A DNA stretch of 61,933 nt, counting the filler. It is 3 parts of 3 records of this genome, joined end to end, with 100 filler letters (N's around TTAATTAATTAA, not from the genome) between each part and the next. Parts side by side here need not be neighbours in the genome. Positions count along the whole stretch, not along the records: positions 53,398 to 61,933 come from SRR22947727_1987; 2 more parts are not named here. One strand, given 5' to 3'. The position numbers and the translations under genes were made by a program. The notes below the pieces were generated by a model that had not been told where the DNA came from, ran no database searches, and worked only from the letters and a program-made list of their open reading frames with translations. Below are positions 1-61,933 of the stretch, piece after piece (within the stretch, counting starts at the first letter, position 1; every line of letters begins with the position of its first letter).

Positions 1-1
1 C

Positions 2-972
2 GCGCCACCCACTAAAATTCACGAAGAACCACGTGAATTTGGCAATGGGTTTCGCTATTTGCTCACCGGTTACCCTCCTTTCATCAAACGTTATCTAGAT
101 GAAACCGAATCGGCTCTCGAAGATCTTGATATCCATCTTGTCATGGGCGGAGAAGGGAATTCCGAAGGATTGCGTGACCATTTTTGAAGCATTTTTCAAG
201 TGTTTACTCACCCTACGGTGCTTCCGATCTCGAGATCAATATCGGGATGGAGACCGATCTCACCATAGCGCTCCGGCGTGCCTGCCTCGACGACTCCGAA
301 CTCAATGAACGGCTTTTCGGAAGAAAGGAGACGCCGATGGTATTTCAATACAACCCGCTGGATTACCTCATTGAAACGAATGCCGATGGAGAAATGCTTT
401 TCACCGTTTTGCGGAGGAAAAGCCTGATTCCAAAAATTCGTTACAACCTTCATGACAGGGGAGTCGCGATGCGATATAGCGATATTGAAAAAATCGCTGG
501 GGAAGAGCTGCGCAGCAGAGGGGCGATGGATTCACCGCATCTCGCATTCCCTTTGCTTTTCGTTTTCGGAAGGACTGACCTTACCGTTCCCTTTTTTGGA
601 GCGAATATCAACGCGAGTGATCTGGAAAGAGTTATCAATGACCACCCGGACTTGGTCCAACAAGTGCAGTCATTCCGATTGCAATCCATTGAAGACGCGG
701 AGTTGGATCGGCACCTTCTAATTTCGCTTGAGACGGTCGGCTCGACGGAGTCCATGCGTCATTCGCCCGAGACCGTCCACAGTTCGATCTATCAGGGGCT
801 GCTTGCGGTAAATCAAGATTTTCGAGAAGTGAGTAGAATGTTCTCACCCGACCGAGTTCAAGTCGAATCGTATCCGTTTCAAACTGGCCCCTTTGCAAAT
901 ACTGACGTGCGTTTAAAAAACAACTACGTCAATTCTGCCAGCCCCTACGAACCAACAGGGTGCGCACGATGA
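2..972 (+). pseudogene. Phenylacetate-CoA ligase-like (PaaK/F390 synthetase family) protein, 5'-truncated, with a frameshift at the T-run 181-185
   Basis: Frame from nt 2 reads ...RYLLTGYPPFIKRYLDET...MGGEGNSEGLRDHF*. It continues in the ORF-track frame 184-972 (SPYGASDLEINIGMET, FQYNPLDY, KIRYNLHDRG, FVFGRTD). One extra T would join the two frames. Confidence 0.65.
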
Positions 973-990
973 ACCAACCCTGTTCGATCG
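947..990. repeat. REP-like palindromic repeat, copy A
   Basis: acgaaccAACAGGGTgcgcacgatgaaccaACCCTGTTcgatcg. Inverted arms; same core as the copies at 6302, 19304, 24686 and 30905. Confidence 0.7.
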
Positions 991-1061
991 ATTACTCGAT
1001 TCTTTGAATAACAGCATTGCCTGTTTATCGCCGCTTCTCTAAAACGGAACGTGACGCAGTC

Positions 1062-2210
1062 ATGAAAATTGAATCAATCCGTATTTTACCGCTTCGCGGG
1101 GCCACGCCTGATGGCGGTTGGGATGATGTTCATCTCAATCCGGAAACGAATCTTCACACGCTGGTGGAAGTGATCACGGATGAAGGCATCACGGGGCTGG
1201 GGAGCGTTTTTACGTCGGCCCATTTGGTTGAGGGAGCGGTCGCGGTGTTGAAACCGTTTCTGATTGGAGCCTCGGCCCTTGATCCGGCGGCGACCAGCGA
1301 GATGCTTCACCAGCAAACGTTCTGGCAGGGACGGGGCGGCGCAATCACTCATGCGATTTCGGGAATCGATATCGCGTTGTGGGATATTTTTGGAAAAGTC
1401 TGCGGCCAGCCAATTAGTCGTTTGTTAGGAGGGCGATACCGGGAACGAATCAAGCCATACGGTTCAGTCTTGATGGGAGAACCGGATGTTCTACTCCCGC
1501 GATTGGAGGATGGAATGCGGCGTGGGTTTCGCGCTTTCAAAATTGGATGGGGTCCTTTCGGCCGGGTCGATCGGAAAACCGATGAGCGGATCGTGAAAGC
1601 GGCGCGCGATTGTATCGGATCGGACATTGAGCTGATGGTCGATGCGGGTGGATCGGATGCGTTGTGGCCGCACGGCTACAAGTGGGCGGTGGAGACTGCA
1701 AAAATGCTGGCGGATTATGATGTCACCTGGTTTGAAGAAGCGCTGCGACCGGATGATTTGGAAGGGTATATTCAGCTCACCAAAAACTCGCCTGTTCCGA
1801 TCGCGGCCTGCGAGGTTCTGACGCGGCGTCAGTCGTTTCTCGAATGGATCGAGCGACGGGCTGTGGATTTTATTCAGCCCGATGTGACGAAAGTCGGCGG
1901 GCTGAGCGAGGAACACCGGATTGCCCAATATGCGGATGATCATGCGATTCGTTTCGTGCCGCATGGGTGGAACACGGCAGTGGGACTTGCGGCGGATTTG
2001 CAATTACTCGCTGCGGCCGCCAACGCGAAGTGGGTCGAATACATCACGCCGGCGCCCTACATTGAAGAGCTTTTGCTGGATCCGATTCAGCTCGACGAAA
2101 CGGATGGGATGATTGCGATTCCGGACGGGCCGGGGCTGGGGATGCGATGGAATCCTGATGGGATTGAGAAATTTACCGGAGGCATGGCGCTGACCGAGTC
2201 AACGAAGTAA
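1062..2210 (+). CDS. Mandelate racemase/muconate lactonizing enzyme (enolase superfamily), probable acid-sugar dehydratase
   Basis: AISGIDIALWDIFGK, LLGG, FKIG, metal ligands in MVDAG / WFEE / ACEV, then QPD and PHGW. Start ATG at 1062. Confidence 0.9.
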   Translation: MKIESIRILPLRGATPDGGWDDVHLNPETNLHTLVEVITDEGITGLGSVFTSAHLVEGAVAVLKPFLIGASALDPAATSEMLHQQTFWQGRGGAITHAISGIDIALWDIFGKVCGQPISRLLGGRYRERIKPYGSVLMGEPDVLLPRLEDGMRRGFRAFKIGWGPFGRVDRKTDERIVKAARDCIGSDIELMVDAGGSDALWPHGYKWAVETAKMLADYDVTWFEEALRPDDLEGYIQLTKNSPVPIAACEVLTRRQSFLEWIERRAVDFIQPDVTKVGGLSEEHRIAQYADDHAIRFVPHGWNTAVGLAADLQLLAAAANAKWVEYITPAPYIEELLLDPIQLDETDGMIAIPDGPGLGMRWNPDGIEKFTGGMALTESTK

Positions 2211-2213
2211 ACG

Positions 2214-3878
2214 ATGACCGCACTCGACTGGATCATTGTTTTGGTGCTCAACGGAAGCGTCCTCGGCATTGGATTCTATCTGGCGCGGGGCACGCATTCT
2301 TCACAGGAATGGTTTCTGGGGAGGCGTTCTCTGGCCTGGTGGGCGATTGGACTGTCAATGTTCGCGACGAATGTGGATAATGCGGACCTGGTTTCACTCA
2401 CGGGAACGTCTTATAAAGAAGGGCTTCACATCTTGATGGTGCACGTCACCGGGAGTCTCGTCGGAGTCATTCTTGCCGCCTTTTTTCTGGCCCCTGCCAT
2501 TTCGCGGGCCGGGCAATATACGAATGCGGAATATTTGGAAGCGCGCTTTGGACCTGCGACCCGGGTGCTCAGCGCATTCATCCAGCTTCAATACCGGAGT
2601 AGCATTCTCGGCCTGATGATCTGGTCGATTTTCCTATTGCTGACCGGGCTGGTGGGGATGAGCACGACGATGGCCTGGACGTTCATTGTCCTGCTGGTGA
2701 TTGCGGCAGCGATCTACACCTCATGGGGCGGATTGCGATCGGTTGTCGTCACGGATGCGCTTCAGGGAATTATCATGATGGCTGGGATGATTGTCATTTT
2801 CCTCGCGGTCTGGAAAGCGGCGGGTGGCTGGTCCGGAATGGAAACGGCACTCGAAGCCCAAACACTCGCTGAGAGCGGAAAACCAGCCTCGGACCTGCTC
2901 CACATGGGGCGTTACCACGGGGACAACGGGAACACATCGCCGTGGATTGTGGCGTTGGGTTGGATCATCATTGCGGCGGGGTACTGGACGGTCAACCACA
3001 GTCAGGTGATGCGTTTGCTCGGAGCCCGTTCGCTTTGGGATATGAAAATGGCGGCTCTTTTTGGAGCGACCATCAGTATTCCCATCATGGTTTGTTCCGC
3101 AAGTCTCGGCGTGTTTGGTCGCTCTCTCTTTCCCGATTTCGCCCAGCCCGATCAGCTTTATCCGCACCTCGCTAATCTGTATCTTGGGATTGGCCTGAAA
3201 GGACTCGTTGTTGCGGCAATTGTCGCGGCAGCAGTCAGCACGTTTGATTCAATAGGCTCATCGTTGTCCGCTGTTTTTACCCGCGATATCTACGCCCGGC
3301 TCATATCAAAAAAGGATGCTGGTGATACCCACTACGTAAAAGTGAGTCGGTACGCGACCTTTGCGGTTCTCGCTTCCGGCTTTCTTTACCTGCCGTTTAT
3401 TCAATCGAAAGACACGATGCTGAAGGCGCTTCTTACGTTGATCCCTGTGTTTGTGACGCCGTTGCTGACGATTTATCTCGTTGGTATTTTCACAAAAGCA
3501 CATCGCCGATCGGGACTGTGGGGGATTGTTGCAGGAGCAACGTATGGAATGATCGCGCTGTGGGATCGTGAATCGGAAACGGGCGCGACCTGGCTGGCCG
3601 AATGGTTCACAGGACGTTGGGTTGCTCTGCCATGGGCGATGATTTTCGCTGGTCTCGGTGCTTTGATAGCGACGATGCTTTACGGAAAATGGAACGGCGA
3701 TGAACCTGCCGTTCAAGAAAATGCCAATCAGTGGCTGAAGGAAAGCAGCGAAGATTTGGCTCCCATTCCTGAGCACCCGTTTCCCGGAGAAGGCCCGCCG
3801 ATCTACCTGCGTCCCGGCCTGATCGCCGGGGTCTTGCTGGCCATCACTCTGATCATCACCGCCTTATTTCTCTGGTAA
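2214..3878 (+). CDS. Sodium:solute symporter (SSS) family transporter
   Basis: Many TM segments; WFLGRRSLAWWAIGLSMFATN, EYLEARF, YTSWGGLRSVVVTDALQ, AAAVSTFDS. Confidence 0.92.
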   Translation: MTALDWIIVLVLNGSVLGIGFYLARGTHSSQEWFLGRRSLAWWAIGLSMFATNVDNADLVSLTGTSYKEGLHILMVHVTGSLVGVILAAFFLAPAISRAGQYTNAEYLEARFGPATRVLSAFIQLQYRSSILGLMIWSIFLLLTGLVGMSTTMAWTFIVLLVIAAAIYTSWGGLRSVVVTDALQGIIMMAGMIVIFLAVWKAAGGWSGMETALEAQTLAESGKPASDLLHMGRYHGDNGNTSPWIVALGWIIIAAGYWTVNHSQVMRLLGARSLWDMKMAALFGATISIPIMVCSASLGVFGRSLFPDFAQPDQLYPHLANLYLGIGLKGLVVAAIVAAAVSTFDSIGSSLSAVFTRDIYARLISKKDAGDTHYVKVSRYATFAVLASGFLYLPFIQSKDTMLKALLTLIPVFVTPLLTIYLVGIFTKAHRRSGLWGIVAGATYGMIALWDRESETGATWLAEWFTGRWVALPWAMIFAGLGALIATMLYGKWNGDEPAVQENANQWLKESSEDLAPIPEHPFPGEGPPIYLRPGLIAGVLLAITLIITALFLW

Positions 3879-3899
3879 AACCGATCACCAAAAATCAAT

Positions 3900-4790
3900 A
3901 TGAGCACTGAATCCAATCGAGCTAAAACGGAACACCGTTACGAAAAATTGACCTGGCCGGAGATTAATGATGCGGTCGATTTGGGGAAAGTTTGTATCGT
4001 TCCCTGCGGAGCCGTCGAGCAGCACGGACCGCATCTTCCGCTCGATGTAGATCTTATTTGTCCGACTAGTATCGCCCTCGGGGCAGGGTTGAACAGTCCT
4101 GAAAACATTCTGGTTCTGCCTACGGTCAGTTACGGATACACCGGCCACGTCATGGATTTTCCAGGCACGATCAATAACGACTCCGAGACCTTCATTCGTC
4201 ACGTGCTCGATATCACCCGTTCGCTGGCCTATCACGGATTTAAGAAAATCATCCTTCTCAACGGACATGGTTCCAACATGCCGAATCTCGATCTGGTGGC
4301 CCGTCGCACCAATCTTGAAACCGACGCCGAATGCATTTTGACGGGCTGGTGGCAACTCTTGACCGTCGACAAAGACTTCCTGCCGGGCTGGCGGGAGAGC
4401 AAATTTCCCGGTGGTTGCGCGCACGCCTGCGAGTTGGAGACTTCGTTGTATCTCTACCTCGACGAGGACAACGTTCGGAAAGACAAAATCAAGAACGGCA
4501 CCATTTCATTCAACGAGGAGGAGAGCCCCTTCAATTTCGTCGATCTGTTTCAAGCGGGACCGGGAACGGCGGTTTCGTGGACCAGCAGCTATTCAGATTC
4601 CGGCGTTCTCGGGGAAGCAGAGCTGGCGACCGTTGAAAAAGGTAAGGCTGCTTACGATGAGGCCGTCAAACAGCTGGTGCGGATGGTGACCTGGTTTCAT
4701 CCGCGCCCGAAAGATCAGCGGAAGGATCGTCATCGAGTCCCACCGACCATGCCGATGCCATGGAAGCAGCGACCGGTCGATGAGGAGTGA
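3900..4790 (+). CDS. Creatininase-family amidohydrolase
   Basis: GAVEQHGPHLPLDVD, NGHGSN, HACELETS metal-binding motifs. Confidence 0.9.
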   Translation: MSTESNRAKTEHRYEKLTWPEINDAVDLGKVCIVPCGAVEQHGPHLPLDVDLICPTSIALGAGLNSPENILVLPTVSYGYTGHVMDFPGTINNDSETFIRHVLDITRSLAYHGFKKIILLNGHGSNMPNLDLVARRTNLETDAECILTGWWQLLTVDKDFLPGWRESKFPGGCAHACELETSLYLYLDEDNVRKDKIKNGTISFNEEESPFNFVDLFQAGPGTAVSWTSSYSDSGVLGEAELATVEKGKAAYDEAVKQLVRMVTWFHPRPKDQRKDRHRVPPTMPMPWKQRPVDEE

Positions 4791-4823
4791 ACGCCTTAGT
4801 TTTAAGAAGTGCCCACAGTCTGT

Positions 4824-6422
4824 TCAGCGCGACGTTTTCAAATGTTCGATCACCGCCTTGCGATCATCTGGATTTAAGAAGCCCTGAAATTCCATCTTGG
4901 TTCCGGGGGCGAATTTTTTCGGGTTGGTAAGATATTGATCGAGCAATTCAGGCGTCCATTTTTCGTCGCCGCTTTTGGCTACTTTAGTGAGCGCGTCGGA
5001 AAATTCGAAATTCGACGCTGAGGCGATTTTTCGGTCCCAAAAACCATCAAGCGTTGGTGCTGGAAACCCGGCTCGATGCTGGCCGGGTGCTCCGTGGCAC
5101 CCTGAACATAAAACCGAAAGCGTTGCGCCACGTTCTTTCATGTCCATGGATGCAATTTGGTTTTCGTCGATGACAAATTCGCCCCGCATTTTCATCATGG
5201 CCGCGACCTGATCGTCGCTCATCGACGCGCGGATTTTTCGGTAGGCTTCGGCTTCGATGATGGCGGCTTCCATTTCGAGCCGCCCCATTTCTTTAGAAAG
5301 TTGATCAGCGTGATTTTTTTTGTAGCCACCCGGATCGGTTCTCAATGCCGCCATTTGATTGAGAAATTCGTGACGGTTTTCAAGAAATTCGCGCACGACT
5401 GGAATCTGAATTCTCACTGCATCATTGATGAGTTTTTGCTGCTCGCTGTTCAGCATTGCTGAGGAATCTTTGGAGATCGTTCCGCGACTCGCGGCGTGCC
5501 CACTTTTATGCCGGATCGATACGAATCCGAAAAATTGCACGGGCTGGCCGATTGGGATGATTTCGTTGTCCTCCGGTTTTCCAGTGATCCAAGCGAAGGC
5601 TTTGGCGTAAAGATCTTCGAGTAATTTTGCATCGTTGCGTTCAAATCCCGGTGCTTCGACGCGAATGCCTTTGCCGTGTTTTCCAGCGCTCTCGGCATCT
5701 GCCCGCCACTTTTTTAAAAGATCGCGCTGCTCATCTGTCAGCGAATCTTCGAGAGCGGCGTAGGCGACAGCTTCGTGTGTTGCGACGGTGGAATTGAGAA
5801 TTGTAAATCGTTCGCCGAGCGGCATTAATTTTTCCCGATCGATGGGCAGGCCGGTGTAAAGATGGTCTTCCAGCAACGTCAGGATTTCCTCGCGAACCGC
5901 CCACCATTCCGTGAGTGCTTGTTTCTCTGATTTCACGGCGTCCGCCATTCCCTTGCGTTGGGCACCATCCGCAATGGCGAACATAGCCCGGCCGAGGGTT
6001 CCGCGATTCGCCGCACGACCGCTTTGATAACGCAGCGCGACGAATCCGAAAAACTGCGCGTTTTTCCCGACTGAAAGCTTTTCGTTATCGGCGGGCGAAC
6101 CGGATAGCCAGGCAAATCCTTTCGAAGCCATCGCCGTTTGCAGTTCTTTTTCACCACGAAGTCCGCTGTATTCTTCAGCGCTCCAGGTATCGGTGTTTTT
6201 TTTGTCCGGCTTGTTCCCGCCTTTTCCGCCGCCGCCTTTTTTTTGTTTTTGAGCAAAGGCTGATGTGGAGCAGAACAAAACGAGAGCCAAGCAAAGCGCG
6301 TACGAACAGACCCTATTGGTTCGATGAACGTACCCTGTTGGTTCGTGGGAAGTTGGTAGGGACGATGCGGACGATTGAGGGAAATCGTCCCTATCCGCTG
6401 AAATTTTGAAGTCAGTTTTCAT
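4824..6422 (-). CDS. Secreted protein with an internally duplicated helical domain and a C-terminal class I cytochrome c domain
   Basis: Signal-like LCLALVLFCSTSAFA. Two copies of FAWxxGxPxDNE...QFFGFVxxRxxSGxAAxRG. CSGCH heme motif plus NPKKFAPGTKMEF (axial Met). Start uncertain (6422 chosen). Confidence 0.75.
   Translation of the reverse strand: MKTDFKISADRDDFPQSSASSLPTSHEPTGYVHRTNRVCSYALCLALVLFCSTSAFAQKQKKGGGGKGGNKPDKKNTDTWSAEEYSGLRGEKELQTAMASKGFAWLSGSPADNEKLSVGKNAQFFGFVALRYQSGRAANRGTLGRAMFAIADGAQRKGMADAVKSEKQALTEWWAVREEILTLLEDHLYTGLPIDREKLMPLGERFTILNSTVATHEAVAYAALEDSLTDEQRDLLKKWRADAESAGKHGKGIRVEAPGFERNDAKLLEDLYAKAFAWITGKPEDNEIIPIGQPVQFFGFVSIRHKSGHAASRGTISKDSSAMLNSEQQKLINDAVRIQIPVVREFLENRHEFLNQMAALRTDPGGYKKNHADQLSKEMGRLEMEAAIIEAEAYRKIRASMSDDQVAAMMKMRGEFVIDENQIASMDMKERGATLSVLCSGCHGAPGQHRAGFPAPTLDGFWDRKIASASNFEFSDALTKVAKSGDEKWTPELLDQYLTNPKKFAPGTKMEFQGFLNPDDRKAVIEHLKTSR
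6302..6347. repeat. REP-like repeat, copy B (two tandem units)
   Basis: Minus strand reads cacgaaccaacagggtacgttcatcgaaccaatagggtctgttcgt. Confidence 0.7.
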
Positions 6423-6441
6423 TGGAAGGTTAAAGTTGGTC

Positions 6442-7860
6442 TCACCTTTTTTGCTTTCCTCCTTTGCCCTTACCTTTTCCTTTCGCCCCTTTGCCACCGC
6501 CTTTTGTTCTCCCCACTGATGGCGGGTTTGCTGGATCGTAACTTGGATTTTTTACGGGCATTTGTGCGTCGACTTCTTTTAGATAAGCGAAAAGCCGATT
6601 GCGCATGTCACTAACGATTTCAGGTTGTTCGCTGGCGAGGTCGTTACTTTCTTGAATGTCTTTATCGAGATCGAAGAGGTATGTTTTTTGGTCTTCGTAA
6701 AAGTGCGCGATTTTGAGATTGTCTAGCAACAGGGTCGAATGAGGCGTATCGCCTTGGTAGTGGGGGAAATGAAAAACGAGTTCTTTTCGCGGGCGCGTGA
6801 CCGGTTTTTCTTCTCCGCGAAAGAGATGGGAAATGGAGCCGCCTTCGGTTGTTTTGGGGAGGGGTTTTTGAACGCCCGCTAACTCACAAAATGTAGGATA
6901 AAAGTCGTATCCGACGACGCGTTGATGACTCCAAGAATTTGCTGCGATTCCCGGGCCACGAATGATCAGGGGAACACGAACGCCGCCTTCCCAAACGCCA
7001 CCTTTTCCGCCGCGAAGCATGCCTCTGTTCGAAGAACCGTTGTCGGACATGTAGATCACATAGGTGTTCTCGGCGATTCCGAGCGCTTTGATTTTCTCCA
7101 GCAAAAGCCCGACTCCCTGATCCAAAGCCTCGCTCATCGCAGAACGTCCGATCTCTTTTTCGCGCCCTCCGGGAATCAGTTCTGTGTATTTTTTAATCAG
7201 CTCCGGCGGTGCGTTTTGCGGATAATGCAGCGCGTGGTAGGACATCTGAATGAAGAACGGCTTTTTGGTCTTTTTCGATTCAGACATCACCGCCATGGCC
7301 CGTTCGCCCATTCCAAAAATATCGACAGGATTGGGAGGAAGGTGTGGCGCAGCATCGTTGTTGCCCGTTTCACCATCGCATTCGTCATAGCCATGATCAG
7401 CCGGACCACCGCCTCCGATATGCCATTTTCCAAAATGAGCGGTGGTGTATCCGGCTGATTGCAGCAGCTCGCCGATGGTCGTTTCGTCCGTTTGAATGTG
7501 GCGGCGATTTTGAGGGGCGATCAATTTGAAGCCGTCGGATTCTGTCATCGGCGGAGCCGCTTTTGTCCACTGACACTGCGCCGGGCTTTTCCCCGTCTGC
7601 AAACTGATCCGCGTCGGCGAACAAACTGAGGCCGGAGAATACGCGGCGCTAAATCGCATCCCCTCGCTGGCGAGCCGCGCGATGTTCGGCGTTTCGATGA
7701 ACGAGCTTTTGGATTCGGGCATCTCCGGATGCATCTGGCAGGACAGCCCGGTCCATGACTGATCATCGGAGAGCAGGAAGATGAAGTTGGGTTGCTCCTG
7801 AGCGATTCCGTGGATTGAAATCAAGGTGAGCAAAGTGGCGATTACAGCTGGAACTTTCAT
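6442..7860 (-). CDS. Formylglycine-dependent (S1) sulfatase, secreted
   Basis: Signal peptide; PNFIFLLSDD, CSPTR, GKWH, SDNG, GGVRVP; Gly/Lys-rich C-terminal tail. Confidence 0.95.
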   Translation of the reverse strand: MKVPAVIATLLTLISIHGIAQEQPNFIFLLSDDQSWTGLSCQMHPEMPESKSSFIETPNIARLASEGMRFSAAYSPASVCSPTRISLQTGKSPAQCQWTKAAPPMTESDGFKLIAPQNRRHIQTDETTIGELLQSAGYTTAHFGKWHIGGGGPADHGYDECDGETGNNDAAPHLPPNPVDIFGMGERAMAVMSESKKTKKPFFIQMSYHALHYPQNAPPELIKKYTELIPGGREKEIGRSAMSEALDQGVGLLLEKIKALGIAENTYVIYMSDNGSSNRGMLRGGKGGVWEGGVRVPLIIRGPGIAANSWSHQRVVGYDFYPTFCELAGVQKPLPKTTEGGSISHLFRGEEKPVTRPRKELVFHFPHYQGDTPHSTLLLDNLKIAHFYEDQKTYLFDLDKDIQESNDLASEQPEIVSDMRNRLFAYLKEVDAQMPVKNPSYDPANPPSVGRTKGGGKGAKGKGKGKGGKQKR

Positions 7861-8017
7861 GAAAGGATTAAAAGAGTGAACTCAAATCCTTAGCGAAGGT
7901 TTCGATTCTATTTTGACCGATCGAAAACAATCCGTGTAAAACCATTTCTATCGGGCGGAATTCGTGATAAAAAATCGAATCGCATTTCCATTTCGAATTT
8001 TTTTCCAAATCAAAATC

Positions 8018-8905
8018 ATGCTTCCTCTACGCTACACTTTTTTCGCAGCCCTGTTAGTGCTTGCCACCAGCTTTGCCTCGGCCCAAACAGCCAAGAAGTC
8101 CGGAAGAGTTTCAACTCCGGCTCCGACGGGAGCGCCGCTCATCAAGGCGGATATCGGAGCTTTTCCGGACAAGACCGAACGCCTCGATCTATTTCTTCTC
8201 ATCGGACAATCGAATATGAAAGGACGTGGGTTTATGCCTGAAAAGGCGAAAAACGATCCGCGCATCATCATGATGCATCTGCCTTCGGATGGTTGGTTTA
8301 ATGCCCGTCATCCACTTCATCTCACAGGCGATGCGAAGACGTTCAAAGGTCACGACAATGCCGGAGTCGGTTCAGGTTTGATGTTCGCTGAGAAAATTGC
8401 GGAGGCTTCGGAGGGTTCCAGAATCGGATTGATTCCGGCGGCGAGAGGCGGAACCAAGATTGCTCAATGGAGTGAAAAGAGTGCTCTCTATACCAATGCG
8501 ATTCGAAAAGTGAAGCTGGCATTGGAACAGGGCCCCGCTGGAAAAACGAAACTCCGTGGCGTGCTTTGGTTGCAAGGAGAAGGCGATTCGAATGAAGAAA
8601 AAATCCCGCTTTATGCCTATGCACTTTCCGATCTCGTTGATCGTCTTCGAGCAGATCTCGCCGACCCGACATTGCCGTTCATTGCTGCTACGATTGGTGA
8701 GCTCGTCGAAAAGGCGAACTCCGGGCACAAACGCAAAATCAACGAAATCCTCCTCGATCTTCCAAATCAAAAACCCCACACTGCCTGCGTCGACGCGCGC
8801 GATGTCAAAGGTCATATCGGCGACGGGACGCACTACGACACCACCGCGATGGAAGAAATTGGCCGCCGCTTTGCGAAGCAGCTTTTGGAGTTGGAGAAGA
8901 AGTGA
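8018..8905 (+). CDS. SASA/DUF303 sialate O-acetylesterase-like SGNH carbohydrate esterase
   Basis: LLIGQSNM, GVLWLQGEGD, DGTHY (DxxH); signal peptide from ATG 8018. Confidence 0.88.
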   Translation: MLPLRYTFFAALLVLATSFASAQTAKKSGRVSTPAPTGAPLIKADIGAFPDKTERLDLFLLIGQSNMKGRGFMPEKAKNDPRIIMMHLPSDGWFNARHPLHLTGDAKTFKGHDNAGVGSGLMFAEKIAEASEGSRIGLIPAARGGTKIAQWSEKSALYTNAIRKVKLALEQGPAGKTKLRGVLWLQGEGDSNEEKIPLYAYALSDLVDRLRADLADPTLPFIAATIGELVEKANSGHKRKINEILLDLPNQKPHTACVDARDVKGHIGDGTHYDTTAMEEIGRRFAKQLLELEKK

Positions 8906-8974
8906 AAAGGAAATGATGTTTTTTGAAATGACCGACAAGGACTGACTAACAAAGGCACCAGCAAAAACAAACAC

Positions 8975-10120
8975 ATGAAAAGCTTCTCCGTTACTTTCTT
9001 CGCTTTAACCGTGGCGTCTTCGATTCACGCTGCTGATCTCCCTCCTGTTGCTGAAGCTGGTCAGGGCGCTCTCGTTTCCTCGGAACAAATCTTTGATCTG
9101 GCCAACAAGCCGACCAAGGAATGTCATGCGTCAACCATCGTTGAGACGCCAACCGGTCTTGTTGTCGCCTGGTTCGCTGGTAGCCGGGAGATGAACCCCG
9201 ACGTGGGTATTCGTGTTTCCCGACAGGAAAATGGGAAATGGACTGAATCTGTCGAGATCGTCAACGGCGTTCAATCCTCGAATCTTCGTTACCCCACGTG
9301 GAACCCGGTTCTTTTTCAACCCGCTGAGGGGCCCCTGATGCTTTTTTACAAAGTTGGCCCGCATCCGCGCGAGTGGTGGGGAATGCTCACGACTTCTGAA
9401 GACGGTGGCAAAACGTGGTCATGGCCTACTAAGCTTGGCGAAGCCCACACGATCGGGCACCTCCTCGGCCCGGTAAAAAACAAGCCGATTCAACTCGAAG
9501 ACGGCACTATTTTTTGCCCTTCGAGTACGGAGATCGAGAATCCCGATGGCTCTTCGCTTTGGCGAATCCACTTTGAAGTGACGAGGGATCTTGGCAAGAC
9601 TTGGGAAGTTATCGGGCCGATCCATACGGGGGAAATTTTCCACGCGATTCAACCGAGCATCCTGACCTATCCAGACAATCGAATGCAGATTCTTTGTCGC
9701 AGTCGGGAAAAGAGTGTTCTTCAGAGCTGGTCTAATGATGCGGGTAAAACGTGGAGCCCGCTCAGCGCTACTGAGCTTCCTAATCCTAATTCCGGAACGG
9801 ATGCAGTGACCTTAAAAGACGGTCGGCAGATCGTGATCTATAATCATTCGGAAGGGGGTGTAAGACAGAAAGACGGCCCAGTTCTCAAGCCGCGCCGAAT
9901 TCTCAATCTCGCGCTCTCATCTGACGGGGAAACTTGGAAGCCCGTTTTAACATTCGAACATGAAACCGGGCCTCATCCTGAAGATGCCGACCAGCGACGT
10001 CATTTCGGTGAATATAGTTATCCGGCTATTATCCAGACATCCGACGGGCTCCTGAATATTGTATACACCTACAACCGTGAAGGCGTGAAACATGCCGTGG
10101 TTGATCCGGGGAAACTGTGA
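8975..10120 (+). CDS. BNR/Asp-box (exo-alpha-sialidase-like) beta-propeller protein
   Basis: CHASTIVE, Asp-boxes SEDGGKTW / TRDLGKTW / SNDAGKTW / SSDGETW, PNPNSG, EYSYPAII. Confidence 0.88.
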   Translation: MKSFSVTFFALTVASSIHAADLPPVAEAGQGALVSSEQIFDLANKPTKECHASTIVETPTGLVVAWFAGSREMNPDVGIRVSRQENGKWTESVEIVNGVQSSNLRYPTWNPVLFQPAEGPLMLFYKVGPHPREWWGMLTTSEDGGKTWSWPTKLGEAHTIGHLLGPVKNKPIQLEDGTIFCPSSTEIENPDGSSLWRIHFEVTRDLGKTWEVIGPIHTGEIFHAIQPSILTYPDNRMQILCRSREKSVLQSWSNDAGKTWSPLSATELPNPNSGTDAVTLKDGRQIVIYNHSEGGVRQKDGPVLKPRRILNLALSSDGETWKPVLTFEHETGPHPEDADQRRHFGEYSYPAIIQTSDGLLNIVYTYNREGVKHAVVDPGKL

Positions 10121-11490
10121 ACGGAATGATGAATTTCGTGTGTAGAATTTTTCTCTCCGTTCTCCTGCTGTCAGCAGTGGGTGTTCGATTGCCGGCGGCG
10201 GAGGGATCCAAGCCAAATATCGTTTTCATCCTCGCGGATGATCTCGGTTACGGCGACCTCGGCTGTTATGGAAACACCGAAAATAAGACTCCTCACATTG
10301 ATCGGCTAGCGGCTGGTGGGGTTCGCTTCACTGACTTTCACAGCAATGGCCCGATGTGTTCTCCCACCCGGGCAGCATTACTCACTGGTCTTTATCAAAG
10401 TCGTTTTGGACGTCGCTTCGAATCGGCGCTCAGTGGAGCCCGCAATGACCCCGGTCTTCCTCTCGAAGCCATCACGATCGCAGAAGTAATGCGAGCCGCG
10501 GGATATGTGACCGGCTGTTTCGGTAAATGGCACCTGGGTTACGAAGCTCCTTATTTACCAACCAATCAGGGCTTCGACGAATTCCTCGGCCTGCTTTCGG
10601 GGGACGGGGATTACCACACGCAGGTTGATCGCTCCGGCAATCAAGACTGGTGGAAAGACGACGCCATCGCGATGGAAGAAGGCTACACCACGGATTTGCT
10701 CACGACTCATGCGACTGACTTTATAGAGCGTCATCACGATCGCCCTTTCTTCCTCCACGTTCCTCATCTTGCTGTTCATTTTCCGTGGCAGGGTCCGGAT
10801 GATCCCGCTCATCGAAAGGCAGGGAACTCTTACATGAAAGACAAGTGGGGCGTCATTCCTGATCGCTCGAATGTTCGACCGCATCTCACGGCGATGATCG
10901 AAAGCCTGGACAAGAGCGTGGGAGTCATCATCGCAGCTCTTGAAGAATACGGCCTTACCGAAAATACTCTGGTTGTCTTTAGCTCCGACAACGGCGGCTA
11001 TCTTGATTACGCGGGCGGCTTCAAAAACATCTCCGATATGGGTCCTTTGCGTGGGGAGAAAGGTCAGGTTTACGAAGGTGGTCATCGCGTTCCGGCGATC
11101 TTCTCGTGGCCTGGGAAAATCTCCGCCTCGGTCTGTCGGGAAACAGCCATGACCTTCGATCTTTTTCCCACCTTTGCCCGGCTCGCTGATGTGGATTCCG
11201 CTAACTTGAATCATTGCGACGGAGCCGATCTGCGCGCCACTTTCTTCGATTCCAAACCGCTTGACTCACGATCGCTCTTTTGGCGAATGGGAAGTAGCAA
11301 GGCAATTCGCCACGGGCGACATAAGCTCTGCTTCATTGGGAAAAAGGGCCCGGAGCTTTACGATCTCGACGCCGATCTTGGCGAATCCAACAACCTTGCA
11401 GACTCCAATCCCGATGCGGTTGCTCGTCTCACCAAACTTCTCACTGCCTGGGAAATGGACGTCGATGCATCCGCCAAAGCTTACGAATGA
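10117..11490 (+). CDS. S1 sulfatase, secreted
   Basis: PNIVFILADDLGYGD, CSPTRAALLTG, GKWHLG, SDNGG, EGGHRVP. Start may be a few codons later. Confidence 0.95.
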   Translation: MNGMMNFVCRIFLSVLLLSAVGVRLPAAEGSKPNIVFILADDLGYGDLGCYGNTENKTPHIDRLAAGGVRFTDFHSNGPMCSPTRAALLTGLYQSRFGRRFESALSGARNDPGLPLEAITIAEVMRAAGYVTGCFGKWHLGYEAPYLPTNQGFDEFLGLLSGDGDYHTQVDRSGNQDWWKDDAIAMEEGYTTDLLTTHATDFIERHHDRPFFLHVPHLAVHFPWQGPDDPAHRKAGNSYMKDKWGVIPDRSNVRPHLTAMIESLDKSVGVIIAALEEYGLTENTLVVFSSDNGGYLDYAGGFKNISDMGPLRGEKGQVYEGGHRVPAIFSWPGKISASVCRETAMTFDLFPTFARLADVDSANLNHCDGADLRATFFDSKPLDSRSLFWRMGSSKAIRHGRHKLCFIGKKGPELYDLDADLGESNNLADSNPDAVARLTKLLTAWEMDVDASAKAYE

Positions 11491-12872
11491 GAACCTCACA
11501 ATTCAGTGCCCTGATCGCCTGTGCTTTCGCTTTTCTCTGGAGTGAATCTTCCCGAGCCGAGCAACCGAACATTGTTTTCATCATGGCCGATGATCTCGGC
11601 TATGGCGACCTCGGCTCGTATGGAGGGACCACCATCGCCACGCCCAACCTCGACCGACTTGCTGCCGAAGGGCTTCGTTTTACTCAGGCATACTCCGGCG
11701 GTCCGGTCTGCACCTCCGCTCGTAGCGTCCTGATGACCGGATTCCACAACGGCCACACGGTCGCTCGCGACAACGTCCCTCACTATCGCACTTACCTCCG
11801 CGACGTGGATGTTACCGTTGCTGAAGTGCTCAAAGATGCTGGCTACCGTTGCGGAGGCATTGGGAAATGGTCCCTCGGAGACGCCGGCACCGAAGGTCGT
11901 GCCACCGCCCAGGGATTCGATAGCTGGTTCGGATATCTCAATCAAGACCACGCTCACTACTACTATCCGGAGTACCTCGATGATGACGAAGGGCGGCTTG
12001 AACTCAAAGGCAACACCGACTCTCGCAAACACTATTCCCACGACTTGTTCACGGAGCACGCTCTCAAGTTCATTCGAGAATCAAAAGATGCACCGTTCTT
12101 CTTTTACGGCGCCTACGCCCTCCCGCATTTTTCGGCAAGGGCCGAAGACCCCGACGGCTTTACCGTTCCCACAACCGAGCCCTACACGGATCGCGATTGG
12201 GATCCGACTTCTAAGAAATATGCCGCCATGGTTCACATGCTTGATCGTGATGTGGGAAAAATCATCGATCTCATTGATGACCTCGGCCTGCGTGAGAACA
12301 CGCTCATTGTTTTTACCAGCGACAACGGTGGGCACAAAACCATCCATGAGCGTTTTGACACCAATGGCCCGCTTCGTGGATACAAGCGTGACCTTACCGA
12401 GGGCGGTATCCGTGTTCCATTTGTCGCTAGCTGGCGTGGCACTATTCCCTCCGGGCAGGCCAGCGATGCGGTCTTTGCTTTTCAGGACATGCTACCGACT
12501 TTTGCGGAAATGGCGGGTGTCGCACCTCCGGAAAATCTGGACGGGATTTCGGTTCTTTCTGCCTTGAAAGGTGACAGGCTCAAAAACCAGCAACGCCACC
12601 TCTATTGGGACTATGGCCACTGTCGCGGAAATCAATACGCTCAGGCTTTCCGCCTCGCCGATTGGAAAGGCATTCGCTCCAGAAAAACCGGCAACGTCAT
12701 GGAGCTCTACGATCTCGCTACTGATATTGGAGAAGCGAAAAACCTTGCAGACGCTCATCCTAAAATTGTTCAGCGCATCGCCAAACTCATGGATGAGGCC
12801 GTTATTCCCAATCCTCGATATGAAGTCGGGACGGTTTACAAAGGGGGAGCCATCTGGAAGAAAGCTAAATAA
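11487..12872 (+). CDS. S1 sulfatase (CTSAR variant motif), secreted
   Basis: PNIVFIMADDLGYGD, CTSARSVLMTG, GKWSLG, SDNGG, EGGIRVP; ATGA overlap with the upstream sulfatase. Confidence 0.94.
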   Translation: MRTSQFSALIACAFAFLWSESSRAEQPNIVFIMADDLGYGDLGSYGGTTIATPNLDRLAAEGLRFTQAYSGGPVCTSARSVLMTGFHNGHTVARDNVPHYRTYLRDVDVTVAEVLKDAGYRCGGIGKWSLGDAGTEGRATAQGFDSWFGYLNQDHAHYYYPEYLDDDEGRLELKGNTDSRKHYSHDLFTEHALKFIRESKDAPFFFYGAYALPHFSARAEDPDGFTVPTTEPYTDRDWDPTSKKYAAMVHMLDRDVGKIIDLIDDLGLRENTLIVFTSDNGGHKTIHERFDTNGPLRGYKRDLTEGGIRVPFVASWRGTIPSGQASDAVFAFQDMLPTFAEMAGVAPPENLDGISVLSALKGDRLKNQQRHLYWDYGHCRGNQYAQAFRLADWKGIRSRKTGNVMELYDLATDIGEAKNLADAHPKIVQRIAKLMDEAVIPNPRYEVGTVYKGGAIWKKAK

Positions 12873-14096
12873 TTACTCTCCACCCACCACGAGTTTATTC
12901 GGTTTCGACCAAGTGATTCGTCCCAGAAGCAGATCTCCTTTGGCTCCGCGTTTTGGCATCCATTCCCCGACGGTCACCCACGACTCAGTGGGGCTGGCAT
13001 TGGTGACATGGAAATTTCCCATCAACGCGACACCGTCGGGATCCTTCACACCGTCGCCCACAAGCGGCAACGCGACCCGTTCCGTCTTGCGAATCAGGCA
13101 AAGTTTTTTCGGATCGACCTGCGCGACCCACAACGGTGAACGCCATCGAATCACTTTCTCGTTCGATTCATCTTTGCGGGTATAAACGAGGAACAATCCA
13201 TCGGAATGGGCCAGCCAATGCTGCTGGGTGGTGGACATACCGATCGGATCACCATTGTCCCACGACCACTTCTTTTTCTCGCTGTAATTCAAGCCGTCTG
13301 CGCTCACGGCGACATAGCCACTTCCGTCTTCGGCTCGGATGGTGAGATAGAATGTCCCGCCGAATTCAACGAGCGAAGGTTCGAGCAAGCCGCGACCAAC
13401 ATTCAAGGTGAGGGGAGATCCGACTTCGGCGATCTTCAACGTCTCGCCATTAAAGGTGCAACGCACTCCGGCAACCATGCGGCTTTCGGATTTTGAACCA
13501 AAGGTGAACGACATCATGATGTCGCCGTTTGGCATCACGACGCGTTGACCGCAATTGTTGGTGTAGATGTGCGCCCCACGCGGATCATCCCACTCGAGAA
13601 CTTTCCGCTCCGACCAACTGCCGTCTTTTCGGCGCACGCTGTATACCGGGTAGCGAGCGAGCTGATCGCCTTTTGCAAAACGCGGTCCCTTATAAAATAC
13701 AACGTGTCCCATCGCCAGCACCGTTCCGCTTTGCGGATGATACTGCGGCACGACATCGCAGACGCCAGCTTTCAACCCTTCGTGGTCCGGCATGGGATCG
13801 CGCCCCAATGAGTCGATCGGTTTAGGATCGCTCCAGGTCTTTCCGACGTCCCGTGATTCGCTCCAATGCACTTGTCCAAAATAATCCGAACCGCCGATCT
13901 CCTGAAGATTCATCAATGCGACAGGCGGACCATTTTCCTGCGGCACCAGACAGGCGCGGGGGTGAAACCACGTGAGCGACGCCCCGTTTCGATTTTTTCT
14001 CAGGGTGACCTTTTCGATCGATTTGATGAGGGGTTCCTCTGCGAATAGAGAAATGGAAATCGATAAACACAGGCAGCACGCGACGAAGGCTTTCAT
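12873..14096 (-). CDS. Sialidase/BNR-family secreted protein
   Basis: Signal peptide MKAFVACCLCLSISISLFA; SRDVGKTW and SADG Asp-box-like motifs; GRGLLEPSL, STTQQHW, RWRSPL. Confidence 0.78.
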   Translation of the reverse strand: MKAFVACCLCLSISISLFAEEPLIKSIEKVTLRKNRNGASLTWFHPRACLVPQENGPPVALMNLQEIGGSDYFGQVHWSESRDVGKTWSDPKPIDSLGRDPMPDHEGLKAGVCDVVPQYHPQSGTVLAMGHVVFYKGPRFAKGDQLARYPVYSVRRKDGSWSERKVLEWDDPRGAHIYTNNCGQRVVMPNGDIMMSFTFGSKSESRMVAGVRCTFNGETLKIAEVGSPLTLNVGRGLLEPSLVEFGGTFYLTIRAEDGSGYVAVSADGLNYSEKKKWSWDNGDPIGMSTTQQHWLAHSDGLFLVYTRKDESNEKVIRWRSPLWVAQVDPKKLCLIRKTERVALPLVGDGVKDPDGVALMGNFHVTNASPTESWVTVGEWMPKRGAKGDLLLGRITWSKPNKLVVGGE

Positions 14097-14151
14097 GAGT
14101 CTGATTAAACTGGAGAAATCTGCTTGAGGGAAGAACGCAATGCGGTCGTTC

Positions 14152-14622
14152 TCAAGCCAGCCACTCGCTGAGAAGACCGCGGTGATCCTCCTCTTCGAGA
14201 TGAGGGGCGAGAAAACCAAACTCGTCTCGCCCCGCGACTTCGGCCGCGTGCAGCAAGGTATTGTAAACCGTGTTGATGGTTCGATACCCCTTTTTTTGGT
14301 AGTCAGGATACTGCAGGTAGCGCCCCGCTTTCAACTTTCCGCCGGCTCTGCCGATCACCACCATCGGCCACTCGTAGCACTTGCTGTGATGCGTCTCAGC
14401 TCCATCGCTGAGATAAACAATCACCGTGCGATCAAGCAAGGTTCCGTCACCTTCGGGCACGGCGTCGAGGGTCTTCATCGTGCGGGCGATCAGTTGAATA
14501 TGAAACTCGCGAATCGCCTCAGAATTTTCCCAACCCGTCGGGTCAGCCTCGTTGTAGAGCGCATGGCCGATGCTGTGTTTGTTCTTTTCGATTCCTAACC
14601 CACCGAAGGTGATACTGAAGTT
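14152..14622 (-). pseudogene. 3' fragment of a DUF1552-family gene
   Basis: ...HSIGH...LDAVPEGDGTLLDRTVIVYLSDGAETHH...WPMVVIG.AGGKLKAGRYL is the typical DUF1552 C-terminus. No credible N-terminal half or start. Confidence 0.7.
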
Positions 14623-14841
14623 AGGGATGTCGACGCGGATCCACAACTCGCTGAACAGTTGGTAATGCCTGAATACCGCGGAAAAGTCGAACGGCTCATG
14701 CTCTACACTGTGCAGGCGATTGACTGGAATTGCCCTCAACAGATCACCCGCCGCTACTCGCTCGATGAAATCGTTGCCGGGATCGCTGCGGGAGACGCGA
14801 CCTTTCTCGATCTCATCCCCAGCGAACACTCCCAGACGTGA
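14620..14841 (+). pseudogene. 3' fragment of a pyridoxamine-5'-phosphate-oxidase-like FMN-binding protein gene
   Basis: VRDVDADPQLAEQLVMPEYRGKVERLMLYTVQAIDWNCPQQITRRY matches the family C-terminal (A/G)FDWNCPQHI(T/P)xR(Y/F) motif. N-terminus is absent. Confidence 0.65.
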
Positions 14842-14842
14842 T

Positions 14843-14950
14843 TCACTCCGGCCGAGGTGGAGGCCGCTTACCTTTCTCACCTTTTGGGGGTCCGCCTTTA
14901 CCTTTCCCTTTGCCGCCGCTTCCTCCCTTTTCAGTGACCTGATAGTTCAT
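14843..14950 (-). other. 35-aa Gly/Lys/Pro-rich small ORF or 3' gene remnant
   Basis: MNYQVTEKGGSGGKGKGKGGPPKGEKGKRPPPRPE*, preceded by AAGGGA. Resembles the KG tails of neighbouring secreted proteins. Confidence 0.4.
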
Positions 14951-14961
14951 GGTTCCCTTGT

Positions 14962-15056
14962 CGTAAGCGCCAACGGTGCGGCCCTATGTCAGCCCGGCGG
15001 CAACGCCCCGGGGAAAGTAACCCCCATATCAATTCGGTCCAACGAGCCAACCCTAA
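14962..15056. repeat. GC-rich palindromic element (second REP-like type)
   Basis: agcgccaacggtgcggccctatgtcagcccggcggcaacgccccgggg...tccaacgagccaaccct. Short GCC-AAC-GG hairpins; single copy in the window. Confidence 0.4.
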
Positions 15057-15106
15057 GATCCCCTTTTTTTGGCGCGAACCATAGTGCCGCCCCGAGATAA
15101 GGACTT

Positions 15107-17857
15107 TCAAGGGCCGGTCACGCTGATTCCAGGCTCAGCTTCAATCTCTTTCCCATCAGTGAATTTCACGGAAACCGGCTCTTCGTCAGGATTGAAAACC
15201 ACGTAGCCTTTTTCGAAAGCAACGGCGGTGGGGTGATTGGCCTGAACGTCGGATTTAAAATTCCCCAGCATCTGCAATGCCCCGAGCCACTGGCGGGTGT
15301 GAGTTACGGTTTCTCCGAGTTCACTTTGCGGATTTGAGCCGAGCCCTTCGTATCGTTCAATCGCTGCCGCGGGATCGGCCAACGCCAGGTATTCGAAAAG
15401 AATGTCCTGCCATTTGTCGAATTTTTCTGGATCGCCTTCGAACCCTCCGTTGTGAAAATTTCGGTTCGAGCTTTCGAGGTTCTTTAAATTGCGGAGTACG
15501 TAGTCTGGACTGCGACCGAGGTAGAGTGAACCAGCCGTGATCGGCAGATAATTGATCCCGTGAATTTCTTCGGGGTTCGCGGTCCACCAGGTGCCGTAGC
15601 TTCCTCCGTCTCCCCACACCATGCCAACACAGCTGTGGCCGTATCCGTCAGGAAAAACCGCGAGGTCTTCGTCGAACCAATAGTGGCGAATCGTTTCGGC
15701 TTCAGTGCTGTGCCAATAAATCCCGAGGTCGCGGATCTCGTCGCGTCCCGTTGCCTGGCCATAGAGAATCAGCGAGGTGGCGAAGTTCATCGATTCGGAA
15801 GACGACTCCTGATTGTTCCCCGAGCCAAAGCCAGCGTGGCCGGCTGCCCAGGAATGACCCGCGTAGGGATCCAGATTTCTCATCCAGGGAAAACGGGTGT
15901 CGCTGCGGTCATAGTTGGCGCAGTCGCGAATCAGCACGTCGATCATGGCTCCGTATTGATCGTCCGACACCCACTCGGGATCGAACTGCGCAATGGTCGC
16001 GGCAGCTTTGATGAAATAGCTGTAGTGAAAATGATGATCGTTGAGTTGCTCGCCGGAACCATAGCTGTCGGGATAACCGGTGACCGTTCCCCAGCGCTTG
16101 TCGAAGTAGAAAAAATACTTGTCGTCGCCATCAAACCAATCGGCGATGCGCGTCTTCATCAGCTCAAGCAAGCGGTCGCGGATTTCCGTTTTCCCAAGCT
16201 GGTCAGCGATTTGAATCAGCTCAGAAAACTTGCCGAATTCTTTTCCGTTCCAGTAGGTGTCGTCTTTTTCAAAAGCAATTCCAGCGGTGTCAGCCTCGAG
16301 CTGTTTTTCTAGAACAGAGACATCGGCCGGCGCAACGGGCAACGCAGGCAACGCTCCGAGATAGGGAATCGCGGTGGTGAAACTTGTTCCCGTCAGCACT
16401 TTCATTTCGCCACGAGGACTGACGTAGCTGAGTTTCACAAAGCGATTGCGATCGGCCTCGACGACGTGGAGATGCTGGTGACGATACAGCGCGATAATAG
16501 TATTGGTGTTCGTGCCTTCCATCGCCTCAGTCGTCGCGGTGTAGGTGGTGGCAACCGTTCCTGATTCCGAGTCATAGCGATAGCTGATTTTTGTATCGCG
16601 GAGAAAGGCGTAGGCAAATTTAGCGAAGCCTTCGAGCGTCTTCACGCCGTCGTCAGGCAGAGCGGCGACGGAGAGATAATTTTTCTCGGCAATATCGGAG
16701 GTAAGAGAGTCGGTTTGATCTCCCGCTTTGATTCCCCAATCGGTTCCAGTCGGTGCAAAGATCCCGAAATGACTTCCGTTCAGCGTCACACCAAGAACGC
16801 TTCCATTGGCGTAGAAAACCTTTGCGGCTCCATTTTTGGCGTCACCGCCGCCGACGGTCGCGATTTCTTTTTCGCCCACGTTTCGTTCTGTTCCGTCCGG
16901 CAGGGTGACTTTGCTTTCGGCCAATTTCAGATCAACGCTGCCCTCGCCAAAGACTTTCCAGAACTCAAAACGGATCGTGCCGTTTGTAAAATCCTGCATG
17001 TCGCCACGAGTCAGACCGAGGTCGAGCGCCTGCTTTTCGGACGAATACGTTTCCCATGAACCTTCAACTGGATCGGTCGCGAAGAGCTGAAATGTCTCGG
17101 TGCGATCCGTTTTGCCATCGCCATCAAAATCATAAACCAGCCGCGCTTTTGAACCGACGCCGATGTTTTTCCCTGCGTTGATCGACAGCTCAATTCCAGC
17201 GGCTGACTGATTGTGTTTTGCGGTGATGCCTTTCCACTCCATTACATACGGCGCAACTGGATCGCGATTGGCATCGAGTTTTGCAGCGGTGAACTGAATG
17301 TGAAAAGGTTGTGCGCTGCGTTTTTCAAAATACACAAACGGACTTCCGTGAGCAAACGTGGCACGCAATTCATCGTCGCCCTTTTTCCACAATCCGGTCA
17401 CCGCCCAGTCCGAAAATCCGTCCAAGACGGTGGCATCGGTTTCGATTTCTTTAAGCCCAACTCGCAGGCTTTCCCGATACGGAAACTTATAATTCGTGCC
17501 CATTTGAAAAACCTTGCCTTCATGAAGGTGATCCGAAATCTGAGTCTGAGTAGTGTAACCGATTCCGAGTCCATCGCCATGAGCCTGGACCGCGATAGGA
17601 TGAGGAAACATCGCCAGCGAATGCGGCGAATGCATTGGCCAGACCAGCGACGACCACCAGTCACTCGTCGGAATCGGGATGCCGGTGAGCTTTTCCGAAA
17701 CAAGCGGCGAAGCCTCGACTGACCGGCGCGCACTGCCATCGGCATTCGGCGGGAGATCCGTTCGATAGCTCCCTTTACCCGTCGGAACCTTGTCGGCGAA
17801 AGCCGTGGCCGCGACGGATAGAGCAAGACCGATCAGGAGAAAAGGAGGGAATTTCAT
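15107..17857 (-). CDS. Glycoside hydrolase family 81 endo-beta-1,3-glucanase (laminarinase) with an inserted module
   Basis: PTSDWWSSL, HGSPFVY, YVSPRGEMK, DTYWNGK, LNDHHFHYSYF, DPYAGHSWA, NNQESSSES (catalytic ExxxE), IHGINYLP. Confidence 0.93.
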   Translation of the reverse strand: MKFPPFLLIGLALSVAATAFADKVPTGKGSYRTDLPPNADGSARRSVEASPLVSEKLTGIPIPTSDWWSSLVWPMHSPHSLAMFPHPIAVQAHGDGLGIGYTTQTQISDHLHEGKVFQMGTNYKFPYRESLRVGLKEIETDATVLDGFSDWAVTGLWKKGDDELRATFAHGSPFVYFEKRSAQPFHIQFTAAKLDANRDPVAPYVMEWKGITAKHNQSAAGIELSINAGKNIGVGSKARLVYDFDGDGKTDRTETFQLFATDPVEGSWETYSSEKQALDLGLTRGDMQDFTNGTIRFEFWKVFGEGSVDLKLAESKVTLPDGTERNVGEKEIATVGGGDAKNGAAKVFYANGSVLGVTLNGSHFGIFAPTGTDWGIKAGDQTDSLTSDIAEKNYLSVAALPDDGVKTLEGFAKFAYAFLRDTKISYRYDSESGTVATTYTATTEAMEGTNTNTIIALYRHQHLHVVEADRNRFVKLSYVSPRGEMKVLTGTSFTTAIPYLGALPALPVAPADVSVLEKQLEADTAGIAFEKDDTYWNGKEFGKFSELIQIADQLGKTEIRDRLLELMKTRIADWFDGDDKYFFYFDKRWGTVTGYPDSYGSGEQLNDHHFHYSYFIKAAATIAQFDPEWVSDDQYGAMIDVLIRDCANYDRSDTRFPWMRNLDPYAGHSWAAGHAGFGSGNNQESSSESMNFATSLILYGQATGRDEIRDLGIYWHSTEAETIRHYWFDEDLAVFPDGYGHSCVGMVWGDGGSYGTWWTANPEEIHGINYLPITAGSLYLGRSPDYVLRNLKNLESSNRNFHNGGFEGDPEKFDKWQDILFEYLALADPAAAIERYEGLGSNPQSELGETVTHTRQWLGALQMLGNFKSDVQANHPTAVAFEKGYVVFNPDEEPVSVKFTDGKEIEAEPGISVTGP

Positions 17858-17952
17858 TAGGAAGTCAGGGTCAAGCCGTTGGCAGATATGTCACGGGATA
17901 TCCCTCACACACGGACTGTTTTTGTGTCTCTTTTCCCTCCAACGTTGTTCAA

Positions 17953-19206
17953 ATGATAAAGAACATTCTATCAGTTGGGATTGCTATTTCTCTCAGCCTT
18001 TCAGCGCAGGCAGATAATTGGCCGCAGTGGCGGGGACCAGACGCAACCAGCGTCGCGAAACCAGGGGAGTATCCGACTTCGTTTTCGAATGAAAAGAACG
18101 TCGCGTGGAAAGTGAAATTGCCCGGCGTCGGCAGTAGCACGCCAGCCGTTTGGGGAGACAAAATTATCGTGACCAGCGGGATCGAAGGCGAAGACGGCGT
18201 GACCGCTTATTCGTGGAAGGGCGAGCAGATCTGGCAAAAGACTCTCGGGAAAGAACGCGCAGGAAAACACAAGAACGGCAGCGGTTCGAATCCTTCTCCG
18301 ATTACCGATGGCGAAAACGTCTTCGTTTATTATAAAAGCGGCACGGTGGCTTCGCTGACGCTTGATGGCGTTGTGAATTGGAAAATCAATCTTCAGGAAA
18401 AATACGGTGAAGACACCTTGTGGTGGGATTTGGGAACGAGCCCAGTTTTCTGCGGAGACAATATCGTGATCGCCGTCATGCAGGAAGATGAATCCTACGT
18501 CGTCGCTTTGAGCCAGAAAGACGGAAGCGTCGCTTGGAAAACGGACCGCACTTACGAAGTTCAAAAGGAAACCGCCCAGTCCTACACCACGCCGCTGGTT
18601 CGCGAAATCGATGGCAAAGAAACCATCGTGATTTGGGGAGCGGATCGCTTGACGGGGCACGATCCAAAAACCGGAGAGACCTGGTGGACCTGCGAAGGAT
18701 TTAACCCAGAAGACAAAGCCATGTGGCGGGTCATCGCCTCGCCTGCATTCGACGGCGACATCGCAGTGATTCCCTACGGCCGCACAAAATTTACCGCCGC
18801 CGTAAAAATGGGTGGAAGCGGTGATATTACAAAAACGGCTCGTCTCTGGGAGCGCAAAAATCTCGGCGCGGATTGCCCCACGCCAGTCGCTCGCGATGGA
18901 AAAACGTATATTTTGTCGGATCGCGGACAGATCAACTGCATCGACACAAAAACTGGGAAAGACATCTGGGAAGACGCCATCCCGCGATCAAAATCGAATT
19001 ATTATTCCTCGCCGATTCTTGCTGGCGACGTGCTCTATTGCGCTCGCGAAGACGGAATGCTTGCCGCCGTGAAAATCAGCGATTCAGGCATGGAAGTGCT
19101 TTCAGAGAATGAGATGGGCGAGCGCGTTGCCGCCGCTCCTGTGCCGATCAATGGAAAGCTTCTCGTTCGTGGCGTCGGCCATTTGTTTTGTATCGGAGCT
19201 GAGTGA
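17953..19206 (+). CDS. PQQ-like beta-propeller repeat protein (BamB-like, PVC type)
   Basis: Signal peptide then DNWPQWRGP, WKVKLPGVGSSTPAVWG, repeated SP/TP...G...W propeller blades. Confidence 0.88.
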   Translation: MIKNILSVGIAISLSLSAQADNWPQWRGPDATSVAKPGEYPTSFSNEKNVAWKVKLPGVGSSTPAVWGDKIIVTSGIEGEDGVTAYSWKGEQIWQKTLGKERAGKHKNGSGSNPSPITDGENVFVYYKSGTVASLTLDGVVNWKINLQEKYGEDTLWWDLGTSPVFCGDNIVIAVMQEDESYVVALSQKDGSVAWKTDRTYEVQKETAQSYTTPLVREIDGKETIVIWGADRLTGHDPKTGETWWTCEGFNPEDKAMWRVIASPAFDGDIAVIPYGRTKFTAAVKMGGSGDITKTARLWERKNLGADCPTPVARDGKTYILSDRGQINCIDTKTGKDIWEDAIPRSKSNYYSSPILAGDVLYCAREDGMLAAVKISDSGMEVLSENEMGERVAAAPVPINGKLLVRGVGHLFCIGAE

Positions 19207-19303
19207 TTTCAGTTTATTGGCGATTCGATCCCGATTCAACTTCGTCGTTTGGAGGTCCAACTCGGCTTCCACATTTTTTTGCGATGAGCTGAAAGGTAAT
19301 CAA

Positions 19304-19348
19304 ACGAATCAACAGGGTCTATTCAGCGAACAGACCCTGTTCGATCGT
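19304..19348. repeat. REP-like palindromic repeat, copy C
   Basis: acgaatcAACAGGGTCTattcagcgaacAGACCCTGTTcgatcgt, between convergent genes. Confidence 0.72.
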
Positions 19349-19362
19349 AAAAAACGAATTTC

Positions 19363-21597
19363 TCAGAATTTGATTTCTGCTCCGATGAAGACGTTTGCGC
19401 CGGGCTCATTCTGGCCGGAGCCGTGGGTGCGGTAAGCTTCGTCGAGAATGTTTTCGACGCCCGTTGTGAGGAGCAGGTTTTCTGTGGCTTGCCATCCAGA
19501 GCGAAGCGTCACAAGCGTGTAGCCCGGCGTTCCGCCAACTGGAATTCGCTGAGTGTCGCGGACGTCGGAAGTGCTGAGCCGGTCGGCGTCATCAAAAACG
19601 GTTACGATTCCTTCGACCCACACGCTGTTGTCGTGGTTCTCCCAGCGAATCCCGCCAAAGCCGTTCAGAGGAAGCAATCGGCTGAGAACTTCGTCGCGAA
19701 GCACGGGAGCGGATGTCGGGAAGGTGGAGACCTGACTGTCCTGGTAGGCGAATCCAGCGAAGAGATTCCATTGATCGTTGACCTGATAATTTCCTGAAAT
19801 TTCAACGCCCTGAACATATCCGTCGCCGGAATTGAGCTTGGTGACTTCATCGAGTCCGTCGACGACACGACCAGTTGGCGTGCGCAGAATGAGATCGTTC
19901 ACCTGGGTGTAGAAATACGAAAGGCTTCCGGAGACTTTACCAGTTTCGGCTTTGATTCCGATTTCGTAGGTCATGAAATGCTCTGGATCCAAGTTGGGAG
20001 CTGGCGTTTCGATTTCTGAACTCCGGTTGGAATCCAGTCGCGAAAGATCGGAGGCATTCGGCGCACGGAATGCTTGAGAAACGCCTCCGAAAAGACGGAA
20101 CTGATCGGCATCATCAAGCTGATAAGACAATCGCCCACTGCCGACGAAGTTTTGCCAGCTGTTTTGGATTGAGATCTCGTCGCCACTTGCCGGATCTTCG
20201 ACACGATTGATATCGGCTTCGGCATAGGTGAAACGGCCGCCGACATCGAAGGTTAAACGATCGCCGATTGGAGTGGAGGAATTTACAAACGCACCGAGCA
20301 AATGATAGGTTCCATCGTCACCAACGGGTCCCTGGATTTTTGCCCCCTTGAATGAGCCATCAGCATTAAAATCGTTTCGGAACGAGCTGATTTGGTCTTG
20401 GTAATAATCGACCCCGTAGGACAAATCGGTGAATTCCAAATACTTGTCGAACTGAACTTGCGCTCCATAGCTATCAACCGTGAAACCCTGGATATCGATG
20501 CGGCCATCGCCTCGCTCGCGAAATCGTTCCTCCTCCTGCTGCTGGTGAGACAGGCTAACAACGTAGTGATCAAAGAAAGGAGAATCGGCTGCGCCTTCAA
20601 GTTGGGCATAACTCAAAATCCGGCTTTGATCGAGAACCCGCGCGTTTTCATCGCCAACAGTCGTCCCGGCAAAGGGCACGGCGAATTTCGTTTTGTGCAC
20701 ACGTGAGGCATCGTCGATGTGAACTTGCTGGTGGAATAAAGTCAGTCGGGTTTTATCATTCAGAAACAGCTCGAGCTTTGCATCGGCATCCCATTCATCG
20801 TATCCGGTGAATGGCAGCGTCCCCAAATCCGCTGCGCGGATATTTCCAAAATCTTTGTAGGTGCCTCCCAAAATCAGGCCGTATTTCCCTGCTTCGGAAA
20901 CGGTAAATTCATTCCGCTGAATGTAGCTGTTCTCGGCAGTGGCATAGCGGGAATAGCTTCGCCCGCCAGTATAGACGCCCTCTTCCGCGTACTCCGGCCG
21001 TCGAGTCAGGGCCTGAACCGTTCCGCCAACAGCATCGCTACCATAGATGACAGAGCCCTGCGATTTCACGAGCTCGATTCCGCTCAACCCTTGAGAATCC
21101 ACGGTGTTCCAATATTGATTGGGACCTGACCGAAAAACCGCATTGTTCAGCCGAATGCCATCGATCAGCAGTAAGTTGTGATAGGCGGTAAACCCTCGAA
21201 TAAACGGGGAGCCCTGACCGTGGGCGGTTTTCTGAACCAGGACGCCCGGAGTTTGTTCGAACGCTTCAGGAAGGCTGCGCACTGAGCGGTTTGCTAATTC
21301 GTCGGATAATAACGAATCGACAATGTAAGGCGCTTCGAAATTTGTTTTCGGGGTGCGAGTGGCCGTTGAAATCACCGGGACTGTGATTGGCTCCGCATCA
21401 GAAATAACGACGGAGCTGGTGTAGGATTTCCGAACATTCGGCTTCAGGCGTGTGGGAGTGGAGCTGACAACGGTCGTTTCAAGCTCTCCGATTTCTTCTT
21501 CTGCAGGGAAGCCCTCAGCCAACTCAACTGGATCTTCTTGAGAAAAAGTCCGGGTTGCCAGAAGCGAAATCGACAGGACGAGCGAAAGGTATTTCAT
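19363..21597 (-). CDS. TonB-dependent outer-membrane receptor
   Basis: Signal peptide from ATG 21597; plug PGVLVQKTAHGQGSPFIRG...LIDGIRLNN, SVIYGSDAVGG; FRAPN; GVENILD; C-terminal Phe. Confidence 0.93.
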   Translation of the reverse strand: MKYLSLVLSISLLATRTFSQEDPVELAEGFPAEEEIGELETTVVSSTPTRLKPNVRKSYTSSVVISDAEPITVPVISTATRTPKTNFEAPYIVDSLLSDELANRSVRSLPEAFEQTPGVLVQKTAHGQGSPFIRGFTAYHNLLLIDGIRLNNAVFRSGPNQYWNTVDSQGLSGIELVKSQGSVIYGSDAVGGTVQALTRRPEYAEEGVYTGGRSYSRYATAENSYIQRNEFTVSEAGKYGLILGGTYKDFGNIRAADLGTLPFTGYDEWDADAKLELFLNDKTRLTLFHQQVHIDDASRVHKTKFAVPFAGTTVGDENARVLDQSRILSYAQLEGAADSPFFDHYVVSLSHQQQEEERFRERGDGRIDIQGFTVDSYGAQVQFDKYLEFTDLSYGVDYYQDQISSFRNDFNADGSFKGAKIQGPVGDDGTYHLLGAFVNSSTPIGDRLTFDVGGRFTYAEADINRVEDPASGDEISIQNSWQNFVGSGRLSYQLDDADQFRLFGGVSQAFRAPNASDLSRLDSNRSSEIETPAPNLDPEHFMTYEIGIKAETGKVSGSLSYFYTQVNDLILRTPTGRVVDGLDEVTKLNSGDGYVQGVEISGNYQVNDQWNLFAGFAYQDSQVSTFPTSAPVLRDEVLSRLLPLNGFGGIRWENHDNSVWVEGIVTVFDDADRLSTSDVRDTQRIPVGGTPGYTLVTLRSGWQATENLLLTTGVENILDEAYRTHGSGQNEPGANVFIGAEIKF

Positions 21598-21721
21598 GTT
21601 TAAAGCGGTATCCAAATTGCGATTTTGGGTGCTAATTGTGACTAAAAATGGGGAAATTGCGAAAACAAATTCACCAGTGCCAATTAATCGCGAACTCACC
21701 GCATTCCTTCGTCAATCTTGG

Positions 21722-23254
21722 TCACTCATCCTTCGCGCCACCCAGCGTCACGGTGATGTCGTATTTGCTCTGCAAATGAGCGTGAGCACGACTTGCCTGG
21801 CTGCTTTTCGGGTGAGTTCGGCACGTGAGTTGAAAGGCTTTGATCGCGTTTTCCCGCTGGCCGGCTTGTTCATAAGTCTGAGCGATTTGAATCATCGCTT
21901 CGGGCGCGTTCCGTTCGTCTGATTTGCATTGGGCCAGCAGACTGAGCGCTTCTTTCCATTCTTTTAAGCGGCGATGGCAACTGGCCATCCGAAAGTAGTT
22001 CGACGGGAAACGATCGATTTGGCGATAGGTCTGAATGGCGTTTTTCCATTCTTTTTTCCCTTCATAGCACTCGGCGATCGCCCAGAGGTAATCATTCAGG
22101 CGGCTCGTGTCCGCATCAATCAGTTCGCGATAAACCGCAATGGATTCGTCGAGTTTCCCTTCCTCCCGCAGCATTCTGGCGATGGCTCCTTTGCCTGCGA
22201 TTTGGTTTTCGTATTTCAAATAAATGTCGCGTGCTTTGTCGCGCTCACCGTTGCCGCGATGATAAGCGGCGATCTGGCCGAGCAATGAATCATCACTGCC
22301 AAGGAGTTTCCCAATTCGTTCGTAGGTCGTGAGGACGCTTTCTTTTTTGCCAGCCGATCCATAGGTAGCCGCAATCCGATTCAGGGAGTCTCGAGCGATT
22401 TTCTTTGCGGGATCTTCCGAGACGTCGGTGGGGATTGATTTTTCAAAATGCGCAATCATTTGATCCGCCAGCTTCGAGGCTTTTTCTTTGGTCTCGTCGG
22501 CACGATTCAAATGCTGAATGGCGGGTCTTCCATATTCTGAAATGTAGTGATCTAAATTGTTGTCCTTTGTGTAAGTGGTTCCGAGTGCCTTTATGGCGTT
22601 GGCGAAATCTCCATTACGAAAATAAAACTGCGCCAATTCCCGGGAAGCCTGCTCGCAATGACCTTTCGAGTTTTCATTCCGTTTGGTTTCGAACGTGAGT
22701 TCTTCCAGCAGGTCCAATACCGTGTCGTTTTCCTGAGCGGTCTTTGCCATCTCCAGCAAATTCATTTTCGCTAAAATGGTGGTTTGTCCATCAGGATAGG
22801 CTTCCATCAATTGCCGATAAGCCGCGGTTGCTTTCTTAGTTTCGCCGATTTCCTGATAAGATTTTGCTATTAAATACGAAGCCATGACTGCTTCTTCCGA
22901 TTGTGGCCAGTAGTCGATGACCGATTGAAAGCCGTCACGAATCGCCGTGTTCACCTTTCGCAATTTCACAAGGCAATGACTCCACATCAGTTGCGAATAA
23001 GCAGCGCCAGAGCTCGTTTCGTAGAGCCCGAGAAATTTCTCATATTCATCGAGCGCGATTTTGTATTCGCCCTTCAGATAATGTTTTTCCGCAACCTTCA
23101 TCTGGTAGCGCTCCACCTCGCGCATTCCTTTGAAGGACTCGATCGGAATCTGTTCCGACCACGACAGCTTTTGGGCCAGCCCCGTTCCGGAAAGACTGAT
23201 TATTCCGAGGAGGACGGCGCAGAGTCGTTGTTTTGTTGAAGAGTATCGAGCCAT
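21722..23254 (-). CDS. Secreted tetratricopeptide-repeat protein (BamD/YbgF-like repeats)
   Basis: Signal peptide; repeated TPR helices (IAKSYQEIG, WAIAECYEG, IAQTYEQAG; 'YP/WP/HP' turns). Confidence 0.85.
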   Translation of the reverse strand: MARYSSTKQRLCAVLLGIISLSGTGLAQKLSWSEQIPIESFKGMREVERYQMKVAEKHYLKGEYKIALDEYEKFLGLYETSSGAAYSQLMWSHCLVKLRKVNTAIRDGFQSVIDYWPQSEEAVMASYLIAKSYQEIGETKKATAAYRQLMEAYPDGQTTILAKMNLLEMAKTAQENDTVLDLLEELTFETKRNENSKGHCEQASRELAQFYFRNGDFANAIKALGTTYTKDNNLDHYISEYGRPAIQHLNRADETKEKASKLADQMIAHFEKSIPTDVSEDPAKKIARDSLNRIAATYGSAGKKESVLTTYERIGKLLGSDDSLLGQIAAYHRGNGERDKARDIYLKYENQIAGKGAIARMLREEGKLDESIAVYRELIDADTSRLNDYLWAIAECYEGKKEWKNAIQTYRQIDRFPSNYFRMASCHRRLKEWKEALSLLAQCKSDERNAPEAMIQIAQTYEQAGQRENAIKAFQLTCRTHPKSSQASRAHAHLQSKYDITVTLGGAKDE

Positions 23255-24642
23255 TTGTTGTATTCAGAGTGTGAGTAAAAAATCACGTTGGTACCGAGTT
23301 GGTAGCAATATTCCCAAATTTCGCGCTTCACGCCGGCGTGGCCGTCAGCCCAGGCGTCGCCGATATCTCCGGGATGATAATAAGCAACGAGTCGGCCGTC
23401 GACGACCCAGCCCCAGGCATCTTTCCCGCCGTGAGGAGCAACGTAGGGCAGAAACGGAATTTGATAAGGAGTCGTGTGAATCGGATGATCGAGTGGAACT
23501 TTCACAGGTTTCACCTTCGGCAGAACTTTCTGCATCAGCCCGAAAAATTGCCCGTGCCAGCCGCCGCTGCCGCCGTTGTCGGCGAAGAGCATCCCGTGCT
23601 TGTCGGTGATGTATTCGCGCAACACTTCGACTTCCGAGTTTGAAATCGAAAGTCCCCGTTGACCAGTCATGTAGAGAAACGGTGGGCTTTTACCGATGGG
23701 GAAATTCTTCAGCTGCGAAATCGTGCGCGACTCGGTGCGATCATTCACTTTGTGGCCGGTGCGGATTCCGTATTCCAACAACATGTTCAAATCGGAGCCT
23801 ACGCCGAAATCTTGGTCCCAATCTCCGCCCTGATATTGGATTCTTATAAAACGGACTTTTCCTCGATTGGTCCCGCCAGAAAATCCCGCGCCTTCGCCTT
23901 TTCCGTAGCCGACTTGGTAAGCGTGTTTGGTCAGTTCCTGAAACTGCAGCTTGATGTCTTCGATCGGCGGAGGATTAAAAATAATCGAGCTGAACGGGTT
24001 GATGATCAGCTTCTTCTTGATCACTTTCTGAATTTTGACCACTTGCAGCTGAGCCTGCTCTCCACCGCCTGCTGGCATTTCATACATTTCCCGACAGCCC
24101 GGCAAACGAGTCAGTAGAAAAATCAGCAGAAAAAATACGACGAAGTAGCAAATAAAAGTCCACAGCGATTGATCGAGCTTTTGATTCTTTTTTCGAAAAT
24201 ACCACGCTTCCAAATTCGCCAAGTTCCAAACTCGAGTGCCATCAGTCATCGCAGCAGCAGAGTTAGAGACAGCAAATCTTCGCGATCCCAATTCAACATA
24301 CCAGATTGCTGCGGCGAGACCCGCGAGAAAGAGAATCGAAAGTCCAGTGATCGCGAGAAATTTAGCAACAGGCGACCACCCCAATTCACGCGCCGCGAAG
24401 ACCGACCACTGCCACGTGAGCAGGAAAACGGGAAGCTGACACCAGCGACGTTGTTCAGCTCTGAAATTTTGTCGGCGTGCCCATTTGAAATGCCACACCC
24501 AAATCCCGACGGAAGAGGCGGTGAAGCCGATCCAATGAAACCAAGTTGGGAGCAGGTACCACGCTGACCAATCTGCCCACAACATCATCCAAACGATCGC
24601 AAGGATCACTGGGATTTTGTTTTGTTTGAGAAAGTCAGCCAT
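23200..24642 (-). CDS. Membrane-anchored DUF4159-domain protein
   Basis: Several N-terminal TM helices; C-terminal RIQYQGGDWDQD, PFLYMTG, LREYI...GMLFADN, LDHPIH, GDIGDAW, LGTNVIFY. Confidence 0.8.
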   Translation of the reverse strand: MADFLKQNKIPVILAIVWMMLWADWSAWYLLPTWFHWIGFTASSVGIWVWHFKWARRQNFRAEQRRWCQLPVFLLTWQWSVFAARELGWSPVAKFLAITGLSILFLAGLAAAIWYVELGSRRFAVSNSAAAMTDGTRVWNLANLEAWYFRKKNQKLDQSLWTFICYFVVFFLLIFLLTRLPGCREMYEMPAGGGEQAQLQVVKIQKVIKKKLIINPFSSIIFNPPPIEDIKLQFQELTKHAYQVGYGKGEGAGFSGGTNRGKVRFIRIQYQGGDWDQDFGVGSDLNMLLEYGIRTGHKVNDRTESRTISQLKNFPIGKSPPFLYMTGQRGLSISNSEVEVLREYITDKHGMLFADNGGSGGWHGQFFGLMQKVLPKVKPVKVPLDHPIHTTPYQIPFLPYVAPHGGKDAWGWVVDGRLVAYYHPGDIGDAWADGHAGVKREIWEYCYQLGTNVIFYSHSEYNKWLDTLQQNNDSAPSSSE

Positions 24643-24685
24643 GGGGAGGCCTGATCATAGGGATTTCACCCACGAAAACAATCCT

Positions 24686-24732
24686 CACGAACGTACCCTA
24701 TCGAGTCATCGAACGCACCCTGTTGATTCGTG
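24686..24732. repeat. REP-like repeat, copy D (two tandem units)
   Basis: Minus strand reads cacgaatcaacagggtgcgttcgatgactcgatagggtacgttcgtg. Confidence 0.7.
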
Positions 24733-24752
24733 AATTTTTAGAACCAAGCGTA

Positions 24753-26345
24753 TTACTTCGACTTCTCTTTTTTCTTCCCCTGTCCTTTTTTCTTCGCTTT
24801 ACCAACGCCGTCTCCTCCTTCGGGTCGGCCATCTTTTTTCAAAAGTGGTGGCTTTTTATCAGTCACAGGCGCTGCGGAATTTCCAGTTGTGTGATCCATT
24901 TTCGCCATTTCCTGCCAGCGTTTAGCGAGCTTCGTAACAACGTCGGGATTTTTGTCCGCGAGATCATGCATCTCGGTTCCATCCGTTTCGATGTCGTAGA
25001 GTTCCCACTTGGCGCGACGATGACTCACGAGCTTCCATTTCCCCTGACGGATCGCGCGGTTGGTTGAGAACTGGAAATACAAATCGTCGTGAGGCTCGCG
25101 AGTTCCGTCATTGAAAATCGGGACGAGCGATTTCCCCTGCAACGCCTCCAGCTCAATGCCGGGCCATGATTGCGGATACTCCGTGTCAGCAACGTCGATC
25201 GCGGTCGCCATAAAATCGATGAGGTGTGCGGGTTGCGCGGTTATCGAACCTGCTTCAGCCTTCATCCCCGCAGGCCAGTGCGCGATCATTGGGCTGGAAA
25301 TTCCACCTTCGTGCTGATTTTGTTTATGAAGTCGAAATGGCACATTGCCGACGTGCGACCAGCCGGTGTCGTAGCACCAGTAACTTTCCGCGTCCCATGG
25401 CTCTTTGTCTGCGCCAGTGGTGCGGTCAAACGGACAAGCACCGTTGTCCGCGCACAGCATGATCAGCGTGTTTTCGTATTCACCCTTGGCTTTGAGATCT
25501 GCGACGAGCTTTCCGATGACTTGATCAACACGATCAACCATTCCTGCAAAAGCTGTCATGCGGCGGGAATCCCATTTTTTATCTTTATCCGAAAGCGAAT
25601 TCCACGCAGGAACCAATTCAGGACGCGGAGCAGGGTCCCAGCTTTCCGGATACAACCCGAGCTCGCGCTGTTTTTTGAGACGCGCTTCACGAATGACATC
25701 CCAGCCGGCATCATATTTGCCTTCATATTTCCGATAATCTTCTTCGCGAACATGCAGCGGGTAATGCGGCGCGTTGAATGCGACGTAGAGGAAAAACGGC
25801 TTCTCTTTGTCAGCCGTGTTCATCTCATCGAGAAACAGCTTCGAGTAATCGTAAAACGCATCCGTCGTGTAGAAATCGTCGTCGAAGTCATCCCACTTGT
25901 TGCCATTCAGGCGAAACGTATCGTCTCCCGTGAAGAAATTGGTCGCTCCCGAGAGGTGGCCGAAATATTTCTCGAATCCTCGATCAGTCGGTTCTTTATC
26001 GAGGTGCCATTTCCCAACCATGGCAGTCGAGTAACCCGCTTTCCCCAGCACTTCCGCAAGCGTCACGCCCCGATTCAATTTGGCCGAACCGGCCTGATTG
26101 CAATACAGCCCCGTCAGCAGTGAAACCCGCGATGAATGGCATTTCGCCGTGTTGTAGAACCTAGAGAACCGCAATCCACCCGAAGCCAGTGCATCGATAT
26201 TCGGCGTTTCAATTTCTGAGCCATAGCAGCCGAAATCTGAGTATCCCAAATCATCAACCATCATGAGGACGATGTTGGGGCGATCAGCAGAGAAGGATAA
26301 CGCCGCCGAAAGGATGATAAGGAAAAACGCGGAAAGAAATTTCAT
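24753..26345 (-). CDS. S1 arylsulfatase (CHSSR variant motif), secreted
   Basis: PNIVLMMVDDLGYSD, CHSSRVSLLTG, GKWHL, APHYPLH, DNGA, HEGGISSP; Lys/Gly-rich tail. Confidence 0.94.
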   Translation of the reverse strand: MKFLSAFFLIILSAALSFSADRPNIVLMMVDDLGYSDFGCYGSEIETPNIDALASGGLRFSRFYNTAKCHSSRVSLLTGLYCNQAGSAKLNRGVTLAEVLGKAGYSTAMVGKWHLDKEPTDRGFEKYFGHLSGATNFFTGDDTFRLNGNKWDDFDDDFYTTDAFYDYSKLFLDEMNTADKEKPFFLYVAFNAPHYPLHVREEDYRKYEGKYDAGWDVIREARLKKQRELGLYPESWDPAPRPELVPAWNSLSDKDKKWDSRRMTAFAGMVDRVDQVIGKLVADLKAKGEYENTLIMLCADNGACPFDRTTGADKEPWDAESYWCYDTGWSHVGNVPFRLHKQNQHEGGISSPMIAHWPAGMKAEAGSITAQPAHLIDFMATAIDVADTEYPQSWPGIELEALQGKSLVPIFNDGTREPHDDLYFQFSTNRAIRQGKWKLVSHRRAKWELYDIETDGTEMHDLADKNPDVVTKLAKRWQEMAKMDHTTGNSAAPVTDKKPPLLKKDGRPEGGDGVGKAKKKGQGKKKEKSK

Positions 26346-26532
26346 GATCAGAGTGGATAATGACGTGTTCCCGGCTGGGATTCAATCGCTCGATTGAGGG
26401 GGAGGTAATGTGGGCTTTCAGATAGAGGTGAAAATCTTGACAATGAAGAACTGATTGATTTTGATGCCTCTCACAAGTCACGCGCACTCGATTGTGCCGC
26501 AATAAATTTGGACATTCGCTCATAACAAAATC

Positions 26533-27172
26533 ATGAAAATAGTAGTCGCAATCTCGATAATCGCAGTATTTATGGTCTCTTGCTCATCCGACGAGCAGTT
26601 AGCTGCAGATGCATAGGCGGCATACGACAGCGGTGAATACGAGGCGGCCATCCCCCTTTACACGAAGGTCATTGAACTTGATTCGAATAACCCCGGTTTT
26701 TTCGCCAACCGAGGGAATTGCCACTCATATTTAGAACAATTTGACAAAGCATTCGCCGACTTTGACAAATCTATCGCCGTTGCAATTGAAATGACTGGGA
26801 ACCGAGATGACCCTCGGCTGGCTTTCCTTTTTTATAATCGTGGCTACGCCAAAGAAAGATCAGGAGATTTTGGCAGCGTACTGAATGATTACGGGGAAGC
26901 ATTGCGGGTTAACCCTGAGTATCCAGATGCGCACTTCGCGATGGGAAAAAAGCGGGCGAGTTTGCAACCATTGAAGCAAGGCAAGAGAATATGAAAAATC
27001 CGTCAGATTTGGACACGCTGGCTGTAGCTCTTGCCGAAATCGGAAATTTTGATGCTGCGGTTGAAACTCAGGAAAAGGCTATTTCTCTCGCCACGTCGAA
27101 AGAAGAAAAAAGGAATTTTCTGATCGCTTAGCGCTATTTCAAGATGGCAAGCCACACAGGGAAAGTAAGTGA
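26533..27172 (+). pseudogene. TPR lipoprotein pseudogene (one nonsense codon, two frameshifts)
   Basis: MKIVVAISIIAVFMVSC lipobox, TAG at 26614-26616, TPRs (FANRGNCH, FYNRGYAK). Frame then changes to LRDGKKA...LDTLAVALAEIGNFDAAVETQEKAI, and again to KEFSDRLALFQDGKPHRESK*. Confidence 0.8.
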
Positions 27173-27345
27173 TTTGTAGCCAAGATTCCAGGAGCACTTG
27201 CAGGCAGTGATTCCCGAGAAGTGCCATGATCAGATTTCAGCAGCGCTTCAGTTTGCATCTGAGATGGCTAACTTTCAGATTTCTGCCTTGGAGGCTGTTG
27301 AATGAATTTTCGGATCGGTGATCCAAATCAAACCCCGCAACCATT

Positions 27346-28773
27346 TCAATCCGCATTCCCAAACTGATGCTTCCCCTGCCGTGAATTCTTCAGTTCCTCG
27401 GGCGTATCCACCGCAGCACCGGGATCATTCTGAGCCTTCATCCACGCATCCAATTCAGCGCTGAGTTTCTTTTTCAATTCAGCGTGAGCCGGATCATCCG
27501 CGAGATTTTTCATTTCATAGGGATCGCTCGCCGTGAAATAAAGCTGCTCGGCGGGACGGCTCATGTAGCGTTTTACGAGATCGTAGGCGGGCTTTTGCTT
27601 GAGTGGATCTGCTCCGACCCATGTCGCCCAATACGGATTATTAAAACGTCCGCCGCCCATGAGGTGTTTTTCAATGTAAAGCTCGTCAGGCATCAAATTT
27701 CGAATGTAGCGGAATTGGCCATCAGTCACCGTGCGGATCGGATAGGACGGGCCTTCGGGAAGATTGTTGTGAATTCCGAAAGCAAATTCACGATGGGTGT
27801 CTGCTTTGCTGAGCAACACGTCGGCGAAGCTGATGCCGTCAAAGGTTTGATCGGTTGGGTTTTTGGCTGAGGCAAGCTCGAGCAACGTTGGGGCGATGTC
27901 AGCGTATTGAACGATGGCGTCGGTCCGTTTTCCGGCAGCGATTTTATCTGGCCATGAAGCAACCAAAGCGGTGTGAACGCCGGTATCCCAGTTTGTCCAT
28001 TTGCAACCGGGGAACTGAGACCCTTGCTCGGACGTGAAAAGAACGATGGTCTCTTCCTTTTTGCCGGAAGCTTCGAGCGCAGCCATGATATCGCCGACCT
28101 GGCCATCCATGTATGTGATTTCAGCGAGGTAATCACCGAAGTGATCGCGGGTCAGAGGAGTATCAGCAAGGTTGGCGGGCAGCTTGATTTTCTTTGGCGG
28201 ATATTGAGAGGCATCGCCCATTGTCCACGGAACGTGCGGATCAACGAGAGCAACCACGAGACAAAACGGCGCTTTGTCATCGCGGGTCATGAATTCATTC
28301 ATGGGTGCGAGATCATGATCCTGGGTAACATCCCGAACGCAGCTTTTTTCGAAACCGGGAACAACTTCAAAAGGAAATGTTTTAGCGGGTTTCACATGAA
28401 CTTTTCCAGAAAGTCCGACGCGATAGCCAGCCGGCTCTAGAAAATGCGGAAGGCTTTTGGTTGTCGCGCGACTGGCTGAATGATTCCACGCGCAGCCATT
28501 TCGCATTGGGAATTGGCCGGAATAAAGTTCAGCGCGACACGGCTGACACATCGCTTCTGAAAGGTAAGCGTTGTTAAATGTGAGTCCGCCCGCAGCCAGC
28601 GCATCGATATTGGGCGTCTTCGCGTTTCGCCCGCCATAGATCGACAGATCATTGTGGGTGCAATCATCAGCGACGATGATGAGGAAATTCGGCTGATCAG
28701 CTGCCTCAATTTTTCCCGAAAAGAAAAGGGTAGTGATGGCCAGTGCCACTCCTGCAGCAAGTCGGTGTTTCAT
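27346..28773 (-). CDS. S1 sulfatase / sulfamidase-like, secreted
   Basis: Signal peptide from ATG 28773; PNFLIIVADD, CQPCRAELYSG, GKVH, DPHVPW, SEQG, YIRN. Confidence 0.93.
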   Translation of the reverse strand: MKHRLAAGVALAITTLFFSGKIEAADQPNFLIIVADDCTHNDLSIYGGRNAKTPNIDALAAGGLTFNNAYLSEAMCQPCRAELYSGQFPMRNGCAWNHSASRATTKSLPHFLEPAGYRVGLSGKVHVKPAKTFPFEVVPGFEKSCVRDVTQDHDLAPMNEFMTRDDKAPFCLVVALVDPHVPWTMGDASQYPPKKIKLPANLADTPLTRDHFGDYLAEITYMDGQVGDIMAALEASGKKEETIVLFTSEQGSQFPGCKWTNWDTGVHTALVASWPDKIAAGKRTDAIVQYADIAPTLLELASAKNPTDQTFDGISFADVLLSKADTHREFAFGIHNNLPEGPSYPIRTVTDGQFRYIRNLMPDELYIEKHLMGGGRFNNPYWATWVGADPLKQKPAYDLVKRYMSRPAEQLYFTASDPYEMKNLADDPAHAELKKKLSAELDAWMKAQNDPGAAVDTPEELKNSRQGKHQFGNAD

Positions 28774-28914
28774 TTTAAAATTGAGCCGTATCGAACCCAA
28801 TTCGACAAGCTCACAATGATGCGACGAACTAAGAAAAGGTAGAATTTTTAGAAAAGTTCTATGCTGGATGCCGCTGTATCGTTTCAGACTTTGAACCACA
28901 CCCATACAAAACCC

Positions 28915-29421
28915 ATGAAATTAATTAAATTTGCAGCGGTCGCCCTCGTCGGGCTTGCCGCGAGCCTGAATGCTCAGGACAAGGCCGCGGACGACAAAGT
29001 TTCAGCAACGCTCAAGGGCAAGCTGATCGTCGCTCAAGAAAATAAAATCGTTGATGCCGAGCTCAAAGGCGCTCCGGAATTTTACGTGCTCTATCACTCT
29101 GCCTCGTGGTGAGGCGCTTGTGGCGCAGTAACGAAGCAGTTGGCTTCGATCAATGAAAAAAATCTCGCTCTCGGTGACAAAAGTAAATTTCAGCTCGTTC
29201 TGGTCGGATACGACCGGGAGAAGGCTGGAAACGATGCGTATGTCAAAAAAGTAAACTTTCCAGGTTTGAAACTCGAAGGCCGCGATAAGGCCCAAGAGCT
29301 TATTAAGACTGGTTCTACCGGGTTCATCCCGAACGTTGTGCTGCTGAAGCCCGACGGCACCATGATCAGCAACGACAAAGCTGAAGTCATGAAAAAGCTC
29401 AACGAACTCGTCGAAGGCTAA
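28915..29421 (+). CDS. Secreted thioredoxin-like (nucleoredoxin/tryparedoxin-type) protein with in-frame UGA: probable selenoprotein (UxxC)
   Basis: ORF-track ORFs 28861-29112 and 29140-29421 are the same frame. Read-through gives YVLYHSASW-U-GAC...FQLVLVGYD...GFIPNVVLLKPDG (168 aa, U at codon 66). Confidence 0.85.
29132..29148 (+). promoter_or_regulatory. Putative bacterial SECIS hairpin
   Basis: CGAAGC-AGTTG-GCTTCG: perfect 6-bp stem, 5-nt loop with G at position 2 followed by U, and a 25-nt spacer between the UGA (29110-29112) and the loop. Confidence 0.7.
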
Positions 29422-29448
29422 TCTTAAAAAACTGGTTCAAAAATCTTT

Positions 29449-29484
29449 AAAGCCCTGTCGGATTCAATTCGGCGGGGCTTTTTT
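29449..29484. terminator. Rho-independent (probably bidirectional) terminator
   Basis: aaagccctgtcgga-ttcaa-ttcggcggggctttttt between the convergent thioredoxin-like gene and rdgB. Confidence 0.8.
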
Positions 29485-29498
29485 GTTTCCACAAATAA

Positions 29499-30092
29499 TC
29501 AATGGGCTTTGAGCCAGGCTTTGAGTTTTTCAAGCGCGTTCCCGCGATGGCTCATTCCGTTTTTGGTTTCCGCCGGAAGTTGGCCAAAAGATTCGGAATG
29601 CCCTTCTGGAATGAAAAGAGAATCGTAACCGAATCCGCCACTGCCGAGTTCTTTAGTCGCGATCGTTCCTTCAACCGCGCCGTCGAATTCCTCAATGACC
29701 ACTCCACCGCGAGCGAGTGACAGCACGCAACGAAATCGAGCGGTGCGATTTTCGCCGTCGCCGAGATCAGTCATCAATTTATCGCGATTCGATTTATCTG
29801 TGGCGTTTTCGCCGGAAAATCGTGCTGAGTAAACTCCCGGGGCGCCATCCAGCGCATCGACTTCGAGTCCAGAGTCGTCAGCTAGAACAAGCGCGGTTGG
29901 TAAAATCGAGCTGGCTCCCAACGCTTTGATCGCTGCGTTTGCGGAAAACGTCGTGCCGGTTTCGTCGGCTTCAGGGATTTCGGGGAAAGCCGACAGGTCC
30001 TTAATTTCATCGAAAAAATTCCCGAGAATCTCACGAATTTCTTCGGTTTTATGAGCGTTGTGGGTCGCGATGACCAGCGTTTTTTCGTTCAT
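29499..30092 (-). CDS. rdgB: Non-canonical purine NTP pyrophosphatase (RdgB/HAM1)
   Basis: ATHNAHK, ADDSGLEVDALDGAPGVYSARF, GFGYD, KNGMSHRG. Confidence 0.95.
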   Translation of the reverse strand: MNEKTLVIATHNAHKTEEIREILGNFFDEIKDLSAFPEIPEADETGTTFSANAAIKALGASSILPTALVLADDSGLEVDALDGAPGVYSARFSGENATDKSNRDKLMTDLGDGENRTARFRCVLSLARGGVVIEEFDGAVEGTIATKELGSGGFGYDSLFIPEGHSESFGQLPAETKNGMSHRGNALEKLKAWLKAH

Positions 30093-30098
30093 GGAAAA

Positions 30099-30887
30099 TC
30101 AGTAAGCGGGAACCATTCCGCCATCGATCAAAATATTTTGGCCGGTCACGTAGGCGTTGGCGGTGGAGGAAAGAAACGCAACGACACGCCCGAAATCGGC
30201 CGGTTCCCCGTAGCTGCGAAGCGGGATCGACGCCTGAGAATCCTTGCGCTGTTCTTCGACCGAAATTCCTTTTTGCCCAGCCCAAATCGTATCGAGCTGT
30301 TCGATACGGTCGGTATCAATTCGCCCAGGCCCAACTGTGTTCACAAGAATTCCATCCGGTCCAAGCTCGCGAGCGAGTGTTTTGCCCAATCCCACCAAAC
30401 CCGAGCGGAAGACGTTCGAGAGAAGTAACCCATCGATCGCTTCTTTCGTTGAAACCGAGGTGTTGCTGACAATTCGGCCACCGCCGGCGTTTTTCATGTG
30501 GGGAAAGCACGCGCGAATCGCACGAACATAGCCGAGGGTCGTTAATTCGAACGCGGATTGCCAGGCTTCGTCATCAAAGGACTCAAATTGCCCCGGAGGC
30601 GGCCCGCCCGTATTGTTGAAAAGCGCCCAGATGCCACCAAATTCAGAGGCGGTTTTTTGAACCACGGCAGAAACGTCCTTAGCATTTTTCATGTCGCCTG
30701 CCGTCCACAGCGGAGTCTTTCCAGTTTCTTCGCCGATCGCCGCGGCGGTGGCAGCAAGTTTGTCAGCCGATCTTGCGAACAGCATGACGTTGGCGCCTTC
30801 GCGGGCGAATTCAGTCGCAACTCCGCGGCCGATTCCTCCACTGGAAGCCATTACGAGAACAGATTTATCTTTGAGTCCTAGGTCCAT
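30099..30887 (-). CDS. Short-chain dehydrogenase/reductase
   Basis: MASSGGIG, NNTGGPP, LSNVFRSG (atypical active site), VNTVGPG, YVTGQNILIDGG. Confidence 0.9.
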   Translation of the reverse strand: MDLGLKDKSVLVMASSGGIGRGVATEFAREGANVMLFARSADKLAATAAAIGEETGKTPLWTAGDMKNAKDVSAVVQKTASEFGGIWALFNNTGGPPPGQFESFDDEAWQSAFELTTLGYVRAIRACFPHMKNAGGGRIVSNTSVSTKEAIDGLLLSNVFRSGLVGLGKTLARELGPDGILVNTVGPGRIDTDRIEQLDTIWAGQKGISVEEQRKDSQASIPLRSYGEPADFGRVVAFLSSTANAYVTGQNILIDGGMVPAY

Positions 30888-30904
30888 TTTAAGAATAAGT
30901 TTTT

Positions 30905-30942
30905 ACGATCCAACAAGGTGCGTTCGTTGAACGTATACTGTT
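30905..30942. repeat. Degenerate REP-like repeat, copy E
   Basis: acgatccaacaaggtgcgttcgttgaacgtatactgtt, a diverged version of the same core. Confidence 0.55.
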
Positions 30943-31002
30943 TTTTCCTATCAGGGCTGTCTTTCGGTTCCACTGTCGCGGAATCCTCAGACCGCTGGCA
31001 AG

Positions 31003-31102
31003 NNNNNNNNNNNNNNNNNNNNNNNNNNNNNNNNNNNNNNNNNNNNTTAATTAATTAANNNNNNNNNNNNNNNNNNNNNNNNNNNNNNNNNNNNNNNNNN
31101 NN
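31003..31102. other. Artificial contig spacer
   Basis: 44 N + TTAATTAATTAA (stops in all six frames) + 44 N; gene content changes across it. Confidence 0.98.
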
Positions 31103-31506
31103 CAGCACTCTCCGTCAGCACTCTCCGTCAGCGCTATCGAAAGGCTATTGATACAATAACGCTGCCCCGTTTCCGTCGGACCATCTGGGAAAACATGCCC
31201 CAAATGACCACCACACTTCTGACACAGCACCTCTGTTCTCGTCATGCCATGACTGACATCGTGCTCTTCCGCTACGACACCCACTGACGCCGGTCGATCA
31301 AAGCTAGGCCATCCGCAATGCGCGTCAAATTTCGCGTCAGATTGAAACAACACCTCACCACAACCTCGACAGTGGTAGGTTCCCTCAGCAAAAACGTTCC
31401 AGTATTCCCCGGTAAACGCACGCTCCGTTCCCTTTTCTCGGAGCACGTAGTACTCCTCAGTCGAGAGTACCTGACGCCAATCGACGTCATCTTTATCCTG
31501 ATTCAT
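31103..31506 (-). CDS. msrB: Peptide-methionine (R)-S-oxide reductase, 3' end at the contig edge
   Basis: GTERAFTG, CRGC, CGWPSF, RTEVLC..CGGHLGHVFPDGP, RYCINS. Confidence 0.95.
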
Positions 31507-31526
31507 TGCGCATCCCTCTCAATCGG

Positions 31527-32726
31527 TCAAATGGCCGTTACGCCCAAACGCTGCATCGCCGACACTATAGCAGTCGAGCCCGCTGGGACGTGCACTGGCG
31601 CACCGGTCCACTCCAACGGTTGCTCATAACTCCAGCGCAGCTGATCAAACACCTCAGAGGTCACATGCGGAGCCGCCGCTTGACGCAGGCGACTATTTTC
31701 CCTGGCGAGCACGCCCGACCCACAAAGGAATCGCACCATCACCTCTGCCGGCGCTTCACTCGGGTCACAGACTAACGTCGTGACCTTGGGAGAGGTCTCG
31801 TCTTGTAACGCCTCATTGGCCCTTATTGAGGGTCGGGCTAGGTCGATTTGATCACACCACTGAGCCACCGCTCGCGCCAACATATTACTGCCGCGGCGCT
31901 TCGCCGCTCTAGAGTGCCCTGCAATATGAGGTGACACCCAATCACACTGCGCTAGCAACGTTGCATCGAGATACGGCTCTGTGGGCCAAGTATCCAATAC
32001 CGTCGTCCAGGGGCCCGCTAGCAGACACTCTAGCGCCCGGGGCTCCAGCAGCCCGCCCCGCCCGGCATTGATGAGCAATCCCGCCTGAGGCCGTGTAGCG
32101 GACGCCGCGATCATACCCTCGGCCTCCGCGACACCAATCAAACTCTGTGAAGCAAAAGGCGCTTGATCATGTAAGCTGGCATGCAACGACACAACCGTCT
32201 GACTCAGCACTTCCTTCAGATCACCCCTCAACACACCAGTGGGCCAGTGCGTCACCAGGGGGTCGTAGCCCACTACCTGACATCCTAGGCTGAGCAGACG
32301 CCGTGCCACCTGCCCACCGACTGCACCCAGACCGACAATCCCAACCGGGGCGCCGCACAAGATTGACTCAAAGTAACCCGACATCGCGATCGCTGAGAGG
32401 ACGTATTCGACGACCGCCGTTGCATTGGAGCCCGGCGCAGAGGCCCACGGAATATCCAGACGCGCCAGTGCGGCAACATCGAGGTGATCAACTCCCGCCG
32501 TTGCCGTTCCCACAAAGCGAACCGCACTGCCAGTCAGCAAGGTCTCGTCAACCTGAGTGACGGAGCGCACTAGCAGCACATCGGCGTTCTCGACGACGGC
32601 AGGGCCGATATCGCGCCCAGGCAAAAGTCGCACATTACCGAGTAATGGCGTTAAAGCGGGCGTGAGGGGTATCGCCTCATCAATGACCCAGCACAAATCC
32701 GTCACGTTGCCGCCGACACGATTCAT
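31527..32726 (-). CDS. pdxB: Erythronate-4-phosphate dehydrogenase
   Basis: LLVRSVT, FVGTATAGVDH, APGSNATAVVEY, GLGAVG, INAGRG, PHIAGHS. Confidence 0.9.
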   Translation of the reverse strand: MNRVGGNVTDLCWVIDEAIPLTPALTPLLGNVRLLPGRDIGPAVVENADVLLVRSVTQVDETLLTGSAVRFVGTATAGVDHLDVAALARLDIPWASAPGSNATAVVEYVLSAIAMSGYFESILCGAPVGIVGLGAVGGQVARRLLSLGCQVVGYDPLVTHWPTGVLRGDLKEVLSQTVVSLHASLHDQAPFASQSLIGVAEAEGMIAASATRPQAGLLINAGRGGLLEPRALECLLAGPWTTVLDTWPTEPYLDATLLAQCDWVSPHIAGHSRAAKRRGSNMLARAVAQWCDQIDLARPSIRANEALQDETSPKVTTLVCDPSEAPAEVMVRFLCGSGVLARENSRLRQAAAPHVTSEVFDQLRWSYEQPLEWTGAPVHVPAGSTAIVSAMQRLGVTAI

Positions 32727-32729
32727 AAC

Positions 32730-33245
32730 TTACTGGATGAGCCCGCGGCCGCCAAAGCGCTCCAGCGCGGCTTTAAACAGTGATGCCCTATGAGGCAAGC
32801 GCCCGCTAAGCAGACGCGTGCGCCACGCCCCAATCCGATCCGTAAAGGTCCGCAGCGCCTCATCGGATGAGGTCAACACGAGATTATCGACACTCGGTGC
32901 AAACTCAATATTCAACGCCTCACAGAACAATGACTCGATGGCTTGAGGCTTTGCCTCAACTGAAAAAAAGGCAGTCTGCCTCTCCTCTGATCTCCCATCG
33001 GGGCTATACCAGTAGCCATAGTCCGGCAGTGCCCGACGACAACGTCCCGCGACACACCAGTGCGCCACCTCGTGCAAGGCACTGCGCACGTAGTCCGCCC
33101 GAAAAAAAACTTGGCTGGGCGCTCCGGGCACATAAAAGGGCTCCGATGCGCCGGCCACCAGCACCGTCTGCTCCGGCACCTGAAAAAGCTGATTAAACGC
33201 CGTGACGATCGCCTCGGCCTGCACAGCTTGATGCGCTTGAGTCAA
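32730..33245 (-). CDS. epmC: Elongation factor P hydroxylase
   Basis: EPFY, SALHEVAHWCVAG, DYGYWYSPDGR, VEAKPQAIE, SVDNL. Confidence 0.9.
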   Translation of the reverse strand: MTQAHQAVQAEAIVTAFNQLFQVPEQTVLVAGASEPFYVPGAPSQVFFRADYVRSALHEVAHWCVAGRCRRALPDYGYWYSPDGRSEERQTAFFSVEAKPQAIESLFCEALNIEFAPSVDNLVLTSSDEALRTFTDRIGAWRTRLLSGRLPHRASLFKAALERFGGRGLIQ

Positions 33246-33484
33246 CTCACTGCCTTACGAATATGAAAAAAGAACTGCTCACCCTGCTGCTCACTCAGCA
33301 GTAAGTCGTGCCCCAAGAATTGACAGAAATGAGTGATGTCTCGCAGCGTCGACGGATCGGTCGCGCGCAACGTTAATTCCTCACCCGGATTCAAGCGCCT
33401 CACTGCCGCATGGAGCAGCATCACCGGTTCAGGGCACAACAATCCAATTGCGTCGATATGTTCTGTTGGCTCGCTCTCAGCCAC
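33242..33484 (-). CDS. tusA: Sulfurtransferase TusA
   Basis: DAIGLLCPEPVM, ATDPSTLRDI, FCQFLGH. Confidence 0.93.
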   Translation of the reverse strand: MAESEPTEHIDAIGLLCPEPVMLLHAAVRRLNPGEELTLRATDPSTLRDITHFCQFLGHDLLLSEQQGEQFFFHIRKAVS

Positions 33485-33488
33485 CCGC

Positions 33489-34292
33489 TTACTCCGCTGG
33501 CTTGATAAATCTCAATGTCATACGGTCGCTTTCACCGATAGCGAGATAGCGATCTCGTCCATCGTCGCCCGCTGCCAAAGTGGGCGGTAGCGTCCAAACG
33601 CCTCGCGCATAGTCCTTGGTGTCGTTGGGGTTGGCATTAATTTCACTTCGTGCATCGAGTTCAAGACCGGACAGTTCGGCTAATTCAATGACTTTCTCTT
33701 CGCTAACGTAAGCCGTTTTCTTCATCTGCTCCAGCGTCAAATCGGCACTGCCGCGGTGCTGCACGATACCGAGGACACCCCCGGGCTTGAGTGACTCAGC
33801 AATTGTCGCGAACATCATTTCAGCCTGATCGGCCCGCAACCATGAATGGACGTTACGAAACGCTAACACCAAATCCACAGAGCCCGCCGGCGCTGGGGAT
33901 ACAGCGCTGGGTGGTTGCAATGTCGCCACCTCGACCGAGTCAAATATCTCATCGTTCTCACCCAGCTTCTTTAAAAAACCACCCAGCGATCGGCGCGCGT
34001 AGCTGCCACCATTGGGACTCGAGTGTGCTGCAATGAGGGCGCCGCTTTCGGCCACTAATGGCGCCAGAACCTCGGTGTACCAGCCGCCGCCGGGTGACAC
34101 CTCCATCACCGTCATCGTCGGTGATATGCCAAAGAAAGACAGCGTCTCTTGAGGATGCCGATATTCATCGCGCGCCTTATTGGCCTCTGAGCGCTGCTCA
34201 CCTGACAGCGCCAACTGCCAATTGAGCTCCGCTTGCACACCGCTGGCGCACAACACCCATATCATTGCCATCGTCCATCGCAAAACCATCAT
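33489..34292 (-). CDS. Periplasmic class I SAM-dependent methyltransferase (COG4798-like)
   Basis: Signal peptide from ATG 34292; RDEYRHPQETLSFFG, EVSPGGGWYTE, FRNVHSW, NPNDTKDY..GVWTLPP, IGESDRMTL. Confidence 0.88.
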   Translation of the reverse strand: MMVLRWTMAMIWVLCASGVQAELNWQLALSGEQRSEANKARDEYRHPQETLSFFGISPTMTVMEVSPGGGWYTEVLAPLVAESGALIAAHSSPNGGSYARRSLGGFLKKLGENDEIFDSVEVATLQPPSAVSPAPAGSVDLVLAFRNVHSWLRADQAEMMFATIAESLKPGGVLGIVQHRGSADLTLEQMKKTAYVSEEKVIELAELSGLELDARSEINANPNDTKDYARGVWTLPPTLAAGDDGRDRYLAIGESDRMTLRFIKPAE

Positions 34293-34386
34293 TCTCTTTC
34301 TCCCCGTCGTTGTCATTACTGCACCGGTATCATAGTCGACTTGGTCCATACCGCAGACAACGCAGCTGAGTCGGCGTCCGCGGTCG

Positions 34387-34590
34387 TTAAGGTCGGCGCC
34401 GGAGCCGGTTGAGACACCATCCGACCAGTGCGCCAAACGATATCATCAATGCAACCCCCAAAGTGACCCAGAATAACTGCACCACCAGCCGAGACGGCGG
34501 TACCCCGACAATATCGACCGCCCCCCAAAACAGCGCCAAACAGGCGGCCATCGCCAAGAAAAGGGTCCTGTTGGGCTTGCGAACGGCCAC
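34387..34590 (-). CDS. Small two-TM membrane protein, unknown function
   Basis: 67 aa, two hydrophobic helices, basic C-terminus; start overlaps the aroC stop. Confidence 0.65.
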   Translation of the reverse strand: MAVRKPNRTLFLAMAACLALFWGAVDIVGVPPSRLVVQLFWVTLGVALMISFGALVGWCLNRLRRRP

Positions 34591-35693
34591 TATGCCGGCA
34601 GCGTGCCTGGAACCGGCGGAACGTTATGCACCACGTCGGCATTTTGGCCCCGATGACGGAGTGCGTGATCCATTAGCACGAGTGCCACCATGGCCTCTGC
34701 AATGGGCGTTGCCCTAATTCCCACACAGGGATCATGCCGACCGGTAGTGATCACCTCAGCAGCGTCACCTTGGTTATCGACGGTCTGACCGGGGATGCGG
34801 ATACTCGAAGTCGGCTTTAACGCAAGGCTCACACACAGAGGCTGGCCTGACGAAATACCGCCCAGCGTCCCACCCGCATGGTTACTAGCAAACCCAGCAG
34901 AGGTCATCGCATCTCGATGCTCACTCCCTAACTGTGCCACCGAGGCAAATCCATCGCCAATTTCGACCCCTTTAACCGCATTAATACTCATCACCGCATG
35001 CGCTATATCGGCGTCCAGTCGATCAAAAACAGGTTCTCCCCACCCCGCCGGCACGCCATCAGCGACCACATTGATCCGCGCGCCCACCGAATCTCCTTGT
35101 TTAATGAGGTCCTGCATATACGCCTCTAACTGCGGAAGGAGCGACACGTCACCACAAAAAAAAGGATTGCGTTCCACCTGATCCCAATCATGCGCCGCAG
35201 CCTTAAGGGGCCCCAACTCGCTCAAATACCCTCTAATGCGAACCCCGTAGCGCTCCAATAACCATTTCTTTGCCACCGCGCCAGCAGCCACGCGCATCGT
35301 GGTTTCGCGGGCAGAAGATCGACCCCCACCCCGATAATCGCGTGCACCAAATTTCCGATCATACGTATAGTCGGCATGAGCAGGACGATATAAATCCTTG
35401 ATCTTACTGTAATCTTTAGATTTTTGATCTTGATTATGCACCAGCAATCCAATGGGCGTGCCCGTCGTCTTCCCCTCAAAGACTCCTGAGAGAATCTGCA
35501 CCTCATCATCTTCTTTTCGCTGTGTGGTGTAGCGAGACTGTCCCGGCTTGCGCCGATTCAAATCCCACTGCAAATCCGAGGCCTCCAAACTCAGCCCCGG
35601 CGGACAGCCGTCAATAATGCAACCCAGCGCCGGCCCATGGCTCTCGCCAAAAGTGGTCACTGTGAATAGCTTGCCAAACGTATTTCCAGACAT
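34590..35693 (-). CDS. aroC: Chorismate synthase
   Basis: [37 protein letters not shown]. Confidence 0.98.
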
Positions 35694-35711
35694 GATTCCC
35701 TCCTGCTGACA

Positions 35712-36605
35712 TTATAAAATGCCAGCGGCTCTCCAGTCCCGTAATTCCTGCGCACTGATGGCAGCGACTCCCGACCCGCCCAACGGCAGATCAACCCACG
35801 TAAAAGGGATACGCGGCAGCGCGCGCTCCAGCGTTTCTGCCGTCTCACCGACCTCCAGAACCAATAAACCCTCGCCAGTGAGCAGTTCCGCCGCCGCCCT
35901 CAATACCCGCAAGGCGAATGCAGCGCCCTCCGCCTCAGCCTCCAAAGCAATCCGAGGCTCATGCTCGTACTCCCTGGGCAAGCCCAGCATCTCATCCGCA
36001 GAGACATAGGGTGGATTTGACAGGATCACATCGATGCTACCGGCAGCCAGCGGCGCCAGTAAGTCTGCCTGCAGACAACCAACCCGTGACGCCAGATCAT
36101 TGAAGCGGATGTTCTCCGCGGCAAGCGACAATGCCCGACTATCGAGATCAGACAGTATGACCTTGGCCTGGGGAAAATAGGTCGCCGCCACAATGCCCAA
36201 ACTCCCGCCGCCACAGCAGACATCCACAATATGGCTTGGCGGGCTTGACCCAACCCACCAGGGGGAGAGCTCCTCCGTCAGCAACTGGGCGATAGGAGAG
36301 CGAGGTACCAGAGCCCGTTGATCCACCAAAAATGGCACCCCGGCCAACCATGCCTCGCCCACGATATAAGCCACCGGCTGTCGCTCAACGCAACGGGCAG
36401 TCACCATCTGATTGAGTCGATGCTCCGCCTCGGCGGGAAACGTCTCCGCGAGCAGTGCGGCGGATTGCTCTATCGACCGTTTTGCGGCGCCTAGGAGCAA
36501 GGCCACTGCTTCATCGTGAGCCGATTCGTAGCCATGCCCGAAAAACACGCCAGATGCGGCGAGGGCGGCTTCAACCTGTCGCAGTTTTGTCCCGAAAGTA
36601 TCCAT
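35712..36605 (-). CDS. prmB: 50S ribosomal protein L3 N5-glutamine methyltransferase
   Basis: FFGHG..AHDEA, PVAYIVGEAW, LVPRSPIA, NPPY, HEPRIAL; directly upstream of aroC. Confidence 0.93.
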   Translation of the reverse strand: MDTFGTKLRQVEAALAASGVFFGHGYESAHDEAVALLLGAAKRSIEQSAALLAETFPAEAEHRLNQMVTARCVERQPVAYIVGEAWLAGVPFLVDQRALVPRSPIAQLLTEELSPWWVGSSPPSHIVDVCCGGGSLGIVAATYFPQAKVILSDLDSRALSLAAENIRFNDLASRVGCLQADLLAPLAAGSIDVILSNPPYVSADEMLGLPREYEHEPRIALEAEAEGAAFALRVLRAAAELLTGEGLLVLEVGETAETLERALPRIPFTWVDLPLGGSGVAAISAQELRDWRAAGIL

Positions 36606-36878
36606 AGCGTGTCTAATAAATTGGACGCCTTATGATATCATTTATACTCTACAGTGCGCTGCGGCAAGGTGCCGCCACTGCCTGTGCGAGGCAGCGCCAT
36701 CGGCTAGCGCCACTGGGTCGGCGCATGAGTTATCCCAAGACGCACAACCCAGAGCAGAAACGGTCGATCTGACGTCGCACAAAAAAGATGACAGAAGATA
36801 GCCCCAAGTTGAAATCTAAAATGCCTTCGGGAAAGTAAGATAAAGGAAGCACAACTAATCAGCAGGGTGGAACAAGAT

Positions 36879-37565
36879 ATGGCGATCAATCAATTGAAAA
36901 CAGCAGTTGCGACAGCACTGCCGGGCGCATTGACACCAGAAGCCATTGCCGTTCGTGGCGCATTGCTAGCGCGTGGGCTGGAGACGCCCATGACCGCGAA
37001 TGGTTTATCCCGCGACGAGCGTTACGATGTGATCCGAGCATCGTTTACCCAAATTTTAGATACCCTTGGGCTGGATCTTCAAGATGACAGCTTAGAGCAG
37101 ACACCGCATCGCATTGCAAAAATGTACGTGGACGAGATTTTTAGCGGACTCGACTATGCCCACTTCCCTAAAATTACGATGATTGAAAATAAAATGAAGG
37201 TCGAAGAAATGGTCTGCGTTGAAGACATCGATCTGACCAGCACCTGCGAGCATCACTTTGTAACCATAGACGGCTCGGCAAAAGTGGCTTATATCCCGAA
37301 AGATACGGTCATCGGGCTCAGTAAAATCAACCGCCTTGTCCGATTTTTCTCGCAGCGCCCGCAAGTGCAGGAGCGGCTCACACAGCAAGTGCTTGTCGCG
37401 ATGCAAACACTGCTTGGCACTGAGGATGTAGCCGTCACCATCAACGCCGTTCACTACTGCGTGAAGTCCCGAGGCGTGCAAGATGGCAACAGCAGGACGC
37501 GAACGACCTCGCTGGGCGGCGTGTTTAAGTCGAACCCCTCATCGCGTGCAGAATTCTTGAGCTAA
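36879..37565 (+). CDS. folE: GTP cyclohydrolase I
   Basis: [39 protein letters not shown]. Alternative GTG start at 36867. Confidence 0.97.
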
Positions 37566-37663
37566 ATGATCGTCACAGTGCACAGCACAAAGCGCAGCAT
37601 CCAACACGATAACGCTCGCTGGCTCGGTAAACGCGGCAACCAGCACGGCTGAACGACGACGAT

Positions 37664-38587
37664 TTAGCGTGCGTCACTCTGGGCGATCACGGTCTCGGCG
37701 GTCACACTGTCAGGCGTCACGCCCTCGTCAGTGCCCTCCAAAAACCAACGGATAAGAGTGGAGATCACCTCGGCCCCCTCCTCCATATGCGTATGATGCT
37801 TGCCCGGCACGCTTTGCACCATGCAATGTGGTACCTGAGCGATCGCTCGCAATGAGGCCTCTAATCCAGCTCGAACCCGCAGCCCCTCCTCAGCAACCAG
37901 CACCAGCGTCTTGCTAGTCAGACTCTCGTAAAAAGCGGCACACATGCCAGCCGTCAGCTTGACCGCAGAAGCGTGATTCAAGCGTGGATCGTGGGTGAGC
38001 TCGAAACCATCAGTATGAGGACGAAGCGCTCTGGGGGCCAATAGTCTGGCGCTACTTTCCGAGAAACCCAGCTTGACCCTGGCAGTGACGAAACCTTCAA
38101 CATCACTGAAGTGACGTCTCCGACGCGCTTTCGCTGCCTCACGATCTGCCTGCGCCTGCCTAAACTGCAGCGCCGCCGCTGACTCCTCGGCGGGTATGGG
38201 CAGCATGCCATCGAGCAATACCAGATGAGAACAGCGCTTCTCCAATGCGGCAGCAAAGAGCACAGCAATCGCCGCACCCCGACTGTGGCCCATCACAATG
38301 AGGGGCGCTGCGCCGAGCTGCTCGACGATCCCCAATAGCTGAGGGACATCGTCCCAGATGTGGTATGTCGCATCGGTCGAGCGATGATCACTGTGCCCCT
38401 GCCCTGACAAATCCAGTGCCAATAGTCTGTATTGCGCAAGATACGGCGCCAGCACCGAAAACGACAAGGCGTTATCTAACCAGCCATGGAGCGCAATAAT
38501 GAGAGGCCCCTCCGGATTACCCCACTCAATACCCCGATACGTCAGACCGTCGACGACAAAGGCACACGCCCGACCTGAATCATTCAT
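37664..38587 (-). CDS. Alpha/beta-fold hydrolase
   Basis: LHGWLDNA, DLSGQGHS, GHSRG nucleophile elbow, GKHHTHME. Confidence 0.9.
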   Translation of the reverse strand: MNDSGRACAFVVDGLTYRGIEWGNPEGPLIIALHGWLDNALSFSVLAPYLAQYRLLALDLSGQGHSDHRSTDATYHIWDDVPQLLGIVEQLGAAPLIVMGHSRGAAIAVLFAAALEKRCSHLVLLDGMLPIPAEESAAALQFRQAQADREAAKARRRRHFSDVEGFVTARVKLGFSESSARLLAPRALRPHTDGFELTHDPRLNHASAVKLTAGMCAAFYESLTSKTLVLVAEEGLRVRAGLEASLRAIAQVPHCMVQSVPGKHHTHMEEGAEVISTLIRWFLEGTDEGVTPDSVTAETVIAQSDAR

Positions 38588-39062
38588 GCGAGCCACCCTT
38601 GGGGGACGATTGATGTCGAAGCACGGTCGCACCCCCCCGTTCTAAACTCAACACATCGAGCGTTGCGGAACCGCTCGGTAACAGGGATGGCAACGCATCA
38701 TCATCACTCCACAGTGCAATTGCCCGAGAGACGAATGGTTCATGCGACACCAAGACGACATGGGCGGCAGCGTCAGTGGTCTGCCAAACGCTATCAGTGG
38801 GACTCGCTCCCGGGACGAGTAGCTCATCTGCGACGCAACACGCTGGATGCCATAGGCGATTCAGTATGGCTGCGGTCTGTGATGTTCGGGTCAGCGGGCT
38901 ATAACGCAAATGGCTCACATGAGGGTGGCCAAACTGCGTAATCCATAGCGAAAAGGCCTCTGCCGCGGAGACCACCTCAGCCCGGCCGCGCGCGGTCAAC
39001 TCGCGCTCCGCATCGCAACGCGCTAGACCTGCCTCGCCGTGGCGCCAAACTGTCAGGAGCAC
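38580..39062 (-). CDS. sixA: Phosphohistidine phosphatase SixA-like
   Basis: RHGEA, RELTARG, SPLTRTSQTA, LVSHEP. Confidence 0.85.
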   Translation of the reverse strand: MLLTVWRHGEAGLARCDAERELTARGRAEVVSAAEAFSLWITQFGHPHVSHLRYSPLTRTSQTAAILNRLWHPACCVADELLVPGASPTDSVWQTTDAAAHVVLVSHEPFVSRAIALWSDDDALPSLLPSGSATLDVLSLERGGATVLRHQSSPKGGSHE

Positions 39063-39063
39063 C

Positions 39064-40974
39064 TTAGGCGTCGCTCATCTCCACCAAGAGCTTATTGAGT
39101 CGCGCAACATAACTCGCAGGGTCCTCGAGCGCCGATCCCTCAGCCAAAAATGCCTGGTCTAGCAGGATTTGAGCTAGATCGGCAAACCGGTCCTCGTCTG
39201 ATTCCTGATCCAATCGCTGTAGCAAAGGATGCTCTACATTAATTTCCATCGTCGGCTTGGTCTCGGGCATTGCCTGTCCGGCTGCCTCCATCATGCGACG
39301 CATTTGCGCTCCCATTTCATGCTCTGCCACGGTTAAACAGGCAGGGGAGGCCGTCAAGCGCACAGTAGGACGAACGGCCGCCACTTGGTCTTGTAAAACA
39401 TCTTGCATCCGTTCAATCAGCGATTCACTCGCTTTCTCAGCCGCCTCAAGCGCTTCCTTAGACTTTTCATCCTCTGCAGAGTCATCCCATTCCCCCTTTG
39501 CACAATCCTTGAAGGGCTTGCCGTCATATTCACCGAGATGACTCATCAACCACTCATCAACACGGTCCGACAATAGTAAGACCTCAATACCTTGCTGCCT
39601 CAAGGCCTCGATATGCGGACTATTTTTTGCCGTGACATGATTTTCTGCCACCACGTAATAAATCGATTGCTGGTCGGCCGACATCGATTCTACGTACTGC
39701 TTCAGCGACACCCGCTGAAGCGCCTCATCATCACGTGTCGTCGCAAAACGAAGCAGCTCTGCCACTTTCTCGCGATTGCCAAAATCCTCTGCAGGCCCCT
39801 CTTTCAATACGACACCGAAAGTGTCCCAAAAACGCTCAAAGTCCTCCGGCGATTTGGCGGCCATCTTACTCACCATATCTAGCACGCGCTTGGTGAGCGC
39901 ACCACGAATCGAGTCGACCTGCTGGTTTTGCTGCAACAGCTCCCTTGAAACATTAAGCGGAAGATCGTTTGAATCCAGCACTCCTTTGACAAAGCGCAAA
40001 TACATAGGAAGAAATTGCTCTGCTTCATCCATGATGAAAGTACGCTGCACGTAAAGCTTAAGTCCTCGGGCCCCCTCCCTCTGCCACAGATCAAACGGAG
40101 CGCGCTGCGGCACATAGAGCAGCGATGTGTACTCAAGCTTGCCCTCGACCGCGTTATGACTCCAGGTCAGCGCCTCTTCGAAGTCGTGAGAGATATGCTT
40201 ATAAAAGGACTGATATTCTTCATCACTGACCTCCGAGCGACTCCGAGTCCAGAGCGCCTTAGCCTCATTAATGGCCTCCCAGGTGGGCTCAGGGTCAGTC
40301 GCATCAGCGTCGTCATCCTCATCGGTCTGCGTGATCGCCTCAGGCATCATCACGGGTACCGAGATGTGGTCCGAATACTTCTTAATCACTGACCGCACTC
40401 GCCAGCTATCGGCAAACTCATCCGCATCCGATTTTAAGTGCAGCACCACGGTAGTTCCTGCAGCGTCACGCTCTGCCTCAGAAATGGTGAATTCATCTTC
40501 GCCCGCAGACTCCCAACCGGTGGCGGTATCGCTCCCCGCCTTTCGTGTCACTACTTCCACGCGATCAGCAACAATGAAGGACGAATAAAAACCCACGCCA
40601 AACTGACCAATCAACTGGCTATCCTGTTTTTGATCACCACTGAGCTGCTCCATAAAAGCGGCCGTGCCCGATTTGGCGATTGTCCCTAAGTTATCAATCA
40701 CTTCTTCTCGGGTCATTCCGATACCATTATCATCAATGGTGATCGTTTTCGCTTCTGCATCAGCCGCGACTCGAATGCGATACTCCGCTTCCAAGCCTGC
40801 CAACGCAGGATCACTGATGACCGCGAATCGGTGCTTATCAATGGCGTCTGATGCATTAGAGATCAGTTCCCTCAAAAATATTTCGCGATTGGAATACAAG
40901 GAATGGATCATGAGTTGAAGCAATCGCTTCGCCTCGGTTTGAAATCCCATTGTTTGCGTGGCTTCTGCAGTCAT
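39064..40974 (-). CDS. htpG: Chaperone HtpG (Hsp90)
   Basis: [42 protein letters not shown]. Confidence 0.98.
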
Positions 40975-41058
40975 GGCTCGTCTCGTCTCACTGGGTTATG
41001 TCGAATAGATGGGGGTCCGAAAAATAATTTCAACTAGGAAACTCTATCTTTAGCGCAT

Positions 41059-41081
41059 AAAAAAGCCCGCTAAAGCGGGCT
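41059..41081 (-). terminator. Rho-independent terminator after sucD
   Basis: Minus strand reads AGCCCGC-ttta-GCGGGCT followed by a T-run. Confidence 0.85.
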
Positions 41082-41099
41082 GGGATTGTCTTCGCTGGC

Positions 41100-41972
41100 T
41101 TACCAGCCGGTAATTTCAGTCAATGCGGCGCCAATATCGGCCAAAGAGCGCACGGTTTTAACGCCCGCCGCCTCAAGGGCCGCAAACTTTTCATCCGCCG
41201 TGCCCTTCCCGCCTGAGATGATCGCACCCGCATGACCCATTCGCTTACCCTTCGGAGCGGTCACGCCTGCAATATAAGAGACGACTGGCTTAGTGACATG
41301 GTGACGAATAAATTCAGCTGCTTCTTCTTCAGCGGTTCCGCCAATCTCACCGATCATGACGATCGCCTCAGTGCTGTCATCTTTTTCAAACAAATCGAGA
41401 ATATCAATAAAGTGGGAGCCCGGAATGGGATCGCCACCAATACCAACACAAGTCGACTGCCCGTAACCGACATCGGTTGTCTGCTTGACGGCCTCGTAAG
41501 TGAGTGTGCCTGAACGGGACACGATGCCGACGCGACCGGGCAGATGGATTTCTGCTGGCATGATGCCAATCTTGCACTGACCCGGCGTGATCACACCGGG
41601 GCAGTTGGGCCCAATCAGGCGCACACCCAACTCGTCACACTTGACCTTCGCGTCCAACATGTCGAGTGTCGGCACCCCCTCGGTGATGCAGACAATCAGC
41701 TTAATGCCGGCCATAGCGGCTTCAAGAATCGAATCCTTACAAAATGGCGCCGGCACATAAATTACCGAGGCCTCTGCACCGGTCGCCGTGACTGCCTCAG
41801 AAACGGTATTAAAGACCGGCAGACCCAAGTGCGTTTGACCGCCTTTTCCTGGTGTCACGCCACCCACCATTTTTGTGCCATAAGCAATGGCCTGCTCCGA
41901 GTGAAAGGTGCCTTGTGAGCCAGTGAAACCCTGACAGATAACGCGCGTTTCTGCATTGATCAAAATACTCAT
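41100..41972 (-). CDS. sucD: Succinyl-CoA synthetase alpha subunit
   Basis: [34 protein letters not shown]. Confidence 0.98.
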
Positions 41973-43138
41973 TGGACACCTCCTGCCGCTGCAACCACTT
42001 TTTGGGCCGCGTCCGTCAGACTTTCCGCCGCTTCGATATTAAGACCACTGTTAGCGAGCACCTCGCGGCCTAGGACTGCGTTATTACCCTCTAATCTCAC
42101 CACAACAGGCACCTCAACTCCCACCTCTTCCACCGCGCCAATCACGCCCTCAGCGATCAGATCGCAACGGACAATCCCGCCAAAAATATTAATCAACACG
42201 GCCTTGACGTTATCGTCAGACAGAATAATTTTAAATGCCTCTGTGACACGCTCCTTGGTCGCACCACCACCTACATCTAAAAAGTTGGCGGGTGACCCAC
42301 CATGCAACTTCACAATATCCATTGTGCCCATTGCCAACCCAGCACCGTTCACCATGCACCCTATACTGCCGTCGAGCGCCACATAATTGAGCTCCCACTG
42401 GGCGGCATGCGACTCGCGCTCATCTTCTTGAGAGGGATCGTGCATCGCTTGCAAACTAGGTTGTCGATACAGCGCATTGGAATCTACTACGACCTTGGCA
42501 TCCAGGCAGTGCAGATTACCTTCGTTGGTAATCACCAGAGGATTCACCTCAATCAATGCCAAATCCTTCTCCTGAAACAATTTGGCCAAGCCCAAAAAGA
42601 TGGTCACAAATTGCTTAATCTGAACCCCCGACAGGCCCAGTCGAAACGCCAGATCGCGCCCCTGAAAAGGTTGCGCCCCCACTAAAGGATCCACCTCTGC
42701 CTTGAGGATTTTGTCGGGTGTTTCTTCTGCGACCTTTTCGATCTCGACACCGCCCTCGGTAGAGGCCATGAATACGATACGACGACTGGCACGATCAACC
42801 ACTGCGCCCAAATACAACTCTTCTGCAATATCCGTACAAGACTCGACCAAGATTCGCGATACGGGCTGGCCGGCGGCATCGGTCTGATAGGTCACCAATC
42901 GCTCGCCCAACCACTGTTTGGCGAAGTCGCCGGCGGCTTGCGGTGAATCAATTAATTTGACACCACCCGCCTTACCACGACCACCCGCGTGCACCTGAGC
43001 CTTAACCACCCATTGATTACCGCCGATCTTCGTGGCTGCCTCAATGGCCGCCTCTGCCGACTCGACAGCGTGCCCAATGGAAACAGGCAGCCCATATTCG
43101 GCGAATAAGGCCTTGCCCTGATACTCATGCAGATTCAT
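41969..43138 (-). CDS. sucC: Succinyl-CoA synthetase beta subunit
   Basis: [40 protein letters not shown]. Confidence 0.98.
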
Positions 43139-43215
43139 ATAAACCTCTCAGCTATTACCTGGTATACCCCACACTCCCCCAGCACCAGGCGGTCAAGAGA
43201 GCCTACAAATCGTTG

Positions 43216-45905
<2,690 letters not shown>

Positions 45906-45928
45906 GAGGTCATCCTCAACAGTATCGA

Positions 45929-48787
45929 TTAAAAGCCCCAGGGCATTGGCCCCAGCGCTTCGTCAATGAACTTTTCTTGTTCTCGCATGTGCAATGCCGA
46001 GTAGCCCGCCGCTGCAGACGCTGAGGACGCTCTCCCGACATAACGTAAAAATAAATCGACCTTATGGCGCTGCACCACCGTGCGCATCCGACTCTGCATG
46101 GCATACCAAGCGCCCTGGTTTTTAGGTTCTTCCTGAACCCAATTAACATCCTCTACATGGGGATACCGACTGATGATCTCCATTAGATCGATTCTCGGAA
46201 AAGGATACATCTGCTCAATGCGAATAATGGCGATATCGTGAATATCACGCTCCCGTCGCGCCGCTCTCAAGTCATAGAAGACTTTGCCAGAGCATAGGAT
46301 TAAGCGCTTCACTGCGGTCGGGTCCAGCGAGTCCGTTTCGTCGATGACCGTCTTAAAGCCGCCCTGCGCCAAATCTTCTATCGGCGACACCGCTTCCTTA
46401 TGACGCAAGAGACTCTTCGGCGTCATCACAATAAGCGGGGTTCTGAAGGGTCGAACAGCTTGCCGGCGCAACATATGGAACACTTGCGATGGCGTACTGG
46501 GAATGCAGACTTGAATATTATCGTCGGCGCACAACTGCAAGAAACGCTCTAAACGTGCGGACGAATGTTCAGGACCCTGACCCTCATAGCCATGAGGCAA
46601 CAACATTGTCAGACCACACAATCGGCTCCATTTGTTTTCGCCGCTGGAAATAAACTGATCGATCACCACCTGCGCTCCATTGGCAAAGTCACCAAATTGC
46701 GCTTCCCATATCACGAGGCCATTCGGCGCGGTGGTCGCATAGCCATACTCAAATGCGAGGACAGCCTCCTCCGACAGCAGCGAGTCATGAATATTGAAAG
46801 GCGCCTGTGTCTCGGCTACGTGGGCCAATGGAACCCAGGTCTCACTATTACGCTGATTGTGCAGGACCGCATGGCGATGACTAAACGTACCACGACCCAC
46901 ATCTTGCCCGGTCAAGCGAACGGGGTAACCTTCTTTTAACAACGAGGCGTAAGCCATGGTCTCCGCAAAGCCCCAATTGATGGCTTGTGCACCCGCACCC
47001 ATCTTGAGCCGGTCGTCCATCAACTTTTTCACCACACGATGCACCGCTACACCGTCAGGCACCTCGTTACACGACTCAGATAACGCTTTAAGCTCCGTCA
47101 AAGGCACCGCAGTGTCAGCAGCAACATCCCATCGATGTCCTAAATAAGGCGACCAATCGACGAATAGCGCCTTATTCGGTTCAGACACCAACGAGCTCAC
47201 CAGCGGCTCATCGCGCTCAAGCGCCTCTCGATACTGCTCCACCCAGTCATGATCTTGCTGCTCACTCAGCACGCCAGCGGCGATCAATTGACTGGCGTAA
47301 AGCGTGCGAGTACTGGGATGCGATTTAATCTTTTCGTACATGTCAGGTTGCGTTACGGACGGCTCGTCTGCTTCGTTATGGCCACGACGCCGATAACACA
47401 CCAGATCAATCACCACATCTCGATTAAACTGATTACGATAATCAACCGCCAGCTGTGTCACGAAAACCACCGCCTCTGGATCGTCGCCGTTAACGTGAAA
47501 TATAGGTGCCTGAACCATTTTCGCGATGTCAGTGCAGTACTCTGTAGACCGCATGTCTTCAGGCGCGCTCGTTGTAAAACCAATCTGGTTATTGAGAATA
47601 ATATGGAGGGTCCCGCCGGTGCGGTAAGCACGAGTCTGAGACATTTGAAACGTCTCCATCACCACACCCTGCCCTGCAAATGCGGCATCTCCATGCAACA
47701 CAATGGGCACCACGGTTTTACCCGCGGCGTCTTCACGCCGATCTTGGCGCGCGCGAACCGAACCCTCTACCACGGGCGACACAATTTCTAGGTGCGAGGG
47801 ATTAAAGGCCAGTGCCAAATGCACTTCTCCACCTGGCGTCATCATGTTGGAGGAGAACCCCTGGTGATACTTCACATCACCGGAGCCGATGTAGGTCACT
47901 TTCCCCTCAAATTCGTCAAATAGATTGACCGGGTTCTTGCCGAGAATGTTGACCAATACATTGAGGCGGCCTCGGTGTGCCATACCAATACAAATTTCTT
48001 TCGCGCCATAGCCACCAATGCGATGGATGGCCTCTGACATCATGGGTATTAAACTTTCACCGCCCTCCAAACCGAAGCGCTTAGTGCCCGGATATTTCGA
48101 GCCCAGAGAGCGCTCGAGTCCCTCGGCGCCATTGAGTTGCCGCAAAATGTGTAGCCGCTGGTCTGATGAAAACTCAGGTGCAGCGCGAACCGATTCCATC
48201 CGGCTCATGATCCAGTGTCGCTCCTCCGTGTTAACGATATGCATGAACTCAGCGCCGACCGTTCCGCAATACGTTCGCTCTAAAGCCTCACGGATATCTG
48301 CTAGCGTCGCTTCTGCACGACCAAAATAAGCCGTACCTACCTGAAAAGTCGTATCGAGATCGGCCTCACTGAGCTCATGAAAGGTTAGATCAAGATCCGG
48401 TACCGGGGTGCGCGGAACTAGCGCCAACGGGTCCAAAGCCGCTTGCTGATGCCCGCGTTGTCGATAAGCGGAAATCAACTGGACCACACGAACCTGCTTG
48501 CGCTCGTACTCGGTGGCGTGCAAGTCCTGTGAGACGGTTGCATCGGTGCGGACACGCATTTTCGATATCCGCGCGAATCGCTCCCTTAGCACAGAATGAG
48601 GAACATCATGCACGGCATGCGTGTCTGACGGCACCAGCGGCAGCTGATCGAAGTAGTCACGCCATTGGGGTGCGATGGCGTTGGGGTCCTGCAGGTAGGT
48701 TTCGTAGAGCGCCTCGACATACTCGGCATTGCCACCAGCGATATGGGAAGTCGCCCATTGCTCCAGCATGCCTGAACCGTTTGTCAT
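45929..48787 (-). CDS. sucA: 2-oxoglutarate dehydrogenase E1
   Basis: [44 protein letters not shown]. Alternative start at 48799. Confidence 0.97.
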
Positions 48788-49056
48788 GTGTGTCACCATC
48801 GCCCCTTGTGGTTATTCGACACTAGCGGACGACGCCCTCACCCGCGCACCCTGTCAACTTGGGAGTGTAGGAGACAATGAGGCTTCTGAGGAGATCAAAC
48901 CCCACGGCTCTGCCCGAAAAACTACCGTTTAACGCGCGCCATGGCTAACTTATTTCCTGTGGTTATGGGAACTATAACCAAAAGTTTGGTGCATGCACCG
49001 CAAACTCGCTGGATATGAATCAAATCTATAGGAAATGGGTGGGAATAACCGAGCCG

Positions 49057-49764
49057 CTAGGTCGCGCGATTCAGGAGCATCGTCCGGATGTGGCCAATGG
49101 CTTTAGTGGGATTCAACCCTTTGGGGCAGACATTGACGCAGTTCTGAATACCATGGCACCGAAATACGCTGAACGGATCGTCCAACTTAGACAGGCGCGC
49201 CTCTGTTGCGGTGTCCCGACTGTCTGCCAAAAAGCGGTAGGCCTGCAACAATCCTGCGGGGCCAATAAAGCGATCGGGATTCCACCAAAACGAAGGGCAA
49301 CTCGTCGAGCAGCAAGCGCACAGGATGCACTCATAAAGCCCATCTAATTGCGCTCGCTCTTCTGGTGATTGCAGACGCTCGATCGCAGGCGCAGGCGAAG
49401 GGTTTTGCAAATAAGGCTGCACCTTCTCGTACTGCGCGTAAAAAAGGCTCATATCAACCACGAGATCACGGATAACAGGAAGACCGGGCAAAGGCCGGAT
49501 CACTAACTTTCCACCCTTGACGGTCTCGGATAACGGCGTAATGCAAGCAAGGCCGTTTTTACCATTGATATTCAACCCATCCGACCCACAAACGCCCTCT
49601 CGACAGCTCCTCCGGTAAGTGACGCTACCGTCATAATCCGCCTTAATGAGCTCTAGGACATCGAGCACCATCAAATCTTTGCCACCCGTATCAACCGAGA
49701 ACTCCTGCATATGAGGCGCGTCATCGGACTCGGGGTTATAACGGTATAAGCTGACCTGTAGCAT
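49057..49764 (-). CDS. sdhB: Succinate dehydrogenase iron-sulfur subunit
   Basis: SCREGVCGSD, CILCACCSTSCP, CHGIQNCVNVCP. Confidence 0.98.
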   Translation of the reverse strand: MLQVSLYRYNPESDDAPHMQEFSVDTGGKDLMVLDVLELIKADYDGSVTYRRSCREGVCGSDGLNINGKNGLACITPLSETVKGGKLVIRPLPGLPVIRDLVVDMSLFYAQYEKVQPYLQNPSPAPAIERLQSPEERAQLDGLYECILCACCSTSCPSFWWNPDRFIGPAGLLQAYRFLADSRDTATEARLSKLDDPFSVFRCHGIQNCVNVCPKGLNPTKAIGHIRTMLLNRAT

Positions 49765-49785
49765 GTCCTGTAGCTCCCTTAAAAC

Positions 49786-51558
49786 TCAGTAAGTGCGCGC
49801 TTTGGGCTGAAAAGTCTCTACGGTGCGCGGAGTGAAATTCACGCTACGCTTAGAGACCTGTTTGGTTTCGCTGTGATACAGCGAGTGGCACAACCAATTT
49901 TCATCATCCCGCTCAGTAAAGTCCTCGCGCGCATGGGCACCGCGACTCTCGTCTCGTGCCTCAGCCACGATAGCGGTCGCCTCTGCCGTCTCAAATAAAT
50001 TCTGTAACTCAAGGCACTCGATGCGCGAGGTGTTAAACGCCGAGCTCCGATCTGCCAAGACAACATTCTCAACGCGGCCGCGCAGTGTCGCCAGCTTCGC
50101 GATGCCTTCTCGCATGAATTCACCGGTTCGGAAGACACCAAAATGGTTCTGCATAATTTCTTGCAGCTCCTGACGCATCGGCGCCACCTGCTCACCTTCT
50201 TCGCGTCCATTGAGCGCGTCTAGACGCGCACTTGCCGCCTCGAGGTCGGTTTGCCCTGCCTCTCGCAGTTCGATGCCATCACGCAGTGCTTTCTCGATAA
50301 ATAACCCGGACGCACGGCCAAAGACCACTAGATCCAGGAGGGAGTTTCCTCCCAAGCGGTTAGCGCCGTGGACTGAAACACAGGCCACTTCCCCACAGGC
50401 ATACAACCCAGGAATCACGCTATCGTTACCCGCTGCATCAACCGTCAGCGCCTGACCATTTACGTTAGTCGGTATCCCGCCCATCATGTAGTGGCAGGTC
50501 GGTACGACTGGGATCGGCTCTTTAACCGGGTCAACGTGCGCGAACGTTCTACTCAGCTCACAAATACCGGGCAGCCTTGACTCCAGCACATCTTCACCCA
50601 GATGATCTAACTTCAATTTCACGTGGTCGCCATTGGGGCCACAGCCACGGCCCTCTAATATTTCGAGCACCATGGATCGTGCCACAACATCTCTACCCGC
50701 AAGATCTTTGGCATTTGGCGCGTAACGCTCCATGAATCGCTCGCCATCTTTATTGACAAGATAACCGCCTTCACCGCGGCACCCCTCGGTCACCAGCGTG
50801 CCTGCTCCGTAGATACCCGTTGGGTGGAACTGCCACATCTCCATATCCTGCGCCGGCACACCCGCGCGGAGCGCCATGCCCATGCCGTCGCCGGTGTTAA
50901 TGTGCGCGTTGGTAGTGGAGGCATAGATGCGTCCCGCACCGCCCGTCGCAAATACGGTCGCCTTGGATTTAACGTAGACCGTTTCGCCCGTCTCAATACA
51001 GATCGCAACGACCCCAACGACTGCCCCGTCTTGGTTTTTTACCAAGTCGACGGCGAACCATTCATTAAAGAAAACGGTCTCGTTTTTGATATTATTTTGG
51101 TACAACGTGTGAAGCAACGCATGCCCTGTGCGGTCCGCGGCAGCGCAGGTTCTCGCCGCCTGTCCACCTTCACCATAATTTTTTGACTGCCCGCCAAAGG
51201 GACGTTGATAGATTCGTCCTTCTTCCGTGCGCGAGAACGGCAAACCCATGTGCTCTAATTCAAAGATGGCTTCAGGCCCCACCGAACACATGTATTCAAT
51301 CGCTTCTTGGTCACCGATGTAGTCTGACCCTTTGACGGTGTCATACATGTGCCAACGCCAGTCATCCTGAGGATCATCGCTCGCAATAGCACAGGTAATT
51401 CCGCCCTGAGCCGACACGGTGTGCGAACGAGTCGGAAATACCTTCGAAATGACCGCGGTTTTATAGCCCGACTGCGCCAGCTGGAGTGCCGCGCGCATAC
51501 CTGCACCACCACCACCGACAATGACACCATCAAAAGAAATTGTTCTCATAGCACTCAC
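49786..51558 (-). CDS. sdhA: Succinate dehydrogenase flavoprotein
   Basis: [38 protein letters not shown]. Start GTG 51558 or ATG 51549. Confidence 0.98.
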
Positions 51559-51618
51559 TTTTTCCGTCTTACTGCCCCGAACCTCGGCGCATTAAGCGCA
51601 ACCGATAGCGGTCGTGGA

Positions 51619-51978
51619 TTAACTCCAAACGATCACCACCACCCAAATTACGTACCCAACCAGCGCCAGCGAAGCACCGAGCTGACACACTAAACGAATC
51701 ACATTGCCCTTAGGGCCCAACATCCGTTCGGTCAGATAGTCTGTGAAGACAGACCACAAACCGATCCAACTGTGTGCCGCCAAAGACAGCGCCGCCAGCA
51801 GCGTGAAGACCTTCATCCAGGTCTGCTCGAAGAGCCGCGCCCAGCTAGTGTAGTCAACTGAACCCATTAACTGGTAGGCGATGAGCAGAAAATATGCCAG
51901 GAGTATGATCGACGTCACTCTCTGGATAAGCCAATCAGATAGGCCGGTGCGACTAAAACTCGTTACCGAAGTCACCAT
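51619..51978 (-). CDS. sdhD: Succinate dehydrogenase membrane anchor
   Basis: MVTSVTSFSRTGLSDWLIQR, HSWIGLWSVFTDY. Confidence 0.95.
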   Translation of the reverse strand: MVTSVTSFSRTGLSDWLIQRVTSIILLAYFLLIAYQLMGSVDYTSWARLFEQTWMKVFTLLAALSLAAHSWIGLWSVFTDYLTERMLGPKGNVIRLVCQLGASLALVGYVIWVVVIVWS

Positions 51979-52358
51979 ATCGCTACACCCCATGAGATAG
52001 CCGCAATGAGTGCCGCCACAAAAACGAGGCGCGCACCCAGCACTCCCCCTCGCATTGTCTCGCCTATCCCTGCGTCCATCACAAGGTGCTTAACACCCGC
52101 TAACGCGTGGTAGGTCAGCGCAGAGGCAATCCCCCACATCAGGAATTTAGCAACTGGCGACGATAAGAGCGCACCCAGCGCCTCAAAAGAGGCCTCAGAT
52201 GCCAAACTGCGGTCAAGCGCCCACAACAGTAAAAAGCTGGCAAAAAACATCAGCACACCGGTCACGCGGTGGGCGATAGAGGCATAAGCAGTAACGGGTA
52301 ACTGGATCGTACCCAAATCCAAATTGACTGGACGTGTGTCCTTCGAGGTCGGTCTCAC
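51972..52358 (-). CDS. sdhC: Succinate dehydrogenase cytochrome b556 subunit
   Basis: RPVNLDL, SIAHRVTG, YHALAGVKHLVMD; GTG start at 52358 inferred. Confidence 0.93.
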   Translation of the reverse strand: MRPTSKDTRPVNLDLGTIQLPVTAYASIAHRVTGVLMFFASFLLLWALDRSLASEASFEALGALLSSPVAKFLMWGIASALTYHALAGVKHLVMDAGIGETMRGGVLGARLVFVAALIAAISWGVAIW

Positions 52359-52557
52359 AATAGCTCTCAGATTAGTCTCGTTAACAGCGGGTGGATCTGG
52401 CCTGTGCCAGAATCTCATCGGGGCGCAGTATAGGTGTGCTGACAATTGATTACAATTTGTTGGCGGCTGCCTGTCGAGAAAGAGCACACCAAAATTGACA
52501 TGACCGGCGGTCAGCATTAGTTTGGCACCCTCCCAACACGACGTGGTAGATAGTCTA

Positions 52558-53297
52558 ATGTCCAAAAAGAATGCGACCCTTAACCTCACCCATGAGGATG
52601 GATCCCAGCAAACCATTGATTTAGCGGTGCACTCTGGCACACTTGGCCCGGATGTCGTTGATGTCGGCACCCTGACGGCGAATGGTTACTTCACTTACGA
52701 CCCCGGCTTTACTTCCACCGCGGCCTGCGAATCAAAAATCACCTTTATCGACGGCGAAAAAGGCGTTCTGCTTCATCGAGGGTACCCGATAGAGCAACTT
52801 GCTGCGCATTCAGACTACTTAGAAACCTGCTACCTGCTGCTCAACGGCGAGCTTCCCACAGCCGCTCAAAAAGAAGAATTCGTCGGTATCATGACGCACC
52901 ACACCATGGTGCATGAGCAGATCAGAACCTTTTTCAATGGCTTCCGAAGAGATGCGCATCCGATGGCCATCATGTGCGGCGTTGTCGGCGCACTATCCGC
53001 GTTCTATCACGACTCCACTGACATTTCCGATCCATGGCATAGAGAAGTAGCCGCTTTCCGCTTGATTGCAAAAATGCCGACGTTAGCCGCGATGAGCTAC
53101 AAGTTCTCGATCGGCCAGCCGTTCATGTACCCCGATAACAATCTTGACTACGCGGCGAATTTTCTTCACATGATGTTTGGTAATCCTTGTGAGCCAACGA
53201 AGGTTTCTCCAACGATTGCTCGAGCAATGGATCGCATATTCCTGTTACACGCAGATCATGAACAAAACGCATCAACCTCAACCGTGCGACTCGCGGG
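52558..53297 (+). CDS. gltA: Citrate synthase, 3'-truncated at the contig edge
   Basis: [45 protein letters not shown]; divergent from sdhC. Confidence 0.97.
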
Positions 53298-53397
53298 NNN
53301 NNNNNNNNNNNNNNNNNNNNNNNNNNNNNNNNNNNNNNNNNTTAATTAATTAANNNNNNNNNNNNNNNNNNNNNNNNNNNNNNNNNNNNNNNNNNNN
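53298..53397. other. Artificial contig spacer
   Basis: 44 N + TTAATTAATTAA + 44 N; interrupts gltA. Confidence 0.98.
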
Positions 53398-53441
53398 TCG
53401 CTGCATTCACCAGATTGCTAGACCCCCTCGATATCACGGAT

Positions 53442-53978
53442 CTACCACAAGGCACGAATGGGTGCTGAGGGTGGATCATCCCGCTCGATTGGCATTCTGA
53501 CCTGACCCTCCTCCGCCAAACTGCTCGTGAATCCGTTGGAAATATCCACCGTGCGCCACGGAATCGCCGGACTTTGCTCCTCCAGCAACACCTGATAAGT
53601 GGATTGCAAGGCAGATCCATCCCAAACAATCGTTTGGTCGGGGAAGCCAAATCCCATCACCCTGTTGCCCTCAGGTCCCGCCACGGCAATGCCAAGAAGG
53701 TCGGTGATCTGGTGCATCACATCCACCCCACGAGCGAAGGGTGCCGTCCAGGTATAAAAACGCTCTGTTACCAGTGCGTCGGTGGTTTTAACAGGGCCAC
53801 ATCGACTCACCTCAACAGGAGCAAGAACCTCGCCAGCACTGCTTGAAGGCGCAGGAGCTTCAAGGCTCGTCACGCAAACCACAGGATTGGCGTGACCAGG
53901 GTCCGCCTGCCACAAAGCGAGTGGGCCCATGATCACCAGAACACCAAACGGGAGCCTGCGCACAAAAACCGTCACCAC
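53442..53978 (-). CDS. Picocyanobacterial secreted hypothetical protein
   Basis: Hydrophobic N-terminus, [10 protein letters not shown]...[45 protein letters not shown]. Start uncertain. Confidence 0.7.
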
Positions 53979-54020
53979 TGCGCGCAAACTAGGCAGAGGA
54001 TTCGCTGCGCACCAGCCCCG

Positions 54021-54590
54021 ATGTCTCAACCTTTTGAACACGACCCCCTGCTGGAACGCTTAGCGAAAGAGGCTTATCGCCACGGCAACTTCACCCTTGC
54101 GTCCGGTCGCAGCAGTAATCACTACGTGAATTGCAAGCCGGTCAGCTTGAGCGGCTCAGGTCTAGCCCTGCTCTGCCCGGCGATGTTGGCTCTGGTGGAA
54201 GCCGATGCGGCAGCCGTTGGCGGCCTCACCCTTGGAGCCGATCCGCTGGTGAGTGGCGTCGCCCTTGCTGCTGCCCAGGGAGGACGCACCCTTGATGCTC
54301 TGATCGTGCGTAAGCAGGCCAAAGGCCACGGCACTGGTGCCTGGCTGGAGGGTCCCCTGCCAGAGCAGGGCGCGCTTATCACCGTTCTTGAGGATGTGGT
54401 CACCACCGGTGGGTCATCCATCAAGGCTGTTGAACAACTCCGAGCTGCTGGCTACAGCGTGAATCGGGTGGTGACGATCGTTGACCGTGAAGAGGGAGGG
54501 GCTGCTGCGATGCAAGCTGCTGACCTTGAATTACACAGCCTGTATCGCCTGGAAGAGGTGGCCGCCAAGTCCTGTGAGCTCCAAGCATGA
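54021..54590 (+). CDS. pyrE: Orotate phosphoribosyltransferase
   Basis: [43 protein letters not shown]. Confidence 0.96.
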
Positions 54591-55441
54591 GCAGGCTCCT
54601 TTGGGATGAACGCTTCCCGGTGCTGCGACTCGAAGGGAGTGGCAGTCGCACGTTTCTTCAAGGTCAGACGAGTGCCGACGTTCAGCAGGCTGAGGAAGGT
54701 GATCTCCTTCCTGCCTGCTGGCTTGATGCCACCGGACGGGTGCAGGCCCTGCTTGAAATCCGCATGGACGCCACAGGCGCTGATGTGCTCGTTCTCGCTG
54801 GAGCGGTGGATGCCGTAAGCCAAGGGTTCGATCGCGTGATCTTTCCCGCCGACCGCGTCCGCCTCAAAGGGACCCGCCAACAACGCAGACAAGAGCTCCT
54901 GGTTCAAGGCCAGCCAATGGAGCCGTTCAATGTGTGCTGGATAGAGGATGAGCCGAACCAAAGCGATCGCTTCCCCGCCAGTGAGGCCGCCAACACCAAC
55001 CAGCTCGATCGTTGGCGCCTGGAACAGGGGTGGCCTCTCGGTGCTGGTGAATTGGATGGAACCACCAATCCCTTTGAACTGGGCCTCTCCCCCTGGGTCC
55101 ACCTCAACAAAGGGTGTTATCTGGGGCAGGAAACGGTGGCAAAGCTCTCTTCAAAAGGGGAAGTCAAACAACAACTGCGGAGTTGGCGCGCTTTCTCCAG
55201 CGATCTTCAGGGGACTCACCCTGAGCGCGGCACCGTGCTGCGACGCCAGGGGGACCGCGCTGGTGTCATCACCTCCGCTGTTGAGATTGCGTCTGCTGAT
55301 GGGTCGCCCCAGGAATGGATTGGCCTCGCCCTGGTGCGCCGACAAGCATTGGCAGATCCCCAACTCACACTCGACGGCGATCAAGGAACGATTCAGCTGT
55401 TTAAACCGCAGGCCTTTTCCGAGCCACCCTCCCGCGCTTAG
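54587..55441 (+). CDS. ygfZ: Folate-binding protein YgfZ (GcvT-like)
   Basis: [15 protein letters not shown] signature, GVITS. Confidence 0.92.
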
Positions 55442-56940
55442 CTCGGGCGTTGATCACCGCTCAACAACCATTGCGCCACCGCCCATGTGGCCAAGCCATC
55501 GTCGCGGTTGTACGTGAGGATCCAACGCAAGGCATGACTGGAGCCCCGCGCCTTAACCCCCTCACCACGCCACTGACGCCACCACAACAGAGCCCTTGCT
55601 CCATCCACTCCTGCCTGGCCCCATTTGAATCCTCTCCAGCCCGCTACGGCCTTGAGGCCATAGCTGCTAAGGGGAAGTTGCCAATGGGCACGCAAGCGGG
55701 CATGAACATCAATCAACCTCTCCCGCAGGGCTTGCTGTTCTGTCTCTGAAACGCCTTGGCGTTTGGCCATACGCAACAGGGCCAACGACTCGGTTTCGCC
55801 GTAATGAAGAATCAACCAATCGGGATAGGTGGCAAGAAAACGCTGGATCCTTTGCCAGCAGCGCTTCTCACCATGCTCTTGAAGCACCAGCAGCGGGTGG
55901 TAGGTGGCACGCGTCAGATCCCAACTAGAGACTCCGTCATTCGCCAACCCGTTCTTGGGCAAGCGGACAAAACCGTGCAAAAAGTCATCGCGCGCATCCG
56001 GATCTGATTCGATGTCGTAGAGCAACACCCCTGGAGCATTCCGCAATTCAGGCAAGGCGGGAAGCGCATCAAGACGCTCCACAACCCCATCGCGTTGAAC
56101 ACGGGCTTGGGCTACCAAAGGGGCCGCCATCGCCGCGTGCTGTTCACCGAAGCGCTTGAGCTGCCCAGCGAGATCCTTGGGGTTGGCTGCTGCCAAAGCC
56201 TGAAGGCTATTGACCCCAATGTCTTGAAGCATCTCCCGCCTTTTGGCGCCAATTCCACTCACTTCACTGAGATGCCCTTCTTGAGACGCAACGTCGTTGC
56301 AGAGCCCCCGCCAGCTGCAGAGGGTGCACTTGCGACGATCTGCCGTCAAAGCTGGCGGATCGGTTCTGTTCAGATCGGCTGACAGTCGCAGCAGAGAGTC
56401 GTCGAGCTGGCGATTCAAGCTGTTGCCAAGCGGTAAGCGCTCACGCTCTAAACGTCGCCCCGACCCTGCCAAGGCAAGGCCATCAGGCACAGGCCCACCC
56501 TGAAATTCAGCCAACAAGCGTCCAGCCAAAGCAAGCTGGAAACGGTGTTCTCGGGTTAAGCGGCGGCCCTGCCGAGCGATCACGGGCCGATAGGCAAAGT
56601 CCCCCCAACGACTCGCCCCTTTCACCCTCTCCAGCAGAGGCGGATGGGCTTCTAGAGCCGCACCCTTTAGGGATGAGTCGTCCGGCATAACAGCGCGCAA
56701 CCTCACCCCGACAACTCCGGCATCTCCGCGCTCGCAAGCCGCCAGGCCATGGCCTGGCTTACCCGGCAGCAAGGCCACAAAACTGCGCTGTTGGTCATCC
56801 AACTGCAAAGTGCGATGCGCGGTGTAAAGGCGATCATCTGGATTGGCATGGCGGTCGAGCCATGCCCTCCTTCGGCAGCGCACCCAGCTGCGCAGCAACC
56901 TGTCGGTGAGTGGCTTGTCAGCGTGAGGGGTGGCACCCAT
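55438..56940 (-). CDS. TM0106-family RecB-like putative nuclease with a C-terminal RNase H-like domain
   Basis: RSWVRCRRRAWLD, CTLCSWRGLC, HhH VSGIGAKR, YDIESDP, HYGETE, SYGLKAVA, YNRDD. Confidence 0.88.
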   Translation of the reverse strand: MGATPHADKPLTDRLLRSWVRCRRRAWLDRHANPDDRLYTAHRTLQLDDQQRSFVALLPGKPGHGLAACERGDAGVVGVRLRAVMPDDSSLKGAALEAHPPLLERVKGASRWGDFAYRPVIARQGRRLTREHRFQLALAGRLLAEFQGGPVPDGLALAGSGRRLERERLPLGNSLNRQLDDSLLRLSADLNRTDPPALTADRRKCTLCSWRGLCNDVASQEGHLSEVSGIGAKRREMLQDIGVNSLQALAAANPKDLAGQLKRFGEQHAAMAAPLVAQARVQRDGVVERLDALPALPELRNAPGVLLYDIESDPDARDDFLHGFVRLPKNGLANDGVSSWDLTRATYHPLLVLQEHGEKRCWQRIQRFLATYPDWLILHYGETESLALLRMAKRQGVSETEQQALRERLIDVHARLRAHWQLPLSSYGLKAVAGWRGFKWGQAGVDGARALLWWRQWRGEGVKARGSSHALRWILTYNRDDGLATWAVAQWLLSGDQRPS

Positions 56941-56992
56941 CAACCGACGGTAAGGCGGCCAGCTGCTAGATCCTGTGCATCGATTGCAACCC

Positions 56993-58456
56993 ATGGTGTC
57001 TTCCCCTCTTCCACTGGACGCCTCTCCGATCCGGTTTGGTACCGATGGTTGGCGAGGGATTTTGGGGGTGGATATCACGGTGGAGCGATTGCTTCCTGTT
57101 GCCGTCGCCGCAGCCCAGGAGCTCGCCCACCAGGCACCTCAAGGCTTAAACAGCAACACTGTGGTGATCGGCTACGACCGCCGCTTCCTCGCCCCTGAAC
57201 TCGCCGAAGTTGTAGCTGCAGCCGTCCGCGGCTGCGGCCTGGAACCGCTTCTCACCGATACGGCCGTTCCCACACCGGCCTGCAGCTGGGCAGTCGTGGA
57301 ACGCCAATCACTCGGAGCACTTGTGATCACGGCCAGCCACAACCCTCCGGAATGGCTTGGGCTCAAAATTAAAGGCCCCTTTGGTGGATCGGTGGAGGGC
57401 ACCTTCACTGCTGCGGTGGAGAGGCGGCTGGCCGCTGGAGGCATCACCGTGCCGGTGGCTGGCAGTAGCGAACGATTTGATGGCCGCGGAGAACATCTCG
57501 CAGGATTACGAACCAAATTTGACCTCCAAGCTCTGACCGTTGGCCTGCGGACCATGGGTCTCCACGTGTTCGTCGATCCCATGCATGGCTCGGCAGCCTG
57601 CTGCGTGTCAGACCTATTGGGCGACGACGCCAAGGATCTGATCACCGAGATCCGAACCAACCGTGATCCCCTATTCGGTGGATGTGCACCGGAACCCCTG
57701 GCCCCTCACCTCGGGGAACTGATGGCTGCAGTAAAAGCCTCAAAAGCAGAGGGCCGCCATGCCGTTGGCCTGGTCTTTGATGGCGATGGCGACCGCATTG
57801 CCGCGGTGGATGAAAACGGAGGGTTCTGTAGCACCCAGCAGTTGATGCCACTGCTGATCGATCACTTGGCTCGTGCCAAAAACCTGCCTGGATCGGTGGT
57901 GAAAACGGTGAGCGGTTCCGACCTCATGCGCCTTGTTGCGGAAGATCTGGGCCGGAAGGTCCTTGAACTGCCTGTGGGCTTCAAGTACATCGCGGCTGAA
58001 ATGTTGGCCGGAGAGGTGCTGATCGGCGGAGAGGAGTCCGGCGGCGTGGGATTTGGCATGCACCTGCCAGAGCGGGACGCCCTGTTTGCCGCCGTGCTCG
58101 TGCTCGAAGCGTTGGTTGAAGGGAAGCAGCCCCTTGGCGAGCGCATGAAAACCATCCAAGAGCGGTGTGGTGGCGAAGCTCACTACGACCGCCTCGATCT
58201 CCGCCTCGCCGACATGGAGTCCCGCCGCCGGCTGGAAGCCCTTTTGGCTGACACGCCTCCCCAAGAGGTCGCTGGATGCCCTGTCCTCGAGGTGGTCACC
58301 ACAGACGGCGTCAAACTCAGGCTCGGCCCAAGCCATTGGCTAATGCTGCGCTTTTCTGGAACAGAGCCCTTGCTTCGCCTGTATTGCGAAGCCCCAAGCC
58401 CGTCGCGAGTCGAGGAGGTTCTGAGCTGGGCCCGCACCTTTGCAGCCGCCATATGA
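56993..58456 (+). CDS. Phosphoglucomutase/phosphomannomutase family protein
   Basis: FGTDGWRG, TASHNP, FDGDGDR, GGEESGG, RFSGTEP. Confidence 0.95.
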   Translation: MVSSPLPLDASPIRFGTDGWRGILGVDITVERLLPVAVAAAQELAHQAPQGLNSNTVVIGYDRRFLAPELAEVVAAAVRGCGLEPLLTDTAVPTPACSWAVVERQSLGALVITASHNPPEWLGLKIKGPFGGSVEGTFTAAVERRLAAGGITVPVAGSSERFDGRGEHLAGLRTKFDLQALTVGLRTMGLHVFVDPMHGSAACCVSDLLGDDAKDLITEIRTNRDPLFGGCAPEPLAPHLGELMAAVKASKAEGRHAVGLVFDGDGDRIAAVDENGGFCSTQQLMPLLIDHLARAKNLPGSVVKTVSGSDLMRLVAEDLGRKVLELPVGFKYIAAEMLAGEVLIGGEESGGVGFGMHLPERDALFAAVLVLEALVEGKQPLGERMKTIQERCGGEAHYDRLDLRLADMESRRRLEALLADTPPQEVAGCPVLEVVTTDGVKLRLGPSHWLMLRFSGTEPLLRLYCEAPSPSRVEEVLSWARTFAAAI

Positions 58457-59073
58457 GCAACCGCGTTCTGGTGATTGCCAGCGGTAACGCCGGCAAAATT
58501 CGAGAGTTTTCGAACCTGCTGCAACAGATGCCCCTGCAGGTGGATCCACAACCCGAAGGGATCGAGGTGGAAGAAACCGGAATCACCTTCCGCGATAACG
58601 CCCTCCTTAAGGCAAGGGCCGTTGCCGAAGCCACTGGCCATTGGGCACTCGCTGATGATTCAGGCCTGAGTGTCGATGCACTTGGCGGTGCTCCGGGGGT
58701 TTACTCCGCGCGGTACGCAGACTCCGACCCAGCACGCATTCAACGCCTGCTCAGAGAGTTGGGGGATCGCAACGACCGCCAGGCACGCTTTAGTGCGGCG
58801 TTGTGTATCGCAGCACCTGACGGCAGCGTGCTGGCAGCAGTGGAGGGGCACTGCGAAGGATCGATCACCTTCAGGGCTCGCGGGACGCAAGGGTTCGGGT
58901 ACGACCCCGTATTCGAGGTCAAAAACAGTGGACTCACCTTTGCTGAAATGACTCTGGATCACAAAAAACAACACGGGCATCGAGGGCGCGCCTTTGCCCT
59001 GCTAAAGCCAGAGCTGGAGAAGCTTCTCGCCAACGCGCCAAGCCAAGACGCGAGCACAAGGCCAAAGCCCTAA
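58453..59073 (+). CDS. rdgB: Non-canonical purine NTP pyrophosphatase (RdgB/HAM1)
   Basis: ASGNAGK, ADDSGLSVDALGGAPGVYSARY, GFGYDP, HRGRA; ATGA overlap with the upstream gene. Confidence 0.95.
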   Translation: MSNRVLVIASGNAGKIREFSNLLQQMPLQVDPQPEGIEVEETGITFRDNALLKARAVAEATGHWALADDSGLSVDALGGAPGVYSARYADSDPARIQRLLRELGDRNDRQARFSAALCIAAPDGSVLAAVEGHCEGSITFRARGTQGFGYDPVFEVKNSGLTFAEMTLDHKKQHGHRGRAFALLKPELEKLLANAPSQDASTRPKP

Positions 59074-59115
59074 CAGAACAACCCTGTACGGTGCCCCTTG
59101 CTACTGACGAGGTCT

Positions 59116-60153
59116 ATGGCCATCGCCATGACCACGGGTTACAGCGCGCAAACCGAGGGCGCACGCCTCTGCATCGATGCCGCCTCGGACTGGGCCCTGA
59201 CTTGTGTTGATCAATTAACGAACGATTCCAGCTATGTGCTGATGGATTACGGCGCTGCCGACGGCGGCACCGCTGTTGGGCTGTGGTCTCAGGTTTTGGA
59301 TCGGCTGCACAAACGCCAGCCCAAAGCCCATCTCACCTTGATCGGCAACGATCTTCCAAGCAACGACAACGTTGCCCTAGCCGAAAACATTGCCAAGCAG
59401 CTGGGTCGCCCTCCCAATCCCACCGTGCTGGTGAGTGCTCGCAGCTTCTATGAGCCCCTAGTGGCCCCTGAGACCGTGAGTTTTGGCTTCTCAGCCACAG
59501 CCATGCATTGGTTGAGTGAATCCCCTGGCCCCCTCAACACGCACACCCACGTGCTCGCCTCAGACGACAAGGAGGCCCTTGAGCGCTTCACGGCGCAAGC
59601 GATGAAGGATTGGGCCAGCGTCCTCGAACTGCGCAGCGTGGAGCTCGCCGTGGGCGGCCGCCTGCTCACCGTGAATTTGTCCCGTGATGAAGAAGGCCGA
59701 TACCTCGGTCATAACGGTGGAGTCACTCGCAACGTTCATGACCAGCTGCATCAGATCTGGCGCAGCCTGGCTGATGAAGGCGTGATCAGCGAAGAGATCT
59801 ACCGCAAGGGAACGATCTTGAACTTCTACAAGTCTCCGGAGGAGTTCATGGCTCCCCTCAAGGACAAGACTTCAGCGGCCTACCTCAATGGCCTCAGGCT
59901 CGTTGATGAGCGCACGGTCCACGTGCCCTGCCCCTATCGCAAGCGTTGGAACGAAGACGCCGACACCGCATCTTTCTCCGAAGGACTGATGGCGACGATC
60001 CGCAGCTGGAGCCGCCACAGTTTTGCCTCCGTCGCTGGTGATGAGACAGCGGATCTCGTGTATGAGCGCTTAAAGCAGCGCATTGCAGCCTCCCCAGAGG
60101 AGTGGAGCCTCGATTACGTGGAGCACCACCAGATCATGGAGCGTGTGGCCTGA
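59116..60153 (+). CDS. SABATH/Methyltransf_7-family SAM-dependent methyltransferase
   Basis: DYGAADGG, NDLPSND, SFYEPL...FSATAMHWLS, QAMKDWASVLELRSVELAVGGRL all match SABATH signature blocks; GAGG precedes ATG 59116. Confidence 0.88.
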   Translation: MAIAMTTGYSAQTEGARLCIDAASDWALTCVDQLTNDSSYVLMDYGAADGGTAVGLWSQVLDRLHKRQPKAHLTLIGNDLPSNDNVALAENIAKQLGRPPNPTVLVSARSFYEPLVAPETVSFGFSATAMHWLSESPGPLNTHTHVLASDDKEALERFTAQAMKDWASVLELRSVELAVGGRLLTVNLSRDEEGRYLGHNGGVTRNVHDQLHQIWRSLADEGVISEEIYRKGTILNFYKSPEEFMAPLKDKTSAAYLNGLRLVDERTVHVPCPYRKRWNEDADTASFSEGLMATIRSWSRHSFASVAGDETADLVYERLKQRIAASPEEWSLDYVEHHQIMERVA

Positions 60154-61217
60154 TGACCATGGCCTCTCTGCAATCCGCCGGCACCCCTGAGGTGTCGGTG
60201 CTGGCTCAACATGTCTCCGACCATCTCTCGGTGTTCGTGGTAGCCGAAAGCAGCGATACCGGCAAACCCGCTAACGGCGGCCTGCGGCTGCTCAATTACT
60301 CCAGTGATGAAGCCTGCATCGCCGACGGGCATCGGTTGGCCAGTCTGATGACCCATAAGCACGATCTTTACGGAACGGGCTTTGCTGGCGGCAAAATTGT
60401 TGCCAGGGCTGCGGAGCCCGCTTCTGTTAAAGATGAGTTGATCAGCGTCACCGCTGAGCTGCTTCAATCCTTGAACGGCGCCATGATCACAGGCTGTGAT
60501 CTCAACACAAGCCTGGAAGACATGGAGCGATTGATGTCGCTAACGCCTCATGTTTTGGCGGCCGTTGGAAGCCCTGTGGATGCAAGCGCCGCGACCGCTT
60601 TCGGAACCGTGGGAGCCGTTGAGGCGGTGCTCGCTCAATCTCTTACAGAAGCAACGCCAGGCAGGGCCCTGGTGCACGGATGTGGAGCCGTGGGTGGAAC
60701 GGTGGCGAAAACCCTGATCCAGCACGGCTGGGACGTCTTCACCGTTGACATGGATCCAGAGCGGGCGGGGCTTCCCGGCGCGACACCCCTTCCCCCCAGC
60801 AGCCCGTGGTGGGACCAGGAACTCGACCTCCTCTTGCCCTGCTCGATCTCCGGTCTGATCGACCCGGAGATGGCCAGCTCTTTGCAGGTCAAAGCGATTG
60901 TTCCAGCCGCCAATGCTCCGTTCCAGAAACCCGAAACTGCCGAAGATCTGCGTCGTCGCAGCATCCGCGTCCTGCCCGATCCACTTGTGAATGCTGGCGC
61001 GGTCATTGCCGACTCGATCGAGCGCTTCTCGCCTGAGGCCTGGGACAAGGCCACACCTCAGCAGGTGTACGACTTTGTACGCCACGAAGTGCGTCAGCGC
61101 GCCACGGATTTCTTAAAACAACGGGGAGATGGTCTGACTGTCAGTGACGCACTGGTTGAAGTTGCCGCCCACAGCGGTAAAGATCCCATAGGACTCAGCT
61201 TCGGAATAGCCGCATGA
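60153..61217 (+). CDS. Glu/Leu/Phe/Val (ELFV) amino-acid dehydrogenase family protein
   Basis: PANGGLR, LMTHK, FAGGKIV, TGCDLNT, ATAFG, HGCGAVG (NAD binding), LLLPCS, PAAN, PDPLVNAGAVI; TGATG overlap with the methyltransferase. Confidence 0.88.
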   Translation: MTMASLQSAGTPEVSVLAQHVSDHLSVFVVAESSDTGKPANGGLRLLNYSSDEACIADGHRLASLMTHKHDLYGTGFAGGKIVARAAEPASVKDELISVTAELLQSLNGAMITGCDLNTSLEDMERLMSLTPHVLAAVGSPVDASAATAFGTVGAVEAVLAQSLTEATPGRALVHGCGAVGGTVAKTLIQHGWDVFTVDMDPERAGLPGATPLPPSSPWWDQELDLLLPCSISGLIDPEMASSLQVKAIVPAANAPFQKPETAEDLRRRSIRVLPDPLVNAGAVIADSIERFSPEAWDKATPQQVYDFVRHEVRQRATDFLKQRGDGLTVSDALVEVAAHSGKDPIGLSFGIAA

Positions 61218-61933
61218 CTTCCACCTCTCTCCCCGCTAGCGCAGCAGTGGTGATCATCGGGGGCGGCATGGCCGGCCTCAGCTGTGCCGCATCACTCGCG
61301 CGCCGAGGAATCAGCGACGTCATTCTTCTTGAAGGCAAAACGCTGGCCCATGCGAGAGCCAGCAGCTTCGGCGAAACGCGAATGTTCCGGGAAATGTATT
61401 CCGACCCGGTGCTTTGCCGTCTCGCTCAGGAAGCCAATCGGCTTTGGCGGGACGAGGAGACCCATGCCGGTGAAATTTTGCGTGACACCCATGGCCTTCT
61501 CTTCTACGGAGAAAGCTGGGATGAAGAGACGATCGAAGGATCGATCCCCGGCGCTCGCAACGTGATGGACGATCAGGGCATTCCCTATGAAGCCCTCAAT
61601 GCTGCTCAGATCGCAGAGCGCTTCCCGCTGAAACCAAAAGCCGATTTCACAGGACTGTTCGAACCCACCGCTGGTGCCGTCCGCAGCGACAAAGTCATTG
61701 CCCATTGGGTTCGCACCGCTCGTACAGCAGGCCATCAGCTCGTCGAACACAGCCCTGTTAGCAGCATTGATGCTGACGGCGGCGGCGTCACCCTCGAAAG
61801 CGGTCATCACATCAGTGCTGGGCACGTTGTTGTGGCCTGCGGCATTTGGAGTCAACTCCTGCTGACCCCGCTAGGGCTGGCTCCAAAACTGGAAATCTGG
61901 CCAATGCTTTGGGCCCACTACACCGTGGATCCA
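61214..61933 (+). CDS. FAD-dependent amine oxidase of the monomeric sarcosine oxidase/pipecolate oxidase/NikD family, runs off the window end
   Basis: Absent from the ORF track because it has no stop. Manual translation: MTSTSLPASAAVVIIGGGMAGLSCA...SSFGETRMFREMY...GLLFYGESWDEETIEGSIPGARNVMD...ACGIWS. ATGA overlap with the dehydrogenase. Confidence 0.9.
   Translation, partial: MTSTSLPASAAVVIIGGGMAGLSCAASLARRGISDVILLEGKTLAHARASSFGETRMFREMYSDPVLCRLAQEANRLWRDEETHAGEILRDTHGLLFYGESWDEETIEGSIPGARNVMDDQGIPYEALNAAQIAERFPLKPKADFTGLFEPTAGAVRSDKVIAHWVRTARTAGHQLVEHSPVSSIDADGGGVTLESGHHISAGHVVVACGIWSQLLLTPLGLAPKLEIWPMLWAHYTVDP

Follow-up and report, generated by a model that had tools for sequence, protein, structure and literature searches.

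We found that the window, the 61,933-nucleotide stretch of DNA analysed here, encodes an ELFV-family amino-acid dehydrogenase that probably forms a specificity class of its own and is not a leucine, valine, phenylalanine or glutamate dehydrogenase. This assignment is well supported by an invariant pair of pocket residues and by a separate clade. We propose, with about even confidence, that the enzyme is an NAD-dependent L-lysine 2-dehydrogenase making piperideine-2-carboxylate (P2C), which would be converted to picolinate and then to homarine (N-methylpicolinate). We suggest a little less firmly that this is the first gene for L-lysine 2-dehydrogenase, representing a cationic-side-chain class of the ELFV family, and that it is the entry enzyme of a homarine pathway found as a shared three-enzyme module. 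The features of the region are listed here, with leucine dehydrogenase abbreviated LeuDH.

59098..60153, + strand: SABATH-family (Methyltransf_7) SAM-dependent methyltransferase, 351 aa; PF03492; proposed picolinate N-methyltransferase
60153..61217, + strand: NAD(P)-dependent amino-acid dehydrogenase (ELFV family, Asn41/Asp287 clade), 354 aa (P0001); proposed L-lysine 2-dehydrogenase
60273..60275, + strand: Asn41 codon (AAC), at the LeuDH Leu40 position; conserved in 107 of 108 orthologues and in all 54 clade rows
60357..60359, + strand: Lys69 codon, equivalent to carboxylate-binding Lys68 of LeuDH; 108 of 108 orthologues
60393..60395, + strand: Lys81 codon, equivalent to catalytic Lys80 of LeuDH; 106 of 108 orthologues
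60492..60500, + strand: Gly114-Cys115-Asp116, counterpart of LeuDH Ala113-Glu114-Asp115, with clade-specific Gly and Cys ahead of the catalytic Asp116
61002..61016, + strand: Val284-Ile285-Ala286-Asp287-Ser288, on helix 282-292 of the model; Val284 corresponds to LeuDH Val291 and Asp287 to Val294
61214..61933, + strand: MSOX-family FAD oxidase, first 240 aa, cut by the window end; PF01266, E 1.6e-37; proposed to convert P2C to picolinate

Fold and side-chain pocket of the dehydrogenase

The translation of 60153-61217 contains all of the motifs named in the preliminary description: MTHK (Lys69), GGK (Lys81), GCD (Asp116), PANGGLR and NAGAVIAD. Codons read off the DNA likewise agree with it, placing Asn41 (AAC) at 60273-60275 and Asp287 (GAC) at 61011-61013. 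Both Pfam domains of the family exceeded their gathering cut-offs, the NAD(P) domain PF00208 with 60.4 bits (cut-off 23.4) and the dimerisation/substrate domain PF02812 with 31.8 bits (cut-off 25.3). The AlphaFold2 model (pLDDT 95.1) has the two-domain ELFV fold: VIA-align gave Z 38.1 to phenylalanine dehydrogenase (PheDH) 1c1d, with an rmsd of 2.7 across 324 residues at 24% identity, Z 33-36 to LeuDHs and Z 31-33 to glutamate dehydrogenases (GluDHs). Structural comparison with these three enzymes had been suggested as a check; the Z-scores bear out the shared fold, and the comparison matches residue ranges rather than residue pairs. By sequence, the closest solved relatives are LeuDHs (E 1e-31), at 22-28% identity to the LeuDH structures, and GluDHs match over the C-terminal domain only, at E 1e-11 or weaker.

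The enzyme shares with LeuDH (EC 1.4.1.9; 7vid, 8gxd, 6acf, 1leh) its fold, the catalytic Lys/Lys/Asp, the carboxylate-binding Asn, roughly the same length and an acidic residue in the Rossmann motif, here Asp199, which suggests a preference for NAD. We propose that the chemistry of the ELFV family is kept, with Lys81 and Asp116 serving catalysis and Lys69 and Asn254 holding the alpha-carboxylate; all four residues are present in 52-54 of the 54 clade rows described below.

We paired residues with LeuDH through HMMER alignments to solved structures, counting residue numbers by hand on 6acf. Asn41 pairs with Leu40, Lys69 with Lys68, Lys81 with Lys80 and Val284 with Val291. Asp287 falls in the Val294 column both in the gapless alignment to 7vid and in a 97-row MAFFT alignment; the pairwise HMMER alignments to 6acf and 8gxd are gapped by 2 residues and set Ala286-Asp287 opposite LeuDH Ala295-Asp296. 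In the AlphaFold2 model, helix 282-292 is unbroken and Asp287 lies three residues past Val284, the same spacing as between Val291 and Val294. We propose that Asp287 points into the pocket, on the grounds of homology and of the helical periodicity seen in the model.

[quoted passage not shown] In place of the hydrophobic LeuDH set, the dehydrogenase has Asn41, Gly114, Val284 and Asp287, so that only Val291 is kept. By alignment, then, the pocket is rebuilt through the replacements Leu40 to Asn41, Ala113 to Gly114, Glu114 to Cys115 and Val294 to Asp287, the last followed by Ser288; the ANNQ motif of LeuDH reads AN-x-P. Gly114 would leave more room in the pocket, which fits a long side chain. The PheDH of Rhodococcus (1c1d, 1bw9), the best structural match, also has Gly at the Ala113 position, in a hydrophobic aromatic pocket, but does not have the Asn/Asp pair. 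In GluDH, the residues at LeuDH positions 40 and 294, which we take to be Lys89 and Ser380, are Lys and Ser; with Asn and Asp in the dehydrogenase, the charge logic is reversed. PDB 1k89 is the K89L mutant of the Clostridium symbiosum enzyme. In GluDHs such as that of C. symbiosum, both positions likewise hold polar residues, which recognise the charged tip of the side chain (PMC2723916).

The Asn41/Asp287 clade

The orthologue set comprised the 108 homologues of at least 330 aa (53-100% identical) among 120 listed, the 12 shorter ones being left out. The preliminary description had made its pocket argument depend on Asp287 being conserved among orthologues, and Asp occupies this position in 108/108. 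Gly114 and Asp116 are equally invariant (108/108 each), and Asn41 and Cys115 are each found in 107/108. Conservation of Asn41 and Asp287 across this set indicates that the pocket observation is not due to chance.

The pair occurs in 54 of the 97 aligned representative rows. Within these clade rows, Asn41, Asp287 and Gly114 are each present in 54/54, Ser288 in 52/54 and Cys115 in 47/54. Asn at position 41 was found in 0 of the 43 other rows, and the pair is absent from the LeuDH-like rows of the alignment. On a quick tree, built with the signature columns included, the Asn/Asp label needs 2 changes against a shuffled mean of 32 (0 of 500 shuffles were as low), and the Asn/Asp rows separate from the 43 LeuDH-like ones. 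Asn41 and Asp287, together with Gly114, Cys115 and Ser288, appear from these comparisons to mark a separate, near-monophyletic clade.

Source databases name homologues of the enzyme 'leucine dehydrogenase' or 'glutamate dehydrogenase'. The dehydrogenase reached the cut-off of no NCBIfam equivalog; the best was the tryptophan dehydrogenase ScyB (NF035922) with 97.1 bits against 600, and the GdhA and GdhB models scored 32-35 bits against cut-offs of 620-750. The new specificity class suggested in the preliminary description is upheld insofar as the invariant pair and the clade set the enzyme apart from the Leu/Val/Phe/Glu dehydrogenases; lysine as its proposed substrate comes from gene context.

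The gene cluster and its distribution

Base 60153 belongs to both the methyltransferase stop codon and the dehydrogenase start; at 61214-61217, an ATGA combines the dehydrogenase stop with the oxidase start. The near-identical genome G272 encodes the oxidase in full, with 395 aa (minus strand of L048, 8972-10159). The order methyltransferase-dehydrogenase-oxidase recurs in 43/47 Synechococcus loci, the remaining 4 ending at contig ends, and in 24/27 metagenome loci, the other 3 being cut. Among the loci with this order are relatives with small, low-GC genomes (L049, L052, L072, L074). A BCCT transporter gene follows the oxidase in 44/45 loci; none was found within the 15-kb stretch around the dehydrogenase in the small-genome relatives, which keep the three enzymes.

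Our metagenome scan used a 7-sequence alignment as query and yielded 30 loci, 24 of them picocyanobacterial. The only new lineages were L053, a 72% GC contig whose four genes stand in the same order, and L078. Distant non-clade relatives (L080-L082; 25-29% identical, or no tblastn match) were left out of the count. In G001 (6 Mb) and 134 genomes of the same family, neither the cluster nor the dehydrogenase had a match, and this family is evidently not kin to the window. Contigs from 4 marine metatranscriptome runs (4 studies) span both gene junctions, which attests to presence in RNA libraries, with DNA carry-over possible, and implies neither an expression level nor a single transcript. Three genomes of ~3 Mb have an Asn/Asp-type dehydrogenase (~60% identical) and no methyltransferase or oxidase match at E 1e-10, indicating that the enzyme also works outside the proposed pathway. 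The neighbours of the stand-alone gene (L050, L051) are a DUF2252 protein, a spermidine-synthase-like protein, an Lhr helicase and a GGDEF protein, and are uninformative.

[quoted passage not shown] HNLC Prochlorococcus would fit the 1.7-Mb low-GC genomes found here.

In other organisms, the genes are fused. Among the 25 representatives of at least 430 aa, 10 join dehydrogenase to oxidase, 3 are dehydrogenase-oxidase-methyltransferase fusions, 2 are methyltransferase-dehydrogenase (one of them with a DAO domain as well) and 2 are dehydrogenase-methyltransferase. A triple fusion occurs in Shewanella surugensis. Fused proteins are also found in the diatom Cylindrotheca closterium, in Pedinophyceae and in Pterosperma, and further dehydrogenase-oxidase fusions in Cyclotella, Pseudo-nitzschia, Nitzschia and Dunaliella. 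Carriers of the module include marine picocyanobacteria, some heterotrophic bacteria, diatoms and green algae, with separate genes or single fused proteins.

Proposed pathway and alternative readings

Lysine as the substrate is suggested by the context of the gene: the coupled NikD-related flavoenzyme, the SABATH methyltransferase, the BCCT transporter and the three-enzyme fusions. We infer the substrate, each reaction step, the product and the direction of transport of the following pathway. The dehydrogenase would oxidatively deaminate C2 of L-lysine, Asp287 would pair with the epsilon-ammonium group, and the resulting 6-amino-2-oxohexanoate would cyclise spontaneously to delta1-piperideine-2-carboxylate. 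The translationally coupled MSOX/NikD-like flavoenzyme would oxidise P2C to picolinate, the SABATH methyltransferase would N-methylate picolinate to homarine, and the BCCT carrier would move this betaine. The first reaction equals that of EC 1.4.1.15, 'lysine dehydrogenase' (lysine + NAD+ -> P2C + ammonia), for which we know of no assigned gene. L-lysine 6-dehydrogenase (EC 1.4.1.18) acts on the epsilon-amine and is of a different fold. Searching the literature by phrase for lysine 2-dehydrogenase found no paper, and the papers retrieved with '1.4.1.15' appeared unrelated from their titles or the openings of their abstracts.

The oxidase and methyltransferase were compared with enzymes of known function. 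Nikkomycin synthesis in Streptomyces proceeds from lysine to P2C, from which an MSOX-type enzyme makes picolinic acid (PMC4021061). The chemistry proposed here is the same, but the first enzyme there is the PLP aminotransferase NikC rather than an NAD-type dehydrogenase, and nikkomycin picolinate is CoA-activated, whereas here it would be methylated. The full-length oxidase (from L001) matched NikD best (2oln, E 3.5e-36), followed by sarcosine oxidase (7exs, 2.2e-30), and appears only modestly closer to NikD. Equivalents of the carboxylate-binding Arg53 and Lys358 of NikD, Arg59 and Lys361, are present in 90/90 oxidase rows. In contrast, the positions of NikD Cys321 (the covalent-flavin residue) and Trp355 (the flavin-stacking residue), hand-counted on the alignment, are occupied by Val328 and Gln358; a conserved Cys equivalent to Cys321 was not found in the 90 rows, and the Trp355 position holds Arg in 87/90 and Gln in 3/90. 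The best NCBIfam match of the oxidase was N-methyl-L-tryptophan oxidase, at 126.5 bits and below the cut-off of 257. The methyltransferase falls in the SABATH family by PF03492 (E 5.3e-24, 85.4 bits against a cut-off of 29.8), as does coffee trigonelline synthase, a nicotinate N-methyltransferase that N-methylates a pyridine carboxylate. Among solved structures, the methyltransferase of the cluster is closest to 5f2k (E 2.8e-17), a bacterial fatty acid O-methyltransferase; since the solved enzymes nearest to it are carboxyl O-methyltransferases, N-methylation is an assumption here.

Homarine, an abundant nitrogen-containing small molecule of the surface ocean, is produced by Synechococcus and diatoms (PMC8269262, PMC13236597). 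It was reported in both Synechococcus strains tested and in 4/6 diatoms, in a study that gives no characterised biosynthetic pathway for it (PMC8269262). One of these strains, WH7803, has an intact cluster (L030). In the literature on homarine we found no genes named for its synthesis; descriptions of genes for its breakdown in bacteria date only from 2026, and the available part of the description of the homarine transporter HomT does not state its carrier family. If the proposal is true, the three genes would be a marker for mapping homarine production in genomes, metagenomes and metatranscriptomes. It would also correct the published and database-wide leucine/glutamate dehydrogenase annotation, and the enzyme would be a natural example of an ELFV pocket re-tuned from hydrophobic or anionic to cationic substrates.

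The genes could form a single pathway with another substrate and product, which we consider unlikely. The dehydrogenase would then deaminate ornithine, 2,4-diaminobutyrate or arginine, and the product would be another N-heterocyclic or N-methylated solute, such as an ornithine-derived pyrrole-2-carboxylate. The acidic/polar pocket argues for a cationic or polar side chain and says nothing of its length, the oxidase is without the hallmark residues of NikD, and the genes also occur in green algae not known for homarine. The dehydrogenase is, moreover, frameshifted in the WH 8102-type record, though this strain makes the most homarine. However, homarine is the one known N-methylated pyridine-2-carboxylate in Synechococcus and diatoms, exactly where the genes are widespread, and lysine to P2C to picolinate has enzymatic precedent. 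A BCCT carrier fits a betaine, which an N-methylpyrrole carboxylate would not be, and a pocket widened by Gly114 would suit a long side chain.

Dore et al. 2023 described leuDH-soxA-CK_00001744 as an amino-acid-related cluster yielding ammonium, with a leucine dehydrogenase for nitrogen scavenging (PMC10119275). A catabolic cluster near this reading, in which the BCCT carrier would import an N-methylated amino acid or betaine, the oxidase would demethylate it and the dehydrogenase would free ammonium, strikes us as improbable. It agrees with the usual activity of MSOX-family enzymes, which typically demethylate N-methyl amino acids, with the sub-cut-off match of the oxidase to N-methyl-L-tryptophan oxidase and with the stand-alone dehydrogenase of some genomes. 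Mao et al. 2010 also read the carrier of the cluster as an uptake system, BetT (PMC2874817). Yet a catabolic role leaves the SAM-dependent methyltransferase unexplained, and methyltransferase, demethylase and deaminase in one polypeptide would be futile. The small-genome relatives, moreover, keep the three enzymes with no BCCT gene in the 15-kb stretch. The pocket, the fusions and the methyltransferase argue instead for biosynthesis with a basic substrate.

We regard as very improbable a dehydrogenase acting on a cyclic compound, be it an L-pipecolate dehydrogenase with P2C as its product or a reductase turning P2C into pipecolate. Hydride transfer at the C-alpha of a cyclic secondary amino acid would be chemically analogous, and Gly114 widens the pocket, but Lys81, which activates water, and Asp116, required to hydrolyse or form the imine, are both strictly conserved, the invariant distal Asp would have no obvious role for an uncharged ring, and no source of pipecolate is encoded nearby. 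The P2C reductase, which the preliminary description had offered beside lysine 2-dehydrogenase, loses ground because the adjoining oxidase is of the type that consumes P2C, so that reduction would undo what it needs. An ordinary leucine/valine (branched-chain) dehydrogenase, as the databases' leucine/glutamate dehydrogenase names and the LeuDHs as best solved sequence relatives (E 1e-31) would have it, is scarcely credible given that 3/4 LeuDH pocket positions differ invariantly, two of them to polar or charged residues, that identity to LeuDH structures is only 22-28%, that the LeuDH-like rows occupy another part of the tree and that no equivalog cut-off was reached (ScyB, the best, at 97 bits against 600).

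The dehydrogenase of strain WH 8102 also bears on the homarine proposal. By corrected values, this strain is the strongest homarine producer reported, with up to 18 mM, compared with ~0.2 mM in WH7803 (PMC10134881). The deposited WH 8102-type sequence splits the dehydrogenase by a one-base frameshift. The WH 8102 protein at NCBI (P0495, 221 aa) follows its orthologue only to about residue 206. Of the proteins of 300-420 aa compared, none of the 12 best is identical to both WH 8102 halves, the best agreeing at 342/345 positions. If the extra base is real, the dehydrogenase is not needed for homarine. In locus L083, the first frame is 100% identical to P0495 and the gene resumes in another frame after one extra base, its second part 98.6% identical to the intact orthologue P0016. 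The frameshift in the WH 8102-type sequence was not foreseen in the preliminary description.

The dehydrogenase and its side-chain pocket

The open reading frame at 60153-61217 (plus strand) encodes a 354-aa protein (P0001) in which both Pfam domains of the ELFV (Glu/Leu/Phe/Val) dehydrogenase family score above cut-off. No NCBIfam equivalog cut-off was reached; the top model, for the tryptophan dehydrogenase ScyB, gave 97 bits versus 600. The closest solved sequences are leucine dehydrogenases (LeuDHs; 7vid, E 1.4e-31, then 8gxd and 6acf), with tryptophan and phenylalanine dehydrogenases next. Matches to glutamate dehydrogenase (GluDH) sequences were confined to the C-terminal domain. An AlphaFold2 model, built from an 87-sequence alignment, had a mean pLDDT of 95.1 and superposed best on a Rhodococcus phenylalanine dehydrogenase (Z 38.1, rmsd 2.7, 324 residues), with LeuDHs at Z 33-36.

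LeuDH specificity is reported to be set by L40, A113, V291 and V294, and positions 40 and 294 to be crucial for GluDH specificity (PMC2723916). The motifs from which the preliminary description proposed a basic substrate such as lysine or ornithine, including PANGGLR (Asn41) and NAGAVIAD (Asp287), are all in place in the frame.

Residues of the dehydrogenase and their LeuDH equivalents, counted along the HMMER alignment to 6acf (for Asp287, see text)
60273-60275, plus strand: AAC codon of Asn41, at LeuDH Leu40
61011-61013, plus strand: GAC codon of Asp287, taken as the LeuDH Val294 equivalent
Lys69: at LeuDH Lys68
Lys81: at LeuDH Lys80
Gly114-Cys115-Asp116: at LeuDH Ala113-Glu114-Asp115
Asn254: at LeuDH Asn261
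Val284: at LeuDH Val291

The proposed match of Asp287 to Val294 held in the 7vid alignment and in a 97-row MAFFT alignment. It did not hold when P0001 was aligned pairwise with 6acf and with 8gxd: a two-residue gap there pairs Ala286-Asp287 with LeuDH Ala295-Asp296. Residues 282-292 form a single unbroken helix in the AlphaFold2 model, which would place Asp287 one turn past Val284, just as Val294 lies past Val291. Based on these alignments and the predicted helix, we take Asp287 to be the likely equivalent of Val294.

The pocket proposal also depended on Asp287 being conserved among orthologues. We counted residues in 108 of the 120 homologues listed (at least 330 aa, 53-100% identical), dropping 12 shorter sequences. 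Asp287 is kept in all 108 and Asn41 in 107, and the neighboring pocket and catalytic positions are similarly constant (Gly114, 108; Cys115, 107; Asp116, 108; Lys69, 108; Lys81, 106). Among 1.84 billion cluster representatives, 2878 matched at E 0.001 or better, 87 of them at 1e-30 or better. We aligned the query with 96 of the 150 matches listed, all covering residues 41-287, and left out 54 fragments. Asn41 and Asp287 occur together in 54 of these 97 rows, accompanied by Gly114 (54), Cys115 (47), Ser288 (52), Glu290 (54) and Pro256 (50); the catalytic and carboxylate residues are retained in 52-54. The remaining 43 rows are LeuDH-like: position 41 is Leu, Phe, Ala, Gly or Val and never Asn, and position 287 is Gly, Val, Ala or Ile, apart from two rows with Asp. 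In a tree built quickly with IQ-TREE (364 columns, including the five signature columns), the Asn/Asp label changes twice, compared with a mean of 32 when labels were shuffled, and 0 of 500 shuffles gave a value as low. P0001 is therefore a member of a separate clade among the ELFV dehydrogenases. Two proteins that group with this clade, P0265 and P0198, lack one or both of the catalytic lysines (GAA replaces GGK and, in P0265, SRVT replaces MTHK), and may be inactive.

A cluster with a methyltransferase, an oxidase and a transporter

The dehydrogenase gene sits in a tight, same-strand order of phosphoglucomutase, Ham1, SABATH methyltransferase, dehydrogenase and MSOX-family FAD oxidase genes.

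Genes flanking the dehydrogenase
Directly upstream, plus strand: SABATH methyltransferase (PF03492, E 5e-24)
Downstream, plus strand: MSOX-family FAD oxidase, 240 aa before the window ends

The methyltransferase stop and dehydrogenase start have one base in common, and the dehydrogenase ends and the oxidase begins within a shared ATGA. In the complete genome G272 (locus L048), a 100% identical dehydrogenase is followed by a 395-aa oxidase and then a BCCT transporter (PF02028, E 1e-125). The dehydrogenase is present in 69 of 401 sampled genomes of the family. Among marine Synechococcus loci, 43 of 47 have the methyltransferase-dehydrogenase-oxidase order, including that of WH7803 (L030), and contig ends truncate the other four. 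In 44 of 45 loci the gene after the oxidase encodes the BCCT carrier; the sole exception stops within the oxidase. The three enzymes are retained at 50-56% identity in 1.7-Mb genomes and in contigs of 26-32% GC. A BCCT gene was not seen in the 15-kb stretches around two 1.7-Mb genome loci (L049 and L052), and no BCCT match was found on two low-GC contigs (L072 and L074). A metagenome contig of 72% GC (L053) carries all four genes in unchanged order at 46-54% identity, and another locus (L078) carries the dehydrogenase and oxidase.

Window positions 56975-59073 encode a phosphoglucomutase/phosphomannomutase (four PGM_PMM domains) and a Ham1/RdgB-type NTP pyrophosphatase (E 1e-58), directly upstream of the cluster on the same strand and with overlapping stop and start codons. 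This pair lies beside the cluster in nearly all Synechococcus loci and is absent from that place in the small low-GC genomes. At L001:11811-12992 (minus strand), a 393-aa membrane protein, MFS-like by sequence, is encoded between the BCCT and SIMPL-family genes; it is missing at that place in G272 despite the identical dehydrogenase. The dehydrogenase match in L052 (G403:C1:1138830-1139876, 53% identical, in the 1.69-Mb low-GC genome G403) contains one in-frame TAA, with the methyltransferase and oxidase flanking it, and is possibly a pseudogene or a sequencing error. A 6-Mb genome (G001) has 58% of the window's words in common yet lacks the cluster, and the dehydrogenase is in 0 of 134 genomes of its family. 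L028, which bears the title of a Salipiger bermudensis MAG, contains a whole Synechococcus-type locus. Both look like bins containing picocyanobacterial contigs.

Gene fusions link the same enzymes. Among the matches listed, we checked 25 cluster representatives of at least 430 aa with Pfam. Ten fuse dehydrogenase to oxidase, three are dehydrogenase-oxidase-methyltransferase fusions, two are methyltransferase-dehydrogenase (one with a DAO domain as well) and two are dehydrogenase-methyltransferase. The other eight contain the dehydrogenase alone with other or unknown extensions, one being a HAD hydrolase; P0193 (592 aa) is an Asn/Asp-type dehydrogenase joined to a HAD-family hydrolase. By source name, a triple fusion comes from Shewanella surugensis, dehydrogenase-oxidase fusions from the diatom Cylindrotheca closterium and a pedinophyte, and a dehydrogenase-methyltransferase fusion from Pterosperma. 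Querying with a diatom protein added dehydrogenase-oxidase fusions from Cyclotella cryptica, C. atomus, Pseudo-nitzschia multistriata, Nitzschia inconspicua and Dunaliella salina (source names), and more triple fusions with PF03492. Every fused form aligned retains Asn41 and Asp287-Ser288. These fusions indicate that the three enzymes act in one pathway. The conclusion that the dehydrogenase is not a LeuDH and shares a pathway with the MSOX-type oxidase and SABATH methyltransferase is well supported, as is the new specificity class first suggested from the pocket motifs, whose signature is clade-wide (54 of 97 rows).

Contigs from four marine metatranscriptome runs (four studies) match the window at 95% identity or more and span both gene junctions.

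Metatranscriptome contigs across the junctions
60004-61291: X10, record 6
59953-61087: X9, record 29
X13, records 16 and 23: the two junctions

The cluster is thus present in RNA libraries, which is compatible with DNA carry-over or separate transcripts.

Three genomes of about 3 Mb (G482, locus L050; G170, locus L051; and G438) encode an Asn41/Asp287-type dehydrogenase, about 60% identical, and have no methyltransferase or oxidase match genome-wide at E 1e-10. The enzyme therefore also serves outside the three-gene module, which suggests a second, stand-alone role.

Lysine and homarine as candidate substrate and product

Dore et al. 2023 describe a leuDH-soxA-CK_00001744 cluster that most Synechococcus carry, as do Prochlorococcus from high-nutrient, low-chlorophyll (HNLC) waters; they interpret it as encoding a leucine dehydrogenase that releases ammonium (PMC10119275). 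That cluster appears to be the one studied here. In WH8102, Mao et al. 2010 place the carrier 'BetT' SYNW0229 within a predicted operon, SYNW0229-0233 (PMC2874817).

Lysine as substrate and homarine as product make the most coherent reading. In nikkomycin synthesis, lysine 2-aminotransferase yields piperideine-2-carboxylate (P2C), which an MSOX-type enzyme converts to picolinic acid (PMC4021061). The dehydrogenase would remove the alpha-amino group of lysine to give the same P2C, and the invariant distal Asp would be the expected partner for the lysine epsilon-ammonium. Picolinate would then be N-methylated to homarine, and as a betaine this product would suit a BCCT carrier. Both Synechococcus strains examined in one study contained homarine, as did four of the six diatoms, and its authors call the biosynthesis and degradation pathways of homarine uncharacterised (PMC8269262). 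After correction, WH8102 reaches 18 mM homarine and WH7803 about 0.2 mM (PMC10134881). A 2026 paper on homarine covers the catabolic hom operon only (PMC13236597). Homarine synthesis genes were not found in the literature searched, whose coverage excludes most subscription journals. We rate the lysine-to-homarine reading about equally likely to be right or wrong, mainly because of a frameshift in the WH 8102 sequence.

This frameshift is the most serious evidence against that reading. P0495, named by NCBI 'possible leucine dehydrogenase [Parasynechococcus marenigrum WH 8102]', is only 221 aa long and diverges from its cluster representative (351 aa) after about residue 206. At locus L083 (G459:C1:225000-236500), the dehydrogenase runs over two frames, ~4523-5185 and ~5136-5576 of the reverse complement, with a single additional base at the break, near codon 207. 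Its first frame matches P0495 at 100% identity and the remainder, in the other frame, is 98.6% identical to an orthologue; the methyltransferase, oxidase and BCCT genes give near-full-length matches. Because the two halves agree with intact 351-aa proteins of other assemblies at 342 of 345 compared positions, the lesion either is a sequencing error or arose very recently. Should the cultures with millimolar homarine truly carry it, homarine production does not need this dehydrogenase.

The solved relative nearest to the oxidase is NikD (E 3.5e-36; top sarcosine oxidase, 2.2e-30). By a hand count on the alignment, the oxidase retains NikD Arg53 and Lys358 (as Arg59 and Lys361) and has Val328 and Gln358 in place of the covalent-flavin Cys321 and the flavin-stacking Trp355 of NikD. 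Arg59 and Lys361 do not vary across 90 rows of the oxidase domain, most of them diatom fusions, in which Arg (87) or Gln (3) occupies the NikD Trp355 position. Judged by these residues, the enzyme departs from the orthodox NikD type.

Picolinate is known as a metal chelator, and functions other than osmoprotection could be considered for the low-GC relatives with no BCCT match in the DNA covered (L049, L052, L072 and L074). Dore et al. tie low-GC, small-genome populations comparable to these to iron-poor HNLC waters (PMC10119275).
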